From an uncultured Pseudomonadota bacterium (GTDB lineage Bacteria; Chloroflexota; UBA5177; JAJPKF01), in NCBI GenBank assembly GCA_963799725.1, contig CAWCYJ010000001.1:67485-131484 (forward strand): DNA of 64,000 nucleotides, given 5' to 3'. Numbering within the stretch: position 1 is the stretch's first letter; every line of letters starts with the position of its first letter. This document shows, piece after piece, positions 1 to 64,000 of this stretch. The translations under genes were made by a program, and so were the position numbers. Under the pieces are notes generated by a model. The model did no database searches and had not been told where the DNA came from. It worked only from the letters and a program-made list of their open reading frames with translations.

Positions 1-369
1 GGGCACAACCTCGAATGCCAGGTCGTGGACCGTGGCAATGGAGGGTGCGAGGGACGGAGGAAGCGAAAAGTCAGGGCAGTGCATGAGATCAATCTTTCCG
101 GTCCGGAACTCGATGGGTAACGGCAAACGGAGTCGTTGCCACACCGCGTTTGCCTCACGGTCGGTGATTGGAAGTGAGGCAATCGAAAGGCGGCCATCAG
201 GATCGGAAAACCGGATGCTGGGACGTCTTGAGGCATAGAACACCGCGTAGCGATTACTGGGCTCCGCCTTTAGAAGGGCGGCGAGCAGCTCGCGGCTGTA
301 GCGCCCGATTCCCGCACCTTGGGATACTGCGGCGGTGGCATCGTACCCAACCTTCATGCCGGGCGGCAT
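1..369 (-). CDS. Glycosyltransferase, GT4-like, N-terminal part only (gene runs out of the window at position 1)
   Basis: Not in the ORF track because there is no stop in the window. Hand translation of the minus strand from ATG 369..367 (alt. ATG 357..355): MPPGMKVGYDATAAVSQGAGIGRYSRELLAALLKAEPSNRYAVFYAS...IDLMHCPDFSLPPSLAPSIATVHDLAFEVVP. The GIGRY and VHDLxF blocks are typical of the N-terminal Rossmann half of GT4 glycosyltransferases. The start overlaps the stop of the upstream gene (TAATG). Confidence 0.6.
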   Translation of the reverse strand, partial: MPPGMKVGYDATAAVSQGAGIGRYSRELLAALLKAEPSNRYAVFYASRRPSIRFSDPDGRLSIASLPITDREANAVWQRLRLPLPIEFRTGKIDLMHCPDFSLPPSLAPSIATVHDLAFEVVP

Positions 370-1445
370 TAGGTGTTTCGGAAGTGAGACCGCTTGCTAA
401 TCAGGTAGACGATGAACCCAATGATGGCGACGCTGTAGTAAGTGAGCAGGCTATCCATCAAGACAACGTCGGCGGCATCCACGCGCCGTAAACCAAGCAG
501 AACCATCACTCCCAACAATCCGCCCTGCACGACTCCGAGGCCGCCGGGGGTCAAGGGGATCGTCGTCAACACAGCAGTTCCCAGGGCGAAGAAAAGGGTC
601 GCGGCATAGGGAGTACTTGTGATGGTGTCGACGCTTATGTGAAGAGCGGCGAACACAAAGAATAGTCGCAGACCTTCTAGGAGCCAGATGGGTGCGGTGA
701 CGATAAAGAGAAGCGGCAACCTCGTCAGGCTCAGAAGAGTGCCTTCTTCGAAGGCACCATATCTCTCCACATAACGCGGAGGCACGTGCCGTCGGATCAT
801 CGGACTGAATCGCTTCATCAAAACCAGGACGACAATCCCAACGACGGCGAGCAGTAGTCCCAAAGCCAAGATGTACTTTATGCTCCCCAGACGCGAGTGG
901 AAGGCAATAAGCCCTGACGCAGCAAGCATCACGGCGACGGCCAAGATGTCGACAATACGCTCGGCTACGATCGTCCCGACGTTCTTGACCCATGAAATGT
1001 TCTGCCACAGTTTTGCCAGGTAGGCGCGGTAAAGGTCTCCCAGCTTGGCCGGCACAACGCAGTTCACAAACCAGGAGATAAATACAATTTCAGTCAGTCC
1101 AGACACCTGCATATTGGCAACCGACTGGCTGCGTGAATCTCCTCGGTACGCGTTGCGGAGGAGTAGCTGCCAGCGGAAACCTCGAAGTGGAAAAGTACAG
1201 TAGTAGAGGCAGAAGGCAAGAAGAAAATAGCCCCAGCTGGCGTGGCGCAGAGTTGTCCAGAATTGAGCTGGATTGATTCCTGCTCGGGCCATCACAACAA
1301 CGAGAATGGCAACAGCCAGTAGGAATGAGAGAAGCGTTTTCCAGTTTCCTACTCGGCTTCCCAGGGAAGTCGGGGGGGTACCGCTCTCAATGGGCTCCTG
1401 CAATTCGGATGAGGACGCCGGGTACTCTACGTTGATTTCAGACAC
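369..1445 (-). CDS. Flippase-like / LPG-synthase-TM-domain family integral membrane protein (UPF0104)
   Basis: 358-aa polytopic membrane ORF. The N-terminal pattern WKTLLSFLLAVAILVVVM..INPAQFW..LRHASWGYFLLAFCLYYCTFPLRGFRWQLLL matches the characteristic start of the UPF0104/lysyl-PG-synthase TM family. It is embedded between a GT4 gene and O-antigen-ligase-like genes. Confidence 0.65.
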   Translation of the reverse strand: MSEINVEYPASSSELQEPIESGTPPTSLGSRVGNWKTLLSFLLAVAILVVVMARAGINPAQFWTTLRHASWGYFLLAFCLYYCTFPLRGFRWQLLLRNAYRGDSRSQSVANMQVSGLTEIVFISWFVNCVVPAKLGDLYRAYLAKLWQNISWVKNVGTIVAERIVDILAVAVMLAASGLIAFHSRLGSIKYILALGLLLAVVGIVVLVLMKRFSPMIRRHVPPRYVERYGAFEEGTLLSLTRLPLLFIVTAPIWLLEGLRLFFVFAALHISVDTITSTPYAATLFFALGTAVLTTIPLTPGGLGVVQGGLLGVMVLLGLRRVDAADVVLMDSLLTYYSVAIIGFIVYLISKRSHFRNT

Positions 1446-1456
1446 TGGCGTACACG

Positions 1457-2953
1457 CTACGCAAGAGGGTCCGGCTTCAGGGGCGAAAGGACGAGGGGCG
1501 GTGTGGCTACTGACTGAACAGTCGTGCCACGGCTCGCTTCAGTTAGCTTTGTTGCCAATGCTAGCGTCCCCATGAGTACTCCAAGAAGGGTTGGGATCGC
1601 GTGCACGAAGAGGACGTCAAAGAGATTGTGGAATGTCAAGCTTGTCCACGCGCCCGCCATTCCAACCGCAACGATATGTGGAGTCGCCCCAAGCGACCGA
1701 TCGAACGCAATCGTAAGAGCGTACCACAGAGCCACCAAAGTGAATACTGCATAGGCAATGAAACCTAGAACTCCAGCTTCTGCGGCGATATTGATGAAGT
1801 AGTTATGCGCGTGCCCGAGCGGTTGCACGAAGTGGCCCACGTGATACGCCGGATAGGCCAACGGATAGTTCCCGATGCCGACGCCCAACAGCGGGTGTGC
1901 GTAAAACATACGTAAACCGGCTACCCAGTGGGCAGCTCGCTCAATCTCACTGAAGTTGGATTTGGAATAGTGATGAAAGTTGATGGAGGTTAGGCCAAAA
2001 CCGTTCGCCACTTTGAAAAACGGCGCGGTCGAGATGACGGAGAAGCTGGCAAGTAAAGCCAGGCCAAGCCCCGCCAGAGCTGCAAAGCATAGGGCGGGCC
2101 GCAATTTGCGATTGCACACCAGCAGAACGACCAAGACACCCAATGTTCCGGCTACCCATCCGGCACGTGAAAAAGTTACCAGGGAGCCGAGTCCGATGAC
2201 GAGTGTGGCTGCGTAAAGCCATCGGCTCTTGGAGAACCATGCAGCGGCCAGCGCTATGGGGAGTATGAGATTGAGATATCCGGCCATCGGATTCGGCTGC
2301 TGGAAAGTCCCGTACGCTCGGAGAAACGCGCCGTGGAATTGGAAGTTGGAGGGCCCGGCACCCAAGATGAATTGTCCAATGCCGATTAGCGCCTCTACCA
2401 CTCCAGCCCAAATTGTGACGAGGAGCAGACGCCAGACATCCTGTCTCGAGTCGAGGAAGAACGGAACCGTCACTGCCGCGACCAGAAGCTCCAGCCACTT
2501 CACGATCTCTTTCAGCGAGAGTGTGAGGGATATCGACTGGGTCATCGAGAGAGCCATGATCAGAATTAGGCACAAGGTGGCGATGACCCAGGGATTGCGA
2601 GGCAGAACGAAGCTCCCGTCGCGCGGGTAGCGAACCAAGCAGGTCAGCGCCAAAGCTGCGACGAGGACATCCGTTGCGGTGACCGGCACACTTCCGACTT
2701 GCGCGGTCAATATGGAGCCAAAAGGGACTGTGGCGGGTATTGCCCATACTCCAATCTTTGGCTCGATTACAACGACGGCAGCGGCCGCCATCATAAGGAG
2801 AATCGTTGCTGCTTCTGTTGGCTGAAGCTCTACGACCACTATCGAGAGGAGCAGACCGGCTACAAGCAGTAGCGGTCGCCAAATTGGTTCCCACCGATCC
2901 GCCGGCGCAAGTAACGTAATCGATCTATCCAACGCGGGAGGTGCCGACGGCAT
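1457..2953 (-). CDS. O-antigen ligase / Wzy_C family membrane protein
   Basis: 498 aa with at least 10 hydrophobic helices. It has the Wzy_C-type segment FSRAGWVAGTLGVLVVLLV and the C-terminal block YAHPLLGVGIGNYPLAY..GHAHNYFINIAAEAGVLGFIAY, typical of O-antigen ligase-like polymerases. Confidence 0.75.
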   Translation of the reverse strand: MPSAPPALDRSITLLAPADRWEPIWRPLLLVAGLLLSIVVVELQPTEAATILLMMAAAAVVVIEPKIGVWAIPATVPFGSILTAQVGSVPVTATDVLVAALALTCLVRYPRDGSFVLPRNPWVIATLCLILIMALSMTQSISLTLSLKEIVKWLELLVAAVTVPFFLDSRQDVWRLLLVTIWAGVVEALIGIGQFILGAGPSNFQFHGAFLRAYGTFQQPNPMAGYLNLILPIALAAAWFSKSRWLYAATLVIGLGSLVTFSRAGWVAGTLGVLVVLLVCNRKLRPALCFAALAGLGLALLASFSVISTAPFFKVANGFGLTSINFHHYSKSNFSEIERAAHWVAGLRMFYAHPLLGVGIGNYPLAYPAYHVGHFVQPLGHAHNYFINIAAEAGVLGFIAYAVFTLVALWYALTIAFDRSLGATPHIVAVGMAGAWTSLTFHNLFDVLFVHAIPTLLGVLMGTLALATKLTEASRGTTVQSVATPPLVLSPLKPDPLA

Positions 2954-4569
2954 TTCGAAGTGGGAACATCCGCTGAGTCAATGAGAGGCTGGCAATCGCG
3001 AAAAAGAGCCAGGTGAGCATACTCAGATCGATGAGGAAATACGATTCGTCGATGAGCCCGTGGATGAGTCCCGCAAGCATAGCCGCACCTGCGCCGAGTA
3101 GGACGGGAGTTTGAAGGATCTCAGCGCCTTTTCTCCACAGTACACGCCAAAACACAAACTGCAGCCAGGCGAAAGCGAACAACCCCAACAAACCTACGCT
3201 TAACCAGAGATCGAGCACCTCATCGTGAGGATGTGAGAGGCAAGGCTCGTCGTGTGCTGATGGCTGCATGTACCCGAGTCCGTGACGGCACGGTATGAAG
3301 CGCTGGTGGGTAGGCGCGTAGTAGTGCAAGAAGTTGTCTGGACCAACACCGAAGATTGGATGGTCTCGAATCATTCTCAGGGATGACTGCCAGACATCAA
3401 TTCTTCTTCCGGCAGTTATGCCGTGGACATGGGTGAAGGCGCTTGCCAGATGACCGGAAAGACTTCCGGCTGCAATCAAGGCTATAAGGAGGATCACGAG
3501 CACTCCGAGGCCTAGCTGGAATCGTGGCGATCGAAGGAGCAGAGGCACTGCCATTCCCGGTGAGGTGAAGCTGACCGCCAGAAAGGCCAGAGTGGTTATG
3601 GCGACAGCGATCCACGCTCCAAGCGAGAAGGTCAGAACGAGGGCCACGACCATGACTACCAGGCAGCACGCGAGTAACACCCGCAGCGGATCGGGGATAA
3701 ACGTTGCGAAGGCAGAATCCGAGGAGGTTCGGACCTTTCCTCAAGAAAAGCAAGAAAGGCCAGGCCAGGGCTAGGCACATTGGAATGGCTCTATCGAAGA
3801 GAAGACCAAGGTTGTCAGGGCTACCGTACCAGGCGCGGATCCTTTCGTAGCTGGAGCCGCTAATCGTCACCAAGTCACTCGACCCAGTGATGTACTGGCC
3901 TAACCCTATAAGGGCTGAACCAACACCTGTAACAACCACGGCAAACCCTAGAAGCCATAGCATTCTCGACCGTCTTGGCCACGACCGATGACTGCAGAAT
4001 GCGAGCAGCAGGACGAAGAAGGCAATCGGTTCCAATACCGTTTCACGAAGTTCTCGAAGTGCGACCGTGTGCTGAGCCGCAAACGTCGTGCTAAGGATGG
4101 CGGCGACGACGAAGATTGACGCAGGTAGGACAAAGGGCGAGTGCCTGAGACTTCCCCAGTTAGGCCTCGCGGAAGGCAGGGGAAATTCGGGGAAGAGCGG
4201 TACGCTTCCCACGTCACCATCTTGCGGTTCCCCTGCTTCATCGGAGGCGGCTGTGCGCGAAGGCGTGGGGAGTAAGCCAAAGATTTCCGCCAGTATTATC
4301 ACCGCAGCGACTACCACAAGCAGCAGAAGTAGTAGCTCGCTTGGGGCAAATTCGGCTCGCCGCAAGAGATCGATGTGCTTTGGGTGCATGAAATATGGAA
4401 CGAAAACGATCACCGCAGCGAGGGCAATGTCGAGTCGCAACCACGCGAGAACGAGGAAGGCCAATAACCCAACAGCTGCCAGCAGTGGAGATGTCGCCAA
4501 GTAGAAGAGGGCCGCGCTTAGAGTTAGCGCGGCGAGACAGCTTAGCTCTTGGGCTAAGCCCCGATCCAA
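2925..4569 (-). pseudogene. Second O-antigen-ligase-like membrane protein, split by a +1 frame disruption (or assembly indel) near 3693-3696
   Basis: ORF 3397..4569 carries a plausible N-terminal membrane part up to ..LALAWPFLLFLRKGPNLLGFCLRNVYP, then turns into Arg-rich nonsense. ORF 2925..3680 is offset by +1 (open upstream to a TGA at 3743..3741). It carries the ligase C-terminal part: IRDHPIFGVGPDNFLHYY..SHPHDEVLDLWLSVGLLGLFAF. Deleting one C of the CCCC run (plus-strand GGGG 3693-3696) joins them as ..CLRNVYP|DPLRVLLACCLVVMVV... TTG start at 4569 overlaps the ndk stop by 16 nt. Confidence 0.6.
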
Positions 4570-5015
4570 CGGTCGACGTCGCGGGTGTAGTCGATCAGCT
4601 CCTCTTCCTTGAAGAAGATCCCAATCTCGAACTCAGCCGTCTCCAAAGCGTCGGATCCGTGAATCAGATTGTGGCCAATGTCCAGAGCATGCATGCCCCG
4701 AATTGAGCCAGGGTCGGCATTTACCGGGTTCGTCGCGCCCATCATCGCCCGAACTGCTGCGATCGCATCTGGACCTTGGAGGACGCCAACGATCACCGGC
4801 GAGGACGTTATGAAGGCAACCAGGCCTTCAAAGAAAGGCTTCCCTCTGTGGACCCCGTAATGCCGCTCTGCTAGCTCTTGGCTAACCTGCATTAGCTTGA
4901 GCCCCCGAAAGCGGAGACCCCTTTGTTCAAATCGGTCCAGAATCGTGCCGGCCAAGCCTCGTTGCATGGCATCCGGCTTGATGATTATCAGCGTACTTTG
5001 AGTGGCTGCCTCCAA
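4554..5015 (-). CDS. ndk: Nucleoside diphosphate kinase
   Basis: 153 aa. TLIIIKPDAMQRGLAGTILDRFEQRGL..RHYGVHRGKPFFEGLVAFITSSPVIVGVLQG..GATNP..ADPGSIRG..NLIHGSD is full-length NDK with the active-site NxxHGSD. Confidence 0.95.
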   Translation of the reverse strand: MEAATQSTLIIIKPDAMQRGLAGTILDRFEQRGLRFRGLKLMQVSQELAERHYGVHRGKPFFEGLVAFITSSPVIVGVLQGPDAIAAVRAMMGATNPVNADPGSIRGMHALDIGHNLIHGSDALETAEFEIGIFFKEEELIDYTRDVDRWIGA

Positions 5016-5064
5016 CTTTCCCCCTCGTGGCTGTTAGCAATCGGCTCAGTTGCCGCCTCGACCG

Positions 5065-5274
5065 TCAGGACTCCAGCTTCCCCTTCTCTCGAAGGTAGCG
5101 GTAGAACAGGAGCCTCTGAATGTCTGATCGACTCAGGTGATGAGATGGAAGCTGGCGTAACAGCACTACCAGTCCGACGACGCATCCACCGAGAAATGCC
5201 AGGAGCCAGGCCTGGTTCAGATTAAGACTTTGACTCCGACCGGCCGAAATGTTCTGTCCTTCGTGGTCTCGCAT
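5065..5274 (-). CDS. Small single-pass membrane protein (hypothetical)
   Basis: 69-aa ORF with one clear TM helix (AWLLAFLGGCVVGLVVLL). An RBS-like GAGGA lies 7 nt upstream of ATG 5274..5272. It is co-directional with ndk and about 50 nt upstream of it. No family recognised. Confidence 0.35.
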   Translation of the reverse strand: MRDHEGQNISAGRSQSLNLNQAWLLAFLGGCVVGLVVLLRQLPSHHLSRSDIQRLLFYRYLREKGKLES

Positions 5275-5359
5275 ATCTTTATCCTCGCACGTGCACTCGC
5301 ACTAACCGTACTTGAAGTGGGTGCTCGACCGCAAGGGCAACGGGACGACGCCCCTATAA

Positions 5360-6100
5360 TTGGGCAATCTGAGTGGCGACAGGATGGCTGCATCACCCAT
5401 GGATCTGCGTTTCGAGTTTGGAAGTCCTCATGCTCCCGCCGGTCACGCATTGCTGTACTTTGGCTCCGGGTCGAGAGTCTTTGCGACCTACGTTCTTGTT
5501 CTGCCAATTCGGGTGAATCTAGAGAAATACGTGCCCCCGGCGCTCGCCTCTATGGTTCAGGGCAGTGAGATGCCGGCGGACGCTGCCACTCCGATGCCCC
5601 CGATTGCCGAGGAGATCGAGAGCCTGGACTGGCTCAGAAATCTAGCAGCTCTGAGGCGGGACGACCTTGTAGATGCCGGCTCCATCTTTTCTACAGATGT
5701 TCCTAACTTAGTAGCAATGACTCAAGAGGCAGCGGCCACCTACGCGGAGCTATACCGGAACGCTCCCTCTGCACTCGCACCCCAAGAGCAACAACAGGAA
5801 CTCTTCGCGGACATGACAGAGTCTGAGATTCTGGCCGAGATGACCAGTCAGGTGGGACGCCTCCGTGATACATCAGGCACGCCAGACGCAGAGTCGATTC
5901 AGGTTCAGTTGCAGGCTCTCGCTCTGCGACTACCGTCGAAATACAGGGCGCTAGAGGTTGTGGATGCTGCTAGGCAACCGGGGCCTCGTGGCCAGCAGCT
6001 AGCCACCCTTCAGCTGCAGCGCTGCTTCAAGCTGTTAAACGAAGATTATCTCGACGTAGCAGAAATCGAACGGCAGATCAAAGAGATTCAGAACGACTAG
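5360..6100 (+). CDS. Hypothetical protein (start probably at the internal ATG 5384, MAASPMDLRFEFG..)
   Basis: This is the only long ORF with ordinary amino-acid composition in this interval. The C-terminal half looks helical or coiled-coil (..QVQLQALALRLPSKYRALEVV..LQLQRCFKLLNEDYLDVAEIERQIKEIQND). No family recognised. Confidence 0.45.
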   Translation: MGNLSGDRMAASPMDLRFEFGSPHAPAGHALLYFGSGSRVFATYVLVLPIRVNLEKYVPPALASMVQGSEMPADAATPMPPIAEEIESLDWLRNLAALRRDDLVDAGSIFSTDVPNLVAMTQEAAATYAELYRNAPSALAPQEQQQELFADMTESEILAEMTSQVGRLRDTSGTPDAESIQVQLQALALRLPSKYRALEVVDAARQPGPRGQQLATLQLQRCFKLLNEDYLDVAEIERQIKEIQND

Positions 6101-6370
6101 GACGTGGGGCTTGCAGATTCCCCGTCCGCGACTGATCGCAGTCCTCGACCCTCCGGTCCGTTATCTGGAGGCCGGTGGATGCGAGCCAGTGCGGAAATCT
6201 CACTCCGAAAACCACCTTGTGGTAAGGCAGACGCCCATATCTCGTCGCTCGCCGAGCGGTAACGCCTGGTTCCAGACGGTCGGTCTGAGCACCGGGCCCA
6301 GTCACGATCTGCGAGAAGGCTTGAGGGTTGCCAAGTCTTGCCGGCTGCCGTCAGAGGGAGCCACTCTGGA

Positions 6371-8078
6371 ATGATTCGCTCCATGCAACCTGACCTAATT
6401 GCTCAGATCAAAGCGGGTGAGGTGATCGAACGGCCTGCTTCTGTGGTGAAGGAGCTGGTAGAAAACGCGCTTGATGCCGGGGCCACGAGGATCCGCGTAG
6501 AGGTGGTGGACGGCGGAACTCGCCTGGTACGTGTCGTGGACGACGGTGAAGGAATCCCCCGTGATCAGCTCATGCTGGCGTTTGCAGAACACACATCCAG
6601 CAAACTACACAGTCTTGCCGGTTTGCAGAGTATCCATACGTTGGGATTTCGCGGTGAGGCTCTCCACGCTATTGCCAGCGTTGCGCGCGTCGAGGCGGTC
6701 AGTACTCCACGCGGTCTGGTGGATGGAGCGAGTGTCGTAATAGATCACGGGCAGATGGTTGAAAGCGGACCAGGCGCGAGCGGAACCGGTACGCGAATTT
6801 CGGTTCACGATCTCTTTGCCAAAGTGCCGGCTCGGAGAAAGCATTTGCGTAGTAATCGTTCTGAGAGCATGGCAATTCATCAAATCTTGGCGCAGTACGC
6901 GATAGGCCACCCGGATGTAGCGATTTCACTGGTGGCGGACGAGAGGCCCAATTTCTCCTCACCAGGAACCGGGAGTATCGCCGACGCCTTCTCGGCCATC
7001 TTCGGGAGCGACTTGGTGGGAAGGATGCTTGCTGTAGACCTCGGGGGAGAGATCAGGGTCGATGGCATCATCTCGCCTTCAGACCTAACCAGAAGCAATC
7101 GTTCAGGAATCATGCTTTACGTCAACGGACGTCCAGTCAAGAGCGCCTCGTTGACGTTTGCCATTGAGGATGGGTACTCCGGCCAGTTAATGGTCGGGCA
7201 GGCATCCGATGGCTGCGATTCGCCTGACGGTGCCTCCGGAAGAGGTTGACCCCAATGTGCATCCTGCCAAGCTCGAGGTTCGGTTCACAAACGAGCGCAA
7301 GGCTTTTGCCGTAATTAGGAAAGCTGTGTCGGAAAGGCTGCACAGCAATGGTGCGATACCCGTTACATCGATCACGTCAGCCGGTTGGTCTACCGCCAGT
7401 TTTGCCGTGGACCCGGAGCTGAATGTGCCTTCGGAACCTCGGCGACCGCTTCCGGAGCAGGTATCTTTTCACCAGGACGAGCGCCCGCCTACTGCCCCAC
7501 CGATTACCGAAGCCCTTCCTGCTCTACGTATCTTCGGCCAATCTGCGCAGACGTTCATCGTCGCCGAAGGGCCGGCAGGGCTTTACATGATTGATCAGCA
7601 CGCTGCCCACGAACGTGTCCTCTTCGACGACCTGATGCGATCTCATGCGGCTCCGCCCGCGCAGCCGCTACTGCAGCCGGTGCAGCTCGAGCTCACGCCA
7701 AAGCAGATGGAGGCGCTGGAGGTCCATGCTGCAGAAATGTCAGCGCTCTCGTTTGCCGTTGATCCGTTCGGTGAGAACTGGTGTGTTGTGCGGGCGGTTC
7801 CTGCCATCGGCCGCGGCCCGCTGGAGGCAGATGCGGTGCTTGATGTTCTCGACACGTTGGAGGGAGGCGCTTCACCCCAAGATGTAGCCAGACAAGTCTT
7901 TGAGATTGTCGCCTGCAAGGCAGCAGTCAAAGCGGGACAGTCGCTTACGATGACCGAGATGCGTGAGCTGATCGGCGGCCTGGAGCGGACGGAACACCCG
8001 AGAACGTGTCCTCACGGTAGACCGACGACCATCCATATCAGTCTGGAGAAGCTTGCCCGGGAGTTTGGACGGAGATAG
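6371..8078 (+). pseudogene. mutL: DNA mismatch repair endonuclease MutL, interrupted by a single extra base at about 7196-7199 (or assembly indel)
   Basis: ORF 6338..7249 carries the GHKL ATPase N-domain (IAQIKAGEVIERPASVVKELVENALDAGATRIRVEV..DDGEGI). ORF 7209..8078 carries the rest: VDPNVHPAKLEVRF, the endonuclease motif DQHAAHERVLFD, ACKAAVKAG and CPHGRPT. The junction reads atg gtc ggg c agg cat ccg atg. Removing one base of GGGC gives ..YSGQLMVGRHPMAAIRLTV.., the conserved GRHP/GRYP block. Likely true start is ATG 6371 (MIRSMQPDLIAQIKAGEV). Confidence 0.85.
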
Positions 8079-8340
8079 GCTTGCGGGCAGCGAGGCAGAT
8101 GGTTCAGGTGACCATTGGATAACTCTGCCACAAACTTACTGGCCAAGCCCACAGTCTCGTTCTGAGATACACGCCGGACACGGAGCTTTGACGCGCGGCG
8201 AATGGAGCCCCGGGGAAGGAATAGATAGAGCACTCGAAGTACTTCATCCGGTGCTATACTGGCCCGAACGGGTTAATCCTCCTGTCTGGCGCGCGACCAT
8301 GGGTCTATATCGCTCGACTAATCCATAGGAAGGAGATCAC

Positions 8341-9084
8341 TTGAACCTGTACGAAATGACGTACGTGCTGCGCCCTGACCTCGACGAGGATGCCTTAAAG
8401 GCGGCTCAGGATCGGATAAATGGGCGGCTTAACGATGCCGGGGGCGAGGTCGTCCGGTCGGAAGGATGGGGCCGTCGAAGGCTCGCGTATCCGATCGACA
8501 AAGCGAAAGACGGGCTGTACTTCACGGCAATTCTGCGAATGCCGGGTGTCGGGCTCCGAGGTTTCGAGGATCAGCTAAAGCTGACCCCCGAGATTCTTCG
8601 ATTCCTTGTTATTCGACAACAGGAAGCGAATATACCCAAGACCGGTTCTTTAATACCCACGGGGCAGGGCCGTCCAGCGCGCCCGCCGGTGGAAGTCGCG
8701 GCACCTGAGCCGGCGGAAGGCGAAACCGCTGCTCTGGATGCGGGAACTGATGCCGCGACTAACGAATCTGCAAGCGAAGAGACCCCTGCGGTCGAGGGTG
8801 AACCTGCCTCGGAAGTAGCACCCGATGGAGCGAGCGGTGAGGCTTCTCCGGTAGATGCACCGGTCCAAGAGGAGCGAGCATCGGTTGAAGCTGCGGCCGG
8901 TGAAACTGAAGCACCGTCCGGTGAAACTGAAGCACCGTCCGAAACAGCTCCAGGCGAAGATCGTCAGCAGGAGCAGGTGGCGGCCGACGAACCGACTACG
9001 GCTGAACAACCATCCGAGGAAGCTGGCGGTACTGACGCGACCCAAGCGACAGCTGATTCAGAGCTTGATGAGGAAGGTAAGTAA
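8341..9084 (+). CDS. rpsF: 30S ribosomal protein S6 with a ~150-aa acidic C-terminal extension
   Basis: The N-terminal ~95 aa (MNLYEMTYVLRPDLDED..GWGRRRLAYPIDKAKDGLYF..FLVIRQ) is canonical S6. The rest is E/A/P/T/D-rich and low in complexity. The gene heads the rpsF-ssb-rpsR order. Confidence 0.9.
   Translation: MNLYEMTYVLRPDLDEDALKAAQDRINGRLNDAGGEVVRSEGWGRRRLAYPIDKAKDGLYFTAILRMPGVGLRGFEDQLKLTPEILRFLVIRQQEANIPKTGSLIPTGQGRPARPPVEVAAPEPAEGETAALDAGTDAATNESASEETPAVEGEPASEVAPDGASGEASPVDAPVQEERASVEAAAGETEAPSGETEAPSETAPGEDRQQEQVAADEPTTAEQPSEEAGGTDATQATADSELDEEGK
8899..8940 (+). repeat. Perfect 2 x 21-nt in-frame tandem repeat inside the rpsF tail
   Basis: ggtgaaactgaagcaccgtcc occurs at 8899-8919 and again at 8920-8940, encoding GETEAPS twice. 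Confidence 0.9.
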
Positions 9085-9500
9085 TGGCTGGAAGCTTGAA
9101 CAAGGTGATGTGCATCGGCAATCTGGGCAGGGATCCCGAAATGCGTTATCTATCGAGTGGAACGAGCGTCACGAATTTTTCCGTCGCGGCAACCAGGAAT
9201 TGGAAGAATAACGAAGGTGAGAACCAGGAAGAAACCGAATGGTTCAACATTGTTGCCTTCGGTAAGCTCGGCGAGGTTGCTAACCAGTACCTGAGCAAGG
9301 GGCGCAAGGTGTACGTCGAGGGACGATTGCGAACCCGGTCCTGGGACGACCAGACTACAGGAGAAAAGAAGTACCGCACGGAGGTAGTCGCCAACGATAT
9401 CCAGTTCCTGGAGACTCGGGGAGCTCAATCGGGCGGTGGCAACGGCGACTTTGGGGCTGTTCCGGAACACGACACTGGAATAGACGAGATGCCCTTCTGA
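9084..9500 (+). CDS. ssb: Single-stranded DNA-binding protein
   Basis: 138 aa. OB-fold block NKVMCIGNLGRDPEMRY..G..V.NFSVA..EWFNIVAFGKLGEVANQYLSKGRKVYVEGRLRTRSW, a Gly-rich linker and an acidic tip ending DEMPF. Confidence 0.95.
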   Translation: MAGSLNKVMCIGNLGRDPEMRYLSSGTSVTNFSVAATRNWKNNEGENQEETEWFNIVAFGKLGEVANQYLSKGRKVYVEGRLRTRSWDDQTTGEKKYRTEVVANDIQFLETRGAQSGGGNGDFGAVPEHDTGIDEMPF

Positions 9501-9591
9501 TAGGGGCTTGATAGACATTTTCTAGCCCCTCGAGGGCAGCCGCTCTTTGCGCGAATCAACTTTGAAATACGAACCATCCATGGAGGCATAG

Positions 9592-10125
9592 TTGGGACGA
9601 CCCACCAGCGGACCGCCCGGCGGAGCCGGCGATAGGCGTCCGCGCCGCGACTTCCGACAGAGTTACAACCGACGCCGACCTTGTCAGTTCTGCGTCGACA
9701 AGGTGCAATATATCGACTACAAGGACGTAAACAGGCTCAGACGATATTTGTCTGAACGGGCCAGAATTGAACCACGTCGGTCCACGGGTACGTGTGCCAA
9801 GCATCAGCGCCGGCTGAGCACCGCCATCAAGCGCGCCCGATCCCTGGCGCTGTTGCCTTACACTCCCGACCAGTTGAAGACGCTCGGTTTCTCCCGACCG
9901 GAGGGTTTCGGTAGGGGCCGGAGCGACGGTGGATATCGTCCCGGCGGAGGCCGCTACCAACGTCCAGAAGGTGGAGGTGGTGGAGGTTATCGCAGCGGAG
10001 GGTACCGTCCGCCGGTTAGGACGGATTCCGGGGCAGCACCGGGACAACCTTCTTCGGGCAATGTTACTCAGCCGGCTCCATCAGGAGATGCGGAGAGAAC
10101 GGGGGCAGACCAGCCGAATCCTTGA
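9592..10125 (+). CDS. rpsR: 30S ribosomal protein S18 with an ~85-aa RG/GY-rich C-terminal extension
   Basis: The core [61 protein letters not shown] is canonical S18. TTG start at 9592 with GGAGG 5 nt upstream. Tail: [37 protein letters not shown]... Confidence 0.9.
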
Positions 10126-10139
10126 TCGGTGACACGCTT

Positions 10140-10158
10140 GAGGTGAGTAACTCACCTC
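10140..10158 (+). terminator. Candidate terminator hairpin after rpsR
   Basis: GAGGTGAG-taa-CTCACCTC is a perfect 8-bp stem, 15 nt after the rpsR stop. Only TT follows it, so the U-tract is weak. Confidence 0.35.
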
Positions 10159-10303
10159 TTGCCGTGCGCTCTCAAGGGCTAGGACGGGATGGGTCTGGAG
10201 GATTCACCGCCTCCCGACTGAAACCTGCGGGCCAAAACTTGCGGACAGTAGCTACTTAGTACTACTCTTTGTCAAGAGTATATGATTCTGGAGTTGGATT
10301 CTA

Positions 10304-11647
10304 GTGGAGTCAAGTGAACGAGCTCGTCGAGGCCGCAAACGGCCACCGCAAAGAGCTGTTCCACAGAGCGTAAGGCGGAGTGGAAAGCCTCTCTTTTTCG
10401 GGTGGGGAGCGCATCTCACCCACCACGAACGGGAGCAGGTCAAGGAACGATTAGCTGCGGCAATTGGGATCTTCATTGCCTTGCTTGTGATAGGCATTCT
10501 GGCCCACGGCTGGTACCAACAGGAGGTAGCTGGGCCTGCTGCCGTCGCGGCACGCAACAATCAGGTCTACGCCAAGGTGGGGAACTCCGTGATCACCCGC
10601 GGTTGGTACACCAAGGTTCGACGCTACCGTGCGGCTACCCTCAAGAATCAACTTAGCTCCTATCAGAATCAGCTCGCCCAGCTCGAAGCCGGCAAGAGTG
10701 CTACAGACAAGGCGGAAGCCGCTCAGCTGCAGTCATTGGTCAGTCAGCTCCAAACATCGCAAACGACGATTGGGTCCGACACGCTTACGTCATTGATTGA
10801 CGCTCAGATCATCTTGCAAAAGGGTCCGAGCGCGGGGTTAAAGATATCAAAGTCCGCAGAGGCCAAGTATATCCACAAGTTGATTTTTGGCCCTCAGATC
10901 GGCGGTCCTATCACCTTCAAGAATGATGCAAAGGGATTCGGCATGACGGCGGCCCAGCTCAAGAGCTTGCTTGTCGCCGATTATCTGCAACAGAAGATGC
11001 AGTCCGTCTTGGCAGCCACGATTCATAAGACTCAGCTCGAGGCCGATGCGCGCCATATTCTGGTCAAGAAAAAATCCCTTGCAGTCAAAATCTTGAGCCA
11101 GCTTAAGGCCGGGGCAAACTTTGCAACCCTGGCAAAGAAGTACTCTACGGATAAGGTTAGCGGCAAGCAGGGCGGCAACCTCGGCTGGTTTGCGCAAGGC
11201 CAGATGGTTGCGCCTTTCAACAAGGCAGCCTTCCATCAGCCCATCGGTGCGATAACCATCGTGCACTCAACGTTTGGATACCATGTGGTCCAAGTATTGA
11301 AACGCGAGAAGCGGGCCATACCGGCTTCTCAGCTGCAGTCGGACAAGCAGCAGGCTTTGCAGACCTGGCTCACCAAGGAAACCGCGATCAAGGGATACGT
11401 GCATCAGTATTTCCATCCGCCGGTTTCCACGCCGGCAGGCCTTACTGGGCTGCCAACGGGCACCGGGTCCACGGGTACGACAGGGACTGGTAGCACGGGG
11501 ACAACCGGCGGCACTGGCTCGACGGGCACGACGGGGACCGGCACCACCGGCGGCACTGGCTCTACCGGCACGACCGGGACTGGCAGCACTGGCACTTCGA
11601 GTGGAGGCACCTCCTCTAGTTCGGGATCAGGCTCCGGCAAGAAGTAA
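10304..11647 (+). CDS. Membrane-anchored parvulin-type peptidyl-prolyl isomerase (PrsA/SurA-like) with a Thr/Gly/Ser-rich C-terminal tail
   Basis: N-terminal TM helix (LAAAIGIFIALLVIGILAHGWY). Parvulin domain: ARHILVKKKSLAVKILSQLKAGANFATLAKKYSTD..GGNLGWFAQGQMVAPFNKAAF...FGYHVVQVL. Tail: TGTGSTGTTGTGSTGTTGGTGSTGTTG..SSGSGSGKK. Confidence 0.8.
   Translation: MESSERARRGRKRPPQRAVPQSVRRSGKPLFFGWGAHLTHHEREQVKERLAAAIGIFIALLVIGILAHGWYQQEVAGPAAVAARNNQVYAKVGNSVITRGWYTKVRRYRAATLKNQLSSYQNQLAQLEAGKSATDKAEAAQLQSLVSQLQTSQTTIGSDTLTSLIDAQIILQKGPSAGLKISKSAEAKYIHKLIFGPQIGGPITFKNDAKGFGMTAAQLKSLLVADYLQQKMQSVLAATIHKTQLEADARHILVKKKSLAVKILSQLKAGANFATLAKKYSTDKVSGKQGGNLGWFAQGQMVAPFNKAAFHQPIGAITIVHSTFGYHVVQVLKREKRAIPASQLQSDKQQALQTWLTKETAIKGYVHQYFHPPVSTPAGLTGLPTGTGSTGTTGTGSTGTTGGTGSTGTTGTGTTGGTGSTGTTGTGSTGTSSGGTSSSSGSGSGKK
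11455..11640 (+). repeat. Imperfect GGC/ACC/ACG codon-level repeats encoding the T/G/S tail
   Basis: Reiterated ggcac(c/t)gg(c/g)tc(c/g)acggg(c/t)acgac-type units are visible in the raw sequence. They encode (T/S)G(T/S)TGTTG-like units. Confidence 0.7.
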
Positions 11648-11685
11648 GCAGGCTTTCGACTAACTGCCTTCCACCTGGACGGCGA

Positions 11686-11691
11686 TATAAT
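11686..11691 (+). promoter_or_regulatory. Candidate -10 box upstream of ilvE
   Basis: Perfect TATAAT 52 nt upstream of the ilvE GTG (11743), with RBS GGAGG at 11730-11734. No convincing -35. Confidence 0.3.
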
Positions 11692-11742
11692 GCGGAGGCG
11701 TGGACTGCCCGTTTCCCGCCCCGAATTTAGGAGGTCAGCCGC

Positions 11743-12693
11743 GTGAACGAAGCTAGAAGGTATGCCTACTTCCAGGGTGATTTTGTACCCATGGAGGAGG
11801 CCAAAGTCAGCGTCATGACGCACGCCCTCAGCTATGGCACAGGGGTCTTCGAAGGAATCCGTGGCTATTGGAACGATGACCGTGGGACGCTGTATGTGGT
11901 AAAGCTACGGGAACACTTTCTACGCTTCTTGCAAAATACAAGGCTCATGTCCATCGCCGTCCCTTTCGGGGTAGACGAGTTGTGTGAGCTAACAATTCGG
12001 TTACTGCAGATGGACGCGTTCCAAGAAGATGCTTACATTCGCCCCCTCGCCTACAAGTCGTCTGAGCAGATTGGCGTCTCGATGGAGGGTGTGACGGATG
12101 ACCTCACCATCTACGCGGCTCCTTTTGGCAACTACGTCGACATCGACCGGGGCCTCGCGGTCTGCGTAAGCTCTTGGCGACGCACGAGTGACAACGCCAT
12201 TCCGCCTCGTGCCAAGGTGACGGGTAACTACGCCAATACAGCCCTGATTAAGAACGAGGCAGTGGTTAACGGTTACGACGAGGCAATCACACTTACGGAG
12301 GCGGGCCTCGTCTCGGAGGGAAGCGCCGAAAACCTGTTCATCGTGCGAGATGGCCGGCTGGTAACGCCAACAGTGGCGGATAACATCCTGGAAGGCATCA
12401 CGCGGCGTTTGATCATGGAGCTGGCCAAGAACGAGCTAGGCGTTGACTCTGTGGAACGGTCGGTTTCTCGGTCGGAGCTCTATATTGCCGAGGAGATGTT
12501 CCTAACTGGTACGGGTGCGCAAATTGCGCCCGTGACGAGCGTCGACAGGCGACCGATTGGCAATGGAGATGTCGGCCCCATCGCCTACCGCCTGCAGGAG
12601 CTCTATATGGATGCCGTACACGGCAGGCTGCCAGCGTACATGTCCTGGCTCACCTCGATCGAAATCGCCTCTCGAGTTGCCGCAGCCAGCTGA
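11743..12693 (+). CDS. ilvE: Branched-chain amino acid aminotransferase (class IV)
   Basis: 316 aa. YFQGDFVPMEEAKVSVMTHALSYGTGVFEGIRGYW.., ..KVTGNYANTALIKNEA..GYDEAI.L...G.VSEGSAENLFIV..G.L.TP. Confidence 0.9.
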   Translation: MNEARRYAYFQGDFVPMEEAKVSVMTHALSYGTGVFEGIRGYWNDDRGTLYVVKLREHFLRFLQNTRLMSIAVPFGVDELCELTIRLLQMDAFQEDAYIRPLAYKSSEQIGVSMEGVTDDLTIYAAPFGNYVDIDRGLAVCVSSWRRTSDNAIPPRAKVTGNYANTALIKNEAVVNGYDEAITLTEAGLVSEGSAENLFIVRDGRLVTPTVADNILEGITRRLIMELAKNELGVDSVERSVSRSELYIAEEMFLTGTGAQIAPVTSVDRRPIGNGDVGPIAYRLQELYMDAVHGRLPAYMSWLTSIEIASRVAAAS

Positions 12694-12844
12694 GCGGTGC
12701 GCGGGACAGTCGGTCCGTGATCCGCTGTAGCGACGCAACCCTTTCGGCGTTATAGGCTCTCTATAAGGTCAGTTCATGAAGAGGGGGACCCACCGGGGAT
12801 GGTGACCATCGCGCGGATCCGGTAATGGTGTAGATGCTTCCGAG

Positions 12845-13483
12845 ATGAAACGGGGCGGTCCGCTCTTCTTGAATAGACGAGACGCAGGTCGCCAGCTGGG
12901 CAGCATTCTCCCTCTCCACGATGTGACGAATGCTATCGTTCTAGGTTTGCCCAGAGGGGGCGTGATCGTTGCCGCCGAGCTGGCGGCCAGCCTCAATCTC
13001 GCGGCTGACGTCTACGTTGTGCGGAAGTTACGTGCCCCTCGAAGTTCTGAATTCGCAATTGGTGCGGTTTCGGAAGATGGCGAGCCCGTGATCGACGAGG
13101 ATGTCGTTCGCCGCCTCAGCATCCCTGAATCGTATCTAGAAGCCGAAGTGCGTTCAGGTCGTTTGGAGATTGAACGGCAGGTCAATTTGTATCGCCGGGG
13201 TCAAAGTCTGGTTGCGCTCGAAGGAAAGATTGTTGTCTTGGTCGACGACGGTATCGCAACCGGGTCCACGGTTCTGGCCGCCATTTCGGGGATTAGGAGT
13301 CATCATCCCGAGGCGATCATTGTGGCCACTCCGGTCTGTGCTCCTGGAGCCGCAAAATCTCTTTCGCTGCATGTAGATCATCTGGCATCGATCGCTTCAC
13401 CGTCTCAATTCTTCGCAGTAGGTCAGCACTACGAGGAATTTGGGCAGGTAAGCGATTCCGAGGTTATGGAGAGTCTCCGATAG
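12845..13483 (+). CDS. Phosphoribosyltransferase-domain protein
   Basis: 212 aa. FLNRRDAGRQLG..VLGLPRGGVIVAAELA..., PRPP-binding loop VVLVDDGIATGSTVLAA. Confidence 0.75.
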   Translation: MKRGGPLFLNRRDAGRQLGSILPLHDVTNAIVLGLPRGGVIVAAELAASLNLAADVYVVRKLRAPRSSEFAIGAVSEDGEPVIDEDVVRRLSIPESYLEAEVRSGRLEIERQVNLYRRGQSLVALEGKIVVLVDDGIATGSTVLAAISGIRSHHPEAIIVATPVCAPGAAKSLSLHVDHLASIASPSQFFAVGQHYEEFGQVSDSEVMESLR

Positions 13484-13670
13484 GCGGATACCGATACAGT
13501 ATCGTCTGCCTGCCTTACGTGCAGTTCCGCAAGACGAGGTAGTGGTCCTATTGGCGTTTGGCTCCTCAGGCGCAATCTAAAGCGAGCCTCAGACGACACA
13601 GCCCCATCGAAGTTGCACCCCTTGGCAACCACGCCGGTTCATCGGACCCGACTGGGGGCTGCCTAAAGCC

Positions 13671-14996
13671 ATGCGAAAGGAAGGATTGCGCTCCTTGATC
13701 TCTTCAGCTACATGCCGTCGAATTATTAAACCGCGACTTGCTTTGGCCGCCTTGACCATAGTGCTTGTCGTTGCAGGTGGAACCGGCGTTGCCGCCGCTC
13801 TCAGGATCACTCCGCATGTTCGACCAGCCCTCGCGCCTCATGCCACTGCAAGCTCCAGAATGCCGAGCCCTGGAGGCTGGAGTCAGCTTGGTGCCATCGC
13901 CTGCCCTTCTCTTTCCACCTGTTTGGCTGTGGGAGTTTACCAGCCGTCAGGAGGATCCGAGACGGTGGACCAGGTAACACAGTGGAATGGAAGTGTTTGG
14001 TCTCAGCTTTCGACTCCAGACCCGGCAGGTAAAGGTTCGAGTCAACAAATGCTTCAGGGCATCGCCTGCACCAGCGCCTCAAACTGCTGGGCTGTCGGTT
14101 CTTACCAACCTGACGGCGGGGCAGCAACTTTGAATCAAGCTCTTCATTGGGATGGGCATGTTTGGTCGTCGGTTGCAACTCCGAATCCAGGAGGTACCAC
14201 TGGCGAGGCTTCAAACGCACTGGGGAGTGTGACTTGTACATCAGCCTCCAACTGTTGGAGTGTGGGCATCGATCGACCGAATAGCCAATCGACCAGCCAG
14301 AACGAAATCCTCCTGTGGAACGGTACGAAGTGGTCAAAGGCTTCAACCCCTGAGCCGGGCGGTTGGATACAGGGAAATGCCAACGCCCTATTCGGAGTTA
14401 GTTGCGAGTCAGCTACCACTTGCTGGGCAGTGGGCAGCTACACGATAAACCACTTTCAGACCGAACGGAATCAGGTGCTGCGGTGGAATGGATCCACTTG
14501 GTCGTCTGTCAACGTCCCAAATCCTGCCGGAACAAGTGGAGTGGTATTCAACCAACTTACCTCTATCAACTGCAGGACGGGCAACTGCTGGGCAGTCGGA
14601 TCCTATCAAACGAATAATGGCCAGACGACCTTGAGTGAGGCCCTGCACTGGAACGGAAGCGCCTGGACCTCGGTCCCCATACCGGATCCAGCCAGTACCA
14701 ATACGGGGGCAAGCAACAATCTCTATAGTGTCACCTGCTCTGGGTCCTACACCTGTTGGGCCGTAGGCCGTTACAGCCAGTCGTCGGGAGCACCAACGAC
14801 GGACACCGTCTTGCGCTGGGGCGGCTCGAGTTGGGCAGTGGCCAGCATCAAGAGTTCCGCGGGAGGCTCGAGCAGTAGCTCCAATCAACTCGCCGGCGTG
14901 GCCTGCGCGTCATCCAAGAGTTGCTGGGCAGTCGGGTCGGAGTCAAGCTCCAACCAAGCGCTTTACTGGGACGGAACCAGTTGGACTCCGGCATAG
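13671..14996 (+). CDS. Secreted or membrane-anchored protein with seven ~56-aa Cys-pair repeats, predicted beta-propeller-like
   Basis: N-terminal signal/anchor (LALAALTIVLVVAGGTGVAAA). Seven copies of L.GV.C.S...CWAVG.Y..(~15 aa)..L.W(N/D)G..W..V..P.P. The Cys pairs are at about aa 78/84, 132/139, 189/195, 245/251, 301/306, 356/362 and 412/418. Confidence 0.7.
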   Translation: MRKEGLRSLISSATCRRIIKPRLALAALTIVLVVAGGTGVAAALRITPHVRPALAPHATASSRMPSPGGWSQLGAIACPSLSTCLAVGVYQPSGGSETVDQVTQWNGSVWSQLSTPDPAGKGSSQQMLQGIACTSASNCWAVGSYQPDGGAATLNQALHWDGHVWSSVATPNPGGTTGEASNALGSVTCTSASNCWSVGIDRPNSQSTSQNEILLWNGTKWSKASTPEPGGWIQGNANALFGVSCESATTCWAVGSYTINHFQTERNQVLRWNGSTWSSVNVPNPAGTSGVVFNQLTSINCRTGNCWAVGSYQTNNGQTTLSEALHWNGSAWTSVPIPDPASTNTGASNNLYSVTCSGSYTCWAVGRYSQSSGAPTTDTVLRWGGSSWAVASIKSSAGGSSSSSNQLAGVACASSKSCWAVGSESSSNQALYWDGTSWTPA

Positions 14997-15201
14997 TAGT
15001 AGCTGGCATCCTGTCAAATGGAGTTTGAGAAAACGGTCGGAGAGGCAAAGGTTGCATTAGCGAGCTGATCCTATGAAGTTTCCCCCAAATGCCGCGATAT
15101 GGTGTCAGCCAAGGTGTAGATATCCCTCAGCCGCACCAGCCCTGGCGCACTCTCACTCGAACGCGATACTCTTGACAATGAGCACATAGGCGTTCGATTG
15201 T

Positions 15202-15223
15202 GTTTCGAATCGAATCTCGAAAC
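15202..15223 (+). promoter_or_regulatory. Inverted repeat in the 5' region of the DUF1906 gene (operator or 5'-UTR hairpin candidate)
   Basis: GTTTCGA-atcgaatc-TCGAAAC lies just upstream of the RBS-like GAAAGG and ATG 15238. A perfect TTGACA sits at 15172-15177 but has no good -10. Confidence 0.25.
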
Positions 15224-15237
15224 CGAAAGGTGACCTA

Positions 15238-17628
15238 ATGGAATCGAGAACTGTGAAGCATCAAACTGGACGATGGCGCATGACGTTGGCCACTTCCGCC
15301 GTTATGGGGCTGGTGGTGTGCCAGCTCTTCTTAGGTTCGGCGAATGTTCTCGCAGGCGCAGGTAAGTCTCAGGTGCGCGGCACTGGTACCAACCATCTGG
15401 TTACTAGCTCTCGAACAATTGCTCCGGCGACGGAACCCCTCGTCCCAAAGCAGCACATCGTCCCTCTCTCCAAAAGGGAACCTCTGGCGTTAAGGAAAAT
15501 TGAATTCTCCGGCATCACGATCGAGGTTCCGGTTGGATGGCCCGTCGAAGACTTGGAGATTCGACGAGGCGTCTGCCCTCAGCTGACGGCTCACGTAATA
15601 TACCTGGGAACCGCATCTGATGACGCGAGCTGTCCAGCCCGACTGGTTGGAGTCAGCGATACCCTCCAGCTCATTCCCTTGAATCCAGGCCGCGCCCGAC
15701 TCGCTCGGTCCGGGAATTCCACCTTGCCGGTGGAGAACCAAGCGGCTCACGAGATCACAGCCATGCTTCCTCACTCGAATGTGGAGGCGGTGCTCACGTT
15801 TGGCTCCTCCGACAGGATCCCGCTGGGGCTACTCGCCAAGTGGGGGATGACGAGGGCGCGAACCCAGTCGTTTGCCGAACCCGCAGGTCTTAAATCCAGG
15901 GGTGAATACTCGCCGCCAACCCTGAGTCCTTCAACCTACATAGGGTTGGGATTCGACACGTGTGGGGCTCCAAGCTTCCGGACCCTGCGAGCCTGGAGGG
16001 CTTCTCCATTCCGATCGGTGGGAATCTACATAGGCGGTGCAGAGCGCGGCTGTGCTCAGCCCAATCTCACCCCCTCGCTGCTTGTTCGAGCTCATCGATT
16101 GGGCTGGAACTTCGTGCCGACATATGTCGGTTTGCAAGCACCTTGTACCGACTTCCAGGGAAGAATTGACCCAGGCAGGGCGCCGCAAGAAGGCGTGGCT
16201 GCTGCCGAGGATGCGATCATCGACGCCCAGCGGCTCGGATTAGGAGTCGGCAATCCCATTTACTTCGATATGGAGGGTTATCAGGGCAACGAGAGCTGTA
16301 TCAGGCCAGTTACGCGATTCCTATCGGCCTGGACAAGGACCCTTCACCTGCATGGCTATATATCCGGACTTTATGGAAGTGCCACCACGACGATCAGGAA
16401 TATGGCCGAAGCTCCACGGACTCCGTGGCTAAGGATGCCGGACGATGCTTGGATAGCAGACTGGAACGGAAGGGCCAATTCCTCGGCCAGCGGAATACCT
16501 GCATCCGCCTGGGACTATCACCGCCGGCTTCATCAGTACGCCGGCCCGCACGATTCAACATATGGCGGCATTACCATCGATATCGACACTAACTTCAATA
16601 ACGGAGTGGTTGCGCCCAGTCTTCCCAACCACACCTTCTTGCTGCGGGCGCGCGGCGTCATTTATCGGTTGGTGGATGGTGTCCCGCTGCGGATTTTCTC
16701 TTGCCTCACGATCCCAGGTGGGTGCCATCCCCGGGTTGCCGTATCCACTCTTGCCAACTTGAAGGGCCGTATCGGGGATGGTCAGGTGCTAATCGAGCGG
16801 GACGCAAAGCCAGAAAAAGTGTTCAAAGCAGCCGGTGGCAGTCTGCTTCCGATTCCTCAGTGCGTCGTGCGGGGAGTCAACCTGTGCATTGGGCCCCGTA
16901 CATTCGTGAACTATGACAGTATCGTCGTTTACGATACGTCTCACCGGCGGCCTCTCCGTGGGGCGCTACTGCGTTCGGAACCCAGCGCCCAGACGTGGAT
17001 CTCGACGGGCAGGGCACGGACCCTGGCCGGCCCTTCAACCAAAGCTGTTTCAGTTGACGATGCCAGTCTTGGATCGTTACCGCTTGAGGCAAGCCCGAGG
17101 GGAGACTTTGCGGACAACTTTGCTACTGCTGCAAGATGGAAGCTGCACCGAGGGAAATGGAGAGTGGCAGAGCGCCACCTCTACGTCAAGACCCGGTGGG
17201 GGTCTGTTGCCTTTGCAACTGCAAAACGGATTCTGTTCGGCGACGGAACCTACCAATTCAACCTTTCGTTTGGGAAAGCCTTAGGCCAGGACAGCTGGGC
17301 AGGCATAAGCGTTGGGAAGGATATTCCCAGCGAGGGTTACACCCTGACAGGCTACACCCTCATGGTTCGTAGGAGCGGCGCCGTCGGGCTTTGGAAGCCC
17401 GGAGTGGGACTCATTGCGCGCGGGTCGACTCCTTCACCGCTGTTACACTCCACGATGCGCGTGCGGCTCGTCCGCCAGGCCGGGAAGATTTCGGTATACA
17501 TCGGGGCCCGCACTCTCCCTGTCCTTTCGACTGTCGATGTTACGGCTACGGCTTATGGCAGCGGCTACCTTAGCTTGATCGACCGTTCGGGAGGCGCGGT
17601 CTTCTCTGAGGTGCGAGTAAGCCATTGA
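15238..17628 (+). CDS. Secreted multidomain protein with a central DUF1906 (Rv2525c-like glycoside-hydrolase-like) domain and a C-terminal jelly-roll-like domain
   Basis: Signal peptide (TLATSAVMGLVVCQLFLGSANVLAGAG). Central block YIGLGFDTCGAPS...RSVGIYIGG..R.C.QPNLT...V...H.LGWNFVPTYVGLQAPC.....GVAAAEDAI..A..LGLG.GNPIYFDMEGY......FLSAWT..LH..GY.SGLYGS....WIADWNG is the DUF1906 pattern. The C-terminal ~170 aa (..WKLHRGKWRVAERHLYV...GYTLMVRRSGAVGLWK...VRLVRQAGKISVYI) resembles DUF1080/LamG-type domains. Confidence 0.7.
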   Translation: MESRTVKHQTGRWRMTLATSAVMGLVVCQLFLGSANVLAGAGKSQVRGTGTNHLVTSSRTIAPATEPLVPKQHIVPLSKREPLALRKIEFSGITIEVPVGWPVEDLEIRRGVCPQLTAHVIYLGTASDDASCPARLVGVSDTLQLIPLNPGRARLARSGNSTLPVENQAAHEITAMLPHSNVEAVLTFGSSDRIPLGLLAKWGMTRARTQSFAEPAGLKSRGEYSPPTLSPSTYIGLGFDTCGAPSFRTLRAWRASPFRSVGIYIGGAERGCAQPNLTPSLLVRAHRLGWNFVPTYVGLQAPCTDFQGRIDPGRAPQEGVAAAEDAIIDAQRLGLGVGNPIYFDMEGYQGNESCIRPVTRFLSAWTRTLHLHGYISGLYGSATTTIRNMAEAPRTPWLRMPDDAWIADWNGRANSSASGIPASAWDYHRRLHQYAGPHDSTYGGITIDIDTNFNNGVVAPSLPNHTFLLRARGVIYRLVDGVPLRIFSCLTIPGGCHPRVAVSTLANLKGRIGDGQVLIERDAKPEKVFKAAGGSLLPIPQCVVRGVNLCIGPRTFVNYDSIVVYDTSHRRPLRGALLRSEPSAQTWISTGRARTLAGPSTKAVSVDDASLGSLPLEASPRGDFADNFATAARWKLHRGKWRVAERHLYVKTRWGSVAFATAKRILFGDGTYQFNLSFGKALGQDSWAGISVGKDIPSEGYTLTGYTLMVRRSGAVGLWKPGVGLIARGSTPSPLLHSTMRVRLVRQAGKISVYIGARTLPVLSTVDVTATAYGSGYLSLIDRSGGAVFSEVRVSH

Positions 17629-17681
17629 GCTGACGGAGCTAAAGGGCGGCGCTGGGTATGGCTATGCCCTTGGTGAGCCCA

Positions 17682-18896
17682 TCACAGGTCGAATAGAGCG
17701 TCTCGATTCCCCTCTATCGGTTGACGATGACGGATCAGATCCACCAACTTACGGCGGCCCCGAAGCTCGCCAATAATTACGGCACCGACGAGCCTGTTCT
17801 CGTAGAAGAACAGCTTGCGATAGTGACGCGTGGCGATGTCGAAACGCACCACGTCTTCGAGTCCGCCCATGACGTCTGGAGTGATACCGAGCACGGAAAG
17901 TCTCGATCCGAACATCGTCGTGACGTACGTCGGAACTTCGTCGAATACCTCAGAGGCACCCAACATGTTCCGAGCAACGATTCGCCCCTGCGACATCGAG
18001 TTGTCCCACGTACCCATGACGTTATGCCGATCGATAACAACATCAAAGAACTCGGCAACATCGCCCGCCGCAAATATATTGGGCACATTTGTCCGAAGAT
18101 ACTTGTCGGTGACGATGCCCACATTAACCTCGACGCCTGACTCAGCCACGATGGACGTATTTAGGTCGTTGCCGATTCCATAACCTGCCATGTCAGCCTC
18201 GATCGACTCACCGGAGAGTGTCTTGATTCCGCCAACTTGGCCGTTATTTGTGGCGAAGCTCTCTGCAAAGTCGTCATGAATGACACGGACTCCCATGTCT
18301 GAGGCAAGCAGGTCAACAATCTCACCACCGATGTCGTCCAGGACCCTCCACAGAAATCGAGGTCCGCGCATAATCCAGGTCGTTTCGAGCCCGCGCTCGG
18401 CGAACCCATCGGCCAGCTCGTAGCCGATGTAACTGCCGCCCAGAGCTATCGCAGACCGTGACTCCAAGATACGCTCCACGATGGCCTTGGTTTCGTCGAG
18501 GGTTTGGAAGACATAGATCCCTTCGAGGTCGGATCCCGGAATGGTCAGCTTTCGAGTGCGACCGCCCGTAGCCACGAGAAGCACGTCGTAAGGGAACCCC
18601 GAGCCATCGTCGAGGTAAACAACCGATTCCTCAGAGTCGATCCGAGTAGCTGTCTTCTCTAAGAGGAGCTTGTAGCCTCGGGTTTCCGGGTCCTCGGGTT
18701 TTCGCATAATCACGTTTCGTTCTTGAACCCGGCCCTTCAGTAACGGCGGAAGAGCCACCCGGTTGTAGAGAGGATAGGGTTCGTCTTCGATGATGGTGAC
18801 ATCCGAGTTAGGGTCGAGCCGGCGGATGTGCTCGGCAGCCGTTGTCCCTGCAGCACCGTTGCCGAGAATGACAAATCGACGAAGCTGTGAGGTCAT
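17682..18896 (-). CDS. FAD-dependent pyridine-nucleotide-disulfide-family oxidoreductase (ferredoxin/rubredoxin-reductase-like)
   Basis: FVILGNGAAGTTAAEHIR is the FAD GxGxxG motif. The second Rossmann motif is AIALGGSYIGYELADGF, followed by ..IFAAGDVAEF. Likely start is ATG 18896 (MTSQLRRFVILG), 1 nt after the stop of the upstream OCD gene. Confidence 0.8.
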   Translation of the reverse strand: MTSQLRRFVILGNGAAGTTAAEHIRRLDPNSDVTIIEDEPYPLYNRVALPPLLKGRVQERNVIMRKPEDPETRGYKLLLEKTATRIDSEESVVYLDDGSGFPYDVLLVATGGRTRKLTIPGSDLEGIYVFQTLDETKAIVERILESRSAIALGGSYIGYELADGFAERGLETTWIMRGPRFLWRVLDDIGGEIVDLLASDMGVRVIHDDFAESFATNNGQVGGIKTLSGESIEADMAGYGIGNDLNTSIVAESGVEVNVGIVTDKYLRTNVPNIFAAGDVAEFFDVVIDRHNVMGTWDNSMSQGRIVARNMLGASEVFDEVPTYVTTMFGSRLSVLGITPDVMGGLEDVVRFDIATRHYRKLFFYENRLVGAVIIGELRGRRKLVDLIRHRQPIEGNRDALFDL

Positions 18897-18897
18897 G

Positions 18898-19878
18898 TCA
18901 CGGTCTGTCGCCGAAGGACGACTTCTCGCCATACCCCTGAGCTACCGCCTGCTCATAGACAAACCGTGCTGTTGTGACATCTTCCACGGCGAGTCCCAGC
19001 GATTTAAAGACGGTGATGTCTTTCTCGGTCGAGCGGCCGGCACGATCTCCGGTCAGTACGGCTCCGAGTTGGACCACATTGTCCCAGCTCAACTGTCCAT
19101 CCCCGGACGGGATCAGCAAATCACCGGCCTCAATCTTCGCCTGCTCGATGGAGTCAACCGCCACCGTAGATGCTCGGGCCAGCACCTCTGAGTCGAGCTC
19201 CCGTCTATCCGGCTGGTTCGACCCTGCGGCGTTGACATGGGTACCAGGTGTCAGCCATGCTCCCTCCACAGTTGGTTTGGAGGAGGTGGTGATGGTCGTA
19301 ACGATAGCTGCCGCACTCACTGCCGCTTCAGCCGTCGTGGTTGGGACTACTTCTATCGCCAGACGCTGTTCCATGTCCGTGGCAAACTCGGCTCTACGTG
19401 TCGAGTTCCGGCTGAAGACGTATACCTTCTCAAGCTGACGCACAGCCGCTACTGCTTCAAGCTGCGTCTGGGCCTGGCCACCCGTCCCAATGATCGCCAC
19501 GGTAGATGCATCTTTGCGCGCCAAAGCGTCTGTTGCCACTCCAGATGCCGCTCCGGTTCGTATTCTGCCGAGCCAGTCCGCCTCGATTAAGGCCAGCAAT
19601 TCGCCACGCTCACTGTCCCACAGAGCCACAAGAAAGGTGGTGCCCCTCCGGCTGCTTGCATAGGCTTTGAGACCGATGGCATGGCTACGGAAGGAGGCGC
19701 CTGACATCGAGCTAAAGATGCATCCTTCTCCCTTGATGCGACGGCGCGGTTGATTCACAGCTTGGCCGCGTTCCCAATCCTCCAGCACCTGCCGCACAAG
19801 AGCCACAGCCTGATCCATCGGAAGCAAAGCACGAACGTCGGCCTCACGCAGCAATAGCGCCATCAATGCACCCCACAA
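18898..19878 (-). CDS. Ornithine cyclodeaminase / mu-crystallin family protein
   Basis: 326 aa. LLREADVRALLPMDQAVALV..., GLKAYAS..., RTGAASGVATDALARKDASTVAIIGTGGQAQTQLEAV is the NAD-binding signature of the OCD/mu-crystallin family. Confidence 0.85.
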   Translation of the reverse strand: MWGALMALLLREADVRALLPMDQAVALVRQVLEDWERGQAVNQPRRRIKGEGCIFSSMSGASFRSHAIGLKAYASSRRGTTFLVALWDSERGELLALIEADWLGRIRTGAASGVATDALARKDASTVAIIGTGGQAQTQLEAVAAVRQLEKVYVFSRNSTRRAEFATDMEQRLAIEVVPTTTAEAAVSAAAIVTTITTSSKPTVEGAWLTPGTHVNAAGSNQPDRRELDSEVLARASTVAVDSIEQAKIEAGDLLIPSGDGQLSWDNVVQLGAVLTGDRAGRSTEKDITVFKSLGLAVEDVTTARFVYEQAVAQGYGEKSSFGDRP

Positions 19879-20079
19879 AAATGGTGGCTCGAAGAGCCAC
19901 CTCTCATCGATTCTAGCGAGTGACTAAGATACCGAAACTTGAGCCTAGCAGAGAAGGATCGAATACTGTCGGCGTCCTGGAGAAACGTGCTGGACTCTTC
20001 TCAATTGGCTACCCACCTCACCCTGACATCGTCGGGGCGGCGGTAGAATGGAGCACCATCTACGGCGAAAGAGGTTTCC

Positions 20080-20301
20080 ATGCAAACCGTGCTCAGCTGC
20101 GAAAATTGCCGGCGATCTGACTTCGCACCATTTCTCATGCTGGCAGAAGCAGATACCGTGGGAAGTGCTTCGCAACGCCTTTGGCTTCAGTGCCTCCACT
20201 GCAAGGACGTCCTCGTCATGTCGGTTGATCCAGAGGTCCAAAATCAACTTATCGAGCTGGTGGAGGACGACGAGGAGGAGATCCGTAGCAGCGACGCGTG
20301 A
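20080..20301 (+). CDS. Small zinc-ribbon protein with an acidic tail (hypothetical)
   Basis: 73 aa. CENC...(33 aa)...CLHC is a four-Cys ribbon. C-terminus: ELVEDDEEEIRSSDA. RBS AAGAGG 6 nt upstream of the ATG. Confidence 0.45.
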   Translation: MQTVLSCENCRRSDFAPFLMLAEADTVGSASQRLWLQCLHCKDVLVMSVDPEVQNQLIELVEDDEEEIRSSDA

Positions 20302-20442
20302 CTTTCGTGAGACAAGCCGGTTTCACGAGAGCTGACACTGTTCGGACTGCTATGGACGCAGCTAGAGAGGCCTCAATCGCTCGGAAATGTACGCTTTGGC
20401 AAGAACGTATCCAGTCCTGTCGTATGGATGGGATGACTTCAG

Positions 20443-20718
20443 GTGACTGAGGAGCCACTTACGATCAAGGTCTTCTATCAAGAGGAAGACTTTGCAGTCC
20501 AATCAATCCTCCGGGAGCTTGACGATTTGGATATGCCCTATGAGAGGCTGCTCTTGTCTGAAGCCTCTGAAGAGGATCTTGCCCGATTGTCTCAGGCTGC
20601 AGGACGATCTCCGGAATCTCCGACCGTTGAGATCAACGGCGAGGTTTTGGTTGCACCAACTCCAGCCAACGTCATGAGCGCCATTATGCATGCTCGTTCC
20701 GGCGGTTTCTATCAGTAG
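20443..20718 (+). CDS. Glutaredoxin-fold-like small protein lacking the CxxC motif (hypothetical)
   Basis: 91 aa. The beta-alpha-beta pattern IKVFYQEEDFAVQSILRELDDLDMPYERLLL...SPTVEINGEVLV resembles Grx/NrdH-like folds, but no Cys is present. GTG start with a weak RBS. Confidence 0.35.
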   Translation: MTEEPLTIKVFYQEEDFAVQSILRELDDLDMPYERLLLSEASEEDLARLSQAAGRSPESPTVEINGEVLVAPTPANVMSAIMHARSGGFYQ

Positions 20719-20884
20719 ACGATGAAGTACCGCTGCCCCGTGATCCTAAGCAGCCGTCTCCAAGGACGCTCCGTCTCGCTGCTGGTGCTTATCGGAGGCT
20801 CCTCAGTAGTCGAGTGGCTTAAACTATAGGCGCCCATGTCGCACCAGTACCAAGTCGGAGTAGAAGTGCTGTGATCGAAAGCCA

Positions 20885-22675
20885 ATGAAACCAACCGACG
20901 TACGCAATCCCTCGTACTATCACAAGGTCGTCGATTGCCAGTGGGCCTGTCCCGCTCACACGAACGTTCCGGAGTACATTCGCCTGATTGCTCAAGGACG
21001 CTATACCGATGCCTATATGGTCAATCGGGAATCGAACGTGTTTCCGGCGATTCTAGGACGCACCTGCGACCGCCCCTGTGAACCGGCATGCAGGCGCGAA
21101 CGAGTAGATGGCAAGCCGGTGGCGATCTGTAGGTTGAAGCGGGTTGCGGCTGACAACCGGGGTGACATCTCGGATCGCATGCCGCTGATACCCGAGGTCA
21201 AGAATGGCAAACGGATCGCTTGTATCGGCTGCGGGCCGGCCTCACTCACTGTCTGTAACGACCTCATACCTCTCGGGTACGAGGCTACGATCTTCGAGCA
21301 GCATGACAAGCCTGGCGGTTTGATGCGGACGAATATTCCTGCATTCCGGCTTCCGGAGCATGTCCTTATGGAAGAGGTCAATCAGATCATTGGAATGGGT
21401 GTAGAGGTCCTATACAACACTCCGGTCGACAGCTTGGGAGAGCTTCTTGCCAAGGATTACGACGCCGTCTTCATCGGGAGTGGTGCCCCACGAGGCAAGG
21501 AGCTGGACATCCCTGGTCGCCATGACGAGGAGGGTGAGACCCATATCCACATCGGAATCGACTGGCTCGAATCCATTGCCTTCGAGCATATCGACTCCAT
21601 CGGTGAGCGGGTCCTAATTATTGGCGTTGGTAATACGGCGATGGACTGCTGCCGATCATCGAGGCGGCTCGGCGGCAAAGACATCAAGGTGATGGCGCGT
21701 AGACCTCGGCCCTTCTTCAAAGCCTCCCCATGGGAGCTCGATGACGCCGAGGAAGAGGGAGTGGACATCCTGATCAACCACGCTCCGAAGCGTTTTGTTG
21801 TGGAGGATGGCAAGCTGGTTGGGATGGAGTTCGATCGTTTGGAGTGGGATAGCGACGGGCGAAAGTCTACCGTGCTGGACTCCGTTGTTCTTCCATGTGA
21901 CGACGTCATTCTCGCGATCGGCCAAGAGAATGCCTTTCCTTGGATCGAGCGAGACCTCGGGATCGAGTTCGGCGAGTGGGACATGCCGGTAGTCGATCGC
22001 ACGACCTTTCAGTCCACACGTCCCGGTGTCTTCTTCGGCGGCGATGCGGCGTGGGGTCCCGAGAACATCATCTGGGCTGTGGAGCATGGCCACCAAGCGG
22101 CTATCTCGATCCACAACTACTGCAGTAGTATTTCGGTGGCTGAGCGGCCGCCCCAGCACATGAACCTCCTTAGTCAAAAAATGGGTCTAAGCGAATGGAG
22201 TTATCACAACGACTACAATCCCGCAAAGCGTCAAAAGATGGAGCATGTCGATCTCAAACGACGCTTTGAAGACCTGCATGTTGAGGTGGAGCTGGGCTTC
22301 ACCGCGGAACAAACCGCTCGAGAAGTTCAACGCTGTCTTAACTGCGACATTCAGACGGACTTCACCGCGCCGCTTTGCATTGAGTGTGATGCCTGCGTCG
22401 ACGTGTGTCCTGTCCAGTGCCTGACGATCACCCACGACGGGGATGAAATGGATCTGCGTGGCCGGCTTATGGCTCCGGCCACCAACCTCCAGCAGGCTCT
22501 CTATGTTTCGGAAGCCCTTCCTCAAACGGGACGAGTCATGGTTAAGGACGAGGATGTTTGCGTCCACTGTGGGCTATGCGCCGAGCGATGCCCGACGGCA
22601 GCATGGGATATGCAAAAATTCGAGCTCCTCATTCCATACGCCGGTACAGTCGAGCTCTCGCTTGCTTCGGCTTAG
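20885..22675 (+). CDS. GltD-family (glutamate synthase small-subunit-like) FAD/NAD(P) oxidoreductase fused to a C-terminal 2x[4Fe-4S] ferredoxin domain
   Basis: N-terminal Fe-S module: CQWACPAHTNVPEYIRLIAQGRYTDAYMV.RESNVFPAILGRTCDRPCEPACRR. Dinucleotide motifs: IACIGCGPASLTVCNDL and VLIIGVGNTAMDC. C-terminus: CLNCD...CIECDACVDVCP and CVHCGLCAERCP. Confidence 0.8.
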   Translation: MKPTDVRNPSYYHKVVDCQWACPAHTNVPEYIRLIAQGRYTDAYMVNRESNVFPAILGRTCDRPCEPACRRERVDGKPVAICRLKRVAADNRGDISDRMPLIPEVKNGKRIACIGCGPASLTVCNDLIPLGYEATIFEQHDKPGGLMRTNIPAFRLPEHVLMEEVNQIIGMGVEVLYNTPVDSLGELLAKDYDAVFIGSGAPRGKELDIPGRHDEEGETHIHIGIDWLESIAFEHIDSIGERVLIIGVGNTAMDCCRSSRRLGGKDIKVMARRPRPFFKASPWELDDAEEEGVDILINHAPKRFVVEDGKLVGMEFDRLEWDSDGRKSTVLDSVVLPCDDVILAIGQENAFPWIERDLGIEFGEWDMPVVDRTTFQSTRPGVFFGGDAAWGPENIIWAVEHGHQAAISIHNYCSSISVAERPPQHMNLLSQKMGLSEWSYHNDYNPAKRQKMEHVDLKRRFEDLHVEVELGFTAEQTAREVQRCLNCDIQTDFTAPLCIECDACVDVCPVQCLTITHDGDEMDLRGRLMAPATNLQQALYVSEALPQTGRVMVKDEDVCVHCGLCAERCPTAAWDMQKFELLIPYAGTVELSLASA

Positions 22676-22774
22676 GGCGAGCAGGTCCGAGGAGGGCCCT
22701 TGCGCTACCTAGAATCTGGAGTGGCGGAGAACGCCCTCAATCTGCCACCGACTCATGCTTGGTAAAATGCGTTG

Positions 22775-22990
22775 AAGCCGGTGCGCATGAGTGAAGAAGT
22801 AGCTGGATAAGCACCAGTTCAAGCGATGGGGCCGATGGTGAAAGAGCCCCAACTGTGCCCAGTGAAGGTCGCACTCTAGCCGGTTCCGGTGGCTCCGTTC
22901 GCCACCAGAGGACGGCGATTTTTTCGCCGTTGAATACGGGTGGTACCACGCATGTAAGCGCGTCCTGAGTGGACGCGCTTTTTTGTTTCT
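22775..22990 (+). promoter_or_regulatory. T-box riboswitch leader controlling valS
   Basis: Stem I 5' side GCGCATGAGTGAAGAAGTAGCTGG (22783-22805) carries the GA/K-turn and AGTA-like elements. The distal region has GGTGAAAG (22838-22845). The specifier-loop 3' side is GAAGGTCG (22864-22871) and contains the Val codon GUC. Two further hairpins lie at 22889-22907 and 22912-22930. The T-box motif AATACGGGTGGTACCACG is at 22933-22950, followed by a terminator. A -10-like TAAAAT at 22763-22768 is correctly placed for the leader start. Confidence 0.8.
22956..22990 (+). terminator. Intrinsic terminator of the T-box leader
   Basis: Perfect 10-bp stem AAGCGCGTCC-tgagt-GGACGCGCTT followed by TTTTGTTTCT. 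Confidence 0.8.
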
Positions 22991-23129
22991 CAGCAAGTGA
23001 GCCGCCCATCCAACCATTTGCTTCATTCCTGAACATTTGGTGGTGTCGAGAAGGCTATACCGGAGGCAGTTCCGGAACCTTGTTGACGGTCGTTATCGGA
23101 ACAGTCGAAAAGTGAGGAGGGTCCAGATA

Positions 23130-25820
23130 GTGACGATTGAATCAGCTTCAATCCAAGAGCTTCCCAAGACGTACTCCGCCGCTTCGGTTGAGAGCCGGCT
23201 TTACCAGTTTTGGGAGGAACATGGATACTTTAGGCCTGGCCCTTTACACGAGGGAGAGGGTCACTTCGCAATCACGATTCCGCCCCCGAATGTCACAGGT
23301 GAGTTACACCTCGGACACGCCCTCACCTACACGATCGAGGATGTACTGGGACGTTTCAAGCGGATGCTGGGTTACGAAACTCTCATCCTTCCCGGGACCG
23401 ACCATGCGAGCATTGCGGTTCATACAAAGGTCGAGGCGCTGCTAGCAGAACGTGGCGAAACTCGCCGCGATATCGGTCGGGAGCGATTCGTCGAGGAAGC
23501 ATGGGCTTGGAAAGAGCGCTACGGGCGAGCCATCGACCTCCAGTTCCGAGCTTTGGGTGAGGGCTATGACTGGAGCCGCGAGCGCTTCACCATGGATCCG
23601 GAGTACCACCGAGCCGTGAACACCATGTTCGTAAGGCTCTACGATGAGGGTTACATTTACCGTGGCTCTCGGGTAATCAATTGGTGTCCCGACTGTCGCA
23701 CCGGAATCTCCGATATCGAGGTCCGTCAGGATCTCCGCGAAGATAGCCTCTTCTACGTTCGGCTGCCGTTTTCGGACGGATCTGGTGACATCGTTGTGGC
23801 AACGGTGAGGCCCGAGACCATGCTTGGTGACGTAGCAGTAGCAGTTCACCCTGATGACGAGCGGTACCAAAGCGCAGCGGGGAAGACCATTACGCATCCA
23901 ATCACAGGTGCGGAGTTACCGGTGGTTCAGGATGCATTCGTGGATCCGAGGTTTGGGACGGGGGCCGTTAAGATTACCCCTGCCCATGACTATGCCGATT
24001 TCGAGGTTGCCGAGCGCCATCACCTACCGATGCCAGTCGTCATTACCCCTGAAGCAACCATGGCGAAGGATACCGGCCAGCCCTATGCGGGGTTGAGCGT
24101 TGAGCGAGCGCGGGAGGTTGCGGTCGACTATCTGCGGCGGGAGGGCTACCTCATCAAAGAAGAGCCGTATGTTCACAACGTGCCTCTGTGCGATCGCTCC
24201 GGCACAGTGATCGAACCGCTGCTCTCGGAACAGTGGTTCATGCGCATGGAGGACCTCGCAAGGCCTGCCATCGACGCGGTTCGAGAAGGTAAGGTGCGGT
24301 TCGTCCCAGAGCGTTGGACGAAAGTGTACCTGGACTGGATGGAAAACATCAGGCCCTGGAACATCTCTCGTCAGCTTTGGTGGGGACAGAGAATTCCCAT
24401 CTTTACTTGTGCTAATGGGCATGTCCAGGCCTCTGTAGACCGACCAGAAGTGTGTGGGAAATGCGACTCCACGCTGTTGCATCAGGATCCTGACGTGTTA
24501 GACACCTGGTTCAGCTCGGCCATCTGGCCATTTGCCACGCTCGGATGGCCCGACAGGACTGAAGACTTGCAGAGGTTTTATCCCACATCCTTTATGAACA
24601 CCTCTAGCCAGATTCTCTACCTTTGGATCGCCCGGATGATCATGATGGGAATTCATTTCATGGGAGACATCCCGTTTCCGGTGGTGCTGATCAACCCCAC
24701 GATTCTGAACGAAAAAGGTCAGAGGATGAGCAAGTCGCTCGGAACGGGTATCGATCCACTGGAGACCGTCGAGCGGTATGGAGCGGACGCGACCCGGTTT
24801 GGTGTCCTCTCTGCGGGAAGCATCATGCAGCAAGAGATTCGAATCTCCGGATACGAGAAGGCAGAGGAAGGACGCAACTTTACGAACAAGATCTGGAATG
24901 CTGCCCGGTTCGTGCTACAGAACGTGGGCGAGTCCAAGGGGTTGGATCTTAACGGGGAGTCATTTCCGCTCGCCGATCGCTGGATACTCAGCCGGCTTAA
25001 CACCGTAACCAACGATGTGACCCAATCACTGGAGTCGTATGATCTGACTCGCGCCGTCCATACGATCTACGACTTCTTCTGGAGCGAGTTCGCGGACTGG
25101 TACATAGAGATAAGCAAGTCGCGGTTGGGTGGCACAGAGGGCGGAACGGTTCGGGCGGTGCTGTGGTCGATTCTTGACAGGACAATGCGGTTGCTACACC
25201 CCTTCATGCCGTTTGTCACGGAGGAGGTGTGGCAGCAATTGAAGAACATAGAATCACCTCAGGGACTACAGCTGTCGATGTTATCGGGTCCCCTACCCGA
25301 CTCAATCATGATTGCTCCATGGCCGCAAACCGGTACCTCTGACAGGGATGCCGAAGCTAGCATGGCGGTACTAATGAACGTGGTTCGAGCGATTCGAAAC
25401 CTGCGGGCCGAGCATGGAGTCAAGCCGCGAGATCGCATCCAGATCGCGGTTGAATCAGATAGCCACCAACAGTTGCTTGCTCAGGAAGGAGAACTTATCG
25501 AGGCACTGGCCGGGGTTAAGGTGATGGAGGATTCCAGTGTCGGCGCCTCCGGGGATGTTGCCGAGCTGGTTGTCGAAGCGACGACAATTCGTGTTCCTCT
25601 TGCCCAGCTAACCAATATCGAAGAGGAGATTCGGCGAATAACCAAAGAGATTTCGCGGCTCAAGTCGGAGGCGGAACGTGCGCGCGTTCTCCTGGAAAAC
25701 ACTGGCTTCACCTCTAAAGCTCCGGAGAATATCGTTGACGCTGAACGCACCAAGCTTAAGACTGCCGAGACCTCACTTGAGCAGCTGGAAGCGAGTCTAG
25801 CTCGCTTGAGCAGGAGGTAA
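23130..25820 (+). CDS. valS: Valine--tRNA ligase
   Basis: LPKTYSAASVESRLYQFWEE.GYF; the HIGH motif as PPPNVTGELHLGHAL; the KMSKS motif as QRMSKSLGTGIDP; a C-terminal coiled coil. The track ORF starts at 23037, but GTG 23130 has GAGGAGGG 8 nt upstream, and the 5' extension is Arg-rich and abuts the leader. Confidence 0.95.
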   Translation: MTIESASIQELPKTYSAASVESRLYQFWEEHGYFRPGPLHEGEGHFAITIPPPNVTGELHLGHALTYTIEDVLGRFKRMLGYETLILPGTDHASIAVHTKVEALLAERGETRRDIGRERFVEEAWAWKERYGRAIDLQFRALGEGYDWSRERFTMDPEYHRAVNTMFVRLYDEGYIYRGSRVINWCPDCRTGISDIEVRQDLREDSLFYVRLPFSDGSGDIVVATVRPETMLGDVAVAVHPDDERYQSAAGKTITHPITGAELPVVQDAFVDPRFGTGAVKITPAHDYADFEVAERHHLPMPVVITPEATMAKDTGQPYAGLSVERAREVAVDYLRREGYLIKEEPYVHNVPLCDRSGTVIEPLLSEQWFMRMEDLARPAIDAVREGKVRFVPERWTKVYLDWMENIRPWNISRQLWWGQRIPIFTCANGHVQASVDRPEVCGKCDSTLLHQDPDVLDTWFSSAIWPFATLGWPDRTEDLQRFYPTSFMNTSSQILYLWIARMIMMGIHFMGDIPFPVVLINPTILNEKGQRMSKSLGTGIDPLETVERYGADATRFGVLSAGSIMQQEIRISGYEKAEEGRNFTNKIWNAARFVLQNVGESKGLDLNGESFPLADRWILSRLNTVTNDVTQSLESYDLTRAVHTIYDFFWSEFADWYIEISKSRLGGTEGGTVRAVLWSILDRTMRLLHPFMPFVTEEVWQQLKNIESPQGLQLSMLSGPLPDSIMIAPWPQTGTSDRDAEASMAVLMNVVRAIRNLRAEHGVKPRDRIQIAVESDSHQQLLAQEGELIEALAGVKVMEDSSVGASGDVAELVVEATTIRVPLAQLTNIEEEIRRITKEISRLKSEAERARVLLENTGFTSKAPENIVDAERTKLKTAETSLEQLEASLARLSRR

Positions 25821-25908
25821 GTAGTGGGAAACCCCTTGCGTTTAGATCGACACGGACAAGATCCATCCGGGGAAGTCCATTGGCTAGCGTAGAGCGTCTC
25901 TTACCGCG

Positions 25909-27210
25909 ATGGATAATATCCAACCAGCTCCGTCCGGCCTTGTGCATCTGACGGGAGACGAGAATCCGCCGGAGATGATCGCGAACAATTTCATGGAGCT
26001 GTCCGCCCTTGAACTGATTCGTTCGGAGGGTGTTCGGATCGTCTTTGGGCCGGGTCAACCTCAGGACCGCATTGACCTGGTCTCTGGAATGAGCGAGTGG
26101 CAGCAAATTCTCGTTGGTGATGGGCCGGGAGTGCAGCCAAGCATCTTCGCGTTTGCTCCTGGTGATGATCTTGACCGCGAAGCTATCGAGCAGCTTCAGG
26201 ATACATTCGTGAGACGGATAGCCTCTTCCCAGAGCGGTCGCAGCGGCTCGTCCAGTCCGTTAACCCTTCGCCTCGTGACGATCCTCTATTTCCGGTCCAT
26301 CGCGCCTTCGGAGGCTAGGACCATAAGTCGAATAGTACCGGGACAGTTCTATCAAGGTCTTCGACCTCAGCTTTGGGTGGTCGATCTATCTACGGCTCGA
26401 GTATGGTCGGGTCGGCGCCTCCGTCCACCGAGCCGTGCGGAAAGGGCTGTTGAGCTGGCTGCTAGGGAGGCGCGATCCGGACGACCGGTGGATTCCATGG
26501 AGGTCGCGCTAGTCCAGGAGGAGTCAGAGACTCAAAGGTGGCAGTTTGTAAGCCGGATGAGGAGCGGCGCCCCCTACGTCACATACGCGCTATTGGGCCT
26601 CATCTGGCTCGTCTTTCTTCTCGAGTCACTTTATCGGGGAGGGCCGGGAAGTGGACGGGATTTGTTGCACTTCGGAGCACTCCAGCCAATTCTTGTGCAA
26701 CACGGGGAATGGTGGCTGCTGCTGACGGCAATGTTTGTTCACGTCAGCATCCTCCATATCGGATTCAACTCAATTGCCCTGTACAGCATCGGCAATCTTG
26801 TCGAGCGCATCTACGGCTCCCTACGCTACGCAGTTATTTACTTTGTTTCCGGCATATTCGCCTCTCTGGCAAGCTTTGGCTTCTTGGTTTTGACCCATCA
26901 CACCCATGAGGTTGCGGCTGGCGCCTCTGGAGCAATCTTTGGAATTGCTGGAGTGGTGATTGTGCTAGGCGTGCTGCGCCACTCGATTGTTCCCAGGGCG
27001 GTGGCCCTCCAGCTCTCCGTCTTCATGCTCGTCCTGATAGTCGTTAATATTGGTCTCGATGCCTTCACGCCCGGCATTGATATTCGGGCGCATATCGGCG
27101 GGTTGGTTGTCGGATTGGTACTCGGATACGTAATGGCACCCCGCAGTGCCGTGCAGGCAGGAGATGAGCTCACCACTGACAGGCGAAGCGGAAGGCAGTA
27201 TGGATCCTGA
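25909..27210 (+). CDS. Rhomboid-family intramembrane serine protease with a ~210-aa N-terminal cytoplasmic domain of unknown type
   Basis: C-terminal half: GEWWLLLTAMFVHVSILHIGFNSIALYSIG..ERIYGS.RY..IYF.SGI..., catalytic GASGAIFG, and a later AHIGG. No family recognised in the N-terminal part. Confidence 0.8.
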   Translation: MDNIQPAPSGLVHLTGDENPPEMIANNFMELSALELIRSEGVRIVFGPGQPQDRIDLVSGMSEWQQILVGDGPGVQPSIFAFAPGDDLDREAIEQLQDTFVRRIASSQSGRSGSSSPLTLRLVTILYFRSIAPSEARTISRIVPGQFYQGLRPQLWVVDLSTARVWSGRRLRPPSRAERAVELAAREARSGRPVDSMEVALVQEESETQRWQFVSRMRSGAPYVTYALLGLIWLVFLLESLYRGGPGSGRDLLHFGALQPILVQHGEWWLLLTAMFVHVSILHIGFNSIALYSIGNLVERIYGSLRYAVIYFVSGIFASLASFGFLVLTHHTHEVAAGASGAIFGIAGVVIVLGVLRHSIVPRAVALQLSVFMLVLIVVNIGLDAFTPGIDIRAHIGGLVVGLVLGYVMAPRSAVQAGDELTTDRRSGRQYGS

Positions 27211-30097
27211 GACTGTTCTGACGACAACTGACAACCCCGGGTCTCACGGCAGAAACGATGTCGCCACGAAGAAACTGATGCTTGTGGACGGCCATGCGCT
27301 TGTGCATCGAGCCTTCCATGCGCTGCCAGAGCTGACGACCACGTCAGGAGAGCTGGTCAATGCCGTCTTCGGCTGGACGTCGATGGTGATCAAAGCCATG
27401 GATACCCTCCACCCGACTCACGTGATCGTTGCATTCGACCGACCATCGCCCACGTTCCGGCACGAACAGTACGCTGATTACAAAGCGACACGTCCACGTA
27501 CGCCGAGACCGCTTGCCCTGCAGTTTGACAGGGTCCGGGAAGTCGCGGCTGCCTTTAACATGCCTATCGTCGAGCTTTCCGGTTACGAGGCAGACGATAT
27601 CCTGGGAACCCTGGCCCATCAAGCGGAACGCATGACCGTACCGACAGTAATCGTGACCGGTGATCTCGATACGCTTCAGCTGGTGGATGATTACATCACT
27701 GTGCTTACGAACGGCCGTCAATTCAGCGACACCAAGCTCTATACCCGGGAGTCGGTTGTCGAGCGTTATGGGCTTACGCCTGAACAAATCCCTGACCTCA
27801 AGGGATTGATCGGAGACACTTCAGACAACATTCCCGGAATCCGCGGTATCGGTGAGAAGACAGCCGCCAAGCTGCTCATCCAGTACGGATCTCTTGATGA
27901 AATCTTTGAACATATTGGCGAGATCAGTGGCAAAGTCGGTGAGCTTCTCAGAGACGCTCGCGATCAATCATTCCGATCGCGTGATCTTGCTCGGATAGTG
28001 ACGGCTCCGGTTACGTTGGATCTGGATGCGTCGGCCGTGAAGGACTTCGACCTTCCGAGACTAATCAGTCTGTTCCGAGAGCTGGAGTTTCGATCGCTAA
28101 TTCCGCGCGTCCAGCAGCTACGCCCTGGCGAATTGGCACCAACCACCAGGCTTACCGCTCGGACAACGACCGAGCAGCTGAGTATGTTCGCAGAGGAGGG
28201 GACTGAGACGGATGAATCATCTACCCCTGCGACCGATCAACAGGACACGGCTCGCCGCCAGACCGAGGTAACGGTAGTCGACAACCAAGAGGCGCTCGAG
28301 CAACTGATCGAACGGCTCATTGCCGCAGGAACATTCGCGCTTGATATCAGGGCGGACGGTCCAACGGGATTCGACTCTGAGCTCGTCGGGATTGGTCTCG
28401 CCGTAGAAGAGGGTAAGGCTTTCTATGTTCCGGTCGGCCACACGTCGGGGTCTCAACTGGAACGAGAGGTGGCGCTTGATCAATTAAAGAGAGTGTTCCA
28501 GGATTCTTCGATCGGGAAGTATGGCCACAACCTGAAGCCGGCTTCTCTCATCCTGGCTCGTTATGGCATTGAGCTTCGAGGTTTGGAGCTCGACACGATG
28601 TTAGCGAGCTACCTCGAAAACTCATCCTCTCGGATGTTGGCCCTGGATTCACTGGCTGCTCAAAGGCTCGGAATCGAGATCATGACGCTCGAAAACCTAG
28701 CCGGCAAGGGCAAGAACCAAATCCCGCAGTCCGACCTTCCGATTCAAGACCTGGCCACGTACTCCGGCCTCGTAGCCGAAGTGACTCTCCAACTCGGTCC
28801 TCTACTTCGTGAGCGGTTGAAGCATCGTAATCTGCTTGATCTGTTGGACAAGATCGAGATGCCGCTTATCGGCGTTCTTGCGGATATGGAGGGCAGCGGG
28901 GTAGCGCTTGATACTCAACTCCTGCAAGAAATGTCAGGCGAAATGGCCAGCACGCTGGAGCAAATTGAAACTCGCATTTACGACCTTGCCGGTCAGAGGT
29001 TCAATATCAGCTCTCCGCCCCAGCTCGGAGACATTCTCTTTAACCAGCTGAAACTCAAAAAGAGCCGCAGAACCAAAACGGGATACTCAACCGACAACGA
29101 GGTGCTCGACAAGCTACGCGATCAGCATCCCATCATCGCCGACGTACTGGAGTACCGCCAGCTCATCAAGCTGAAGAGCACCTACATCGATGCTTTGCCT
29201 GCAATGCTGAGTCCGCGAGACGGCAAGCTACATACCGACTTCAATCAGGCGGTAGCAGCTACGGGCAGGCTCTCCTCCAGCAATCCGAATCTTCAGAATA
29301 TTCCCATTCGCACGGAGATTGGATATCGCATACGTAAGGCTTTCATACCGAGTGAGCAGGATTGGGTGCTATTGGCAGCCGATTATTCACAGATTGAGCT
29401 GAGGGTTCTAGCCCACCTTTCCAAAGATCCGCGGCTGATAGAAGCATTTCTTCAAGGCCAGGATATCCACGTAGTTTCGGCAGCAGCGGTCTGGGGCATC
29501 AACCCGTCAGAAGTTACATCAGAGCAGCGTCGAATTGCGAAAGTTGTTAACTTTGGCATCGTCTATGGGATTGGAGAGCAGCGACTCGCCTACGAGACCG
29601 GGCTATCACGCGAGGAGGCGGGAGCCTTCATCGCCGACTATAGAAAGCTATATTCCGGAGTCACTGAGTACATGGAGGGCGTCAAGGCTCAGGCGCAGCT
29701 CTACGGGCAGGTCTTGACGCTACTCAATCGCGTCCGCAGCATTCCGGAGATTCACTCGAACCACCCTGGTGTTAGGCAGGCAGCAGAACGACAGGCGATC
29801 AACATGCCCGTCCAGGGAACAGCGGCGGATATCATCAAGATCGCCATGGTCGATATCTGGCGAGAGATCAAGCGGCGAGACCTGAGGAGCCGGATGCTCC
29901 TCCAGGTTCACGACGAGCTTGTTTTCGAGGCTCCGAAGGAGGAAATCGACGAACTGAGCGTCCTGGTTCGAGAGCGAATGATGGGCGCTTTGGACCTTGT
30001 TGTCCCGCTTGCTGTCGAGCTACACGTGGGTTGCAGCTGGGGAGATCTGGCGACAGTGGAAGACAACGTTCCTACCGAAGGCTTGCTACCCGCCTAA
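27200..30097 (+). CDS. polA: DNA polymerase I (5' nuclease + degenerate 3'-5' exo domain + polymerase)
   Basis: 5' nuclease: LMLVDGHALVHRAFHA...GYEADDILGTLA..TGDLDTLQLV. Polymerase motifs: DYSQIELRVLAHLS, RRIAKVVNFGIVYG, QVHDELVFE. The exo motifs are degenerate: ALDIRAD instead of DxE, HNLKPA instead of NLKYD, YSGLVAEV instead of YAAEDAD. Start is uncertain (ATG 27200 overlaps the rhomboid stop by 11 nt; alternative ATG 27278). Confidence 0.95.
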   Translation: MDPETVLTTTDNPGSHGRNDVATKKLMLVDGHALVHRAFHALPELTTTSGELVNAVFGWTSMVIKAMDTLHPTHVIVAFDRPSPTFRHEQYADYKATRPRTPRPLALQFDRVREVAAAFNMPIVELSGYEADDILGTLAHQAERMTVPTVIVTGDLDTLQLVDDYITVLTNGRQFSDTKLYTRESVVERYGLTPEQIPDLKGLIGDTSDNIPGIRGIGEKTAAKLLIQYGSLDEIFEHIGEISGKVGELLRDARDQSFRSRDLARIVTAPVTLDLDASAVKDFDLPRLISLFRELEFRSLIPRVQQLRPGELAPTTRLTARTTTEQLSMFAEEGTETDESSTPATDQQDTARRQTEVTVVDNQEALEQLIERLIAAGTFALDIRADGPTGFDSELVGIGLAVEEGKAFYVPVGHTSGSQLEREVALDQLKRVFQDSSIGKYGHNLKPASLILARYGIELRGLELDTMLASYLENSSSRMLALDSLAAQRLGIEIMTLENLAGKGKNQIPQSDLPIQDLATYSGLVAEVTLQLGPLLRERLKHRNLLDLLDKIEMPLIGVLADMEGSGVALDTQLLQEMSGEMASTLEQIETRIYDLAGQRFNISSPPQLGDILFNQLKLKKSRRTKTGYSTDNEVLDKLRDQHPIIADVLEYRQLIKLKSTYIDALPAMLSPRDGKLHTDFNQAVAATGRLSSSNPNLQNIPIRTEIGYRIRKAFIPSEQDWVLLAADYSQIELRVLAHLSKDPRLIEAFLQGQDIHVVSAAAVWGINPSEVTSEQRRIAKVVNFGIVYGIGEQRLAYETGLSREEAGAFIADYRKLYSGVTEYMEGVKAQAQLYGQVLTLLNRVRSIPEIHSNHPGVRQAAERQAINMPVQGTAADIIKIAMVDIWREIKRRDLRSRMLLQVHDELVFEAPKEEIDELSVLVRERMMGALDLVVPLAVELHVGCSWGDLATVEDNVPTEGLLPA

Positions 30098-30156
30098 ACT
30101 GGCATCGAAATCCTAGACAGCAGTGTAAGGCAGATCGGTGCTTGTTGAATCTGCCG

Positions 30157-31428
30157 TCAGTTGGCCGTGCTTGGTTCCGCGGTCTCTGCCTCTCCATGAA
30201 GTGGGCAGGCCTCGCAATGATCGAACCGGCAGAAGTGTAGCGAAAGATGGAGAAGCCCCTGCTGCTGCAGTGCTCGATAGGGTCGGAAGCGGAAGCCGTC
30301 CTTGGCTAACTTGGATCGAAGGCCTGACACCCAGCGGTTGTCACCGGCTGCGGGCAGGCCAGCCAGTGTTGCTGCTCCGTCGAGATTGGAATAGGCCGTC
30401 AGGTAAGGCAGCCCCACATTCACGACGATGTCCAGGGCTCTCTGTTGGCCAACCAGAATCTGGTCGGACTCTACCAGGAATAGCTCGGCTAGAGATTCCG
30501 TCCTCGACCCTTCGAGAGCGTTTGAAAACCCTCGTCGATGACGATGGGTCAGTCGCGCGAGTGCCCGAAGACGTGCGGCAGGATGGTTGGCGGGACGGAC
30601 GCGGAACGCCTTAAGCTCGCCCGGCTTGAGAACAGGTTCGTCGATGAACGGTGAGGTGAACTGATCCGTGGCGATTCCGGCGGCAGTAAGTAGCAGTCGC
30701 TCGGCTTCAAAAAGGCTAAGCGAGGAGAGCAGATCGAAGGGAATGGATTCGGCGATTTTACGGAAAGCATACTGATTGGCGCTGTACCCCAAGCATTCAG
30801 CAATGAGACGGTAAAGCGCTTCATTTGGACCCAGTGCTTCGACATCGCTCCGAATACGCATAACCTTGTCTGCGAATCTAAGCCGGCCCGCCGTTTCGAC
30901 CGTCTCTTGAATCTTCTCCGTATCCATCGTGTCTGCAGGGCAGCGCACGATTTCGGTTGGACGCCCATCGAAGGCGTGCTCCAGCAGCGCTAGGGAAGCG
31001 GTCAGGATACCCGCCAGCTCGAGCTGATCCAGTGACCTTCCCGTGGAAGTGGAGGGTGGGATGAGCTGGTCGACACTCAAGACCACATGAAGAACGACAT
31101 TGTCATAAGCCGGGTCGAGATGATGCCGGTGAGCGGTCCAGTCTGAGCTAAATGTGTGAATCTCGACGTCCCCGCGGCGCAGGGACCCGTTGGTGCTACC
31201 GATGATGGCGTCGCGAAAGTCAGGACCGGCAGTGGTACTCGGCCAGCCTGGAAAGACCACATCGAAACCGGACGCCCTTGCGGCACTCGAGTCGAACCGG
31301 CGGGTCTGCCAGATCCACCACACCAATCGTTCGTCGACTCTGGCAGGACCGCTTGCATCGTGTAGTGTTGGCCAGGTCGAGGCTTCCTCAGACGACGGAT
31401 AGGCGCGCGTGATCGCCATGTCCGTCAC
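30157..31428 (-). CDS. DUF2851-family protein
   Basis: 423 aa. ERLVWWIWQTRRF....G..V.FPG.......GPDFRDAII.....LRRGDVEIH.FSSDWTAHRHHLDPAYDNVVLHVVL matches the DUF2851 signature as I remember it. A Cys cluster lies near the C-terminus (FCRFDHCEACPLH). Confidence 0.7.
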   Translation of the reverse strand: MTDMAITRAYPSSEEASTWPTLHDASGPARVDERLVWWIWQTRRFDSSAARASGFDVVFPGWPSTTAGPDFRDAIIGSTNGSLRRGDVEIHTFSSDWTAHRHHLDPAYDNVVLHVVLSVDQLIPPSTSTGRSLDQLELAGILTASLALLEHAFDGRPTEIVRCPADTMDTEKIQETVETAGRLRFADKVMRIRSDVEALGPNEALYRLIAECLGYSANQYAFRKIAESIPFDLLSSLSLFEAERLLLTAAGIATDQFTSPFIDEPVLKPGELKAFRVRPANHPAARLRALARLTHRHRRGFSNALEGSRTESLAELFLVESDQILVGQQRALDIVVNVGLPYLTAYSNLDGAATLAGLPAAGDNRWVSGLRSKLAKDGFRFRPYRALQQQGLLHLSLHFCRFDHCEACPLHGEAETAEPSTAN

Positions 31429-31459
31429 TCCTCGGGCCAGATAGGCGCCGATGTCGGAG

Positions 31460-31465
31460 TATAAT
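31460..31465 (+). promoter_or_regulatory. Candidate -10 box for the apt-mtnA-mtnP-pfkB-ahcY operon
   Basis: Perfect TATAAT in the 60-nt divergent spacer, 24 nt upstream of the apt TTG start (GGAGG RBS at 31477-31481). The -35 is weak. Confidence 0.35.
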
Positions 31466-31488
31466 ACTCCCGTCTCAGGAGGTGTGGA

Positions 31489-32022
31489 TTGGTCGACGGA
31501 ATCGAGCGGATTCGGGGCCTGATACGAGAGGTCCCTGACTTCCCCAACAAGGGCGTGCTTTTTTACGATGTTACGACCGTCCTCAAGGACGCGCAGGCCT
31601 TTCGCCGATCCATTGATTTGATGGCTGAGCCCTGGAAGGGCGTACGAATCGATGCGATTGCCGCCATGGAGTCCAGAGGTTTCATCTTTGGCGCTCCATT
31701 GGCGTATGTTCTTCAGTGCGGCTTCATCCCCATCAGAAAGCTGGGTAAGCTACCAGCCGAGACTGTGAGCCGTGAGTATTCTCTGGAATACGGATCCAAT
31801 GTCCTGGAGATTCATCGAGACGCCGTAAGCCCCGGTCAGCGCATCTTGCTCGTGGATGACGTGCTGGCGACCGGAGGAACAATCGCCACCTCGATCGACA
31901 TTGTGCGGGAGCTGGGAGGTGTTCCGATCGGGATCGCAGTTCTGATCGAGCTGGACTTTCTCAATGGTCGAGAGCGGTTGTCACCATACGAGATCGACGT
32001 CAAATCGTTCGTCCATTACTGA
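31489..32022 (+). CDS. apt: Adenine phosphoribosyltransferase
   Basis: 177 aa. IREVPDFPNKGVLFYDVT.....AF.......A......IDAIAAMESRGFIFGAPLA......FIPIRK.GKLP......EY.LEYG...LEIH.DA...GQRILLVDDVLATGGT. Confidence 0.9.
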   Translation: MVDGIERIRGLIREVPDFPNKGVLFYDVTTVLKDAQAFRRSIDLMAEPWKGVRIDAIAAMESRGFIFGAPLAYVLQCGFIPIRKLGKLPAETVSREYSLEYGSNVLEIHRDAVSPGQRILLVDDVLATGGTIATSIDIVRELGGVPIGIAVLIELDFLNGRERLSPYEIDVKSFVHY

Positions 32023-32086
32023 CGTCCCGTGATAACATGGTCTGTCGAGTCCGGCACCCATACTTCTCGAAGGAGAAGTCTTTTTT

Positions 32087-33160
32087 TTGCAAAATTCTAG
32101 CGGAGTAGCGGCCGAAGATCTACTCCAGCCGGTTCGATGGTCTGATGGAACGCTGGAAATCCTAGACCAGCGCTTGCTACCGCAAGAGTACCGGGTCGAC
32201 CGCTATACGCGGGTCGAGGATGTGGCGCTGGCAATCCGGGAAATGCGGGTGCGGGGCGCTCCAGCGATTGGCGTGTGCGCTGCGTACGGGGCGGTATTGG
32301 CATCCTTCGACGATTCGGGTGATCTTTCGGCATGCATGTCCAGGGCGTTCAATCTACTAGGCTCAGCCCGACCCACCGCCGTCAATCTAGCTTGGGCTGT
32401 CGCACGGATGTCGCTCGCCTATGAAAAGGTCTGTGATGCTCCACTGGACGTACTCAGAAACCGCTTGCTCAGGGAGGCTACCGACATCCATGAGGAGTCA
32501 TATCGAGCCGACCAGGAGATCGGACGCCTTGGAGCAGAGCTCCTGCGGGGGCGTGAATCCATCCTGACTCACTGCAATGCCGGCCCACTGGCGACGGCCG
32601 GGTTCGGGACTGCAATCGGCGTCATTAGGTGCGCCCACGCGGCGAATTCGGGCGTGTCTGTTCTCGTGGATGAGACACGACCCTTCCTGCAAGGATCGCG
32701 GTTGACGGCGTGGGAGTTACAGGTGCTGGAGATACCGGCAACAGTCATTACAGACAGCATGGCCGGATTCATGATGCAGCGAGGAAGGGTCGATGCTGTT
32801 GTGGTGGGTGCGGACCGAATTGCTGCAAACGGCGATGTTGCCAACAAGATAGGGACGTACTCCTTGGCGGTTCTCGCCCACGCACACGATATTCCCTTCT
32901 ATGTCGCAGCTCCAACGTCGACGCTTGATCTCTCATTGACCTCTGGCACTGAGATTCCCATCGAGGAACGTGACCAACGCGAGGTGATGGAATTTCGCGG
33001 AATCCGCGTTAGTCCAGAGGGAATGCGGGCACTCCATCCGGCGTTTGACATAACGCCGAGTCATTTGGTCACCGCCATTATTACTGAGCGCGGAATTGCT
33101 CGCGATCCCTACACTGAAAGCCTCCAGAATCTGGTCGAAGAGGAGCTGGCTGTTGGCTGA
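32087..33160 (+). CDS. mtnA: S-methyl-5-thioribose-1-phosphate isomerase
   Basis: 357 aa. VRWSDGTLEILDQRLLPQEY......V.DVA.AIREMRVRGAPAIGV.AAYG...; THCNAG.LATAG.GTA.GVI; ETRP.LQG.RLTAWEL....IP.T.I.DSMA...M....VDAVVVGADRIAANGDVANKIGTY. Confidence 0.9.
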   Translation: MQNSSGVAAEDLLQPVRWSDGTLEILDQRLLPQEYRVDRYTRVEDVALAIREMRVRGAPAIGVCAAYGAVLASFDDSGDLSACMSRAFNLLGSARPTAVNLAWAVARMSLAYEKVCDAPLDVLRNRLLREATDIHEESYRADQEIGRLGAELLRGRESILTHCNAGPLATAGFGTAIGVIRCAHAANSGVSVLVDETRPFLQGSRLTAWELQVLEIPATVITDSMAGFMMQRGRVDAVVVGADRIAANGDVANKIGTYSLAVLAHAHDIPFYVAAPTSTLDLSLTSGTEIPIEERDQREVMEFRGIRVSPEGMRALHPAFDITPSHLVTAIITERGIARDPYTESLQNLVEEELAVG

Positions 33161-34049
33161 TGTGGAACTGGGCATCATCGGTGGGTCCGGTCTCTACAAG
33201 ATGCCGGCGCTAGCCGATGTTGAGGAGCGCACGGAGGAGACTCCGTTCGGATCGCCAAGCGACAAGGTTATTCTTGGAACCCTTGCTGGACGCCGGGTGG
33301 CATTCATTCCTCGACATGGGCGCGACCACACTTTGTTGCCTTCCGAAGTACCTTATCGAGCTAACATATGCGCCCTCAAGCAGCTGGGAGCGACGAGGGT
33401 TCTCGGGGTTAGCGCCGTTGGAAGCTTGCGGGAGGACTACCGTCCGTTGGATGTGGTGGTACCTGACCAACTTTTCGATCGCACCAAGGATCGAGCGGCT
33501 ACATTCTTTGGGAAGGGAATGGTTGCCCACGTCGGGTTCGCTCATCCGTTTTGTCCCGCCTTTTCATCCGCAATCCTTCGCGCGTCGACTCGTTCACCGG
33601 CAAAAGCTCACGATGGCGGAACTCTGGTGGTCATGGAAGGGCCGGCATTCTCGACGTTGGCTGAGTCTGAAACCTATCGACGTCTTGGCTTTGACCTGAT
33701 TGGAATGACGACGTTACCGGAGGCCAAACTTGCAAGGGAAGCTGAGCTTTGTTATGCTTCACTGTCGATGGTGACAGATTATGATGTCTGGCATCAGGCG
33801 CATGAGTCGGTGACCTCCGATATGGTGGCGGAGACTCTCCGCCGCAACATCGACATCGCCTACGGGATCATTGAGGACCTGGCCGGCAATTTAGAAGACG
33901 TGGGCACATGCGAATGTGGCTCAGCTCTGTCGTCTGCCTTGCTGACAAACGTTCGATCGGGTTCCCGATTCGACCATCCGGGAGCTTCAGCCAATTCTGG
34001 GAAAGTATCTGCGGGAGGAGCAACAGCGGCTGATGGGAGCGCTACTTAA
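33153..34049 (+). CDS. mtnP: S-methyl-5'-thioadenosine phosphorylase, with an apparent +1 frame disruption in the last ~30 codons
   Basis: ELGIIGGSGLY...FGSPSD....G.L.GR.VAF.PRHGR.H...PSEVPYRANI.ALK.LG...V.GVSAVGSL; MEGPAFST.AES..YR..G.D.IGMT..PEAKLAREAE.CYA....VTDYD. Start is TTG 33153 or GTG 33162. After ..CECGSALSSALLT the annotated frame gives NVRSGSRFDHPGAS.. (atypical). The +1 frame from 33955 gives DRVPDSTIRELQPILGKYL.., the usual MTAP C-terminal pattern, and ends at TAG 34090-34092. Confidence 0.85.
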   Translation: MADVELGIIGGSGLYKMPALADVEERTEETPFGSPSDKVILGTLAGRRVAFIPRHGRDHTLLPSEVPYRANICALKQLGATRVLGVSAVGSLREDYRPLDVVVPDQLFDRTKDRAATFFGKGMVAHVGFAHPFCPAFSSAILRASTRSPAKAHDGGTLVVMEGPAFSTLAESETYRRLGFDLIGMTTLPEAKLAREAELCYASLSMVTDYDVWHQAHESVTSDMVAETLRRNIDIAYGIIEDLAGNLEDVGTCECGSALSSALLTNVRSGSRFDHPGASANSGKVSAGGATAADGSAT

Positions 34050-34084
34050 TAAGGCAGTAGGAAGTAAGGAGATCAGAGGGCGAC

Positions 34085-36297
<2,213 letters not shown>

Positions 36298-36320
36298 ACT
36301 TACAACAGATCCTTGATTAG

Positions 36321-37466
36321 ATGCATGAAGCTTCAGTGAGCCCTGTGGGAAGCCGCGATGGTTCGCTGAAGCTTCTGCTCTTTTGTGGAGGATCCGGTAC
36401 CCGCCTCTGGCCGATGAGTCGACAGGGACGCCCGAAGCAATTTCAACCTCTGGTGGGATCCGACTCCCTCTTTCAGTTGATGCTTAGGCGACTGGCGAGG
36501 GGTTTCGGGATCGAAAACGTATTCGTGTCCACGGGTCTCCAGTACGTGGATCTCGTCAGACAGCAAACTCCAGAGCTGCCGGCCGAGAACATCATCGCTG
36601 AGCCCGAGATGCGAGATACGCTTGCGGCGGTGGGATACGCGGTCGCGGTGCTCGATCAGCGGTTTCCCGGCACAGCTGTCGCGACCCTCTGGGGAGCTGA
36701 TCACGTGATACGCAATGAAGAGATCTTCCTGGAGGCCATCAGAGCTGCGGCTGAGCTAACCGTGGAACGCGACTGGGTAGTAAAGATCGATGTACCGCCC
36801 ACTTATCCAAATACAGGACTTGGATACATCGAGGTCGGCGACAAAATCGACCGCGTGCACGATTTCGATGTCTATGCCTTCGTCCGACAGATCGAAAAGC
36901 CGGACGAAGAGAGAGCCCGTGAATTCGTGGATAGTGGTCGGTTCATGTGGAATACCGGCTACATTGTTTGGACGACCTCGAAGGTCCTTGATCTCTACGC
37001 TAAGCATGCGCCCGATACCTTTGAGCGGCTGAAAAGGATTCGGTCACTGCTCGAGGAGGATGACAGATCTTCGGGCAAGGGCCTTTCCGACAGCGATGCG
37101 AGACTTGCCGAAGAGTTCGGGAAGATCGAGAAGCTTTCCATTGACTACGGTGTTTTCCAGAAGATGGGCGGAAGTGAGTTTGCGGTCATGCCGGCTGACT
37201 TGGGTTGGAGCGATATTGGAGCCTGGAACGTTCTGCGTGATGAGCTGCAGGAGGGCGAAAACGTGGTGCGTGGCAGCGTCATGACCATCGACACCCGGGG
37301 CAGCCTCGTCTATGGGCTCACGGATAGGACGATCGTAACGATCGGTCTCGACGGTTTTATCGTGGTCGATACAGAGGACGCGCTGCTCATCTGTCCGGCC
37401 GACCGTTCACAAGACGTCAAACGCGTAATTGAACGGCTGAAGGGCGAGGCCCCGGAGATGCTCTAG
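36321..37466 (+). CDS. Mannose-1-phosphate guanylyltransferase-like NDP-sugar pyrophosphorylase (no cupin/PMI domain)
   Basis: 381 aa. LLLFCGGSGTRLWPMSRQGRPKQFQPLVG..SLFQ is the nucleotidyltransferase signature. Later: GLGYIE.G, WNTGYIVW, IDYGV.QK, GWSDIGAW. Confidence 0.8.
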   Translation: MHEASVSPVGSRDGSLKLLLFCGGSGTRLWPMSRQGRPKQFQPLVGSDSLFQLMLRRLARGFGIENVFVSTGLQYVDLVRQQTPELPAENIIAEPEMRDTLAAVGYAVAVLDQRFPGTAVATLWGADHVIRNEEIFLEAIRAAAELTVERDWVVKIDVPPTYPNTGLGYIEVGDKIDRVHDFDVYAFVRQIEKPDEERAREFVDSGRFMWNTGYIVWTTSKVLDLYAKHAPDTFERLKRIRSLLEEDDRSSGKGLSDSDARLAEEFGKIEKLSIDYGVFQKMGGSEFAVMPADLGWSDIGAWNVLRDELQEGENVVRGSVMTIDTRGSLVYGLTDRTIVTIGLDGFIVVDTEDALLICPADRSQDVKRVIERLKGEAPEML

Positions 37467-37535
37467 GGGGTCGCGAGACAACTGAGCAGCGACTGCCCAG
37501 TCTTCGGAGCGCGGATCGGTCAGATTCCTGAGGGC

Positions 37536-38159
37536 TTACTTGACGGCGATGGCGCTGCCTATGAGGATCGTTACGGCTCCGAGAATCGCACTGACAATGA
37601 CGAGAAGAAGCGGAAGAATGGGAATCGAGAGCCTCGATTCCGGCTTGTCTCCAGAGCCGAATAGACCTCCTTCCACTTTCACAAACGAGTCGTAGTGCAG
37701 ACCCGAGTCTGCGCCACCAATTCGAAAGACCAGTTTCCGGAGGGGGTGAGACCACATCCACTGCGAGGCCGGCAGCGAGTCCCGATTGTATGGAATGCTC
37801 GCCAGTAGAAAGCCGAGAGCCAGGGCAACTGGAATCGCGAAGCCAATTTCGCCAGATGCGGGAGGAGTGAGATGGGCAATGATGATCACTGTCAGGATCC
37901 ATCCTCCAACGGCAATCACCGCATAAACAAGGCCGGTCGGGAGGAATGGCTTGGCCCTCAGCACTCGCAGGTTCCAGATTGCGACACAGTAGGCAGCGAG
38001 AACTCCACCCAGCAGGGCAGCTATCCAGATGAGGTTGGGGCTGAGAGGAAGAGGTTCGAGTCTGGTGCGTCCCTTTGCCTCGCGGTCGACGTGGCACTCG
38101 GCGCACGATTCGAGTAGCGACGGATTTACGTCGCCGCAGTTGCTGCAGGCCCATCCCAT
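37536..38159 (-). CDS. Zinc-ribbon membrane protein (hypothetical)
   Basis: 207 aa. N-terminal CSNCG...(9 aa)...CAEC ribbon followed by 4-5 hydrophobic helices. Preferred over the overlapping Arg-rich 245-aa ORF 37417..38154. It starts 18 nt downstream of the der stop. Confidence 0.5.
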   Translation of the reverse strand: MGWACSNCGDVNPSLLESCAECHVDREAKGRTRLEPLPLSPNLIWIAALLGGVLAAYCVAIWNLRVLRAKPFLPTGLVYAVIAVGGWILTVIIIAHLTPPASGEIGFAIPVALALGFLLASIPYNRDSLPASQWMWSHPLRKLVFRIGGADSGLHYDSFVKVEGGLFGSGDKPESRLSIPILPLLLVIVSAILGAVTILIGSAIAVK

Positions 38160-38177
38160 GGCAGTATTTTACACACC

Positions 38178-39482
38178 TCAGTGCTCACCACGAGATCGGA
38201 ACATCAGGCGAATGGGTGTACCGAAAAAACCGAATCGCTCTCGGAGCCGATTCTCCAGGAAGCGGCGGTACGAAAAATGGATCAACTCGGGATCGTTGAC
38301 AAAAAAGGCAAAGGCCGGTGGGCCGGTGCTTACCTGCGTTACATAGAACAGTCGAACCTTCTTGCCCTGACGTGCCGGAGGTTGATAGTCAGACAGGGCT
38401 TTGTGAACCACCTCGTTCAGTTGCGCGGTTGGCACACGCTTGTTCCGCTCTCCCGCGACGCTTAGGGTTAACTGAAGCAGCTGATCGATCCTTTGTCTCG
38501 TAACCGCCGAGAGATAGGTGATCGGCGCGTAATCCATGAATTTCAAATGCTCGCGCAATGCCCGTTCGTACTCGTTGATTGTGGTGGCGGTCTTCTCCAC
38601 GAGATCCCACTTATTTACTGCGACGACCAATCCCTTGCCCTCTTCTTCCACAAAGCCGGCGATATGGGCGTCTTGGGCTGCGATAGGCTCGGTGGCATCT
38701 ATCACGAGGGCAGCCACGTCTGCGCGATCGATAGCTCTATGCGCTCGTAGGACGCTGTAGCGTTCTATGCCAGCTTCTATTTTGCCTCTCCGCCGAATTC
38801 CCGCTGTATCTATCAGGACAATCGACTGATTGTGGTACCGAACCTGGGTATCGACTGCATCACGAGTCGTACCGGCTGCCGGGGCCACGACCATCCGTTC
38901 TTCCCCAGTCAGCGCGTTCACTATCGAAGACTTCCCAACGTTGGGACGACCTACGATGGCCAGCTTCACCAATTCCTCTTCGAGTGGCTCCTCCTGAAGT
39001 GGAGGAAGAAGCTCGTCGATGCGATCTAGTAGATCTCCCGTTGCGAGTCCGCGCTCAGCCGACACAGCTACGGGATCTCCCAGAGCCAGGGCATGGAACT
39101 CGACCGCAGCCTCCATTTGGTTGCGGTTGTCTGCCTTATTCGCGACGAGGAGAACCGGCTTCCGGCTCTGCCGAAGGCGTTGGGCAATCTCTTCGTCGAC
39201 TGAAGTGACGCCAGAGCGGATGTCAGTCACCAACAGAATGACATCGGCCTCATCGATAGCCACAGATGCCTGCGCCATGACGCTTCGACCGATATCCTCA
39301 ACCGGTCCCGTGATCAGCCCGCCCGTATCCACCAAGGCAACGTTCCGCCCGTTCCAGTCGTACTGGCCATAGAGCCGGTCGCGGGTCGTACCCGGAACAT
39401 CCTCCACGATGGCCTGCCTTCGACCGGTAAGCCTGTTGAAGAGTCGAGACTTCCCCACGTTCGGGCGTCCCACCAGAGCCAC
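38178..39482 (-). CDS. der: Ribosome-biogenesis GTPase Der (EngA), double G-domain + KH-like domain
   Basis: VALVGRPNVGKSRLFNRL (G1), DTGG; second domain LAIVGRPNVGKSSIVNAL, DTAG, NKWD; C-terminal KH-like domain. The track ORF extends to 39599 across the cmk 3' end. GTG 39482 (MALVGRPNVGKS) is the most plausible start but is uncertain. Confidence 0.9.
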   Translation of the reverse strand: MALVGRPNVGKSRLFNRLTGRRQAIVEDVPGTTRDRLYGQYDWNGRNVALVDTGGLITGPVEDIGRSVMAQASVAIDEADVILLVTDIRSGVTSVDEEIAQRLRQSRKPVLLVANKADNRNQMEAAVEFHALALGDPVAVSAERGLATGDLLDRIDELLPPLQEEPLEEELVKLAIVGRPNVGKSSIVNALTGEERMVVAPAAGTTRDAVDTQVRYHNQSIVLIDTAGIRRRGKIEAGIERYSVLRAHRAIDRADVAALVIDATEPIAAQDAHIAGFVEEEGKGLVVAVNKWDLVEKTATTINEYERALREHLKFMDYAPITYLSAVTRQRIDQLLQLTLSVAGERNKRVPTAQLNEVVHKALSDYQPPARQGKKVRLFYVTQVSTGPPAFAFFVNDPELIHFSYRRFLENRLRERFGFFGTPIRLMFRSRGEH

Positions 39483-39489
39483 TAGCGGC

Positions 39490-40218
39490 TTAGCCAGATT
39501 GCACCCTAACCTCCGGCTGGAGCTTGCTCTCGACGGCGTCGAGGGCAAGCCTGAGCGACTCTTCGATGTTGAGGTGGCCGGTGTCGATGGGGATTGCATC
39601 GGGAGCCGGTCTCAAAGGTGAAATGGGCCGGGATGAGTCCATCAGGTCACGTCGCTTGATCTCAGCACCAAGGTGCGACTCCCCCTCAACCCTTTGCTCC
39701 GCTCGGCGACGTGCACGGATGTCTACCGAAGCCGTGACGAAAAACTTCACCTCCGCGTCTGGCAGAACAACGGTCCCGATGTCTCGTCCAAGCACGATTA
39801 TTTTGCCCTTCGAAGCCAGCTCTCGCTGTCTTTGAGCTAGGATCTTTCGCACCTCCCCATGGGCGGAAACAACTGAGACGTTGCGATCGATGGCTGCGGT
39901 ATGAAGCTCATCCGGTTCCAGATCCCGCCCATCGAGGGTGAGTCTCGCTGCTTGACCATCACCCTCGAGTGAGAAGTTCATTTGAGAGGCTACGTAAGTC
40001 ACGCAGTTGGAGTCCTCTGGAGGAGCACCGGCCATTTGGGTTAGCAAGGTCAAAGCCCTATACATGATTCCTGTGTCGAGCACCGGCCAATCGAGGGTTC
40101 GAGACAGGCCGGCGCCGAGAGTTGTCTTTCCCGCTCCTGCCGGACCGTCCACGGCGATCCTCAGTCCTCGTTTGCAGGTTGGGCTCGGCTCCTCTTGCCT
40201 CAACTTCGTGGTCGACAA
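39490..40218 (-). CDS. cmk: Cytidylate kinase
   Basis: IAVDGPAGAGKTTLGAGL...L....LDTG.MYRA.T is the P-loop block; ..GRD.GTVV.PDA..K.F..AS...RA.RR... Start is uncertain (TTG 40218 with AGAAGGAAG 9 nt upstream, or TTG 40203). The track start 40305 lies inside rluB. Confidence 0.85.
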   Translation of the reverse strand: MSTTKLRQEEPSPTCKRGLRIAVDGPAGAGKTTLGAGLSRTLDWPVLDTGIMYRALTLLTQMAGAPPEDSNCVTYVASQMNFSLEGDGQAARLTLDGRDLEPDELHTAAIDRNVSVVSAHGEVRKILAQRQRELASKGKIIVLGRDIGTVVLPDAEVKFFVTASVDIRARRRAEQRVEGESHLGAEIKRRDLMDSSRPISPLRPAPDAIPIDTGHLNIEESLRLALDAVESKLQPEVRVQSG

Positions 40219-40999
40219 AGGATTGCACTTCCTTCTTGCTGAGATCCCTGAAACGACCACGCGGCAGGTGACCGAGCCTGACCTCGCCAATGCGCACCCT
40301 TTCAAGGTACAACACGGGATGCCCCGCTTCGGCCGCTAGGAGTCGGATCTCTCGCTTACGACCCTCCTCAAGCTCGAATGCAACCCACGTATTGTTCTCT
40401 TCCACCTGCTGGGGCGACACCGACTTAGGGACCGCCAGCTTTCCGTCGATTGTGATGCCCTGCCGAAGCCTACTAAGCGCCTCTCGATCGAGCCGTCCCT
40501 GCAGCAACGCCACGTACTCCTTGGTGATTCCGTAGCGTGGATGGCTCACACGATTAGCCCAATCTCCGTCATTCGTCAGGAAAAGTAGTCCGCATGTATC
40601 TTTGTCGAGTCTTCCGACCGGATAAATGCGCTCGGACATCGGTACGAGATCCAGGACGGTGAGCTCATCCTTGGTAGGTACGTTCGCACAAACGTAACCC
40701 TCGGGTTTATTCAAGGCGATATAGCGCTTATTCGGGATGGCGATGGGCCGTCCGTCGACGAGAACCCTGGCTTCGAGTGGTACAAGCTGACCCACATGAG
40801 CCGTCCTTCCGTCCACAAGCACCCTTCCCTCGCGCACGAGATCTTCGGCACGCCGTCGGGAGGCAACGCCTGCCCGAGCTAGCCACTTGTGGATACGTTC
40901 GAACCCCTGGTTCACGATCCTTGCCTCGAACAATGACGCAGGAGCCACCAGCGAGTTCGCTGCCTCCCTCCGCACAAAGCAATCTATGCAAATGGTCAC
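40058..40999 (-). CDS. rluB: Pseudouridine synthase, RsuA/RluB family (S4 domain + catalytic domain) with an Arg-rich tail that overlaps cmk
   Basis: S4 domain: ERIHKWLARAGVASRRRAEDLVREGRV.VDG. Catalytic block: ALNKP.GYV.....K.E.TV.DLV......IYPVGRLDKDTCGLLFLTNDG.WANRV.HPRY...KEY. GTG start in a GTGA overlap with the dacB stop. Confidence 0.85.
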   Translation of the reverse strand: MTICIDCFVRREAANSLVAPASLFEARIVNQGFERIHKWLARAGVASRRRAEDLVREGRVLVDGRTAHVGQLVPLEARVLVDGRPIAIPNKRYIALNKPEGYVCANVPTKDELTVLDLVPMSERIYPVGRLDKDTCGLLFLTNDGDWANRVSHPRYGITKEYVALLQGRLDREALSRLRQGITIDGKLAVPKSVSPQQVEENNTWVAFELEEGRKREIRLLAAEAGHPVLYLERVRIGEVRLGHLPRGRFRDLSKKEVQSFVDHEVEARGAEPNLQTRTEDRRGRSGRSGKDNSRRRPVSNPRLAGARHRNHV

Positions 41000-42060
41000 C
41001 GAGGGTCGAATGGAGCGGTTACGTACCCCGCCTTTCCAACGCTAATCCAGCCTGACTCCCAACGGGGCACGGGAGCTGTCGTGACAGCACGGTGATGCAT
41101 GAGGGATTGAGTTGACCACATCGTATCCGAGCTGGTTGGCCACTCGTAGTTGTTGAAAGCAAACGTGAGAAGTGTCGCAGCATCGCTGAACCTTCCAAAC
41201 TCGGTGGATCCAAGAACGACAGCAATGACCACGTGACCCGCGCGGCGTGCGGCTGCGCTGACTGAGGCTCCGGCCGCGTCCGTAGTTCCCGTCTTCACAC
41301 CAATGATGCCGGGAAAGCTGCCCAGGAGTAGGTTGGTGTTTGTGAGGTTGAAGTTGACACCCCCACCTGCACTTGGGACCACGATATGCTTCGTATCGAC
41401 GATTTTGGCGAGGACGGGGTACCCTAGTACGATCCTGGTCATGTGAGCGACGTCAGCCGCGCAGGAGTACTCCCCTGGTGCGTCGAGACCGTGGGGCGTC
41501 ACATAGTGTGAGCACTTCAGACGGAAATCGTGCGCTTGACGGTTCATAAGTGCCGCGAACCGCTGCTGAGTCCCTGAGACGGCGAGGGCCAACGCCTCGG
41601 CCGCGTCATTTCCAGACGGGATGAGCGCACCATATAACAGTGAACGCACGGTGACACGGTCGCCGGCCGTGAGCCACATCGTCGATCCCGGCTCAGATGC
41701 GGCTTGAGAGTTGACGGTTATAACCCGATTGAGCGACAGGTGCTTCAGGGCAAGTACCACTGTCATGAGTTTTGTAATGCTGCCGATCGCGTGTTTCTGG
41801 TAGGCTCGTTCGCTTACCAAGACCCGGCCAGTTGTTCCATCAACCACGTCTAGTACATTGCCTGCGGTGGCAGGAACGGCATCCGTCGCGATCGCGGGGA
41901 CCTGGCTGTCCTGCAGTTGGTAGCCGGAGCTTGGATCTCGAATGGAGGGAGCCCAGGCGCATAGAAATACCGAGGCCAAGATAATCAAACAGAAGCGCAA
42001 GACAAAGGACGGAAGCGTCCGTCTTGAAGCCGACTCCGCACCTTGAGCACTCGAATCCAT
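40996..42060 (-). CDS. D-alanyl-D-alanine carboxypeptidase (peptidase S11, PBP5/DacB-like)
   Basis: N-terminal anchor, then SITK (SxxK), IPSGNDAAEALA (SGN) and VKTGTTDAAG (KTG). Confidence 0.85.
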   Translation of the reverse strand: MDSSAQGAESASRRTLPSFVLRFCLIILASVFLCAWAPSIRDPSSGYQLQDSQVPAIATDAVPATAGNVLDVVDGTTGRVLVSERAYQKHAIGSITKLMTVVLALKHLSLNRVITVNSQAASEPGSTMWLTAGDRVTVRSLLYGALIPSGNDAAEALALAVSGTQQRFAALMNRQAHDFRLKCSHYVTPHGLDAPGEYSCAADVAHMTRIVLGYPVLAKIVDTKHIVVPSAGGGVNFNLTNTNLLLGSFPGIIGVKTGTTDAAGASVSAAARRAGHVVIAVVLGSTEFGRFSDAATLLTFAFNNYEWPTSSDTMWSTQSLMHHRAVTTAPVPRWESGWISVGKAGYVTAPFDPR

Positions 42061-42122
42061 ATGAAATGATCACACATCGGAATTACCGGATTCGCCTCGA
42101 CCGTTGACGGTAACATGATGGC

Positions 42123-42749
42123 GTGAGCGGAAAGATCGATGCCATCGTCGCCGAATTGGCCGACCGGCTAGATGCAAAAAGCGCTGCTCGCGACAAGGCC
42201 CTCCTTGATTCAAGAAAGCTGACGCGCCAGGCCGCGCTCGCCATCCGGGCTCTGCATCGGGGAGATGTGGATCAGGCACGCTCCCTACTGCAGGAGGGCA
42301 CTTCCATCATTCGAGAAGTGACCAAGGACCTCGAAGGGTTCCCGGATCTCTACTGGAGCGGCTACGTTCAGGATGCGCAAAAGGAGTATGCCGAGGCCTC
42401 CATTGTGGCTTCCCTAATGGCTAATGAGGTGGTGCCTGGCCCGTCTGACCTGGCGGTAGAAATTGCTCCCTACCTCAATGGCCTGGGAGAAGCCGCAAGC
42501 GAAATGCGTCGGTATGTCCTCGACATCATCCGCCACGGATCTGCGGAGCATCAGCAGGAGGGAGAGAGAGTGCTCGGCCAGATGGATACCATCTACACGG
42601 CATTGATCACAGTCGATTTTCCGGATGCTCTAACTGGAGGACTTCGAAGGACGACGGACCTGGTTCGTGGGGTTCTGGAACGCACTCGCGGTGATCTGAC
42701 GATGTCTCTCCGCCAAGCGCAGCTGGAACGTGCCCTAGCGTCCAAGTAG
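42123..42749 (+). CDS. Translin-family protein (COG2178-like)
   Basis: 208 aa, all-helical. ..AARDKALLDSRKLTRQAALAIRALHRGDVDQARSLL.E....., YWSGYVQDAQKEYAEA, then PYLNGLGEAASEMRRYVLD (compare the translin Y..G..D..GEL.R motif), and the C-terminal LRRTTDLVRGVLERTRGDL. Confidence 0.55.
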   Translation: MSGKIDAIVAELADRLDAKSAARDKALLDSRKLTRQAALAIRALHRGDVDQARSLLQEGTSIIREVTKDLEGFPDLYWSGYVQDAQKEYAEASIVASLMANEVVPGPSDLAVEIAPYLNGLGEAASEMRRYVLDIIRHGSAEHQQEGERVLGQMDTIYTALITVDFPDALTGGLRRTTDLVRGVLERTRGDLTMSLRQAQLERALASK

Positions 42750-42785
42750 GGCTACTTAGACATCCTCCCCACCCGCGGGTGCCCT

Positions 42786-43094
42786 TTACAGGATGTGAAC
42801 CTGAGCGCCTGCTTGCTCGAGACGAACCCTCACGAACTCTGCCTCATCTCGTCGCACCCTCTTGACCACGAACTCGGGGGCCCCTTCGACCAGTGCTCTG
42901 ACCTCGGGCAACCGCAGCTGGGTCAGCTCGCGCACCACTCGCATGACCTCGATCTTGTTTGGACCGGGAGACTTTAGAACCACGGAGAAGTCCCAGGCGT
43001 CACTTCCTAGGGAATCAGGCGAGCGATTCTCGATACTGTCCAGGCTCTCGAGAACTTCACGTACCTCGCGGAAGACGGATTCGTCACCGTTCAA
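42786..43094 (-). CDS. Stand-alone ribosomal protein L7/L12 C-terminal-domain paralog (no N-terminal stalk-binding domain)
   Basis: 102 aa. Residues 34-102 (WDFSVVLKSPGPNKIEVMRVVRELTQLRLPEVRALVEGAPEFVVKRVRRDEAEFVRVRLEQAGAQVHIL) align without gaps to the CTD of the adjacent rplL product, with 33/69 identities by hand count including VRELTQL. TTG start at 43094 with GAGGTGG about 10 nt upstream. Confidence 0.7.
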   Translation of the reverse strand: MNGDESVFREVREVLESLDSIENRSPDSLGSDAWDFSVVLKSPGPNKIEVMRVVRELTQLRLPEVRALVEGAPEFVVKRVRRDEAEFVRVRLEQAGAQVHIL

Positions 43095-43129
43095 GCGGTT
43101 GCTACCACCTCACTCAGCCGAGATGTTGT

Positions 43130-43165
43130 GATGGTAGGGATCATCGGATGATGACCCCTACCATC
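43130..43165 (-). terminator. Strong 16-bp hairpin between rplL and the L12-CTD paralog (attenuator, terminator or processing site)
   Basis: On the minus strand: GATGGTAGGGGTCATC-atcc-GATGATCCCTACCATC (one G-U pair), starting 8 nt after the rplL stop. No U-tract follows (ACAACATC). Confidence 0.5.
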
Positions 43166-43173
43166 CAAACGGC

Positions 43174-43569
43174 CTACTTGACTTCGACCGGAGCTCCGGC
43201 TTCTTCGAGCTTCGCCTTTGCGGCATCCGCCTCTTCTCGTGAGACGTTCTCTTTCACCGGCTTCGGCGCTTCGTCGACCAACGCCTTTGCCTCCTTGAGG
43301 CCGAGCTGCGTCAGCTCGCGAACAGCCTTGATAACGGCGATCTTGTTTGCGCCTGCGCCATTGAGCATAACGGTGAATTCCGTCTGCTCCTCGACGGGAG
43401 CGGCTTCAGCAGTGGCTGCGGCCGGAGCGGCGGCTGCTGCCGCTGGTGCGGCGGCGGTGACGTTGAACTTGTCCTCAAATAGCTTGACGAACTCTGCGAT
43501 CTGCGAGAGAGTCATATTCTCAAACTGATCGACGAGCTCTTGGGGCGACATGGAATTTGCGACTGCCAT
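43174..43569 (-). CDS. rplL: 50S ribosomal protein L7/L12
   Basis: 131 aa. N-terminal dimerisation helices ([30 protein letters not shown]), an Ala-rich hinge, and the [70 protein letters not shown]. Confidence 0.95.
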
Positions 43570-43676
43570 GGTGTTTCTTCCTTTCTGAACTTGGTTAGCT
43601 GATGGAGTTAGGTGCTTGCGGGACCGTCATCTTAGTGGTCAGTGAGTGGTGATAAACGAGATGTTCGAGCAATCCC

Positions 43677-44219
43677 TTACTGTGCCGAAGCCGCGGCCTG
43701 TTGCGGTTCGCTCAACTCGTAGGCGTTCATCGCGTAAAGGATCTGCCTGGCGGGTGCTTGGGCGACGCTGAGCAGAGCCGATGCGGGGGCCTGGACGACA
43801 CCAAGCACTCGTGCCAGCAGCGTCTCTCTGGGTGGAAGCTCCGCAATGGCTCGTATCTCGTCGGCGCTTACGGCACGCGATCCGTAGATGCCACCTTTGA
43901 TGGAAAGCGGTGTGCGGGGCACACGGGCGGCTTCCGCCATCAGCCTTGCCGGTGCAACCTCGTCCTGCTCGCTGGTTACGATGGCGGTTGGTCCGGTGAA
44001 CAGCGAGTCATCGACGTCGAGTGTCGCGGCTTTTGCCGCTCGACGTAGAAGCGTGTTCTTGGCTACCCGAAACTCGACCGCTTGCTCACGCAGGTGCCGG
44101 CGAAGCGTGCTGATGTCGGAGACATTCAGGCCGCGGTAATCGACTACTACCGTGCCCTTACTGTCGCCAAGGATGCTGGCCAGTTCTTCGGTGGTGTCGA
44201 TCTTCTGTTGTGTAGGCAT
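43677..44219 (-). CDS. rplJ: 50S ribosomal protein L10
   Basis: MPTQQKIDTTEELASILGDSKGTVVVDYRGLNVSDISTLRRHLRE..VEFRVAKNTLLRRA. The second ATG (44219) is chosen because GAAGGAGAA lies 5 nt upstream of it. Confidence 0.9.
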   Translation of the reverse strand: MPTQQKIDTTEELASILGDSKGTVVVDYRGLNVSDISTLRRHLREQAVEFRVAKNTLLRRAAKAATLDVDDSLFTGPTAIVTSEQDEVAPARLMAEAARVPRTPLSIKGGIYGSRAVSADEIRAIAELPPRETLLARVLGVVQAPASALLSVAQAPARQILYAMNAYELSEPQQAAASAQ

Positions 44220-44450
44220 CCGTTCTCCTTCTCTCTTCATTTAGCCCGAGGAGACAAACGGCGCCAGAAGTCGACGCAGGCAGGCCAAATCTCGATTGAG
44301 TCTGGCTGCGCTTCAGGCCTCGGCAGGATTCTTAAACGCTGATGCGTCCCTGCTGTCTCAGGCTATTTAGTTACTGCCTTCTATATTTTGAACTCAGAAG
44401 TCGCGGAGGAACTGAGAAATCGATCCAGTGGGTTTATTGAGATTGCTTGT
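44220..44450 (-). promoter_or_regulatory. Possible rplJ (L10) autoregulatory leader
   Basis: 231-nt untranslated spacer between rplA and rplJ. It contains GAGACAGCAGG...(24 nt)...CCUGCCGAGG, which can pair, and a CTCAG...CTGAG hairpin. The position matches known L10-leader elements, but I could not verify the fold. Confidence 0.3.
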
Positions 44451-45161
44451 CTAGGCAGCTGGTTGGAGGCTAAGTGCTTCCGCTATATCCAGCTTTACCG
44501 ACGGTCCCATGGTGGGAGCGATGGCTGCCGAGCGAACGTAGTGGCCCTTGGCGCCCGATGGTTTCGCACGCGAAATGGCATCGATCATCACAGCCAGGTT
44601 GTTGAGCAGCTGACCATCCTCGAAGGAAATCTTGCCAATAGGGACGTGGATATTGCCCGTCCGATCGACGGCAAACTGGACCCGGCCCTTTCGAATCTCG
44701 TCGATACTCGAGCGGACATCTGTGGTAACAGTTTCGCTTCGAGGGCTTGGCATCAGACCTCGTGGTCCGAGTACCTTGCCGAGCTTCGAAACAGTTGTCC
44801 GCATGGCGTCAGGAGTGGCCAGGGCGACGTCGAAGTCGAGCCAGCCTGCCTGAATGCGCTTTGCCAGGTCATCGCCACCAACGAAATCGGCGCCAGCCTC
44901 CTCAGCCTCCCGAGCGGCATCGCCTTCCGCGAAGACCAGGATTCTGACTTTTCGACCGGTTCCCGCTGGTAGAACGGCTACACCTCGCACGCGCTGATCG
45001 TCATGTCGCGGATCAACTCCGAGCCTCATGTGCAGCTCAACCGTTCCGTCAAATTTGCTTGTCGAAATCTTCTTAACCAGCCCAACGGCGTCGGCTGGAG
45101 CGTATTGACGCTCCTGCTCGACCTGCTCTAGAGCAGCGCGATACTTCTTTCCTCGGTTCAT
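44451..45161 (-). CDS. rplA: 50S ribosomal protein L1
   Basis: 236 aa. KKYRAALEQV......Y....A..LVKK....KFD.TVE.H.RLGVDPRH.DQ.VRG...LP.GTGR.VRILVFA.G. Confidence 0.95.
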   Translation of the reverse strand: MNRGKKYRAALEQVEQERQYAPADAVGLVKKISTSKFDGTVELHMRLGVDPRHDDQRVRGVAVLPAGTGRKVRILVFAEGDAAREAEEAGADFVGGDDLAKRIQAGWLDFDVALATPDAMRTTVSKLGKVLGPRGLMPSPRSETVTTDVRSSIDEIRKGRVQFAVDRTGNIHVPIGKISFEDGQLLNNLAVMIDAISRAKPSGAKGHYVRSAAIAPTMGPSVKLDIAEALSLQPAA

Positions 45162-45164
45162 GCT

Positions 45165-45590
45165 TTAGTCCACCACCTGCAATCCCATGCTGCGAGCCGT
45201 GCCCTCGATAATCCTTTCGGCGGCTTCGAGGGTATTGGCATTCAGATCGGGCATTTTTGTTTCTGCGATCTCACGAATCTGTGGGCGGCTCACGGTTCCT
45301 GCCGATGCGCGACCGGGGGTGCCGGAGCCTCCCGGTATTCCCGCGGCCTTCTTCAGTAGCTCGCCAGCGGGAGGAGTCTTGGTAACGAAAGTGAAGGAGC
45401 GGTCATCGAAGATTGTGATCTCGACCGGAATCACGGTTCCGGCTTGCGAGGAAGTCCGCTCGTTGTACTCCTTGCAGAAACCCATGATGTTAACGCCGTG
45501 CTGGCCCAGTGCCGGCCCCACGGGAGGGGCCGGATTTGCCTTTCCGGCCTCAATTTGCAGCTTGACGATAGCCTTTACTTTGCGAGCCAT
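45165..45590 (-). CDS. rplK: 50S ribosomal protein L11
   Basis: 141 aa. [37 protein letters not shown]....[21 protein letters not shown]. Confidence 0.95.
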
Positions 45591-45591
45591 G

Positions 45592-46146
45592 TTAGAGCTT
45601 CTCTACCTGAAGGAAGTCGAGCTCCACTGGCGTCTCGCGACCGAAGAAGCTCACGAGCACCTTGACCTTGTTTCGCTCTGCCGAAACCTCGTCAACCACG
45701 CCGATGAACTCGGCAAACGGTCCGTCCACAATGCGGACGTTCTGGCCACGGGAGAACGTCGGCTTCATACGAGGAGCTTCAGCCTCAATCTGCTTGAGGA
45801 TTTGCTTGACCTCTTGCTCACGAAGCGGTGTCGGATTGCTGCCAGAGCCGACGAAGCTGGTAACGCCGGGAGTGTTGCGAACAACATTCCAAGCTTCGGA
45901 ATCCATCATCATCTCGACCAGAACGTAGCCAGGAAAGACCTTCCGCTTGACAGCCTGACGCTGACCGTTCTTGATCTCCATCTCTTCCTCTTCAGGCACG
46001 ATGACACTGAAGATCTTCTCGCCGCCGCTACCGTGCATCGATTGCATACGATGCTCGAGGTTTCGCTTCACTTTGTTCTCATAGCCGGAGTAGGTGTGAA
46101 TTACATACCACTCTCGCTGCTTGGGTTGGGTATCAAGCTCCATCAT
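45592..46146 (-). CDS. nusG: Transcription termination/antitermination factor NusG
   Basis: 184 aa. [21 protein letters not shown]... and the KOW region [49 protein letters not shown]. Confidence 0.95.
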
Positions 46147-46150
46147 GTTC

Positions 46151-46393
46151 CTACTTGAGACCCGTGAGCGGCGCTACGATCCAGTTGAGCACCTGATCGA
46201 CGATTCCAAGAAAAGCCGCTATTGCCAACGTCATTGCAATCACGGCAATCGTGAGCTGAGTCGTCTCCTCGCGGCTGGGCCAGTTGACCTTCCGCAGCTC
46301 GGCGCGAGCTTCCTGAAAGTACTGCGCCGGTGAAATGACCGGCGACCGTCTGCCTCCAGTCGGTCGGGTTGGAGCAGCCGTTTGTCCCGTCAT
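46151..46393 (-). CDS. secE: Preprotein translocase subunit SecE
   Basis: From ATG 46393, 80 aa ending ..YFQEARAELRKVNWPSREETTQLTIAVIAMTLAIAAFLGIVDQVLNWIV. The track's longer ORF (to 46501) runs into tRNA-Trp. Confidence 0.85.
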   Translation of the reverse strand: MTGQTAAPTRPTGGRRSPVISPAQYFQEARAELRKVNWPSREETTQLTIAVIAMTLAIAAFLGIVDQVLNWIVAPLTGLK

Positions 46394-46468
46394 CTGTTTT
46401 GCCACACTATACCTCGCAGTCTTTCGAAGGGCTGCCGGCTCCCAAATCGCACCTGATTGAGGAGGAGA

Positions 46469-46544
46469 TGGCAGGCCCGGCCGGACTCGAACCGACAACA
46501 CCTGGTTTTGGAGACCAGTACTCTACCAATTGAGCTACGGGCCT
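46469..46544 (-). tRNA. tRNA-Trp (anticodon CCA), CCA end encoded
   Basis: Hand-folded cloverleaf: AGGCCCG-TA-GCTC-AATTGGTA-GAGT-A-CTGGT-CTCCAAA-ACCAG-GTGTT-GTCGG-TTCGAGT-CCGGC-CGGGCCT-G-CCA. It sits in the classic position upstream of secE-nusG. Confidence 0.9.
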
Positions 46545-46646
46545 ACGAGTTGTCCGTATTCTTAACGAACCGATCGAAGCGCTCAAATCGCAGGTCTCAT
46601 GGCTCAATAAGAATATGACCGGCCACGCAGGGCACGGTTCGCCTGC

Positions 46647-46677
46647 ATTATACAGGCGGAAGGCCGGGTAAGTCGAA
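46647..46677 (-). promoter_or_regulatory. Candidate promoter for tRNA-Trp-secE-nusG
   Basis: On the minus strand there is a perfect TATAAT (46652..46647), about 100 nt upstream of the tRNA. TTCGAC (46677..46672) lies 19 nt upstream of it, so spacing is long. The TATAAT also sits in the loop of a CGCCTG/CAGGCG inverted repeat. Confidence 0.3.
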
Positions 46678-46775
46678 CGCTCACAGGGATGAATGCACAT
46701 CAAAGATCAAAGGGAACACATCCTTCCTCCAGACGGTGAAGAGGTGGTCCCGTTCGATCTCTATCTGACGACTTC

Positions 46776-46943
46776 CTACCGGGTTTCGCGATGGCCGGTG
46801 TGCCGTCTGCAACGGGGACAGAACTTGTTCAGCTCCAGCCGCTCCTTGACGTTGACCCGGTTCTTGCTTGTAGCATAGTTTCGCTCCTTACACTCGTTGC
46901 AGGCGAGCGTGATGGGATTGCGATTCTCTTTCTGCTTGGCCAT
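46776..46943 (-). CDS. rpmG: 50S ribosomal protein L33
   Basis: Below the ORF-track size cutoff. Hand translation: [55 protein letters not shown] (55 aa), with the CxxC...CxxC zinc-ribbon form of L33. Confidence 0.9.
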
Positions 46944-47393
46944 TTCCGAAGCTCCTTGAGATCAGATTAAAAAGTTGCGCTGATACCGCTTGGTCGGCGC
47001 CGATAGGAACATCGACCGCTAGGAGTGTTCTCCGTTCGGCGACAAACCTAGGCACCACCATTTAGCTGGCTCATTGTGGGAGTCGACGCTAGTCCTCCAT
47101 ATGCAAGAAGGAGCGGCCGACTTCGATCCCTTTACATCCTTAGTATGGCGGATTTAGGCGATTTAGGCGAATTGAGCCTCTCTATCAACAGTTACTCGCG
47201 GTCTTGGGAGGCACGATAGCTGCAACATACTCAGGTAGAGAGTATGTCAGCGACCTGACGCCGGCCTGAGCAGCTTCCCGCAGCTTCGAAGGGGCCCCGT
47301 CAACACTGAGGGCATGTCGCCCATCAGTGTCTCCAACGTTCGGGCGCCGTGCCCCGCCATTGGCGATGGTATTGGCAGTAAGAGAAGGAGGTT

Positions 47394-49124
47394 ATGGGCC
47401 GCATCGCATCGCAAAGGGCACATAGCAGCACTACTTCAGGCCGAGAAGATCGGTACAAGTGGACCGCTCTATCCGTAACTACGGTCGGGGTGGTTCTGGC
47501 GACGATCGACGCCTCTATCATGCTGATCGCCATGCCGGACATCTTTCGCGGGATCCAGCTCGATCCGCTCATCCCGAGCAACAGCTTCTACCTGTTGTGG
47601 ATGATTCTCAGCTTTCTTGTCGTGAGTAGCGTACTCGTTGTCAGTCTCGGCAGGCTCGGCGATCTCTTCGGACGGGTTCGGATGTACAATCTCGGCTTCG
47701 TCATCTATACGGTTTCGTCGCTGTTTCTCACGGTCGATTGGCTCACAGGCCGGTCGGGCGCCACATATTTGATCGTGATGCGGGTATTCCAGGGAGTGGG
47801 TTCCGCCTTCCTGGTCGCCAATTCGGCCGCCATCCTCACTGACGCGTTTCCCAGCAATCAGCGTGGCATGGCGCTTGGCATCAACAACGTCGCAGGTATA
47901 AGCGGGATGTTCATCGGTCTCGTCCTCGGCGGGATTCTTGGGCCGATCAACTGGCGTCTCGTCTTTCTGGTTTCCGTTCCATTCGGCGCCTTCGGAACGG
48001 TTTGGGCCTACGTCAAGCTTCGGGAGCTGGGAACACATCGAAGGGCGCCGATCGACTGGCTGGGAAACGTCACATTTGCCGTAGGCTTGATCCTGATCAT
48101 GGTGGGTATCACGTACGGGATTCAGCCCTACGCGGGCAGGGACATGGGCTGGACAAATCCATTTGTCATCGCATCACTGTGCGCCGGTTGTCTCCTGCTG
48201 GCGTTTTTTGCGGCCATCGAGAACAGAATCCCCAGTCCAATGTTCACGACCCGACTCTTCGCGATCCGGCCCTTCACCTTCGGAGTTCTGTCCAGCTTCT
48301 TGGCAGCCGTCGCTCGCGGTGGTCTCATGTTCATGCTCATCATCTGGCTGCAGGGGATCTGGCTCCCTGAGCATGGATACAGTTTTCAGGATACGCCGCT
48401 GTGGGCAGGCATCTACATGCTTCCTTTGACGGCTGGATTTTTGCTTGCTGGCCCCATTTCCGGGTACCTTTCAGACCGTTTCGGAGCGCGGCCTTTCGCC
48501 ACAGGAGGAATGCTTGGGGCAGCGACGACGTTTATTCTTCTGCAGTTCATCCCAACGAACTTTGCCTACCCGTACTTTGCGGCCATCCTGCTCATGAACG
48601 GACTTTCGATGGGAGCGTTTGCCGCGCCGAACCGAGCAGGGGTCATGAACAGCCTTCCGGTGTCGGATCGCGGAGCCGGAAGTGGGATGAACACCACCTT
48701 TCAGAACTCGGCGCAGGTGCTCTCCATCGGCATCTTCTTCACCTTGATGATCGTCGGGTTGGCAAAGGTTCTTCCCGCGACGATGAGCCGCGGGCTCGAA
48801 GCGAACGGCGTGTCTCCGGCGGTTGCCACGCAGGTAGCCCACCTTCCGCCCGTATCGATCCTCTTCGCAGCCTTCCTTGGATACGATCCGATCCAACATC
48901 TATTACCGGCCCGAGCTATGGCCAAGCTCTCCCACGCGCAGGTCGCCAAGCTTACCGGCCGAACCTTCTTCCCACACCTGATCTCAGGACCATTCCACTC
49001 CGGTCTCGGCTACGCCTTCACGTTTGCCACCATCGCCTGCCTGCTCGCCGCCGCAGCCTCGTGGTCTCGAGGAGCGACCCGTTATGTGGCCGAGGCAACA
49101 ACGAGCGCAACAGCAGCCGAATAG
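47394..49124 (+). CDS. MFS transporter, DHA2 (14-TMS, EmrB/QacA-like) drug:H+ antiporter family
   Basis: 576 aa with about 14 TM helices. WTALSVTTVGVVLATIDASIMLIAMPDI, motif-A-like LGRLGDLFGRVRMY, VFQGVGSAFLVANSAAILTDAFP..QRG.ALG. RBS GAAGGAGG upstream of the ATG. Confidence 0.85.
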   Translation: MGRIASQRAHSSTTSGREDRYKWTALSVTTVGVVLATIDASIMLIAMPDIFRGIQLDPLIPSNSFYLLWMILSFLVVSSVLVVSLGRLGDLFGRVRMYNLGFVIYTVSSLFLTVDWLTGRSGATYLIVMRVFQGVGSAFLVANSAAILTDAFPSNQRGMALGINNVAGISGMFIGLVLGGILGPINWRLVFLVSVPFGAFGTVWAYVKLRELGTHRRAPIDWLGNVTFAVGLILIMVGITYGIQPYAGRDMGWTNPFVIASLCAGCLLLAFFAAIENRIPSPMFTTRLFAIRPFTFGVLSSFLAAVARGGLMFMLIIWLQGIWLPEHGYSFQDTPLWAGIYMLPLTAGFLLAGPISGYLSDRFGARPFATGGMLGAATTFILLQFIPTNFAYPYFAAILLMNGLSMGAFAAPNRAGVMNSLPVSDRGAGSGMNTTFQNSAQVLSIGIFFTLMIVGLAKVLPATMSRGLEANGVSPAVATQVAHLPPVSILFAAFLGYDPIQHLLPARAMAKLSHAQVAKLTGRTFFPHLISGPFHSGLGYAFTFATIACLLAAAASWSRGATRYVAEATTSATAAE

Positions 49125-49198
49125 ACCACGGTGGCCATGTAGCGCGAAGTCAACAGGAACCTTGGTCGGCCCACGTCCCCTGGCTTTGATACGTTTGG

Positions 49199-50914
49199 CT
49201 AGTTCAGCTCTACTGTTGTGGTCGCCGTTCCGGCTCGTTCCGATATGGCGGTGATCTTGACGGATTGATGCGGTTGGGCTCTCACAACCCACTCGAGCCG
49301 GCAGCGGTTGTCCGTTGGAGACACGCCGAGACCGCCGACGGTGAACTTGTTGCTCCGGCCCTCGAGCTGGCCGATCTCCGTCTGAAGCTTCCCCTGAACC
49401 AGAGTGGCTCCTTCCGGCAGCTCGAGATCTACCCGAATGGGCTTGACCGCCTGCCGCTCTTGGCCCCGTTTCGATGTATAGGTGGGAAGGTAGCCGGCAT
49501 TTTCCAGGATCAACTCGATCTTGCTGTGATCTGCGCCTAGCCCGGATGAGCTCGCTTGGACGATCCGGAGACGGGCAGATGCCGATGCCTGAGAGATGAC
49601 GAAGTCGTTGACCTTTGCGATCTCTTCCTCGAGGAAGGCGAGGGGCGGATTCCTCCACGTGAAGAGCTCATCCCAGCCACCAATCTCAACAGAGCCCAGC
49701 TGAGGATGCTCGAACGGCTGCCATCGGACTAAGCCCTCACCGCCGCAATTCTCATCGATCCATCGAAGAACCTTAAGATCGTCCTCGATCGGGTGATCTC
49801 GATACCATTCGATGAACTTTCGATCCTTTATGCCGGCTCGCGCCAGAATATCCCACAATTCGACTGTCCAGGCGAAGACGCCGAGGTGATCGTAGCACCA
49901 GTCATCAAAGGCGCCGTAGGTGAGTCGCTTCGGATGATACTGGAATTCGTGAAATGTGGAGACGTTGGGATATCCGGTGATCTCCGTTCCTCTTCTGCCC
50001 AGCCTCTCGAAAACCCAGACATCCTCCGGAGCCATCTGGTCATCCGGCTTGGTGCTGTAGGACCGGAGCAGCACCCCGCCGAATGTGTGGCAGGTGACGG
50101 CTCCGTTGATGTTCCCGTGAGTGGCCACGAATTCGACGGCGACGCGTGTTTCGGGCTCGGAGAGCGGAAACGGTCCAGCTCCGGCCTGATCGCCTTCCGG
50201 GGCCCACTCGAAGGGAAAATTTCGATTGAAGTCCAGTCCCTCAAGGGGTGGCGCTATGGGAATTAAACCGGGCTCCGGGTTATGGATCAGACCCTCCGGC
50301 AGCAGCCGGTAGTAGGTGCCGCCATACTCGTCAGGGGCCCGTTTGACCATGAGCCGATCGTCGTCTGCAGAGATCTTCCAGTCACCCGCCGGATCCTGCA
50401 GTCGCATCGTTAAGATGCGTCCATCGCCGTCGACATCCTCTTCATGCAGCCCATCGCGTTTCTCGGCATATGGATAGGGCCTGACTCCACTTCTGACTTG
50501 ATGAGGCGGCTGCAGAAAGGTCTGAGCCGCACCGTCCGGGTTCAGTCGGGGAGCGATGTAGAAAGCTGTTTCGTCCAGCAGGCGCGTCACCGTGGCATCC
50601 TCCCCATAGAGCGAAACCAGGTGATTGATGGTGTAGAGACAGGCCATGGTCCCAGTAATCTCAGTCGCGTGGAGATTGCCGTCCATCCATTGCGCGGGCT
50701 TTTCCTCCGCAGGCCCTGTGTGCAGATTCGTCACCGTCACAAGCCAGATCGGCCGGCCTTCATAGCTTCGGCCCAACTCAGAAAGAACACAGAGATCCGG
50801 ATGGGCCTCGGCAAGTGCCCGTAGCTGTGACTCGAGGGTCTCGTTATCGGAATATCTGTCGAATCGAATCTCCACTCGACCTCCCCAACTCTTCCTAGTT
50901 TTCTCTCGAGTCAC
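49199..50914 (-). CDS. M14-family zinc carboxypeptidase
   Basis: 571 aa. ..YSDNETLESQLRALAEAHPDLCVLSELGRSYEGRPIWLVTVTN.......KPAQWMDGNLHATEITGTMACLY..N.L. This is the HxxE zinc-site context of M14 peptidases. Confidence 0.8.
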   Translation of the reverse strand: MTREKTRKSWGGRVEIRFDRYSDNETLESQLRALAEAHPDLCVLSELGRSYEGRPIWLVTVTNLHTGPAEEKPAQWMDGNLHATEITGTMACLYTINHLVSLYGEDATVTRLLDETAFYIAPRLNPDGAAQTFLQPPHQVRSGVRPYPYAEKRDGLHEEDVDGDGRILTMRLQDPAGDWKISADDDRLMVKRAPDEYGGTYYRLLPEGLIHNPEPGLIPIAPPLEGLDFNRNFPFEWAPEGDQAGAGPFPLSEPETRVAVEFVATHGNINGAVTCHTFGGVLLRSYSTKPDDQMAPEDVWVFERLGRRGTEITGYPNVSTFHEFQYHPKRLTYGAFDDWCYDHLGVFAWTVELWDILARAGIKDRKFIEWYRDHPIEDDLKVLRWIDENCGGEGLVRWQPFEHPQLGSVEIGGWDELFTWRNPPLAFLEEEIAKVNDFVISQASASARLRIVQASSSGLGADHSKIELILENAGYLPTYTSKRGQERQAVKPIRVDLELPEGATLVQGKLQTEIGQLEGRSNKFTVGGLGVSPTDNRCRLEWVVRAQPHQSVKITAISERAGTATTTVELN

Positions 50915-50989
50915 TCTTGGTGCTGGTCAGAGCTGTACGATCTTCGGATGAGATGGCTACCAGGCTAGATCTACGGAGAGAGCGCTGCA

Positions 50990-51643
50990 TCATGGAGCTG
51001 TGCCGTTTGGCGTAAGCTTCGAGCCGTTCCAGGAATAAAAGATTGATATAGGCTTGCCTTTAGGGCAGCACATCGGATCTGACGCCTTATAGTTCGCGTA
51101 CTTGACAGATATCCCTGGTGTCGGGCTGGCCTGTCCGGCTATCGCCATCACGGCGGGCGATGGTTTCGATGTATCTGTCCCAAGCCAGGTGGTGTCATGG
51201 AAGAAAAAGACCTTCTGACAGTACCCATCTCCACTACCGGTGCATGTTGCGATCCAGGCGTATACCCTTCCGCCCTGCCCATCGCTGATCCAGGCGTACC
51301 TCCCGTTCGGTACGTAGCCGTGGTTACGTATCGTGCGCATATCCACTGTTTGTACATTCTGAGTGCCCTTGGTGCCTGTCGGGACTGGTGTGCTCGTCGA
51401 GGGTAGGATCGTGGCTGTTACGGCTGAAGTGGGAGCGGAAGTCGGCGTTGCAGATGGAGCGGACGATGGCGTCGGAGTAGGAGTTGACGCCGTGGGTGTG
51501 GGAGTCGACTTTGGTGAGGCGGCTCGGTGACCGATCTCGTATCCGGCAAATGCAATCGCGCCGGCGAGTATCACCGCTATAACGACTGCAGGTATGACCC
51601 ACGAGGGGGTATTCGAACCGCTTGGAGGTCGATTCTGGCTCAT
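50990..51643 (-). CDS. Membrane-anchored LppP/LprE-like protein with a Pro/Thr/Ser linker
   Basis: TM anchor (WVIPAVVIAVILAGAIAFAGY) and a PT-rich linker. The C-terminal domain ..YAWIATCTGSGDGYCQKVFFFHDTTWLGTDT....V.....G..ISVKYANYKASDPMCCPKG.PISIFYSWNG resembles the LppP/LprE lipoprotein family as I recall it. Confidence 0.5.
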   Translation of the reverse strand: MSQNRPPSGSNTPSWVIPAVVIAVILAGAIAFAGYEIGHRAASPKSTPTPTASTPTPTPSSAPSATPTSAPTSAVTATILPSTSTPVPTGTKGTQNVQTVDMRTIRNHGYVPNGRYAWISDGQGGRVYAWIATCTGSGDGYCQKVFFFHDTTWLGTDTSKPSPAVMAIAGQASPTPGISVKYANYKASDPMCCPKGKPISIFYSWNGSKLTPNGTAP

Positions 51644-51796
51644 GTCAGGACCTTCTTCCCATTTCTCTCACCATTCTCTACGTCGTCCAACTGCCGTCAG
51701 TTTATGAGACAGTCCTTGCAGTGTCAACCGCAAAACGGAGTGTCCTACCATGGAGACCAGCCTAGCCCAGTACGTGCCGGCCTTTCCACTTCAAAA

Positions 51797-52651
51797 CTAC
51801 GCCTCATCCCACAATGCTTCAGTCGTGCCCATCAGAAGCCGTTCGATCTGTAAGGTGTTCGGCTCCGCCGGTAGCGGGTTAGCCTCTCGAGCGGCCTCGA
51901 GTCGCTGGACTCCCTCATCTGCTTCCCGTTGGATCTTGTCGAGTGGCCATTCGCCATGCTTGACAGCGATAATTTCCTCCGCGTCGATACCTGTCCTGTC
52001 GACATTCATCTCACCTGTCTCTGCCAGCTCGAGTCCCATACGGAGGAGACGCAGGCAGTGGGCTGCATTCTTTGGGGAGTAGCCAAACTGCTCAAATTGC
52101 TCTTTTCGCTCCCGCCCAAGACGTCCCATGTGGTTCGGGTGAGTGAGGCGCCTCAGCTGGTCGGCGGCGTAGTTCACAAATGAGTCGTATACTCGTTCGG
52201 ACAGGAAGTCTGTCCGATGCTGCCGCCACTTCTCCCACTCGGCATGTTCGACCAGGATATGAGCCTTCGATATCCACAGCAGCCCCATGGCATTCGGATT
52301 CCCCTTAAGCAGCAAGCGTGCGAGTTTTCTGACGGAGTAGGCGACGACATCCAGGTCGCCATAGGTGCCTGCAACCGGCGTCCAGTGCTGCCACTCCTGA
52401 AGTCCATAGACCAGTCTCCGAGGAGGCTGAACGATCCACATGATGTCTGTGTCGTCGATGGATAGCGGATCCTCTGGAGGCACGTAGGTTCCGTGGCTGT
52501 GGGAGCCAACCCTTGTCATCAGAAGAGTGGCTGGCCGCCAGTCGTAGGGCCAGTTGCCGGCCACCTCAAGCTCAGTGAACCTGTTCATCCCCGTTACTCC
52601 AGTCAAGTCCTGCAGGGTACGGTCGAGTAACAGCGCAGAGTGCTTCCTCAA
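51797..52651 (-). CDS. Pol-beta-superfamily nucleotidyltransferase (COG3541 / RlaP-like predicted nucleotidyltransferase)
   Basis: 284 aa. NTase motif VGSHSHGTYVPPEDPLSIDDTDIMWIV (GS...G...DxD). The C-terminal helical part KNAAHCLRLLRMGLELAETGEMNVDR......I.AVKHGEW......READEG...LEAA.....LPAEPN...IERLL is typical of this family. Confidence 0.6.
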   Translation of the reverse strand: MRKHSALLLDRTLQDLTGVTGMNRFTELEVAGNWPYDWRPATLLMTRVGSHSHGTYVPPEDPLSIDDTDIMWIVQPPRRLVYGLQEWQHWTPVAGTYGDLDVVAYSVRKLARLLLKGNPNAMGLLWISKAHILVEHAEWEKWRQHRTDFLSERVYDSFVNYAADQLRRLTHPNHMGRLGRERKEQFEQFGYSPKNAAHCLRLLRMGLELAETGEMNVDRTGIDAEEIIAVKHGEWPLDKIQREADEGVQRLEAAREANPLPAEPNTLQIERLLMGTTEALWDEA

Positions 52652-52815
52652 GGTGTTGTGAGAGGAAGAACCAACTTAGCCGTACGTCGAACGCGCTGAT
52701 GTCATGTAGATCCGGCTGTCGGTCGGCTGTCGCTCAAAAGCTTCCCTCAGAGCGAGGACCATGCCTGCTATCCAGGCGAACGTGCGTTAGCTCCGTAGGG
52801 GTTCAACTAAGGAAA

Positions 52816-52887
52816 AGCCCCAGGTGGGAATCGGACCCACGACCTCATTCTTACCAAGAATGCGCTCTACCACTGAGCTACTGGGGC
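52816..52887 (-). tRNA. tRNA-Thr (anticodon GGU)
   Basis: GCCCCAG-TA-GCTC-AGTGGTA-GAGC-G-CATTC-TTGGTAA-GAATG-AGGTC-GTGGG-TCCGATT-CCCAC-CTGGGGC-T. No encoded CCA. Confidence 0.9.
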
Positions 52888-52890
52888 GGA

Positions 52891-52977
52891 TGGTGGTGGG
52901 GGAGGGATTCGAACCCCCGTAGCGCGTAACGCAACTGATTTACAGTCAGTCCCCTTTAACCACTTGGGTACCCCACC
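52891..52977 (-). tRNA. tRNA-Tyr (anticodon GUA), long variable arm, CCA encoded
   Basis: GGTGGGG-TA-CCCAAGTGGTTAAAGGG-G-ACTGA-CTGTAAA-TCAGT-(TGCGTTACGCGCTAC variable arm)-GGGGG-TTCGAAT-CCCTC-CCCCACC-A-CCA. Confidence 0.9.
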
Positions 52978-53138
52978 CCGCACGCCATGCATTTTAACAA
53001 GTCAAGCTCCGACTTTTGTCAGCTCGTCCGCTAACCGGGCTGCCAGTATCTGGGCGTTGCGAGGTCCGCTAGGCTGCTGGCTCGTCCGGACCACGGCCTG
53101 CATCACTCTGCCGCTTGATAATCTGGATCAGTCTGCAT

Positions 53139-53215
53139 GCTTCCGTAGCTCAATCTGGCAGAGCAACCGCCTTGTAAGCGGTAGGTTTCCGGTTCGAATC
53201 CGGACGGAAGCTCCA
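53139..53215 (+). tRNA. tRNA-Thr (anticodon UGU), CCA encoded
   Basis: GCTTCCG-TA-GCTC-AATCTGGCA-GAGC-A-ACCGC-CTTGTAA-GCGGT-AGGTT-TCCGG-TTCGAAT-CCGGA-CGGAAGC-T-CCA. Confidence 0.9.
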
Positions 53216-53983
53216 CTAGCCCGATCTGCGAACTGTCTCTCGCTGCCGCAGGACCTCGTATAGTGCGATACCGCCGGCCACCGAGGCATTGAGGCTAGAG
53301 ATTCGACCTTTCATCGGGAGCGCGGCGACAATATCCAGCGTGTCGGCGGTTAGTCGGCGGAGTCCCCGACCCTCACTCCCGACAACGAGGGCCAGTGGCA
53401 CGGTGAGATCAAGGTCGTACAGCGATTGACTGGCTGTTTCAGCGAGACCAACGGTCCAGATACCTTCCTGTTTGATGTCGCCGAGTGTTCTGGCAAGATT
53501 TGGCGCCGGGGCTAGTGGTAGATGAAACATCGCCCCGGCCGACGCCTTCGCCACGACTCCCGTGAGGGGCGCACTTCGCCTCTGGGTCAAGACGGCTCCG
53601 TGAGCCCCTGCACTCTCCGCGGTTCGAAGGAGACTACCGAGATTGTGTGGATCCTGGATCTCGTCCGCGATCAACAGTAGGGCCGGACCGGAATCTTGGC
53701 GGACCAGCTCCAGAAGTTGTGCCACGGTATAGTTCCGTGGGCCTGTAATCTTCCCTATAACACCCTGATGCGACGCTCGCGGTGCTCGGCCATCCAGCAC
53801 TTCGCCTGGAACAAGACGTACTGGAACTCCCAATGCTGAGGCCGAATGCTTAATGTCTCGAATGATTGCCGATTCTTGCACGTAGTCAGCAAGGAGGACT
53901 GAAGCCACACTGCCCGCCGTAAGCGCCTCGAGAACGGGTCGCCGGCCCCAAACACAGGAAGGTCCCGATGAGTCGCTTCTCAC
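53216..53983 (-). CDS. rlmB: SpoU/TrmH-family 23S rRNA 2'-O-ribose (Gm2251-type) methyltransferase
   Basis: 255 aa. GRRPVLEAL......V.L......... and HQGV, then LLLIADEIQDPHNLGSLLRTAESAGAHGAVL and LVVGSEGRGLRRL....D..V.LPM.G.ISSLNASVAGGIALYE. Confidence 0.85.
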   Translation of the reverse strand: MRSDSSGPSCVWGRRPVLEALTAGSVASVLLADYVQESAIIRDIKHSASALGVPVRLVPGEVLDGRAPRASHQGVIGKITGPRNYTVAQLLELVRQDSGPALLLIADEIQDPHNLGSLLRTAESAGAHGAVLTQRRSAPLTGVVAKASAGAMFHLPLAPAPNLARTLGDIKQEGIWTVGLAETASQSLYDLDLTVPLALVVGSEGRGLRRLTADTLDIVAALPMKGRISSLNASVAGGIALYEVLRQRETVRRSG

Positions 53984-54005
53984 AGAACGAACAGGATGTT
54001 CTTGC

Positions 54006-54707
54006 TCATCCGCGACCCATTGAGCCGGCTTCTGTGGCTGCCAGTACCGCCCGAACCATCTCGAGATCCTCAGGCGTTGTCACCTTTAGGTTCCGAGGAT
54101 CGCCTCGGACGATACGGACAACGCCTCCCATCCGCTCGATCATCGATGCTTCGTCCGTTGCCGTCTCCTCGATCCAGCAATCAAGGGAGAACGCACCCTC
54201 CAGTAGCTCGCGCTCGAACACCTGAGGAGTTTGTACTGCCCACAGGTCTGAACGGTCGACCGTCTCCAAGATGGCGCCGGCGGAGACTCGCTTTAAGGTG
54301 TCGGGAACAGGAACGGCCGGCACTGCCCCTCCCGTCTCCCTGCTGGCCTCGACCACGCGAGCAAGAAGCGATGGACCGGCGAGAGGCCGCGCGGCGTCAT
54401 GGATCGCAACGCGAGCCGCATCACCGACGGTTCGCAGTCCGTTCAGAACCGAGTCCTGTCGACGGGTGCCACCTTGGGTGACTCTCCAGGGTATGGTTGA
54501 GGCGATGGTCATCTCCAGAATATCTTCCATCCGGGTTTCGTCGCCGGGTTTGCAAACGACGGTTAGCTCATCTACCGAGCCAGAGAGACGCTCGATCGAG
54601 TGGAGGATGAGCGGCTTCCCAGCAACGTCTGACCAAACCTTGTCGTCACCGCCCATTCTGGAGCTGGAACCAGCGGCAACCAGAATGAGGCTCAGAGATC
54701 CAGTCAC
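54006..54707 (-). CDS. ispD: 2-C-methyl-D-erythritol 4-phosphate cytidylyltransferase
   Basis: 233 aa. LILVAAGSSSRMGGDDKVW..VAGKPLILHSIERL, VAIHDAARPLA, DTLKRV, VDRSDLWAVQTPQVF. Confidence 0.9.
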   Translation of the reverse strand: MTGSLSLILVAAGSSSRMGGDDKVWSDVAGKPLILHSIERLSGSVDELTVVCKPGDETRMEDILEMTIASTIPWRVTQGGTRRQDSVLNGLRTVGDAARVAIHDAARPLAGPSLLARVVEASRETGGAVPAVPVPDTLKRVSAGAILETVDRSDLWAVQTPQVFERELLEGAFSLDCWIEETATDEASMIERMGGVVRIVRGDPRNLKVTTPEDLEMVRAVLAATEAGSMGRG

Positions 54708-54746
54708 ACGGTACCTAAGAGCTTCTCTATCTGGGTCGCATCATGG

Positions 54747-56111
54747 CTAGCAGGTTGCGAGGACGTGAAGCGCCTCCTGGACACTTGAGATGGCGTCGAC
54801 TTGAATATCGAAGTCAGCATTCAGGGAGCTGGCCCTGGGTACGATGGCTCGCTCGAGGCCGAGTTTCTCCGCCTCTCGAACCCGCCTCTCCAGGTCGCGT
54901 ACAGGCCGCACTTCGCCGCCGAGCCCCACCTCCCCAATGGTCGCCAAACGGGGCAGCTCTCGATCCGCGTAACTCGAGTAGATTGCCGAAAGGATTGCCA
55001 GGTCGACGGCTGGCTCGTCAATTCTCAAGCCACCCACCGCGTTGACGTAAATGTCCTGCGTGGAAACGTCAAGACGCGCTCGTTTGCCGAGCACCGCCGT
55101 CAGCATATGGAGGCGGTTAACGTCGAGACCCGTACAGGAGCGCCTGGGCAGCCCGAAGCTGGTAGGCGTCGCGAGTGCCTGGATCTCCACCAACAGAGGT
55201 CGTGTCCCCTCCAGCGTCACCGCAATCGCCGAGCCGCTGTAGCGGTGGTCATTCTCCGTCAGGAACAGGGCAGAAGGATTCGTTACCTCCCAGAGCCCGC
55301 TATCCCGCATGTCGAAGACTCCGATCTCATGCGTAGCACCATACCGGTTCTTGATGCACCGTAGCAGTCGATGAGCCTGGTAGTTGTCGCCCTCGAGATA
55401 GAGGACGACGTCCACCATATGCTCCAAGACTTTTGGTCCGGCGATAGCGCCGTCTTTCGTGACGTGACCGACGAGGAACACGGCCATGCCGGACTCCTTG
55501 GCCATGCGGACGAAGCGGCTGGTACATTCACGGGTCTGTGAGACGCTTCCAGCTGGAGACTCCAGCTCGTCGAGCTGCATTGTTTGAATGGAGTCGACGA
55601 CGAGGACCTTGCATTCGAGGGCGAGCGCGGTATCACAGACCTCCGTGGCGTCCGTCGTAGGCAATACCGCGAGATTGCCTCCATTCCGTGTAAGCCGCTC
55701 GGCTCGAAGCTTGATCTGCTCGGCCGACTCCTCACCGGAGGCGTACAGAACACCAACATCTTCATCCGCAATAAGCCGCGAAATCTGGAGTAGAATTGTC
55801 GATTTCCCTATCCCGGGATCGCCACCCAGCAGGACGGCCGACCCCGGGACAATTCCGCCGCCCAGCACACGATCGAATTCCGAAAGTGGAGTGTGAATTC
55901 GTTCGAGGGCACTCGTGCTGATATCGGCGAGAAACTGGACGCGTCCGTCCGTCGCACCGTGTGGATCAGCGGCCGACTTTGCCGCGGATCCCTGACGTAC
56001 GAACGTCTCCTGAATCGTGTCCCAGCCTCCGCAGCTGGGACACCTACCGTATGACTGAGGATATTGACTTCCGCAACTCTGACAGATGTAGCTCGTGCGG
56101 CCCCGAGGCAT
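54747..56111 (-). CDS. radA: DNA repair protein RadA (Sms)
   Basis: Zinc ribbon: YICQSCGSQYPQSYGRCPSCGGW. Walker A: LLGGDPGIGKSTILLQ. KNRYG motif: IKNRYGATHEIGVF. Lon-like C-terminal domain. TAATG overlap with the clpC stop. Confidence 0.95.
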   Translation of the reverse strand: MPRGRTSYICQSCGSQYPQSYGRCPSCGGWDTIQETFVRQGSAAKSAADPHGATDGRVQFLADISTSALERIHTPLSEFDRVLGGGIVPGSAVLLGGDPGIGKSTILLQISRLIADEDVGVLYASGEESAEQIKLRAERLTRNGGNLAVLPTTDATEVCDTALALECKVLVVDSIQTMQLDELESPAGSVSQTRECTSRFVRMAKESGMAVFLVGHVTKDGAIAGPKVLEHMVDVVLYLEGDNYQAHRLLRCIKNRYGATHEIGVFDMRDSGLWEVTNPSALFLTENDHRYSGSAIAVTLEGTRPLLVEIQALATPTSFGLPRRSCTGLDVNRLHMLTAVLGKRARLDVSTQDIYVNAVGGLRIDEPAVDLAILSAIYSSYADRELPRLATIGEVGLGGEVRPVRDLERRVREAEKLGLERAIVPRASSLNADFDIQVDAISSVQEALHVLATC

Positions 56112-58648
56112 TAAGCCTCGGATTCAGTGGCCGATCCGGCGGCGGACAGCGGCGGCGTTTCCTCCATCGGTGGGGTGGGCTCTTCCGGTTCCTCCGGCAG
56201 AACCGCGATGAGCTCGAGTCCATCCTCAGTTCGATCCACGACGATTTGCATCCCCGGATAGAACCGGCCGGAGAGCATTCCCTCGGCCAAGGTGTCCTCG
56301 ATGCGGCTCTGTATCGTACGCCGAAGTGGTCTCGCTCCGTTTGATGTATCGAAGCCCTCTTCGACGAGGAAGGCCTTAGCCGCTTCCTTGATCTCGAGGT
56401 TGATCTGCTGTTCCACCAATTGGTTCCGGACTCGCGCAAGGAGGATGTCCGCGATCTCGTACACCTGTTCCTGCGTCAGTGAGCGGAAGACAATAGTAGC
56501 GTCGATCCGGTTCATGAACTCCGGCTTGAAGGTGTTCTTGAGCTCGCCGGTGATTTTCTTGATCATCTCGCCATGGCTGCGTTCGAATGCCTTGGCCTCG
56601 TCGCCTTCCGACGTCTTCACCTTAAATCCGAGCTGAGCATCCTTGTTGAGGAGGCTCGCTCCGACGTTTGAAGTCATGATGATGATGGTGTTGCGGAAGT
56701 CGACACTTCTGCCCTTTGCATCCGTCAGTCTTCCGTCCTCGAGGATCTGCAAGAGGATATTGAAAACCTCAGGGTGAGCCTTCTCGATCTCGTCCAGAAG
56801 AACCACAGAGTAGGACTTTCGCCGAACCGCCTCGGTCAGCTGCCCGCCCTCTTCATAGCCAACGTAGCCGGGAGGTGCGCCAACGAGTCTGGCGACCGCG
56901 TGTCGCTCCATGAACTCCGACATGTCGATCTTGATCAGTGAGTCTTCGCTTCCGAACATGAACTCGGCCAACGCCTTCGCAAGTTCGGTCTTTCCAACAC
57001 CTGTTGGTCCAAGGAAGATGAAGCTGCCGATTGGACGCTTGGGATCCTTTAGGCCGGTTCGGGCCCTGCGGACCGCACTGGAGATCGTGGAGATAGCTTC
57101 ATCCTGACCCACGACGCGCTTGTGAATGGCGGACTCCATTTCCAGAAGTCGTGCCGACTCTTCCTGAGCGATTCTCATCACCGGGATGCCGGTCCACATT
57201 GCAACGACCTGGGCAACATCTTCTTCGGTGACCTCGAGGTCCTGAGCATTCTGCTGTGTATGCCAGCCCTGTTCAAGCTGGGCAATCGACTCGCGTAACT
57301 GGCCTTCTTTATCGCGGAGTTTGGCAGCCTGCTCATACTGCTGCGTTTGGATTGCCTCGTCCTTCTCCGCTTGGACGCCCTCCAGATCCTTCATCGCATC
57401 CTTGAGCGTTTGCGGAGCGACGGCCTTCTGCATGCGAACACGGGAGGAGGCTTCGTCGATGAGGTCGATGGCTTTGTCAGGCATGAATCGATCGGTGATG
57501 TAGCGCTCTGCCATCTCTGCGGCTGCCTTAATAGCCGCATCGGTGATGCGCAAACGGTGATGTTGCTCGTAGCGTTCGCGAAGGCCCTTCAGAATCAGCA
57601 CTGCCTCTTCCACGGTCGATTCTCTTACCGTGATGGGCTGGAATCGGCGCTCTAGCGCCGCGTCACGCTCGATGTACTTGCGGTACTCATCCAACGTCGT
57701 GGCGCCAATTGTCTGAATCTCTCCACGGGACAGGGCTGGTTTGAGGATGTTGGCGGCATCGACCGCTCCTTCAGCCGCTCCAGCTCCGACGATGGTGTGA
57801 AGCTCGTCGATAAAGAGGATACAGTCTCCCGAGGAGCGAATCTCCTCAATGATCTTCTTCAGACGCTCCTCGAACTCACCGCGGTATTTTGTCCCAGCTA
57901 CCAAAGAGCCAATATCCAGGGTAAGCAGCCTCTTACCGAGGAGGTTTTCGGGAACCTCGCCGCTTACGATTTGCTGGGCAAGCCCGTCTACAATTGCGGT
58001 CTTGCCAACGCCCGGCTCGCCAATCAGAACAGGGTTGTTCTTCATTCGTCGTGAGAGCACCTGGATTACACGCTCTATCTCGCCGTCCCGTCCAATGACT
58101 GGGTCGAGCTTGCTAGCGCGAGCGTGGGCAGTCAGGTCTATCCCCAACTGGTCAATGGTTGGCGTTTTGCTAGAGCGTCGTTCGTGCGCGGGCGCACTGC
58201 CGGTCTGGGTGAGGACCTTGATCACCTCTGTCCGTACTTTCTCGAGGTTGACGCCCAGGCTCTCAAGGACGCCGGCCGCAATGCCTTCTCCCTCACGGAT
58301 GAGTCCAAGCAAGAGGTGCTCTGTGCCGATGTAGTGGTGGCCGAGTCTGCGCGCCTCATCTACGGCTAGCTCAATCACCTTCTTTGCCCGCGGCGTTAGC
58401 CCGATATCCCCCGATACCTGACGCTCGCCACGTCCAATGATGAACTCGACCGCGCTGCGAACCTTTGGCAGCTCGACGCCGAGATTGGACAGCACTTTGG
58501 CGGCAACACCATCGCCTTCTCGGACGAGGCCAAGAAGAAGATGCTCGGTGCCGATGTAGTTGTGATTGAAACGCTGCGCCTCTTCCTGGGCGAGCGTCAG
58601 GACCTTTCTGGCACGTTCAGTGAAGCGATCAAAACTACCGCTTGTCAT
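56111..58648 (-). CDS. clpC: ATP-dependent Clp protease ATP-binding subunit ClpC
   Basis: 845 aa. Two Clp_N repeats ([32 protein letters not shown]). AAA-1: [18 protein letters not shown]-like linker: [16 protein letters not shown]-2: [17 protein letters not shown]. Confidence 0.95.
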
Positions 58649-58726
58649 TCCTACGTTCCTGAGTTCTCAATAATATGGTCGTTATGCAACGGGAAACTGA
58701 GGCTGACGACGTAGTCGCCACCTGCG

Positions 58727-60442
58727 CTAGACCGCGTCGGTTACCGCCTGGGGCACCTGCGCAGTCTGTGGTTCGTCATCGAGGGAAGTGCTCCTCGACT
58801 CGATTTCTTCCGAGCTCACGTCCTCTTCCTGCTGCTCAGTCTGAGTTGGTTGTACTTCTGTTCCGCTTTCAAAGTTCGCCTGCGCATCGTCCGGAGACTC
58901 CGAGGCTTCAGCAGGCTGGTCCTGCTCAGCCGTCACAGACCAAACTTCGGGATTGGCCTCAGCAGTCTCGCCTTCTGCCCCACTCTCAGTGGAGACAGGC
59001 TCCGTTACGGTCAGCTCTTCCGCGACGGCTTCCGACTCGCTGTCACCGGATTCCTCAGTACTTTCGATCAGTACGGCAGCGGCTTCGCCATCTCCAGACG
59101 TGTTGACACCCGAAACGTATTCGGTGTCGTCAGCTGTCGCGGCCGGCTCCTCCGGGATTTCAAGTTGTGGGGACGAGCCTTCTTCGGCACCTTCGGTGTC
59201 GGAAAGACCTGCCAGGGCATGAAATGCAGTTGGCGTCGGATCCTCTTCCCGATTCTGCTCCGCTGCCCACTCCTCGACAGTCATCTCTTGGATTGCCGGC
59301 CGAAGCTGTCGAATGCTCAAACCAAGCCGCCGGCGCGCCCTGTCGATGTGAATGATCTTCGCCTCAACGGTCTGGCCCTCGGATACGACTTGGGCCGCAT
59401 CTCTGGGAGTTGCATCGGCAAGCTCACTTAGGTGAATGAGTCCTTCGACGCCCGGCTCGATCTGCGCGAAGGCCCCGAACTTCACTAGTCGAGTGATGGT
59501 TGCTTGCACATTTTCGCCAGGCTGATAGCGGCTTTCAACTGATTCCCATGGATCTGCCATGGCTCGTTTCAGGCTGAGGCTAATCTTTTGGTCCTGAGGA
59601 CGTACGTCGAGGACGAATACATCGATCTCTTGACCAGGAGAGAGAACCGTTCTCGGGTCGTTAATGCGTTCGTACGACAGCTCGGATACGTGGACCAGCC
59701 CGTCGGCCCCTCCCAGGTCTACGAATGCACCAAAGGTGGTTACATTTCGCACGGTGCCTCTTCTGATCTGTCCTGGCCGCAGCTCCTGCATCAAATCTTC
59801 TTTGCGCCGGGCGCGTTCCTCGAGACTGGCGGCTCTCTCAGAGAGGATGAGACGATTTTGCTGGTGGTTTGCCTCCAAGACCTTGACACGCAGCGATTTA
59901 CCAACGAGCTCGGCCAAGCGCCGCTCCGTCTCGTCGCCCTCGCCAGATCCGGCCGGAGGCAGGCTGGCAAGCTGAGAGACTGGGACAAAGCCTCGTATCC
60001 CGCCGACTTCCACCAAGGCGCCACCTCGGTTGTAGTCGACGACAGGGCCTTCGATAACCCCACCGTTCTGGGCCAGGGCTTCTACATCGACCCAAGTTTG
60101 CTCGCGGCGAGCGCGTCGCAGCGAAAGGATCGGGCCGTTCGAGCTATCTGGTTGCAGAACCTGGACAATGACCTCCTGCCCAAGCTTGAGATCAGGGAGG
60201 TCGTCGCCGTTTTCGCCGAGCTCTTCCCGTCGGATGATGCCTTCTGATTTGAGGCCTACATCAACAAGCACCGCGTCGTCTGCGATGCTCACGATCGTTC
60301 CGGTAGTTGTCTGGCCGCGGCGCAAGGCTTGGAAACCAGCCTCCTGAGCCTCCATGAGGCTCTGCATGTCTTCGAGCTGAAACCCAGTCTCCTCCGGATC
60401 TTGTGTCTCGCTCGCGGCTTGGTTTCCCGGTTGGTCTTCCAT
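58727..60442 (-). CDS. rpsA: 30S ribosomal protein S1 (four S1 domains) with a ~190-aa acidic C-terminal tail
   Basis: Four OB/S1 repeats, e.g. GTIVSIADDAVLVDVGLKSEGIIRREEL; GPVVDYNRGGALVEVGGIRGFVPVSQL; GTVRNVTTFGAFVDLGGADGLVHVSELS; ATITRLVKFGAFAQIEPGVEGLIHLSEL. These are followed by E/S/T/D/A-rich low complexity (about 58727-59290). Confidence 0.9.
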   Translation of the reverse strand: MEDQPGNQAASETQDPEETGFQLEDMQSLMEAQEAGFQALRRGQTTTGTIVSIADDAVLVDVGLKSEGIIRREELGENGDDLPDLKLGQEVIVQVLQPDSSNGPILSLRRARREQTWVDVEALAQNGGVIEGPVVDYNRGGALVEVGGIRGFVPVSQLASLPPAGSGEGDETERRLAELVGKSLRVKVLEANHQQNRLILSERAASLEERARRKEDLMQELRPGQIRRGTVRNVTTFGAFVDLGGADGLVHVSELSYERINDPRTVLSPGQEIDVFVLDVRPQDQKISLSLKRAMADPWESVESRYQPGENVQATITRLVKFGAFAQIEPGVEGLIHLSELADATPRDAAQVVSEGQTVEAKIIHIDRARRRLGLSIRQLRPAIQEMTVEEWAAEQNREEDPTPTAFHALAGLSDTEGAEEGSSPQLEIPEEPAATADDTEYVSGVNTSGDGEAAAVLIESTEESGDSESEAVAEELTVTEPVSTESGAEGETAEANPEVWSVTAEQDQPAEASESPDDAQANFESGTEVQPTQTEQQEEDVSSEEIESRSTSLDDEPQTAQVPQAVTDAV

Positions 60443-60513
60443 ATTTCTCCTGACGCTTTCCTACGGAAGCGTTATACCGCAGGGCCAGTTTTCCCTGTCT
60501 GACTCAGCACCGA

Positions 60514-60545
60514 ATTATATCAGCCGCATGTGGCTCTCACGAAGG
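60514..60545 (-). promoter_or_regulatory. Candidate rpsA promoter
   Basis: On the minus strand there is a perfect TATAAT (60519..60514), 72 nt upstream of the rpsA ATG (RBS AGGAG). The -35 is weak (TCGTGA at 17-nt spacing). Confidence 0.3.
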
Positions 60546-60792
60546 CATGCGGCCCAATGCAAGAGTTGTTGGACATAACGTGGAAGAGTGCCTGGGAGCT
60601 CGACTCGAGACCACGTCCTCCCATGCCGTTCATACCATCCGCTGTCTGAATTCACTCCGCATGCGAATCGTAGGGCGCTTGCGTGAAGACAGCGGCTCGT
60701 AAAGACTACTTCGCGCATCACGCAAGACTTTCGACCACGCTTTGAGCGTACCTGGCGGGAAAGCTCAGACGGCGCCGTCGTCTTGGCGAACT

Positions 60793-61881
60793 CTACTCTA
60801 CGATTCGAAGCTCTCGAGGGAAGTGATTGAAGCGTTCAGCGCCTTCGGACGTCACAGCTACGATATCCTCGATCCGGATTCCGAATTTCCCTGGCAGATA
60901 ACACCCAGGTTCAATGCTGAAGGTCATTCCGGCAACCAGGTCGAGCTGATTCCCGCTCACGATGTAGGGCTCCTCGTGCTCCTCCAAGCCGATTCCATGC
61001 CCTGTCCGGTGGATGAAGGCGTCGCCAAAGCCGGCTTCGGAGATGATCGATCGCACAACCGAATCAATCGATTCACATGTCCTACCCGGGCGAACTGCGT
61101 CGACACCCGCCTGCTGCGCGGCCTTCACCACTTCGTAGACGGTTCTCATCTCCTCAGTGGGCTCTCCAACCGCGAGGGTACGCGTCATATCGGCCCAATA
61201 ACCGTTCAGCGTCCCACCAAAGTCCAGAGTCACAAATTCGCCGGACTGGATGACCCGATCGCTAGAGCGGTGATGGGGAGAGGCCCCATTGGGACCAGAT
61301 GCAACGATGGATCCCGGCTCTCGCAGCCCGACATTCTCCAAAAGTCTCTGCAGCGTTCGCCCGATGTCCGCCTCAGTTCGCGACTGTAGAGAACCTTGAA
61401 GCAGACTATCCAGAACCGAGTCGGCTCGTTTCCCCGCGTCGCGGAGAGTTGTCAGCTCATCCTCATCCTTGACCATCCGCAGGTCTCTAATGAACTGTGA
61501 GGCGTGAGTGAATTCGCTTGAAGTAAGCTGCTGTTGCAGCCCTAGTAGGAACCGTGCTCGCATGTGGTCTCCCACGGCGACCCGGCGGGCCTTAAACTCT
61601 TTGTCGATCATCCGTTTGGTCAGCTCGTACGGATCCTCTGTCTCCCCATACGTTGCAACCTCGATGTCCCTATCCAATGACGGAAGTGCTCTCGCTTCGA
61701 AAGCTGCAATGACGATGAAGGGGTCCGATTCCGCGGCGATGCAGAGGAGGACGGGCCTCTCGGACTGATGTCCCCAAAAGTTGAGCAGGTAGGCCATGTC
61801 AGGGCCAGGCGCGAGAATGAGCAGATCGATGCCGCGATCCTGCAGGATCTGCTGCAGCCTCGTCCGCCTACGTCGCCTCAA
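60793..61881 (-). CDS. pepP: M24-family Xaa-Pro aminopeptidase/dipeptidase
   Basis: 362 aa. Pita-bread metal ligands in context: VTLDFGG..NGYWADMTRT, HRTGHGIGLEEHEEPYI, GMTFSIEPG.Y.PGKFGIRIEDIV. Confidence 0.85.
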   Translation of the reverse strand: MRRRRRTRLQQILQDRGIDLLILAPGPDMAYLLNFWGHQSERPVLLCIAAESDPFIVIAAFEARALPSLDRDIEVATYGETEDPYELTKRMIDKEFKARRVAVGDHMRARFLLGLQQQLTSSEFTHASQFIRDLRMVKDEDELTTLRDAGKRADSVLDSLLQGSLQSRTEADIGRTLQRLLENVGLREPGSIVASGPNGASPHHRSSDRVIQSGEFVTLDFGGTLNGYWADMTRTLAVGEPTEEMRTVYEVVKAAQQAGVDAVRPGRTCESIDSVVRSIISEAGFGDAFIHRTGHGIGLEEHEEPYIVSGNQLDLVAGMTFSIEPGCYLPGKFGIRIEDIVAVTSEGAERFNHFPRELRIVE

Positions 61882-61902
61882 GATAGATCTAGTCCGGCGA
61901 TC

Positions 61903-63126
61903 CTATCCATTTGGGGAGACAACGCCGAGTGGATCGATCGACCCACCAAGCGGCCAGAGGGGATCGGCGACAGGAGGTGACGGCATTAGAGTTGCCGGCT
62001 TATTACATCCACCGGACGGATCACAGCCATCTGGGATCGCAAGCTGTCCGGGACCATTGCCTTTGGCATAGTGACGGTTGGCCTGAGGTCCGGCCTTTCC
62101 AGGCTTTAAGTACTTGACGTGATGACGGCTGTGAAAGTCGTGTAGGCTTCTCTGATAGCTGCTCTTCGCCGATCCTGAGAGGCCGTGCTGCGAGTACTCA
62201 TCGTAGAGGTAACTGACGATGACGACGTAATCCTCGGTCTCCTTAAAGGGAGGGACTCCGCCATAGTGGATCACCGCACCCGGACCCGCATTGTAGGCGG
62301 CCAAGGCCAGCTTCCAGGTTCCGAACTCCTGATAATATCCCGCTAGCATTGACACTCCGAGGTTGATGTTGGCCTGCGGGTCCCAAGGTCCTGCGAGAAC
62401 CTGCATCAGTCCCCTTGCGTTGCTCCCGGACAATGCCAAGGGGTCGCCCTCCGACTCGGCGGTCATTACCGCTGCAATCATGGCAGGCGGGATGTCGTAC
62501 TTGTGAGCCGCCGGAAGAATCAAATATGCCCAGCGCCGAACATTGGCAGGGATATCACCGTTGCCGGGTAATCTGCCCTCGGCCTGAAGATCGGCAACGG
62601 AAGGAAGGCCGACTGAGGGAGGTGTCGCCTGCGAACCTGAGGTCCCGTTCGAGGAGCCGGTCGAGCCGGTTGAAGGCTGGGTGGGGTGGGAGCCTCCCCC
62701 ACCGCCATGACTGGTCCCCCCTGGATGAGTTTTGGGTGGGTGATGGTGATGAGGAGGATGGGGGATTGGGGTTCTGGTGACCACGGGCGTGCGCACTGGC
62801 TTTGTGGGCGTCGGAGTAGGAATCGAGGTCGCAGTGGGCGTGGGCGTTACGACGGTGGGAGTGGGCTTTACGGGAGTCACCGTAACGGTGGGCGTAACAG
62901 GGGGTACGGTAGGTGTGGGCGTGGCGGTTGTCTTTATGGTCCCCACGCCTTGAACGGACGTAGGAGTCGGGGTGGGACTATTGGCTTCGACGGTTCGCGC
63001 ACTCGCTACGTAGACCGCCGGGGCGACCATGAATAGAGAGAACAGCATGACTGCACCCGCCAGAAATCTGATAGACGTGCGGCGCGTGCTTTTTGAGGAC
63101 GTATCCAATGGATTGATTCGCTTCAT
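61903..63126 (-). CDS. Membrane-anchored lytic transglycosylase (SLT/GH23 domain) with a Pro/Thr linker and a His-rich patch
   Basis: TM anchor (FLAGAVMLFSLFMVAPAVYV) and a PTPT linker with PHPPHHHHPPKTHPG. SLT domain: IPPAMIAAVMTAESEGDPLALSGSNARGLMQV...LALAAYNAGPGAV. Confidence 0.8.
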   Translation of the reverse strand: MKRINPLDTSSKSTRRTSIRFLAGAVMLFSLFMVAPAVYVASARTVEANSPTPTPTSVQGVGTIKTTATPTPTVPPVTPTVTVTPVKPTPTVVTPTPTATSIPTPTPTKPVRTPVVTRTPIPHPPHHHHPPKTHPGGTSHGGGGGSHPTQPSTGSTGSSNGTSGSQATPPSVGLPSVADLQAEGRLPGNGDIPANVRRWAYLILPAAHKYDIPPAMIAAVMTAESEGDPLALSGSNARGLMQVLAGPWDPQANINLGVSMLAGYYQEFGTWKLALAAYNAGPGAVIHYGGVPPFKETEDYVVIVSYLYDEYSQHGLSGSAKSSYQRSLHDFHSRHHVKYLKPGKAGPQANRHYAKGNGPGQLAIPDGCDPSGGCNKPATLMPSPPVADPLWPLGGSIDPLGVVSPNG

Positions 63127-63227
63127 GTAATGTCTTGAAGGTCTGCAATTGGATTCTGGATGTTGGCTACGGCGCTGATTGGGTATTCAGGGGTATCCGC
63201 AACATCCGTGCTCAGCTCCTTCATCTC

Positions 63228-63708
63228 CTAAGGCAATGGGATGATGACCGCTTCGAGCCGATGTGTAACGGTGAGCAAGGCAAACGAGCGCCGCTTGTCG
63301 AACCTCGGCCAGGTGGGTGAACCTGGATTCAATAGTAGCAGCCCATTTGCGTCATCAACATAGGCCTTGTGGCTATGTCCAAAAATAACGCAATCTGCAT
63401 TGTCCTTGGCTGAGACCGATTGCGCGGTGCTCATGGCCGTCTTGCCCTGGTGGCCGTGAGTTACCAGAATAGAGAATTGCTCAGCTTGGAGCCGAAGCTC
63501 TGACGGGAGGGTGGATTGAAGATTCGGCGGATCACAATTGCCGTGAACCGCGGAGACGGGCGCAATGCGTTCCAAACCTTCGATAGCCTCCGGCGAGCAG
63601 AGGTCCCCGGCATGGACGATGAGATCGCAGCCGTCGAGACCACGCAAAAGCTCGATCAGGTAATTCATACCGAGGCAAATGTGTGTCGGCTACGACGCCC
63701 AGCCTCAT
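63228..63708 (-). pseudogene. YfcE/MJ0936-type metallophosphoesterase, N-terminal metal-binding motif separated by a +1 frame disruption (or assembly indel) at 63669-63678
   Basis: ORF 63228..63668 carries ..CDLIVHAGDL...AVHGNCD...ILVTHGHQ...VIFGHSH...LLLNPGSPT but lacks motif I. The +1-offset frame upstream reads MRLGVVADTHLPRY from ATG 63708..63706, in an ATGA overlap with the CPBP gene stop. Removing one base in ttg cct cgg t|atg gives MRLGVVADTHLPR-MNYLIELLRGLDGCDLIVHAGD. Confidence 0.75.
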
Positions 63709-64000
63709 CGGACAAACAAGGCCACGATGGCGAGACCATTCAGAGATCCGTGGACAAGCATGGAGGCGGCAAGCGTATCGGCGTACTGGAATGCAAAAGC
63801 CAGCACAATTCCCAGAAAGATCAAGATTGGCAGAGTGTTGATCTCTCCCGCCCCTCCTAAGAGGTGGGCCAGGCCGAAGAGGGTGCCGCTGGCCACAGCC
63901 GCAGCGACGATTCCCCACTTCAATCCGAGCCGGCCGCTGGTGTCCGACCTTAGGCCTTGGAAAAGTACGCCTCTAAAAAGAGTCTCTTCGGTAATTGGGG
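63705..64000 (-). CDS. CPBP-family (CAAX/Abi) intramembrane glutamic endopeptidase, C-terminal part only (5' end beyond the window)
   Basis: Hand translation from the window edge: PITEETLFRGVLFQGLRS...WGIVAAAVASGTLFGLAHLLG....LPILIFLGIVLAFAFQYADTLAASMLVHGSLNG. This contains EExxxR, FxxxH and HxxxN, the three CPBP motifs. Confidence 0.7.
   Translation of the reverse strand, partial: PITEETLFRGVLFQGLRSDTSGRLGLKWGIVAAAVASGTLFGLAHLLGGAGEINTLPILIFLGIVLAFAFQYADTLAASMLVHGSLNGLAIVALFVR

Follow-up and report, generated by a model that had tools for sequence, protein, structure and literature searches.

The question raised by this locus is whether a short reading frame directly after rplL is a real gene, and what an L12 head without its stalk-attachment parts might do in the cell. 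IF2, EF-Tu, EF-G and RF3 all dock on the L12 head, a universal landing site that, to our knowledge, has been studied only as a part of the stalk. The window (the whole stretch of DNA that was analysed, 64,000 nucleotides) comes from the genome of an uncultured Chloroflexota bacterium, and its ORF list contained a 102-aa paralog consisting of the L12 C-terminal domain (CTD) and a short leader at 42786..43094 on the minus strand.

Gene organisation and reading frame

Analysis of the ORFs and their Pfam matches showed the minus-strand order rpmG, tRNA-Trp, secE, nusG, rplK, rplA, rplJ and rplL. The rplL product has 131 aa and is encoded by the last gene of the secE-nusG-rplK-rplA-rplJ-rplL run; the TTG start of the paralog lies 79 nt past the rplL stop. 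The features of the locus are as follows:

42786..43094, minus strand: CDS of the L12-CTD-only paralog, TTG start at 43094-43092 and TAA stop at 42788-42786
42789..42992, minus strand: L7/L12 C-terminal domain (beta-alpha-alpha-beta-alpha-beta), codons 35-102, from Pfam, the structural model and a dN/dS of 0.03
42993..43037, minus strand: charged linker, codons 20-34, pN 0.79 against pS 0.55, pLDDT below 50
43038..43082, minus strand: conserved N-terminal motif V.R.VREVLE.L, codons 5-19, 10 of 15 residues identical between orthologs
43105..43111, minus strand: Shine-Dalgarno-like GAGGTGG, read from the sequence, 10 nt before the TTG
43130..43165, minus strand: perfect hairpin with a 16-bp stem and a 4-nt loop, separating the rplL stop from the start of the paralog and not followed by a U-tract
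43174..43569, minus strand: rplL, full-length L7/L12, the parent-type gene, with the Pfam domains L12_N and L12

An in-frame TGA (43112-43110), five sense codons 5' of the TTG, closes the frame, so the protein cannot exceed 102 aa. The Shine-Dalgarno-like element is predicted to be paired in a small local stem in the centroid fold. A longer paralog from an upstream start was considered and rejected: the ortholog HZT96947.1 (locus L006, DASRCF010000176.1) is annotated by NCBI with 117 aa, but the window has the TGA in this frame. The annotation of HZT96947.1 begins at a GTG within the intergenic hairpin, and its extra codons are hairpin sequence. Judged by the comparison of the two sequences, it is the 102-aa form that is conserved, the 117-aa annotation notwithstanding. 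A fusion of rplL and the paralog was ruled out, as the frames differ and stops lie between the two genes.

The neighbourhood showed several other features. A convergent 208-aa gene (42123-42749, plus strand) next to the paralog is syntenic in both paralog-bearing lineages; its best match was of the NCBIfam PRK14562 type ("haloacid dehalogenase superfamily protein", E 5e-77, below cutoff), and its Pfam Translin match was weak. Past this gene, at 38178-42060 on the minus strand (the paralog strand), lie a D-Ala-D-Ala carboxypeptidase, an RluB-type pseudouridine synthase, a 271-aa ORF (a putative cmk, as read from the sequence) and der, which encodes the 50S-binding GTPase EngA. The rplA-rplJ gap (44241-44450, minus strand) contains 210 untranslated nucleotides where an L10-leader autoregulatory RNA is expected. 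No tuf gene occurs at its usual place, between the tRNA-Thr/Tyr cluster and rpmG-secE-nusG; the genes there (46950-52800) encode an MFS transporter, an M14 carboxypeptidase, an LppP/LprE-type lipoprotein and a RlaP-family protein.

Domain identity and structure

The only Pfam match of the paralog was Ribosomal_L12 (PF00542; E 4.7e-19, 68.9 bits), which spanned residues 36-101 and profile positions 1-66 of 67. The score exceeds the Pfam gathering threshold of 25.9 bits, and the paralog is a member of the PF00542 family. One stretch only was matched, and Pfam found no tandem PF00542 repeats in the protein. The adjacent rplL matched both Pfam domains, L12_N and the L12 CTD. BLASTP aligned the paralog to the rplL CTD without gaps over 67 positions with 33 identities (49%, E 3e-20), and a per-column table of the two likewise gave 33 identities.

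These results bear out the sequence-only reading of this DNA, in which the C-terminal part had been aligned gaplessly to the CTD of the adjacent L7/L12. The shared blocks that it had named (VRELTQL, G.NKI, ALV..AP and LE.AGA) were all reproduced in the per-column table, as were its four replacements of CTD lysine by arginine, which number exactly four and fall at positions 70, 84, 107 and 109 (E. coli numbering). It had also expected a match to the CTD model and none to the L12_N model, and this was the outcome (CTD E 4.7e-19, L12_N without a match).

The AlphaFold model, built on a 117-sequence alignment, gave pLDDT values of 85-89 for residues 35-102. Superposition of the model onto the L12 CTD structure 1ctf in Foldseek gave an rmsd of 0.7 Å and a TM score of 0.96. 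There were 14 sequence matches of the paralog in the PDB, all of them L7/L12. The presence of a CTD-only L12 paralog at this locus is confirmed.

Conservation and selection

The protein collection contained one 99%-identical copy of the paralog and one ortholog (P0002) with 70% identity and exactly 102 aa. P0002 was found on four metagenome contigs and in a GTDB Chloroflexota MAG, and its loci had the layout rplK-rplA-rplJ-rplL-paralog followed each time by the same convergent 208-aa gene. A CTD-only frame downstream of rplL, proposed as something to look for in relatives, is thus present as a syntenic ortholog in a second Chloroflexota lineage. As only two lineages carry the paralog, covariation and co-occurrence tests are impossible.

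Between the orthologs, the dN/dS of the CTD was about 0.03 (with dS saturated), that of the whole paralog gene was 0.12 and that of rplL was 0.03. A large proportion of the CTD residues (60 of 68) were identical, and 33 of these 60 were encoded through different codons. Purifying selection on the CTD is therefore strong. The low dN/dS and the codon-differing identical residues show that the frame is neither a spurious ORF nor a dying duplicate, its frame and length also being intact, and the option of a decaying partial duplication raised by the sequence-only reading is refuted. By these sequence comparisons, the paralog is a genuine protein-coding gene that has been kept in at least two divergent lineages.

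Origin and distribution

The VRELTQL signature was common to the paralog CTD and 29 of the 119 closest L12 proteins, and the identity of the paralog CTD to L12 of related Chloroflexota reached 57% (39/68). In a neighbour-joining tree the paralog was nested inside the Chloroflexota L12 clade, with a long stem (0.30) and short tips (0.06-0.07), branch lengths of the kind expected when a duplicate first evolves quickly and then comes under constraint. Its sequence traces the paralog to an L12 gene of its own Chloroflexota clade; on the 68 positions of the tree, a tandem duplication of the host rplL and an acquisition from a close relative are indistinguishable.

An exhaustive HMMER profile search of 1.84 billion cluster representatives returned a single full-length ortholog cluster, and scans of genome, metagenome and protein collections for further orthologs returned only the same second lineage. 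Six relatives, with L12 proteins 71-83% identical, have a convergent murJ directly after rplL and no paralog. No second L12 CTD was found by tblastn in four of these murJ-type loci (L008-L013) or among the gene calls of the remaining two lineages. The paralog thus lies at a synteny breakpoint, since its paralog-free relatives have murJ at the rplL junction. The earlier remark that it sits in the slot after rplL where rpoBC usually follows carries little weight and does not apply in this clade, given the murJ in these six related lineages. As far as the data go, the paralog is confined to a narrow branch of uncultured Chloroflexota.

A phage or defence origin was also considered and rejected, with no PHROG or PADLOC match and no compositional anomaly. 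The matches to the paralog in phage collections were host-type rplL in contaminant-like records.

Stalk-attachment parts and the N-terminal leader

Ribosomal_L12_N (PF16320) gave no match in the paralog even at E <= 1, while the adjacent rplL scored 62.3 bits. A custom profile built from 116 L12 N-terminal domains gave about 0 bits on both ortholog leaders, no better than shuffled sequences. The TIGR00855 score of the paralog was 59.6 bits, below the equivalog cutoff of 84.4, and covered profile positions 57-124 only. No Ala/Pro hinge was found: at residues 20-34 the window protein has ENRSPDSLGSDAW and the ortholog RRAYDRRREDVEGY, each a charged stretch that is not rich in Ala or Pro. The L12_N model, the custom profile and the leader sequence thus all agree with the earlier claim that the N-terminal dimerisation/L10-binding helices and the hinge are absent.

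An additional L12 site on L10 was looked for in an alignment of six L10 proteins, and the paralog-bearing genomes showed no clade-specific extension. With no L12_N match, a TIGR00855 score below cutoff, a flat N-domain profile and an unextended L10, a canonical stalk position is not supported, and the paralog is not expected to be a normal stalk protein.

The leader had been described as a 33-aa acidic stretch. Acidic it is in both orthologs (pI 4.05 and 4.94), but it is not merely an acidic tail, as residues 5-19 form a conserved motif that is followed by a 15-residue unconserved linker. Most identical residues in codons 5-19 are encoded through different codons (pN 0.24 against pS 0.81). Hydrophobic residues occur at leader positions 7, 11, 14 and 18 (and 21), and AlphaFold placed a helix at residues 4-18 or 12-17 with low confidence (pLDDT 41-52); residues 5-19 are probably an amphipathic helix. 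In codons 20-34 the sequence is unconstrained and the length is equal in both orthologs, with no indels, and this linker is probably disordered. Taken together, a motif, a free linker of fixed length and a head look like a tethered module at the level of sequence.

The MAFFT alignment offered the leader as a relic of L12 helix 2. This was unsupported for the window leader (744/5000 in the shuffle test) and the 116-domain profile was free of signal; the P0002 leader gave 13/5000 in a pairwise shuffle test, which is suggestive. A weak Pfam EAD4 match on the leader (E 0.16) was taken as chance.

Factor-binding surface

Among 116 L12 proteins, 22 CTD columns were invariant, and 7 of these 22 were replaced identically in both orthologs: E53D, I69M, K70R, G79R, A83V, K84R and E96K (E. 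coli numbering). Both orthologs also carried K81P, in a column conserved in 99% of the 116 proteins, and the further replacements K92E, P93F, A/E105F and E112Q. E. coli L12 keeps the L12-typical residue at all eight conserved positions (53, 69, 70, 79, 81, 83, 84 and 96). Six of the eight lie within the factor-binding region of helix 4 and helix 5; the substitutions are not enriched there statistically, since this region accounts for 24 of the 68 positions and for 6 of the 12 novel residues.

Other residues of this face were kept in the paralog, namely K65, V68, R73, L80 and E82. The contact of the EF-G G' domain on L12 has been assigned to V66-V68, K70, L80 and E82 (PMC5887453), and at these published contact residues the paralog is retained or conservatively changed. 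As the EF-G contacts are kept and the start of helix 5 is replaced, the core of the factor face would appear to survive and its rim, where helix 5 begins, to have been rebuilt.

The CTD has moved from a net acidic to a net basic charge: its pI is 9.7 in the window protein and 8.2 in the ortholog, whereas the rplL CTD has 5.45. P93F and A/E105F are new hydrophobic residues. The replacements fixed in both orthologs point to a changed, not a retained, specificity, as judged from the residues themselves.

Intergenic hairpin and expression context

The 96-nt intergenic stretch that contains the hairpin folded with -46.5 kcal/mol (z -6.1). In the ortholog locus L001, the corresponding site (about 2775-2808) also carries a GC-rich hairpin, with another sequence and a pyrimidine-rich tail behind it. 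From the two sequences compared, the end of rplJL seems to bear an element that is conserved in structure. The hairpin is likely an attenuator or an RNA-stability element that sets the read-through into the paralog, with a logic analogous to that of the rplL-rpoB attenuator of E. coli. Its interpretation as a dispersed repeat was rejected, as it is unique in the window. Scans found no sigma-70-like promoter and no canonical terminator between rplL and the paralog, and the only Rfam families that reached the gathering score in the window were four tRNAs, none of them near the paralog.

Codon adaptation was 0.667 for the paralog, 0.625 +/- 0.031 for ordinary genes and 0.683 (leave-one-out) for rplL; codon bias in this genome is too weak for these values to decide the expression level.

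Comparison with known L12-domain proteins

The paralog resembles bL12 (TIGR00855; PF16320 and PF00542) in the identity of its CTD (49% to the adjacent rplL and at most 57% to L12 of related Chloroflexota), in its fold (1ctf, rmsd 0.7 Å) and in the retained residues K65, V68, R73, L80 and E82. It differs from bL12 in that it has no N-terminal dimerisation/L10-binding domain, no Ala/Pro hinge and a score below the TIGR00855 cutoff, in the replacement of I69, K70, G79, K81, A83, K84, E53 and E96, and in a CTD that is basic instead of acidic. Lacking the N-terminal domain, the hinge and an equivalog score, the paralog is by its sequence not a bL12 in the functional sense.

The nearest analogues in the literature are the phage proteins that contain only the bL12 domain, which were described by Mizuno et al. 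2019 in Nat Commun (PMC6375957) and are reportedly under purifying selection, with no function assigned. Like the paralog, they have an L12 CTD without the L12 N-terminal domain, and some have 98-107 aa with the domain spanning nearly the whole protein (PMC6375957). The phage proteins are about 30-40% identical to cellular L12, were independently acquired and occur in varied contexts (PMC6375957), whereas the paralog is chromosomal, lies directly after rplL, derives from L12 of the host clade and has no PHROG match. In IMG/VR, a 148-aa L12-CTD protein with an unrelated N-terminal domain and no L12_N was seen on a 316-kb jumbo-phage contig (L018, 2782-3225), and proteins of about 710 aa with an embedded L12 CTD (L022-L024) matched the large phage proteins of Mizuno et al. 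2019.

The exhaustive search also showed hundreds of bacterial proteins with 2-8 tandem L12-CTD repeats and no L12_N (for example P0003-P0151), among them WP_346660302.1 of Nannocystis pusilla (593 aa, 7 repeats). A 953-aa protein combined 6 L12-CTD repeats with LRV/HEAT repeats. P0057 and P0098 have signal peptides and Cys-bracketed L12-CTD repeats, and some of the multi-repeat proteins are apparently secreted. The multi-repeat proteins share with the paralog a PF00542 domain outside the stalk, the absence of L12_N and the database name "ribosomal protein L7/L12". They differ from it in having 2-8 tandem repeats and, in many cases, signal peptides or further repeat domains, where the paralog has a single domain and an N-terminal motif.

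ClpS, the N-degron adaptor of ClpAP, has the same alpha/beta fold; as a small, free adaptor whose N-terminus bears a flexible extension, it may serve as a functional analogy for a protein made of a free head and a tail. Its identity to the paralog is only 15%, with a TM score of about 0.66 and a Foldseek E of about 1e-2, far below the L12 matches, and Pfam found no ClpS domain (PF02617) in the paralog; the sequence is unambiguously derived from L12.

The earlier statement that no free L12-CTD protein has been characterised in bacteria agrees with the literature searches for bacteria, but phage versions are published (PMC6375957), and with hundreds of uncharacterised bacterial multi-repeat proteins the class has precedents. 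The literature searched contained no account of a free CTD paralog adjacent to rplL in a cellular genome, but its coverage is incomplete, so that this is absence of evidence only.

Proposed function and alternative explanations

The tentatively preferred explanation is an off-stalk, neofunctionalised L12 head. The gene would be transcribed from the rplJL transcript by attenuated read-through of the hairpin; a promoter of its own is unlikely, since the 79-nt spacer leaves little room for one. The protein would act away from the stalk as a free head, its retuned helix 4-helix 5 face would bind a translational GTPase, or one particular GTPase paralog, and the N-terminal motif would tether it or pair it with a partner. 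The outcome would be a modulation of factor-ribosome traffic and no structural role in the ribosome. That the free CTD is a trans-acting stalk-head mimic which tunes factor recruitment or GTPase activation, for example in certain growth states, is possible but doubtful; if true, this would make it the first regulator in cells to have evolved from the stalk protein.

The sequence-only reading had proposed a soluble decoy or modulator of translational GTPases. Its off-stalk part fits the lack of any detectable attachment domain. The case for a simple decoy of the normal factors has become weaker, since eight positions conserved in L12 were replaced and then fixed. The binding of free L12 to the factors is weak in NMR titrations, so a low-abundance soluble CTD would be a poor competitor; with the L12 rim residues not preserved, a plain decoy is unlikely. 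G79R and K81P, at the start of helix 5 in the factor face, could even abolish GTPase binding altogether.

A different, rather unlikely explanation is that the CTD fold was co-opted as a generic protein-binding module with a partner unrelated to translation, as may likewise be the case for the multi-repeat, secreted or phage carriers of the domain. The top 150 matches of the exhaustive search, apart from the ortholog, all had 2-8 L12-CTD repeats without L12_N, some with signal peptides or LRV/HEAT repeats, and phage proteins embed the domain in unrelated contexts. The replaced factor-face positions, the new hydrophobic residues P93F and A/E105F and the reversed charge fit such a co-option as well. 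It is harder to reconcile with the location of the paralog directly within the rplJL transcription unit, with the retention of K65, V68, R73, L80 and E82 and the conservative K70R, and with the 49-57% identity to genuine L12, which is closer than a long-diverged adaptor domain would be.

An alternative stalk subunit, with the motif docking on L10 helix 8 or on the L12 N-terminal dimer to give some ribosomes a variant head, is improbable. Its layout of a short helix, a linker of fixed length and a CTD is that of a miniature L12, and both the MAFFT pairing of the leader with L12 helix 2 and the 13/5000 of the P0002 leader speak for it; yet the 744/5000 of the window leader is not significant, the N-terminal profile treats both leaders like shuffles at about 0 bits, the leader lacks a counterpart of helix 1 of the L12 N-terminal domain, and L10, having no clade-specific extension, offers no additional site for binding. 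Binding of RNA (such as the rplJL mRNA or rRNA) by a basic, Arg-rich CTD, with the acidic leader as an intramolecular mask, is very improbable. The pI values of the CTD (9.7 and 8.2, against 5.45 in host L12) and of the leader (4.05 and 4.94) and the 9 arginines among 68 CTD residues are in its favour, but the gain in net charge amounts to only about +2 to +3, drift from lysine to arginine is common in genes of G+C-rich genomes that are not highly expressed, the fold has no known RNA-binding motif or precedent, and no Rfam element was found near the paralog. The chance that the frame is a dead or dying partial rplL duplicate or a spurious ORF is negligible. The TTG start, the strong hairpin upstream and the restriction to two lineages would suit it; the selection analysis effectively refutes it, with a CTD dN/dS of 0.03 at saturated dS, intact frame and length and 33 synonymous codon differences under identical residues, and the codon adaptation exceeds the genome average.

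Significance

The general importance of the paralog is limited by its rarity, as it occurs in two uncultured lineages. The label "ribosomal protein L7/L12" on such proteins (HZT96947.1, WP_346660302.1) misleads copy-number and marker-gene analyses. In this branch of the Chloroflexota, an L12 head has been detached, its factor face retuned, and the result kept under selection of roughly the strength that acts on L12. The paralog thereby offers a natural test of which residues of the head set factor specificity, and it raises the possibility that translational GTPases may be regulated in trans.
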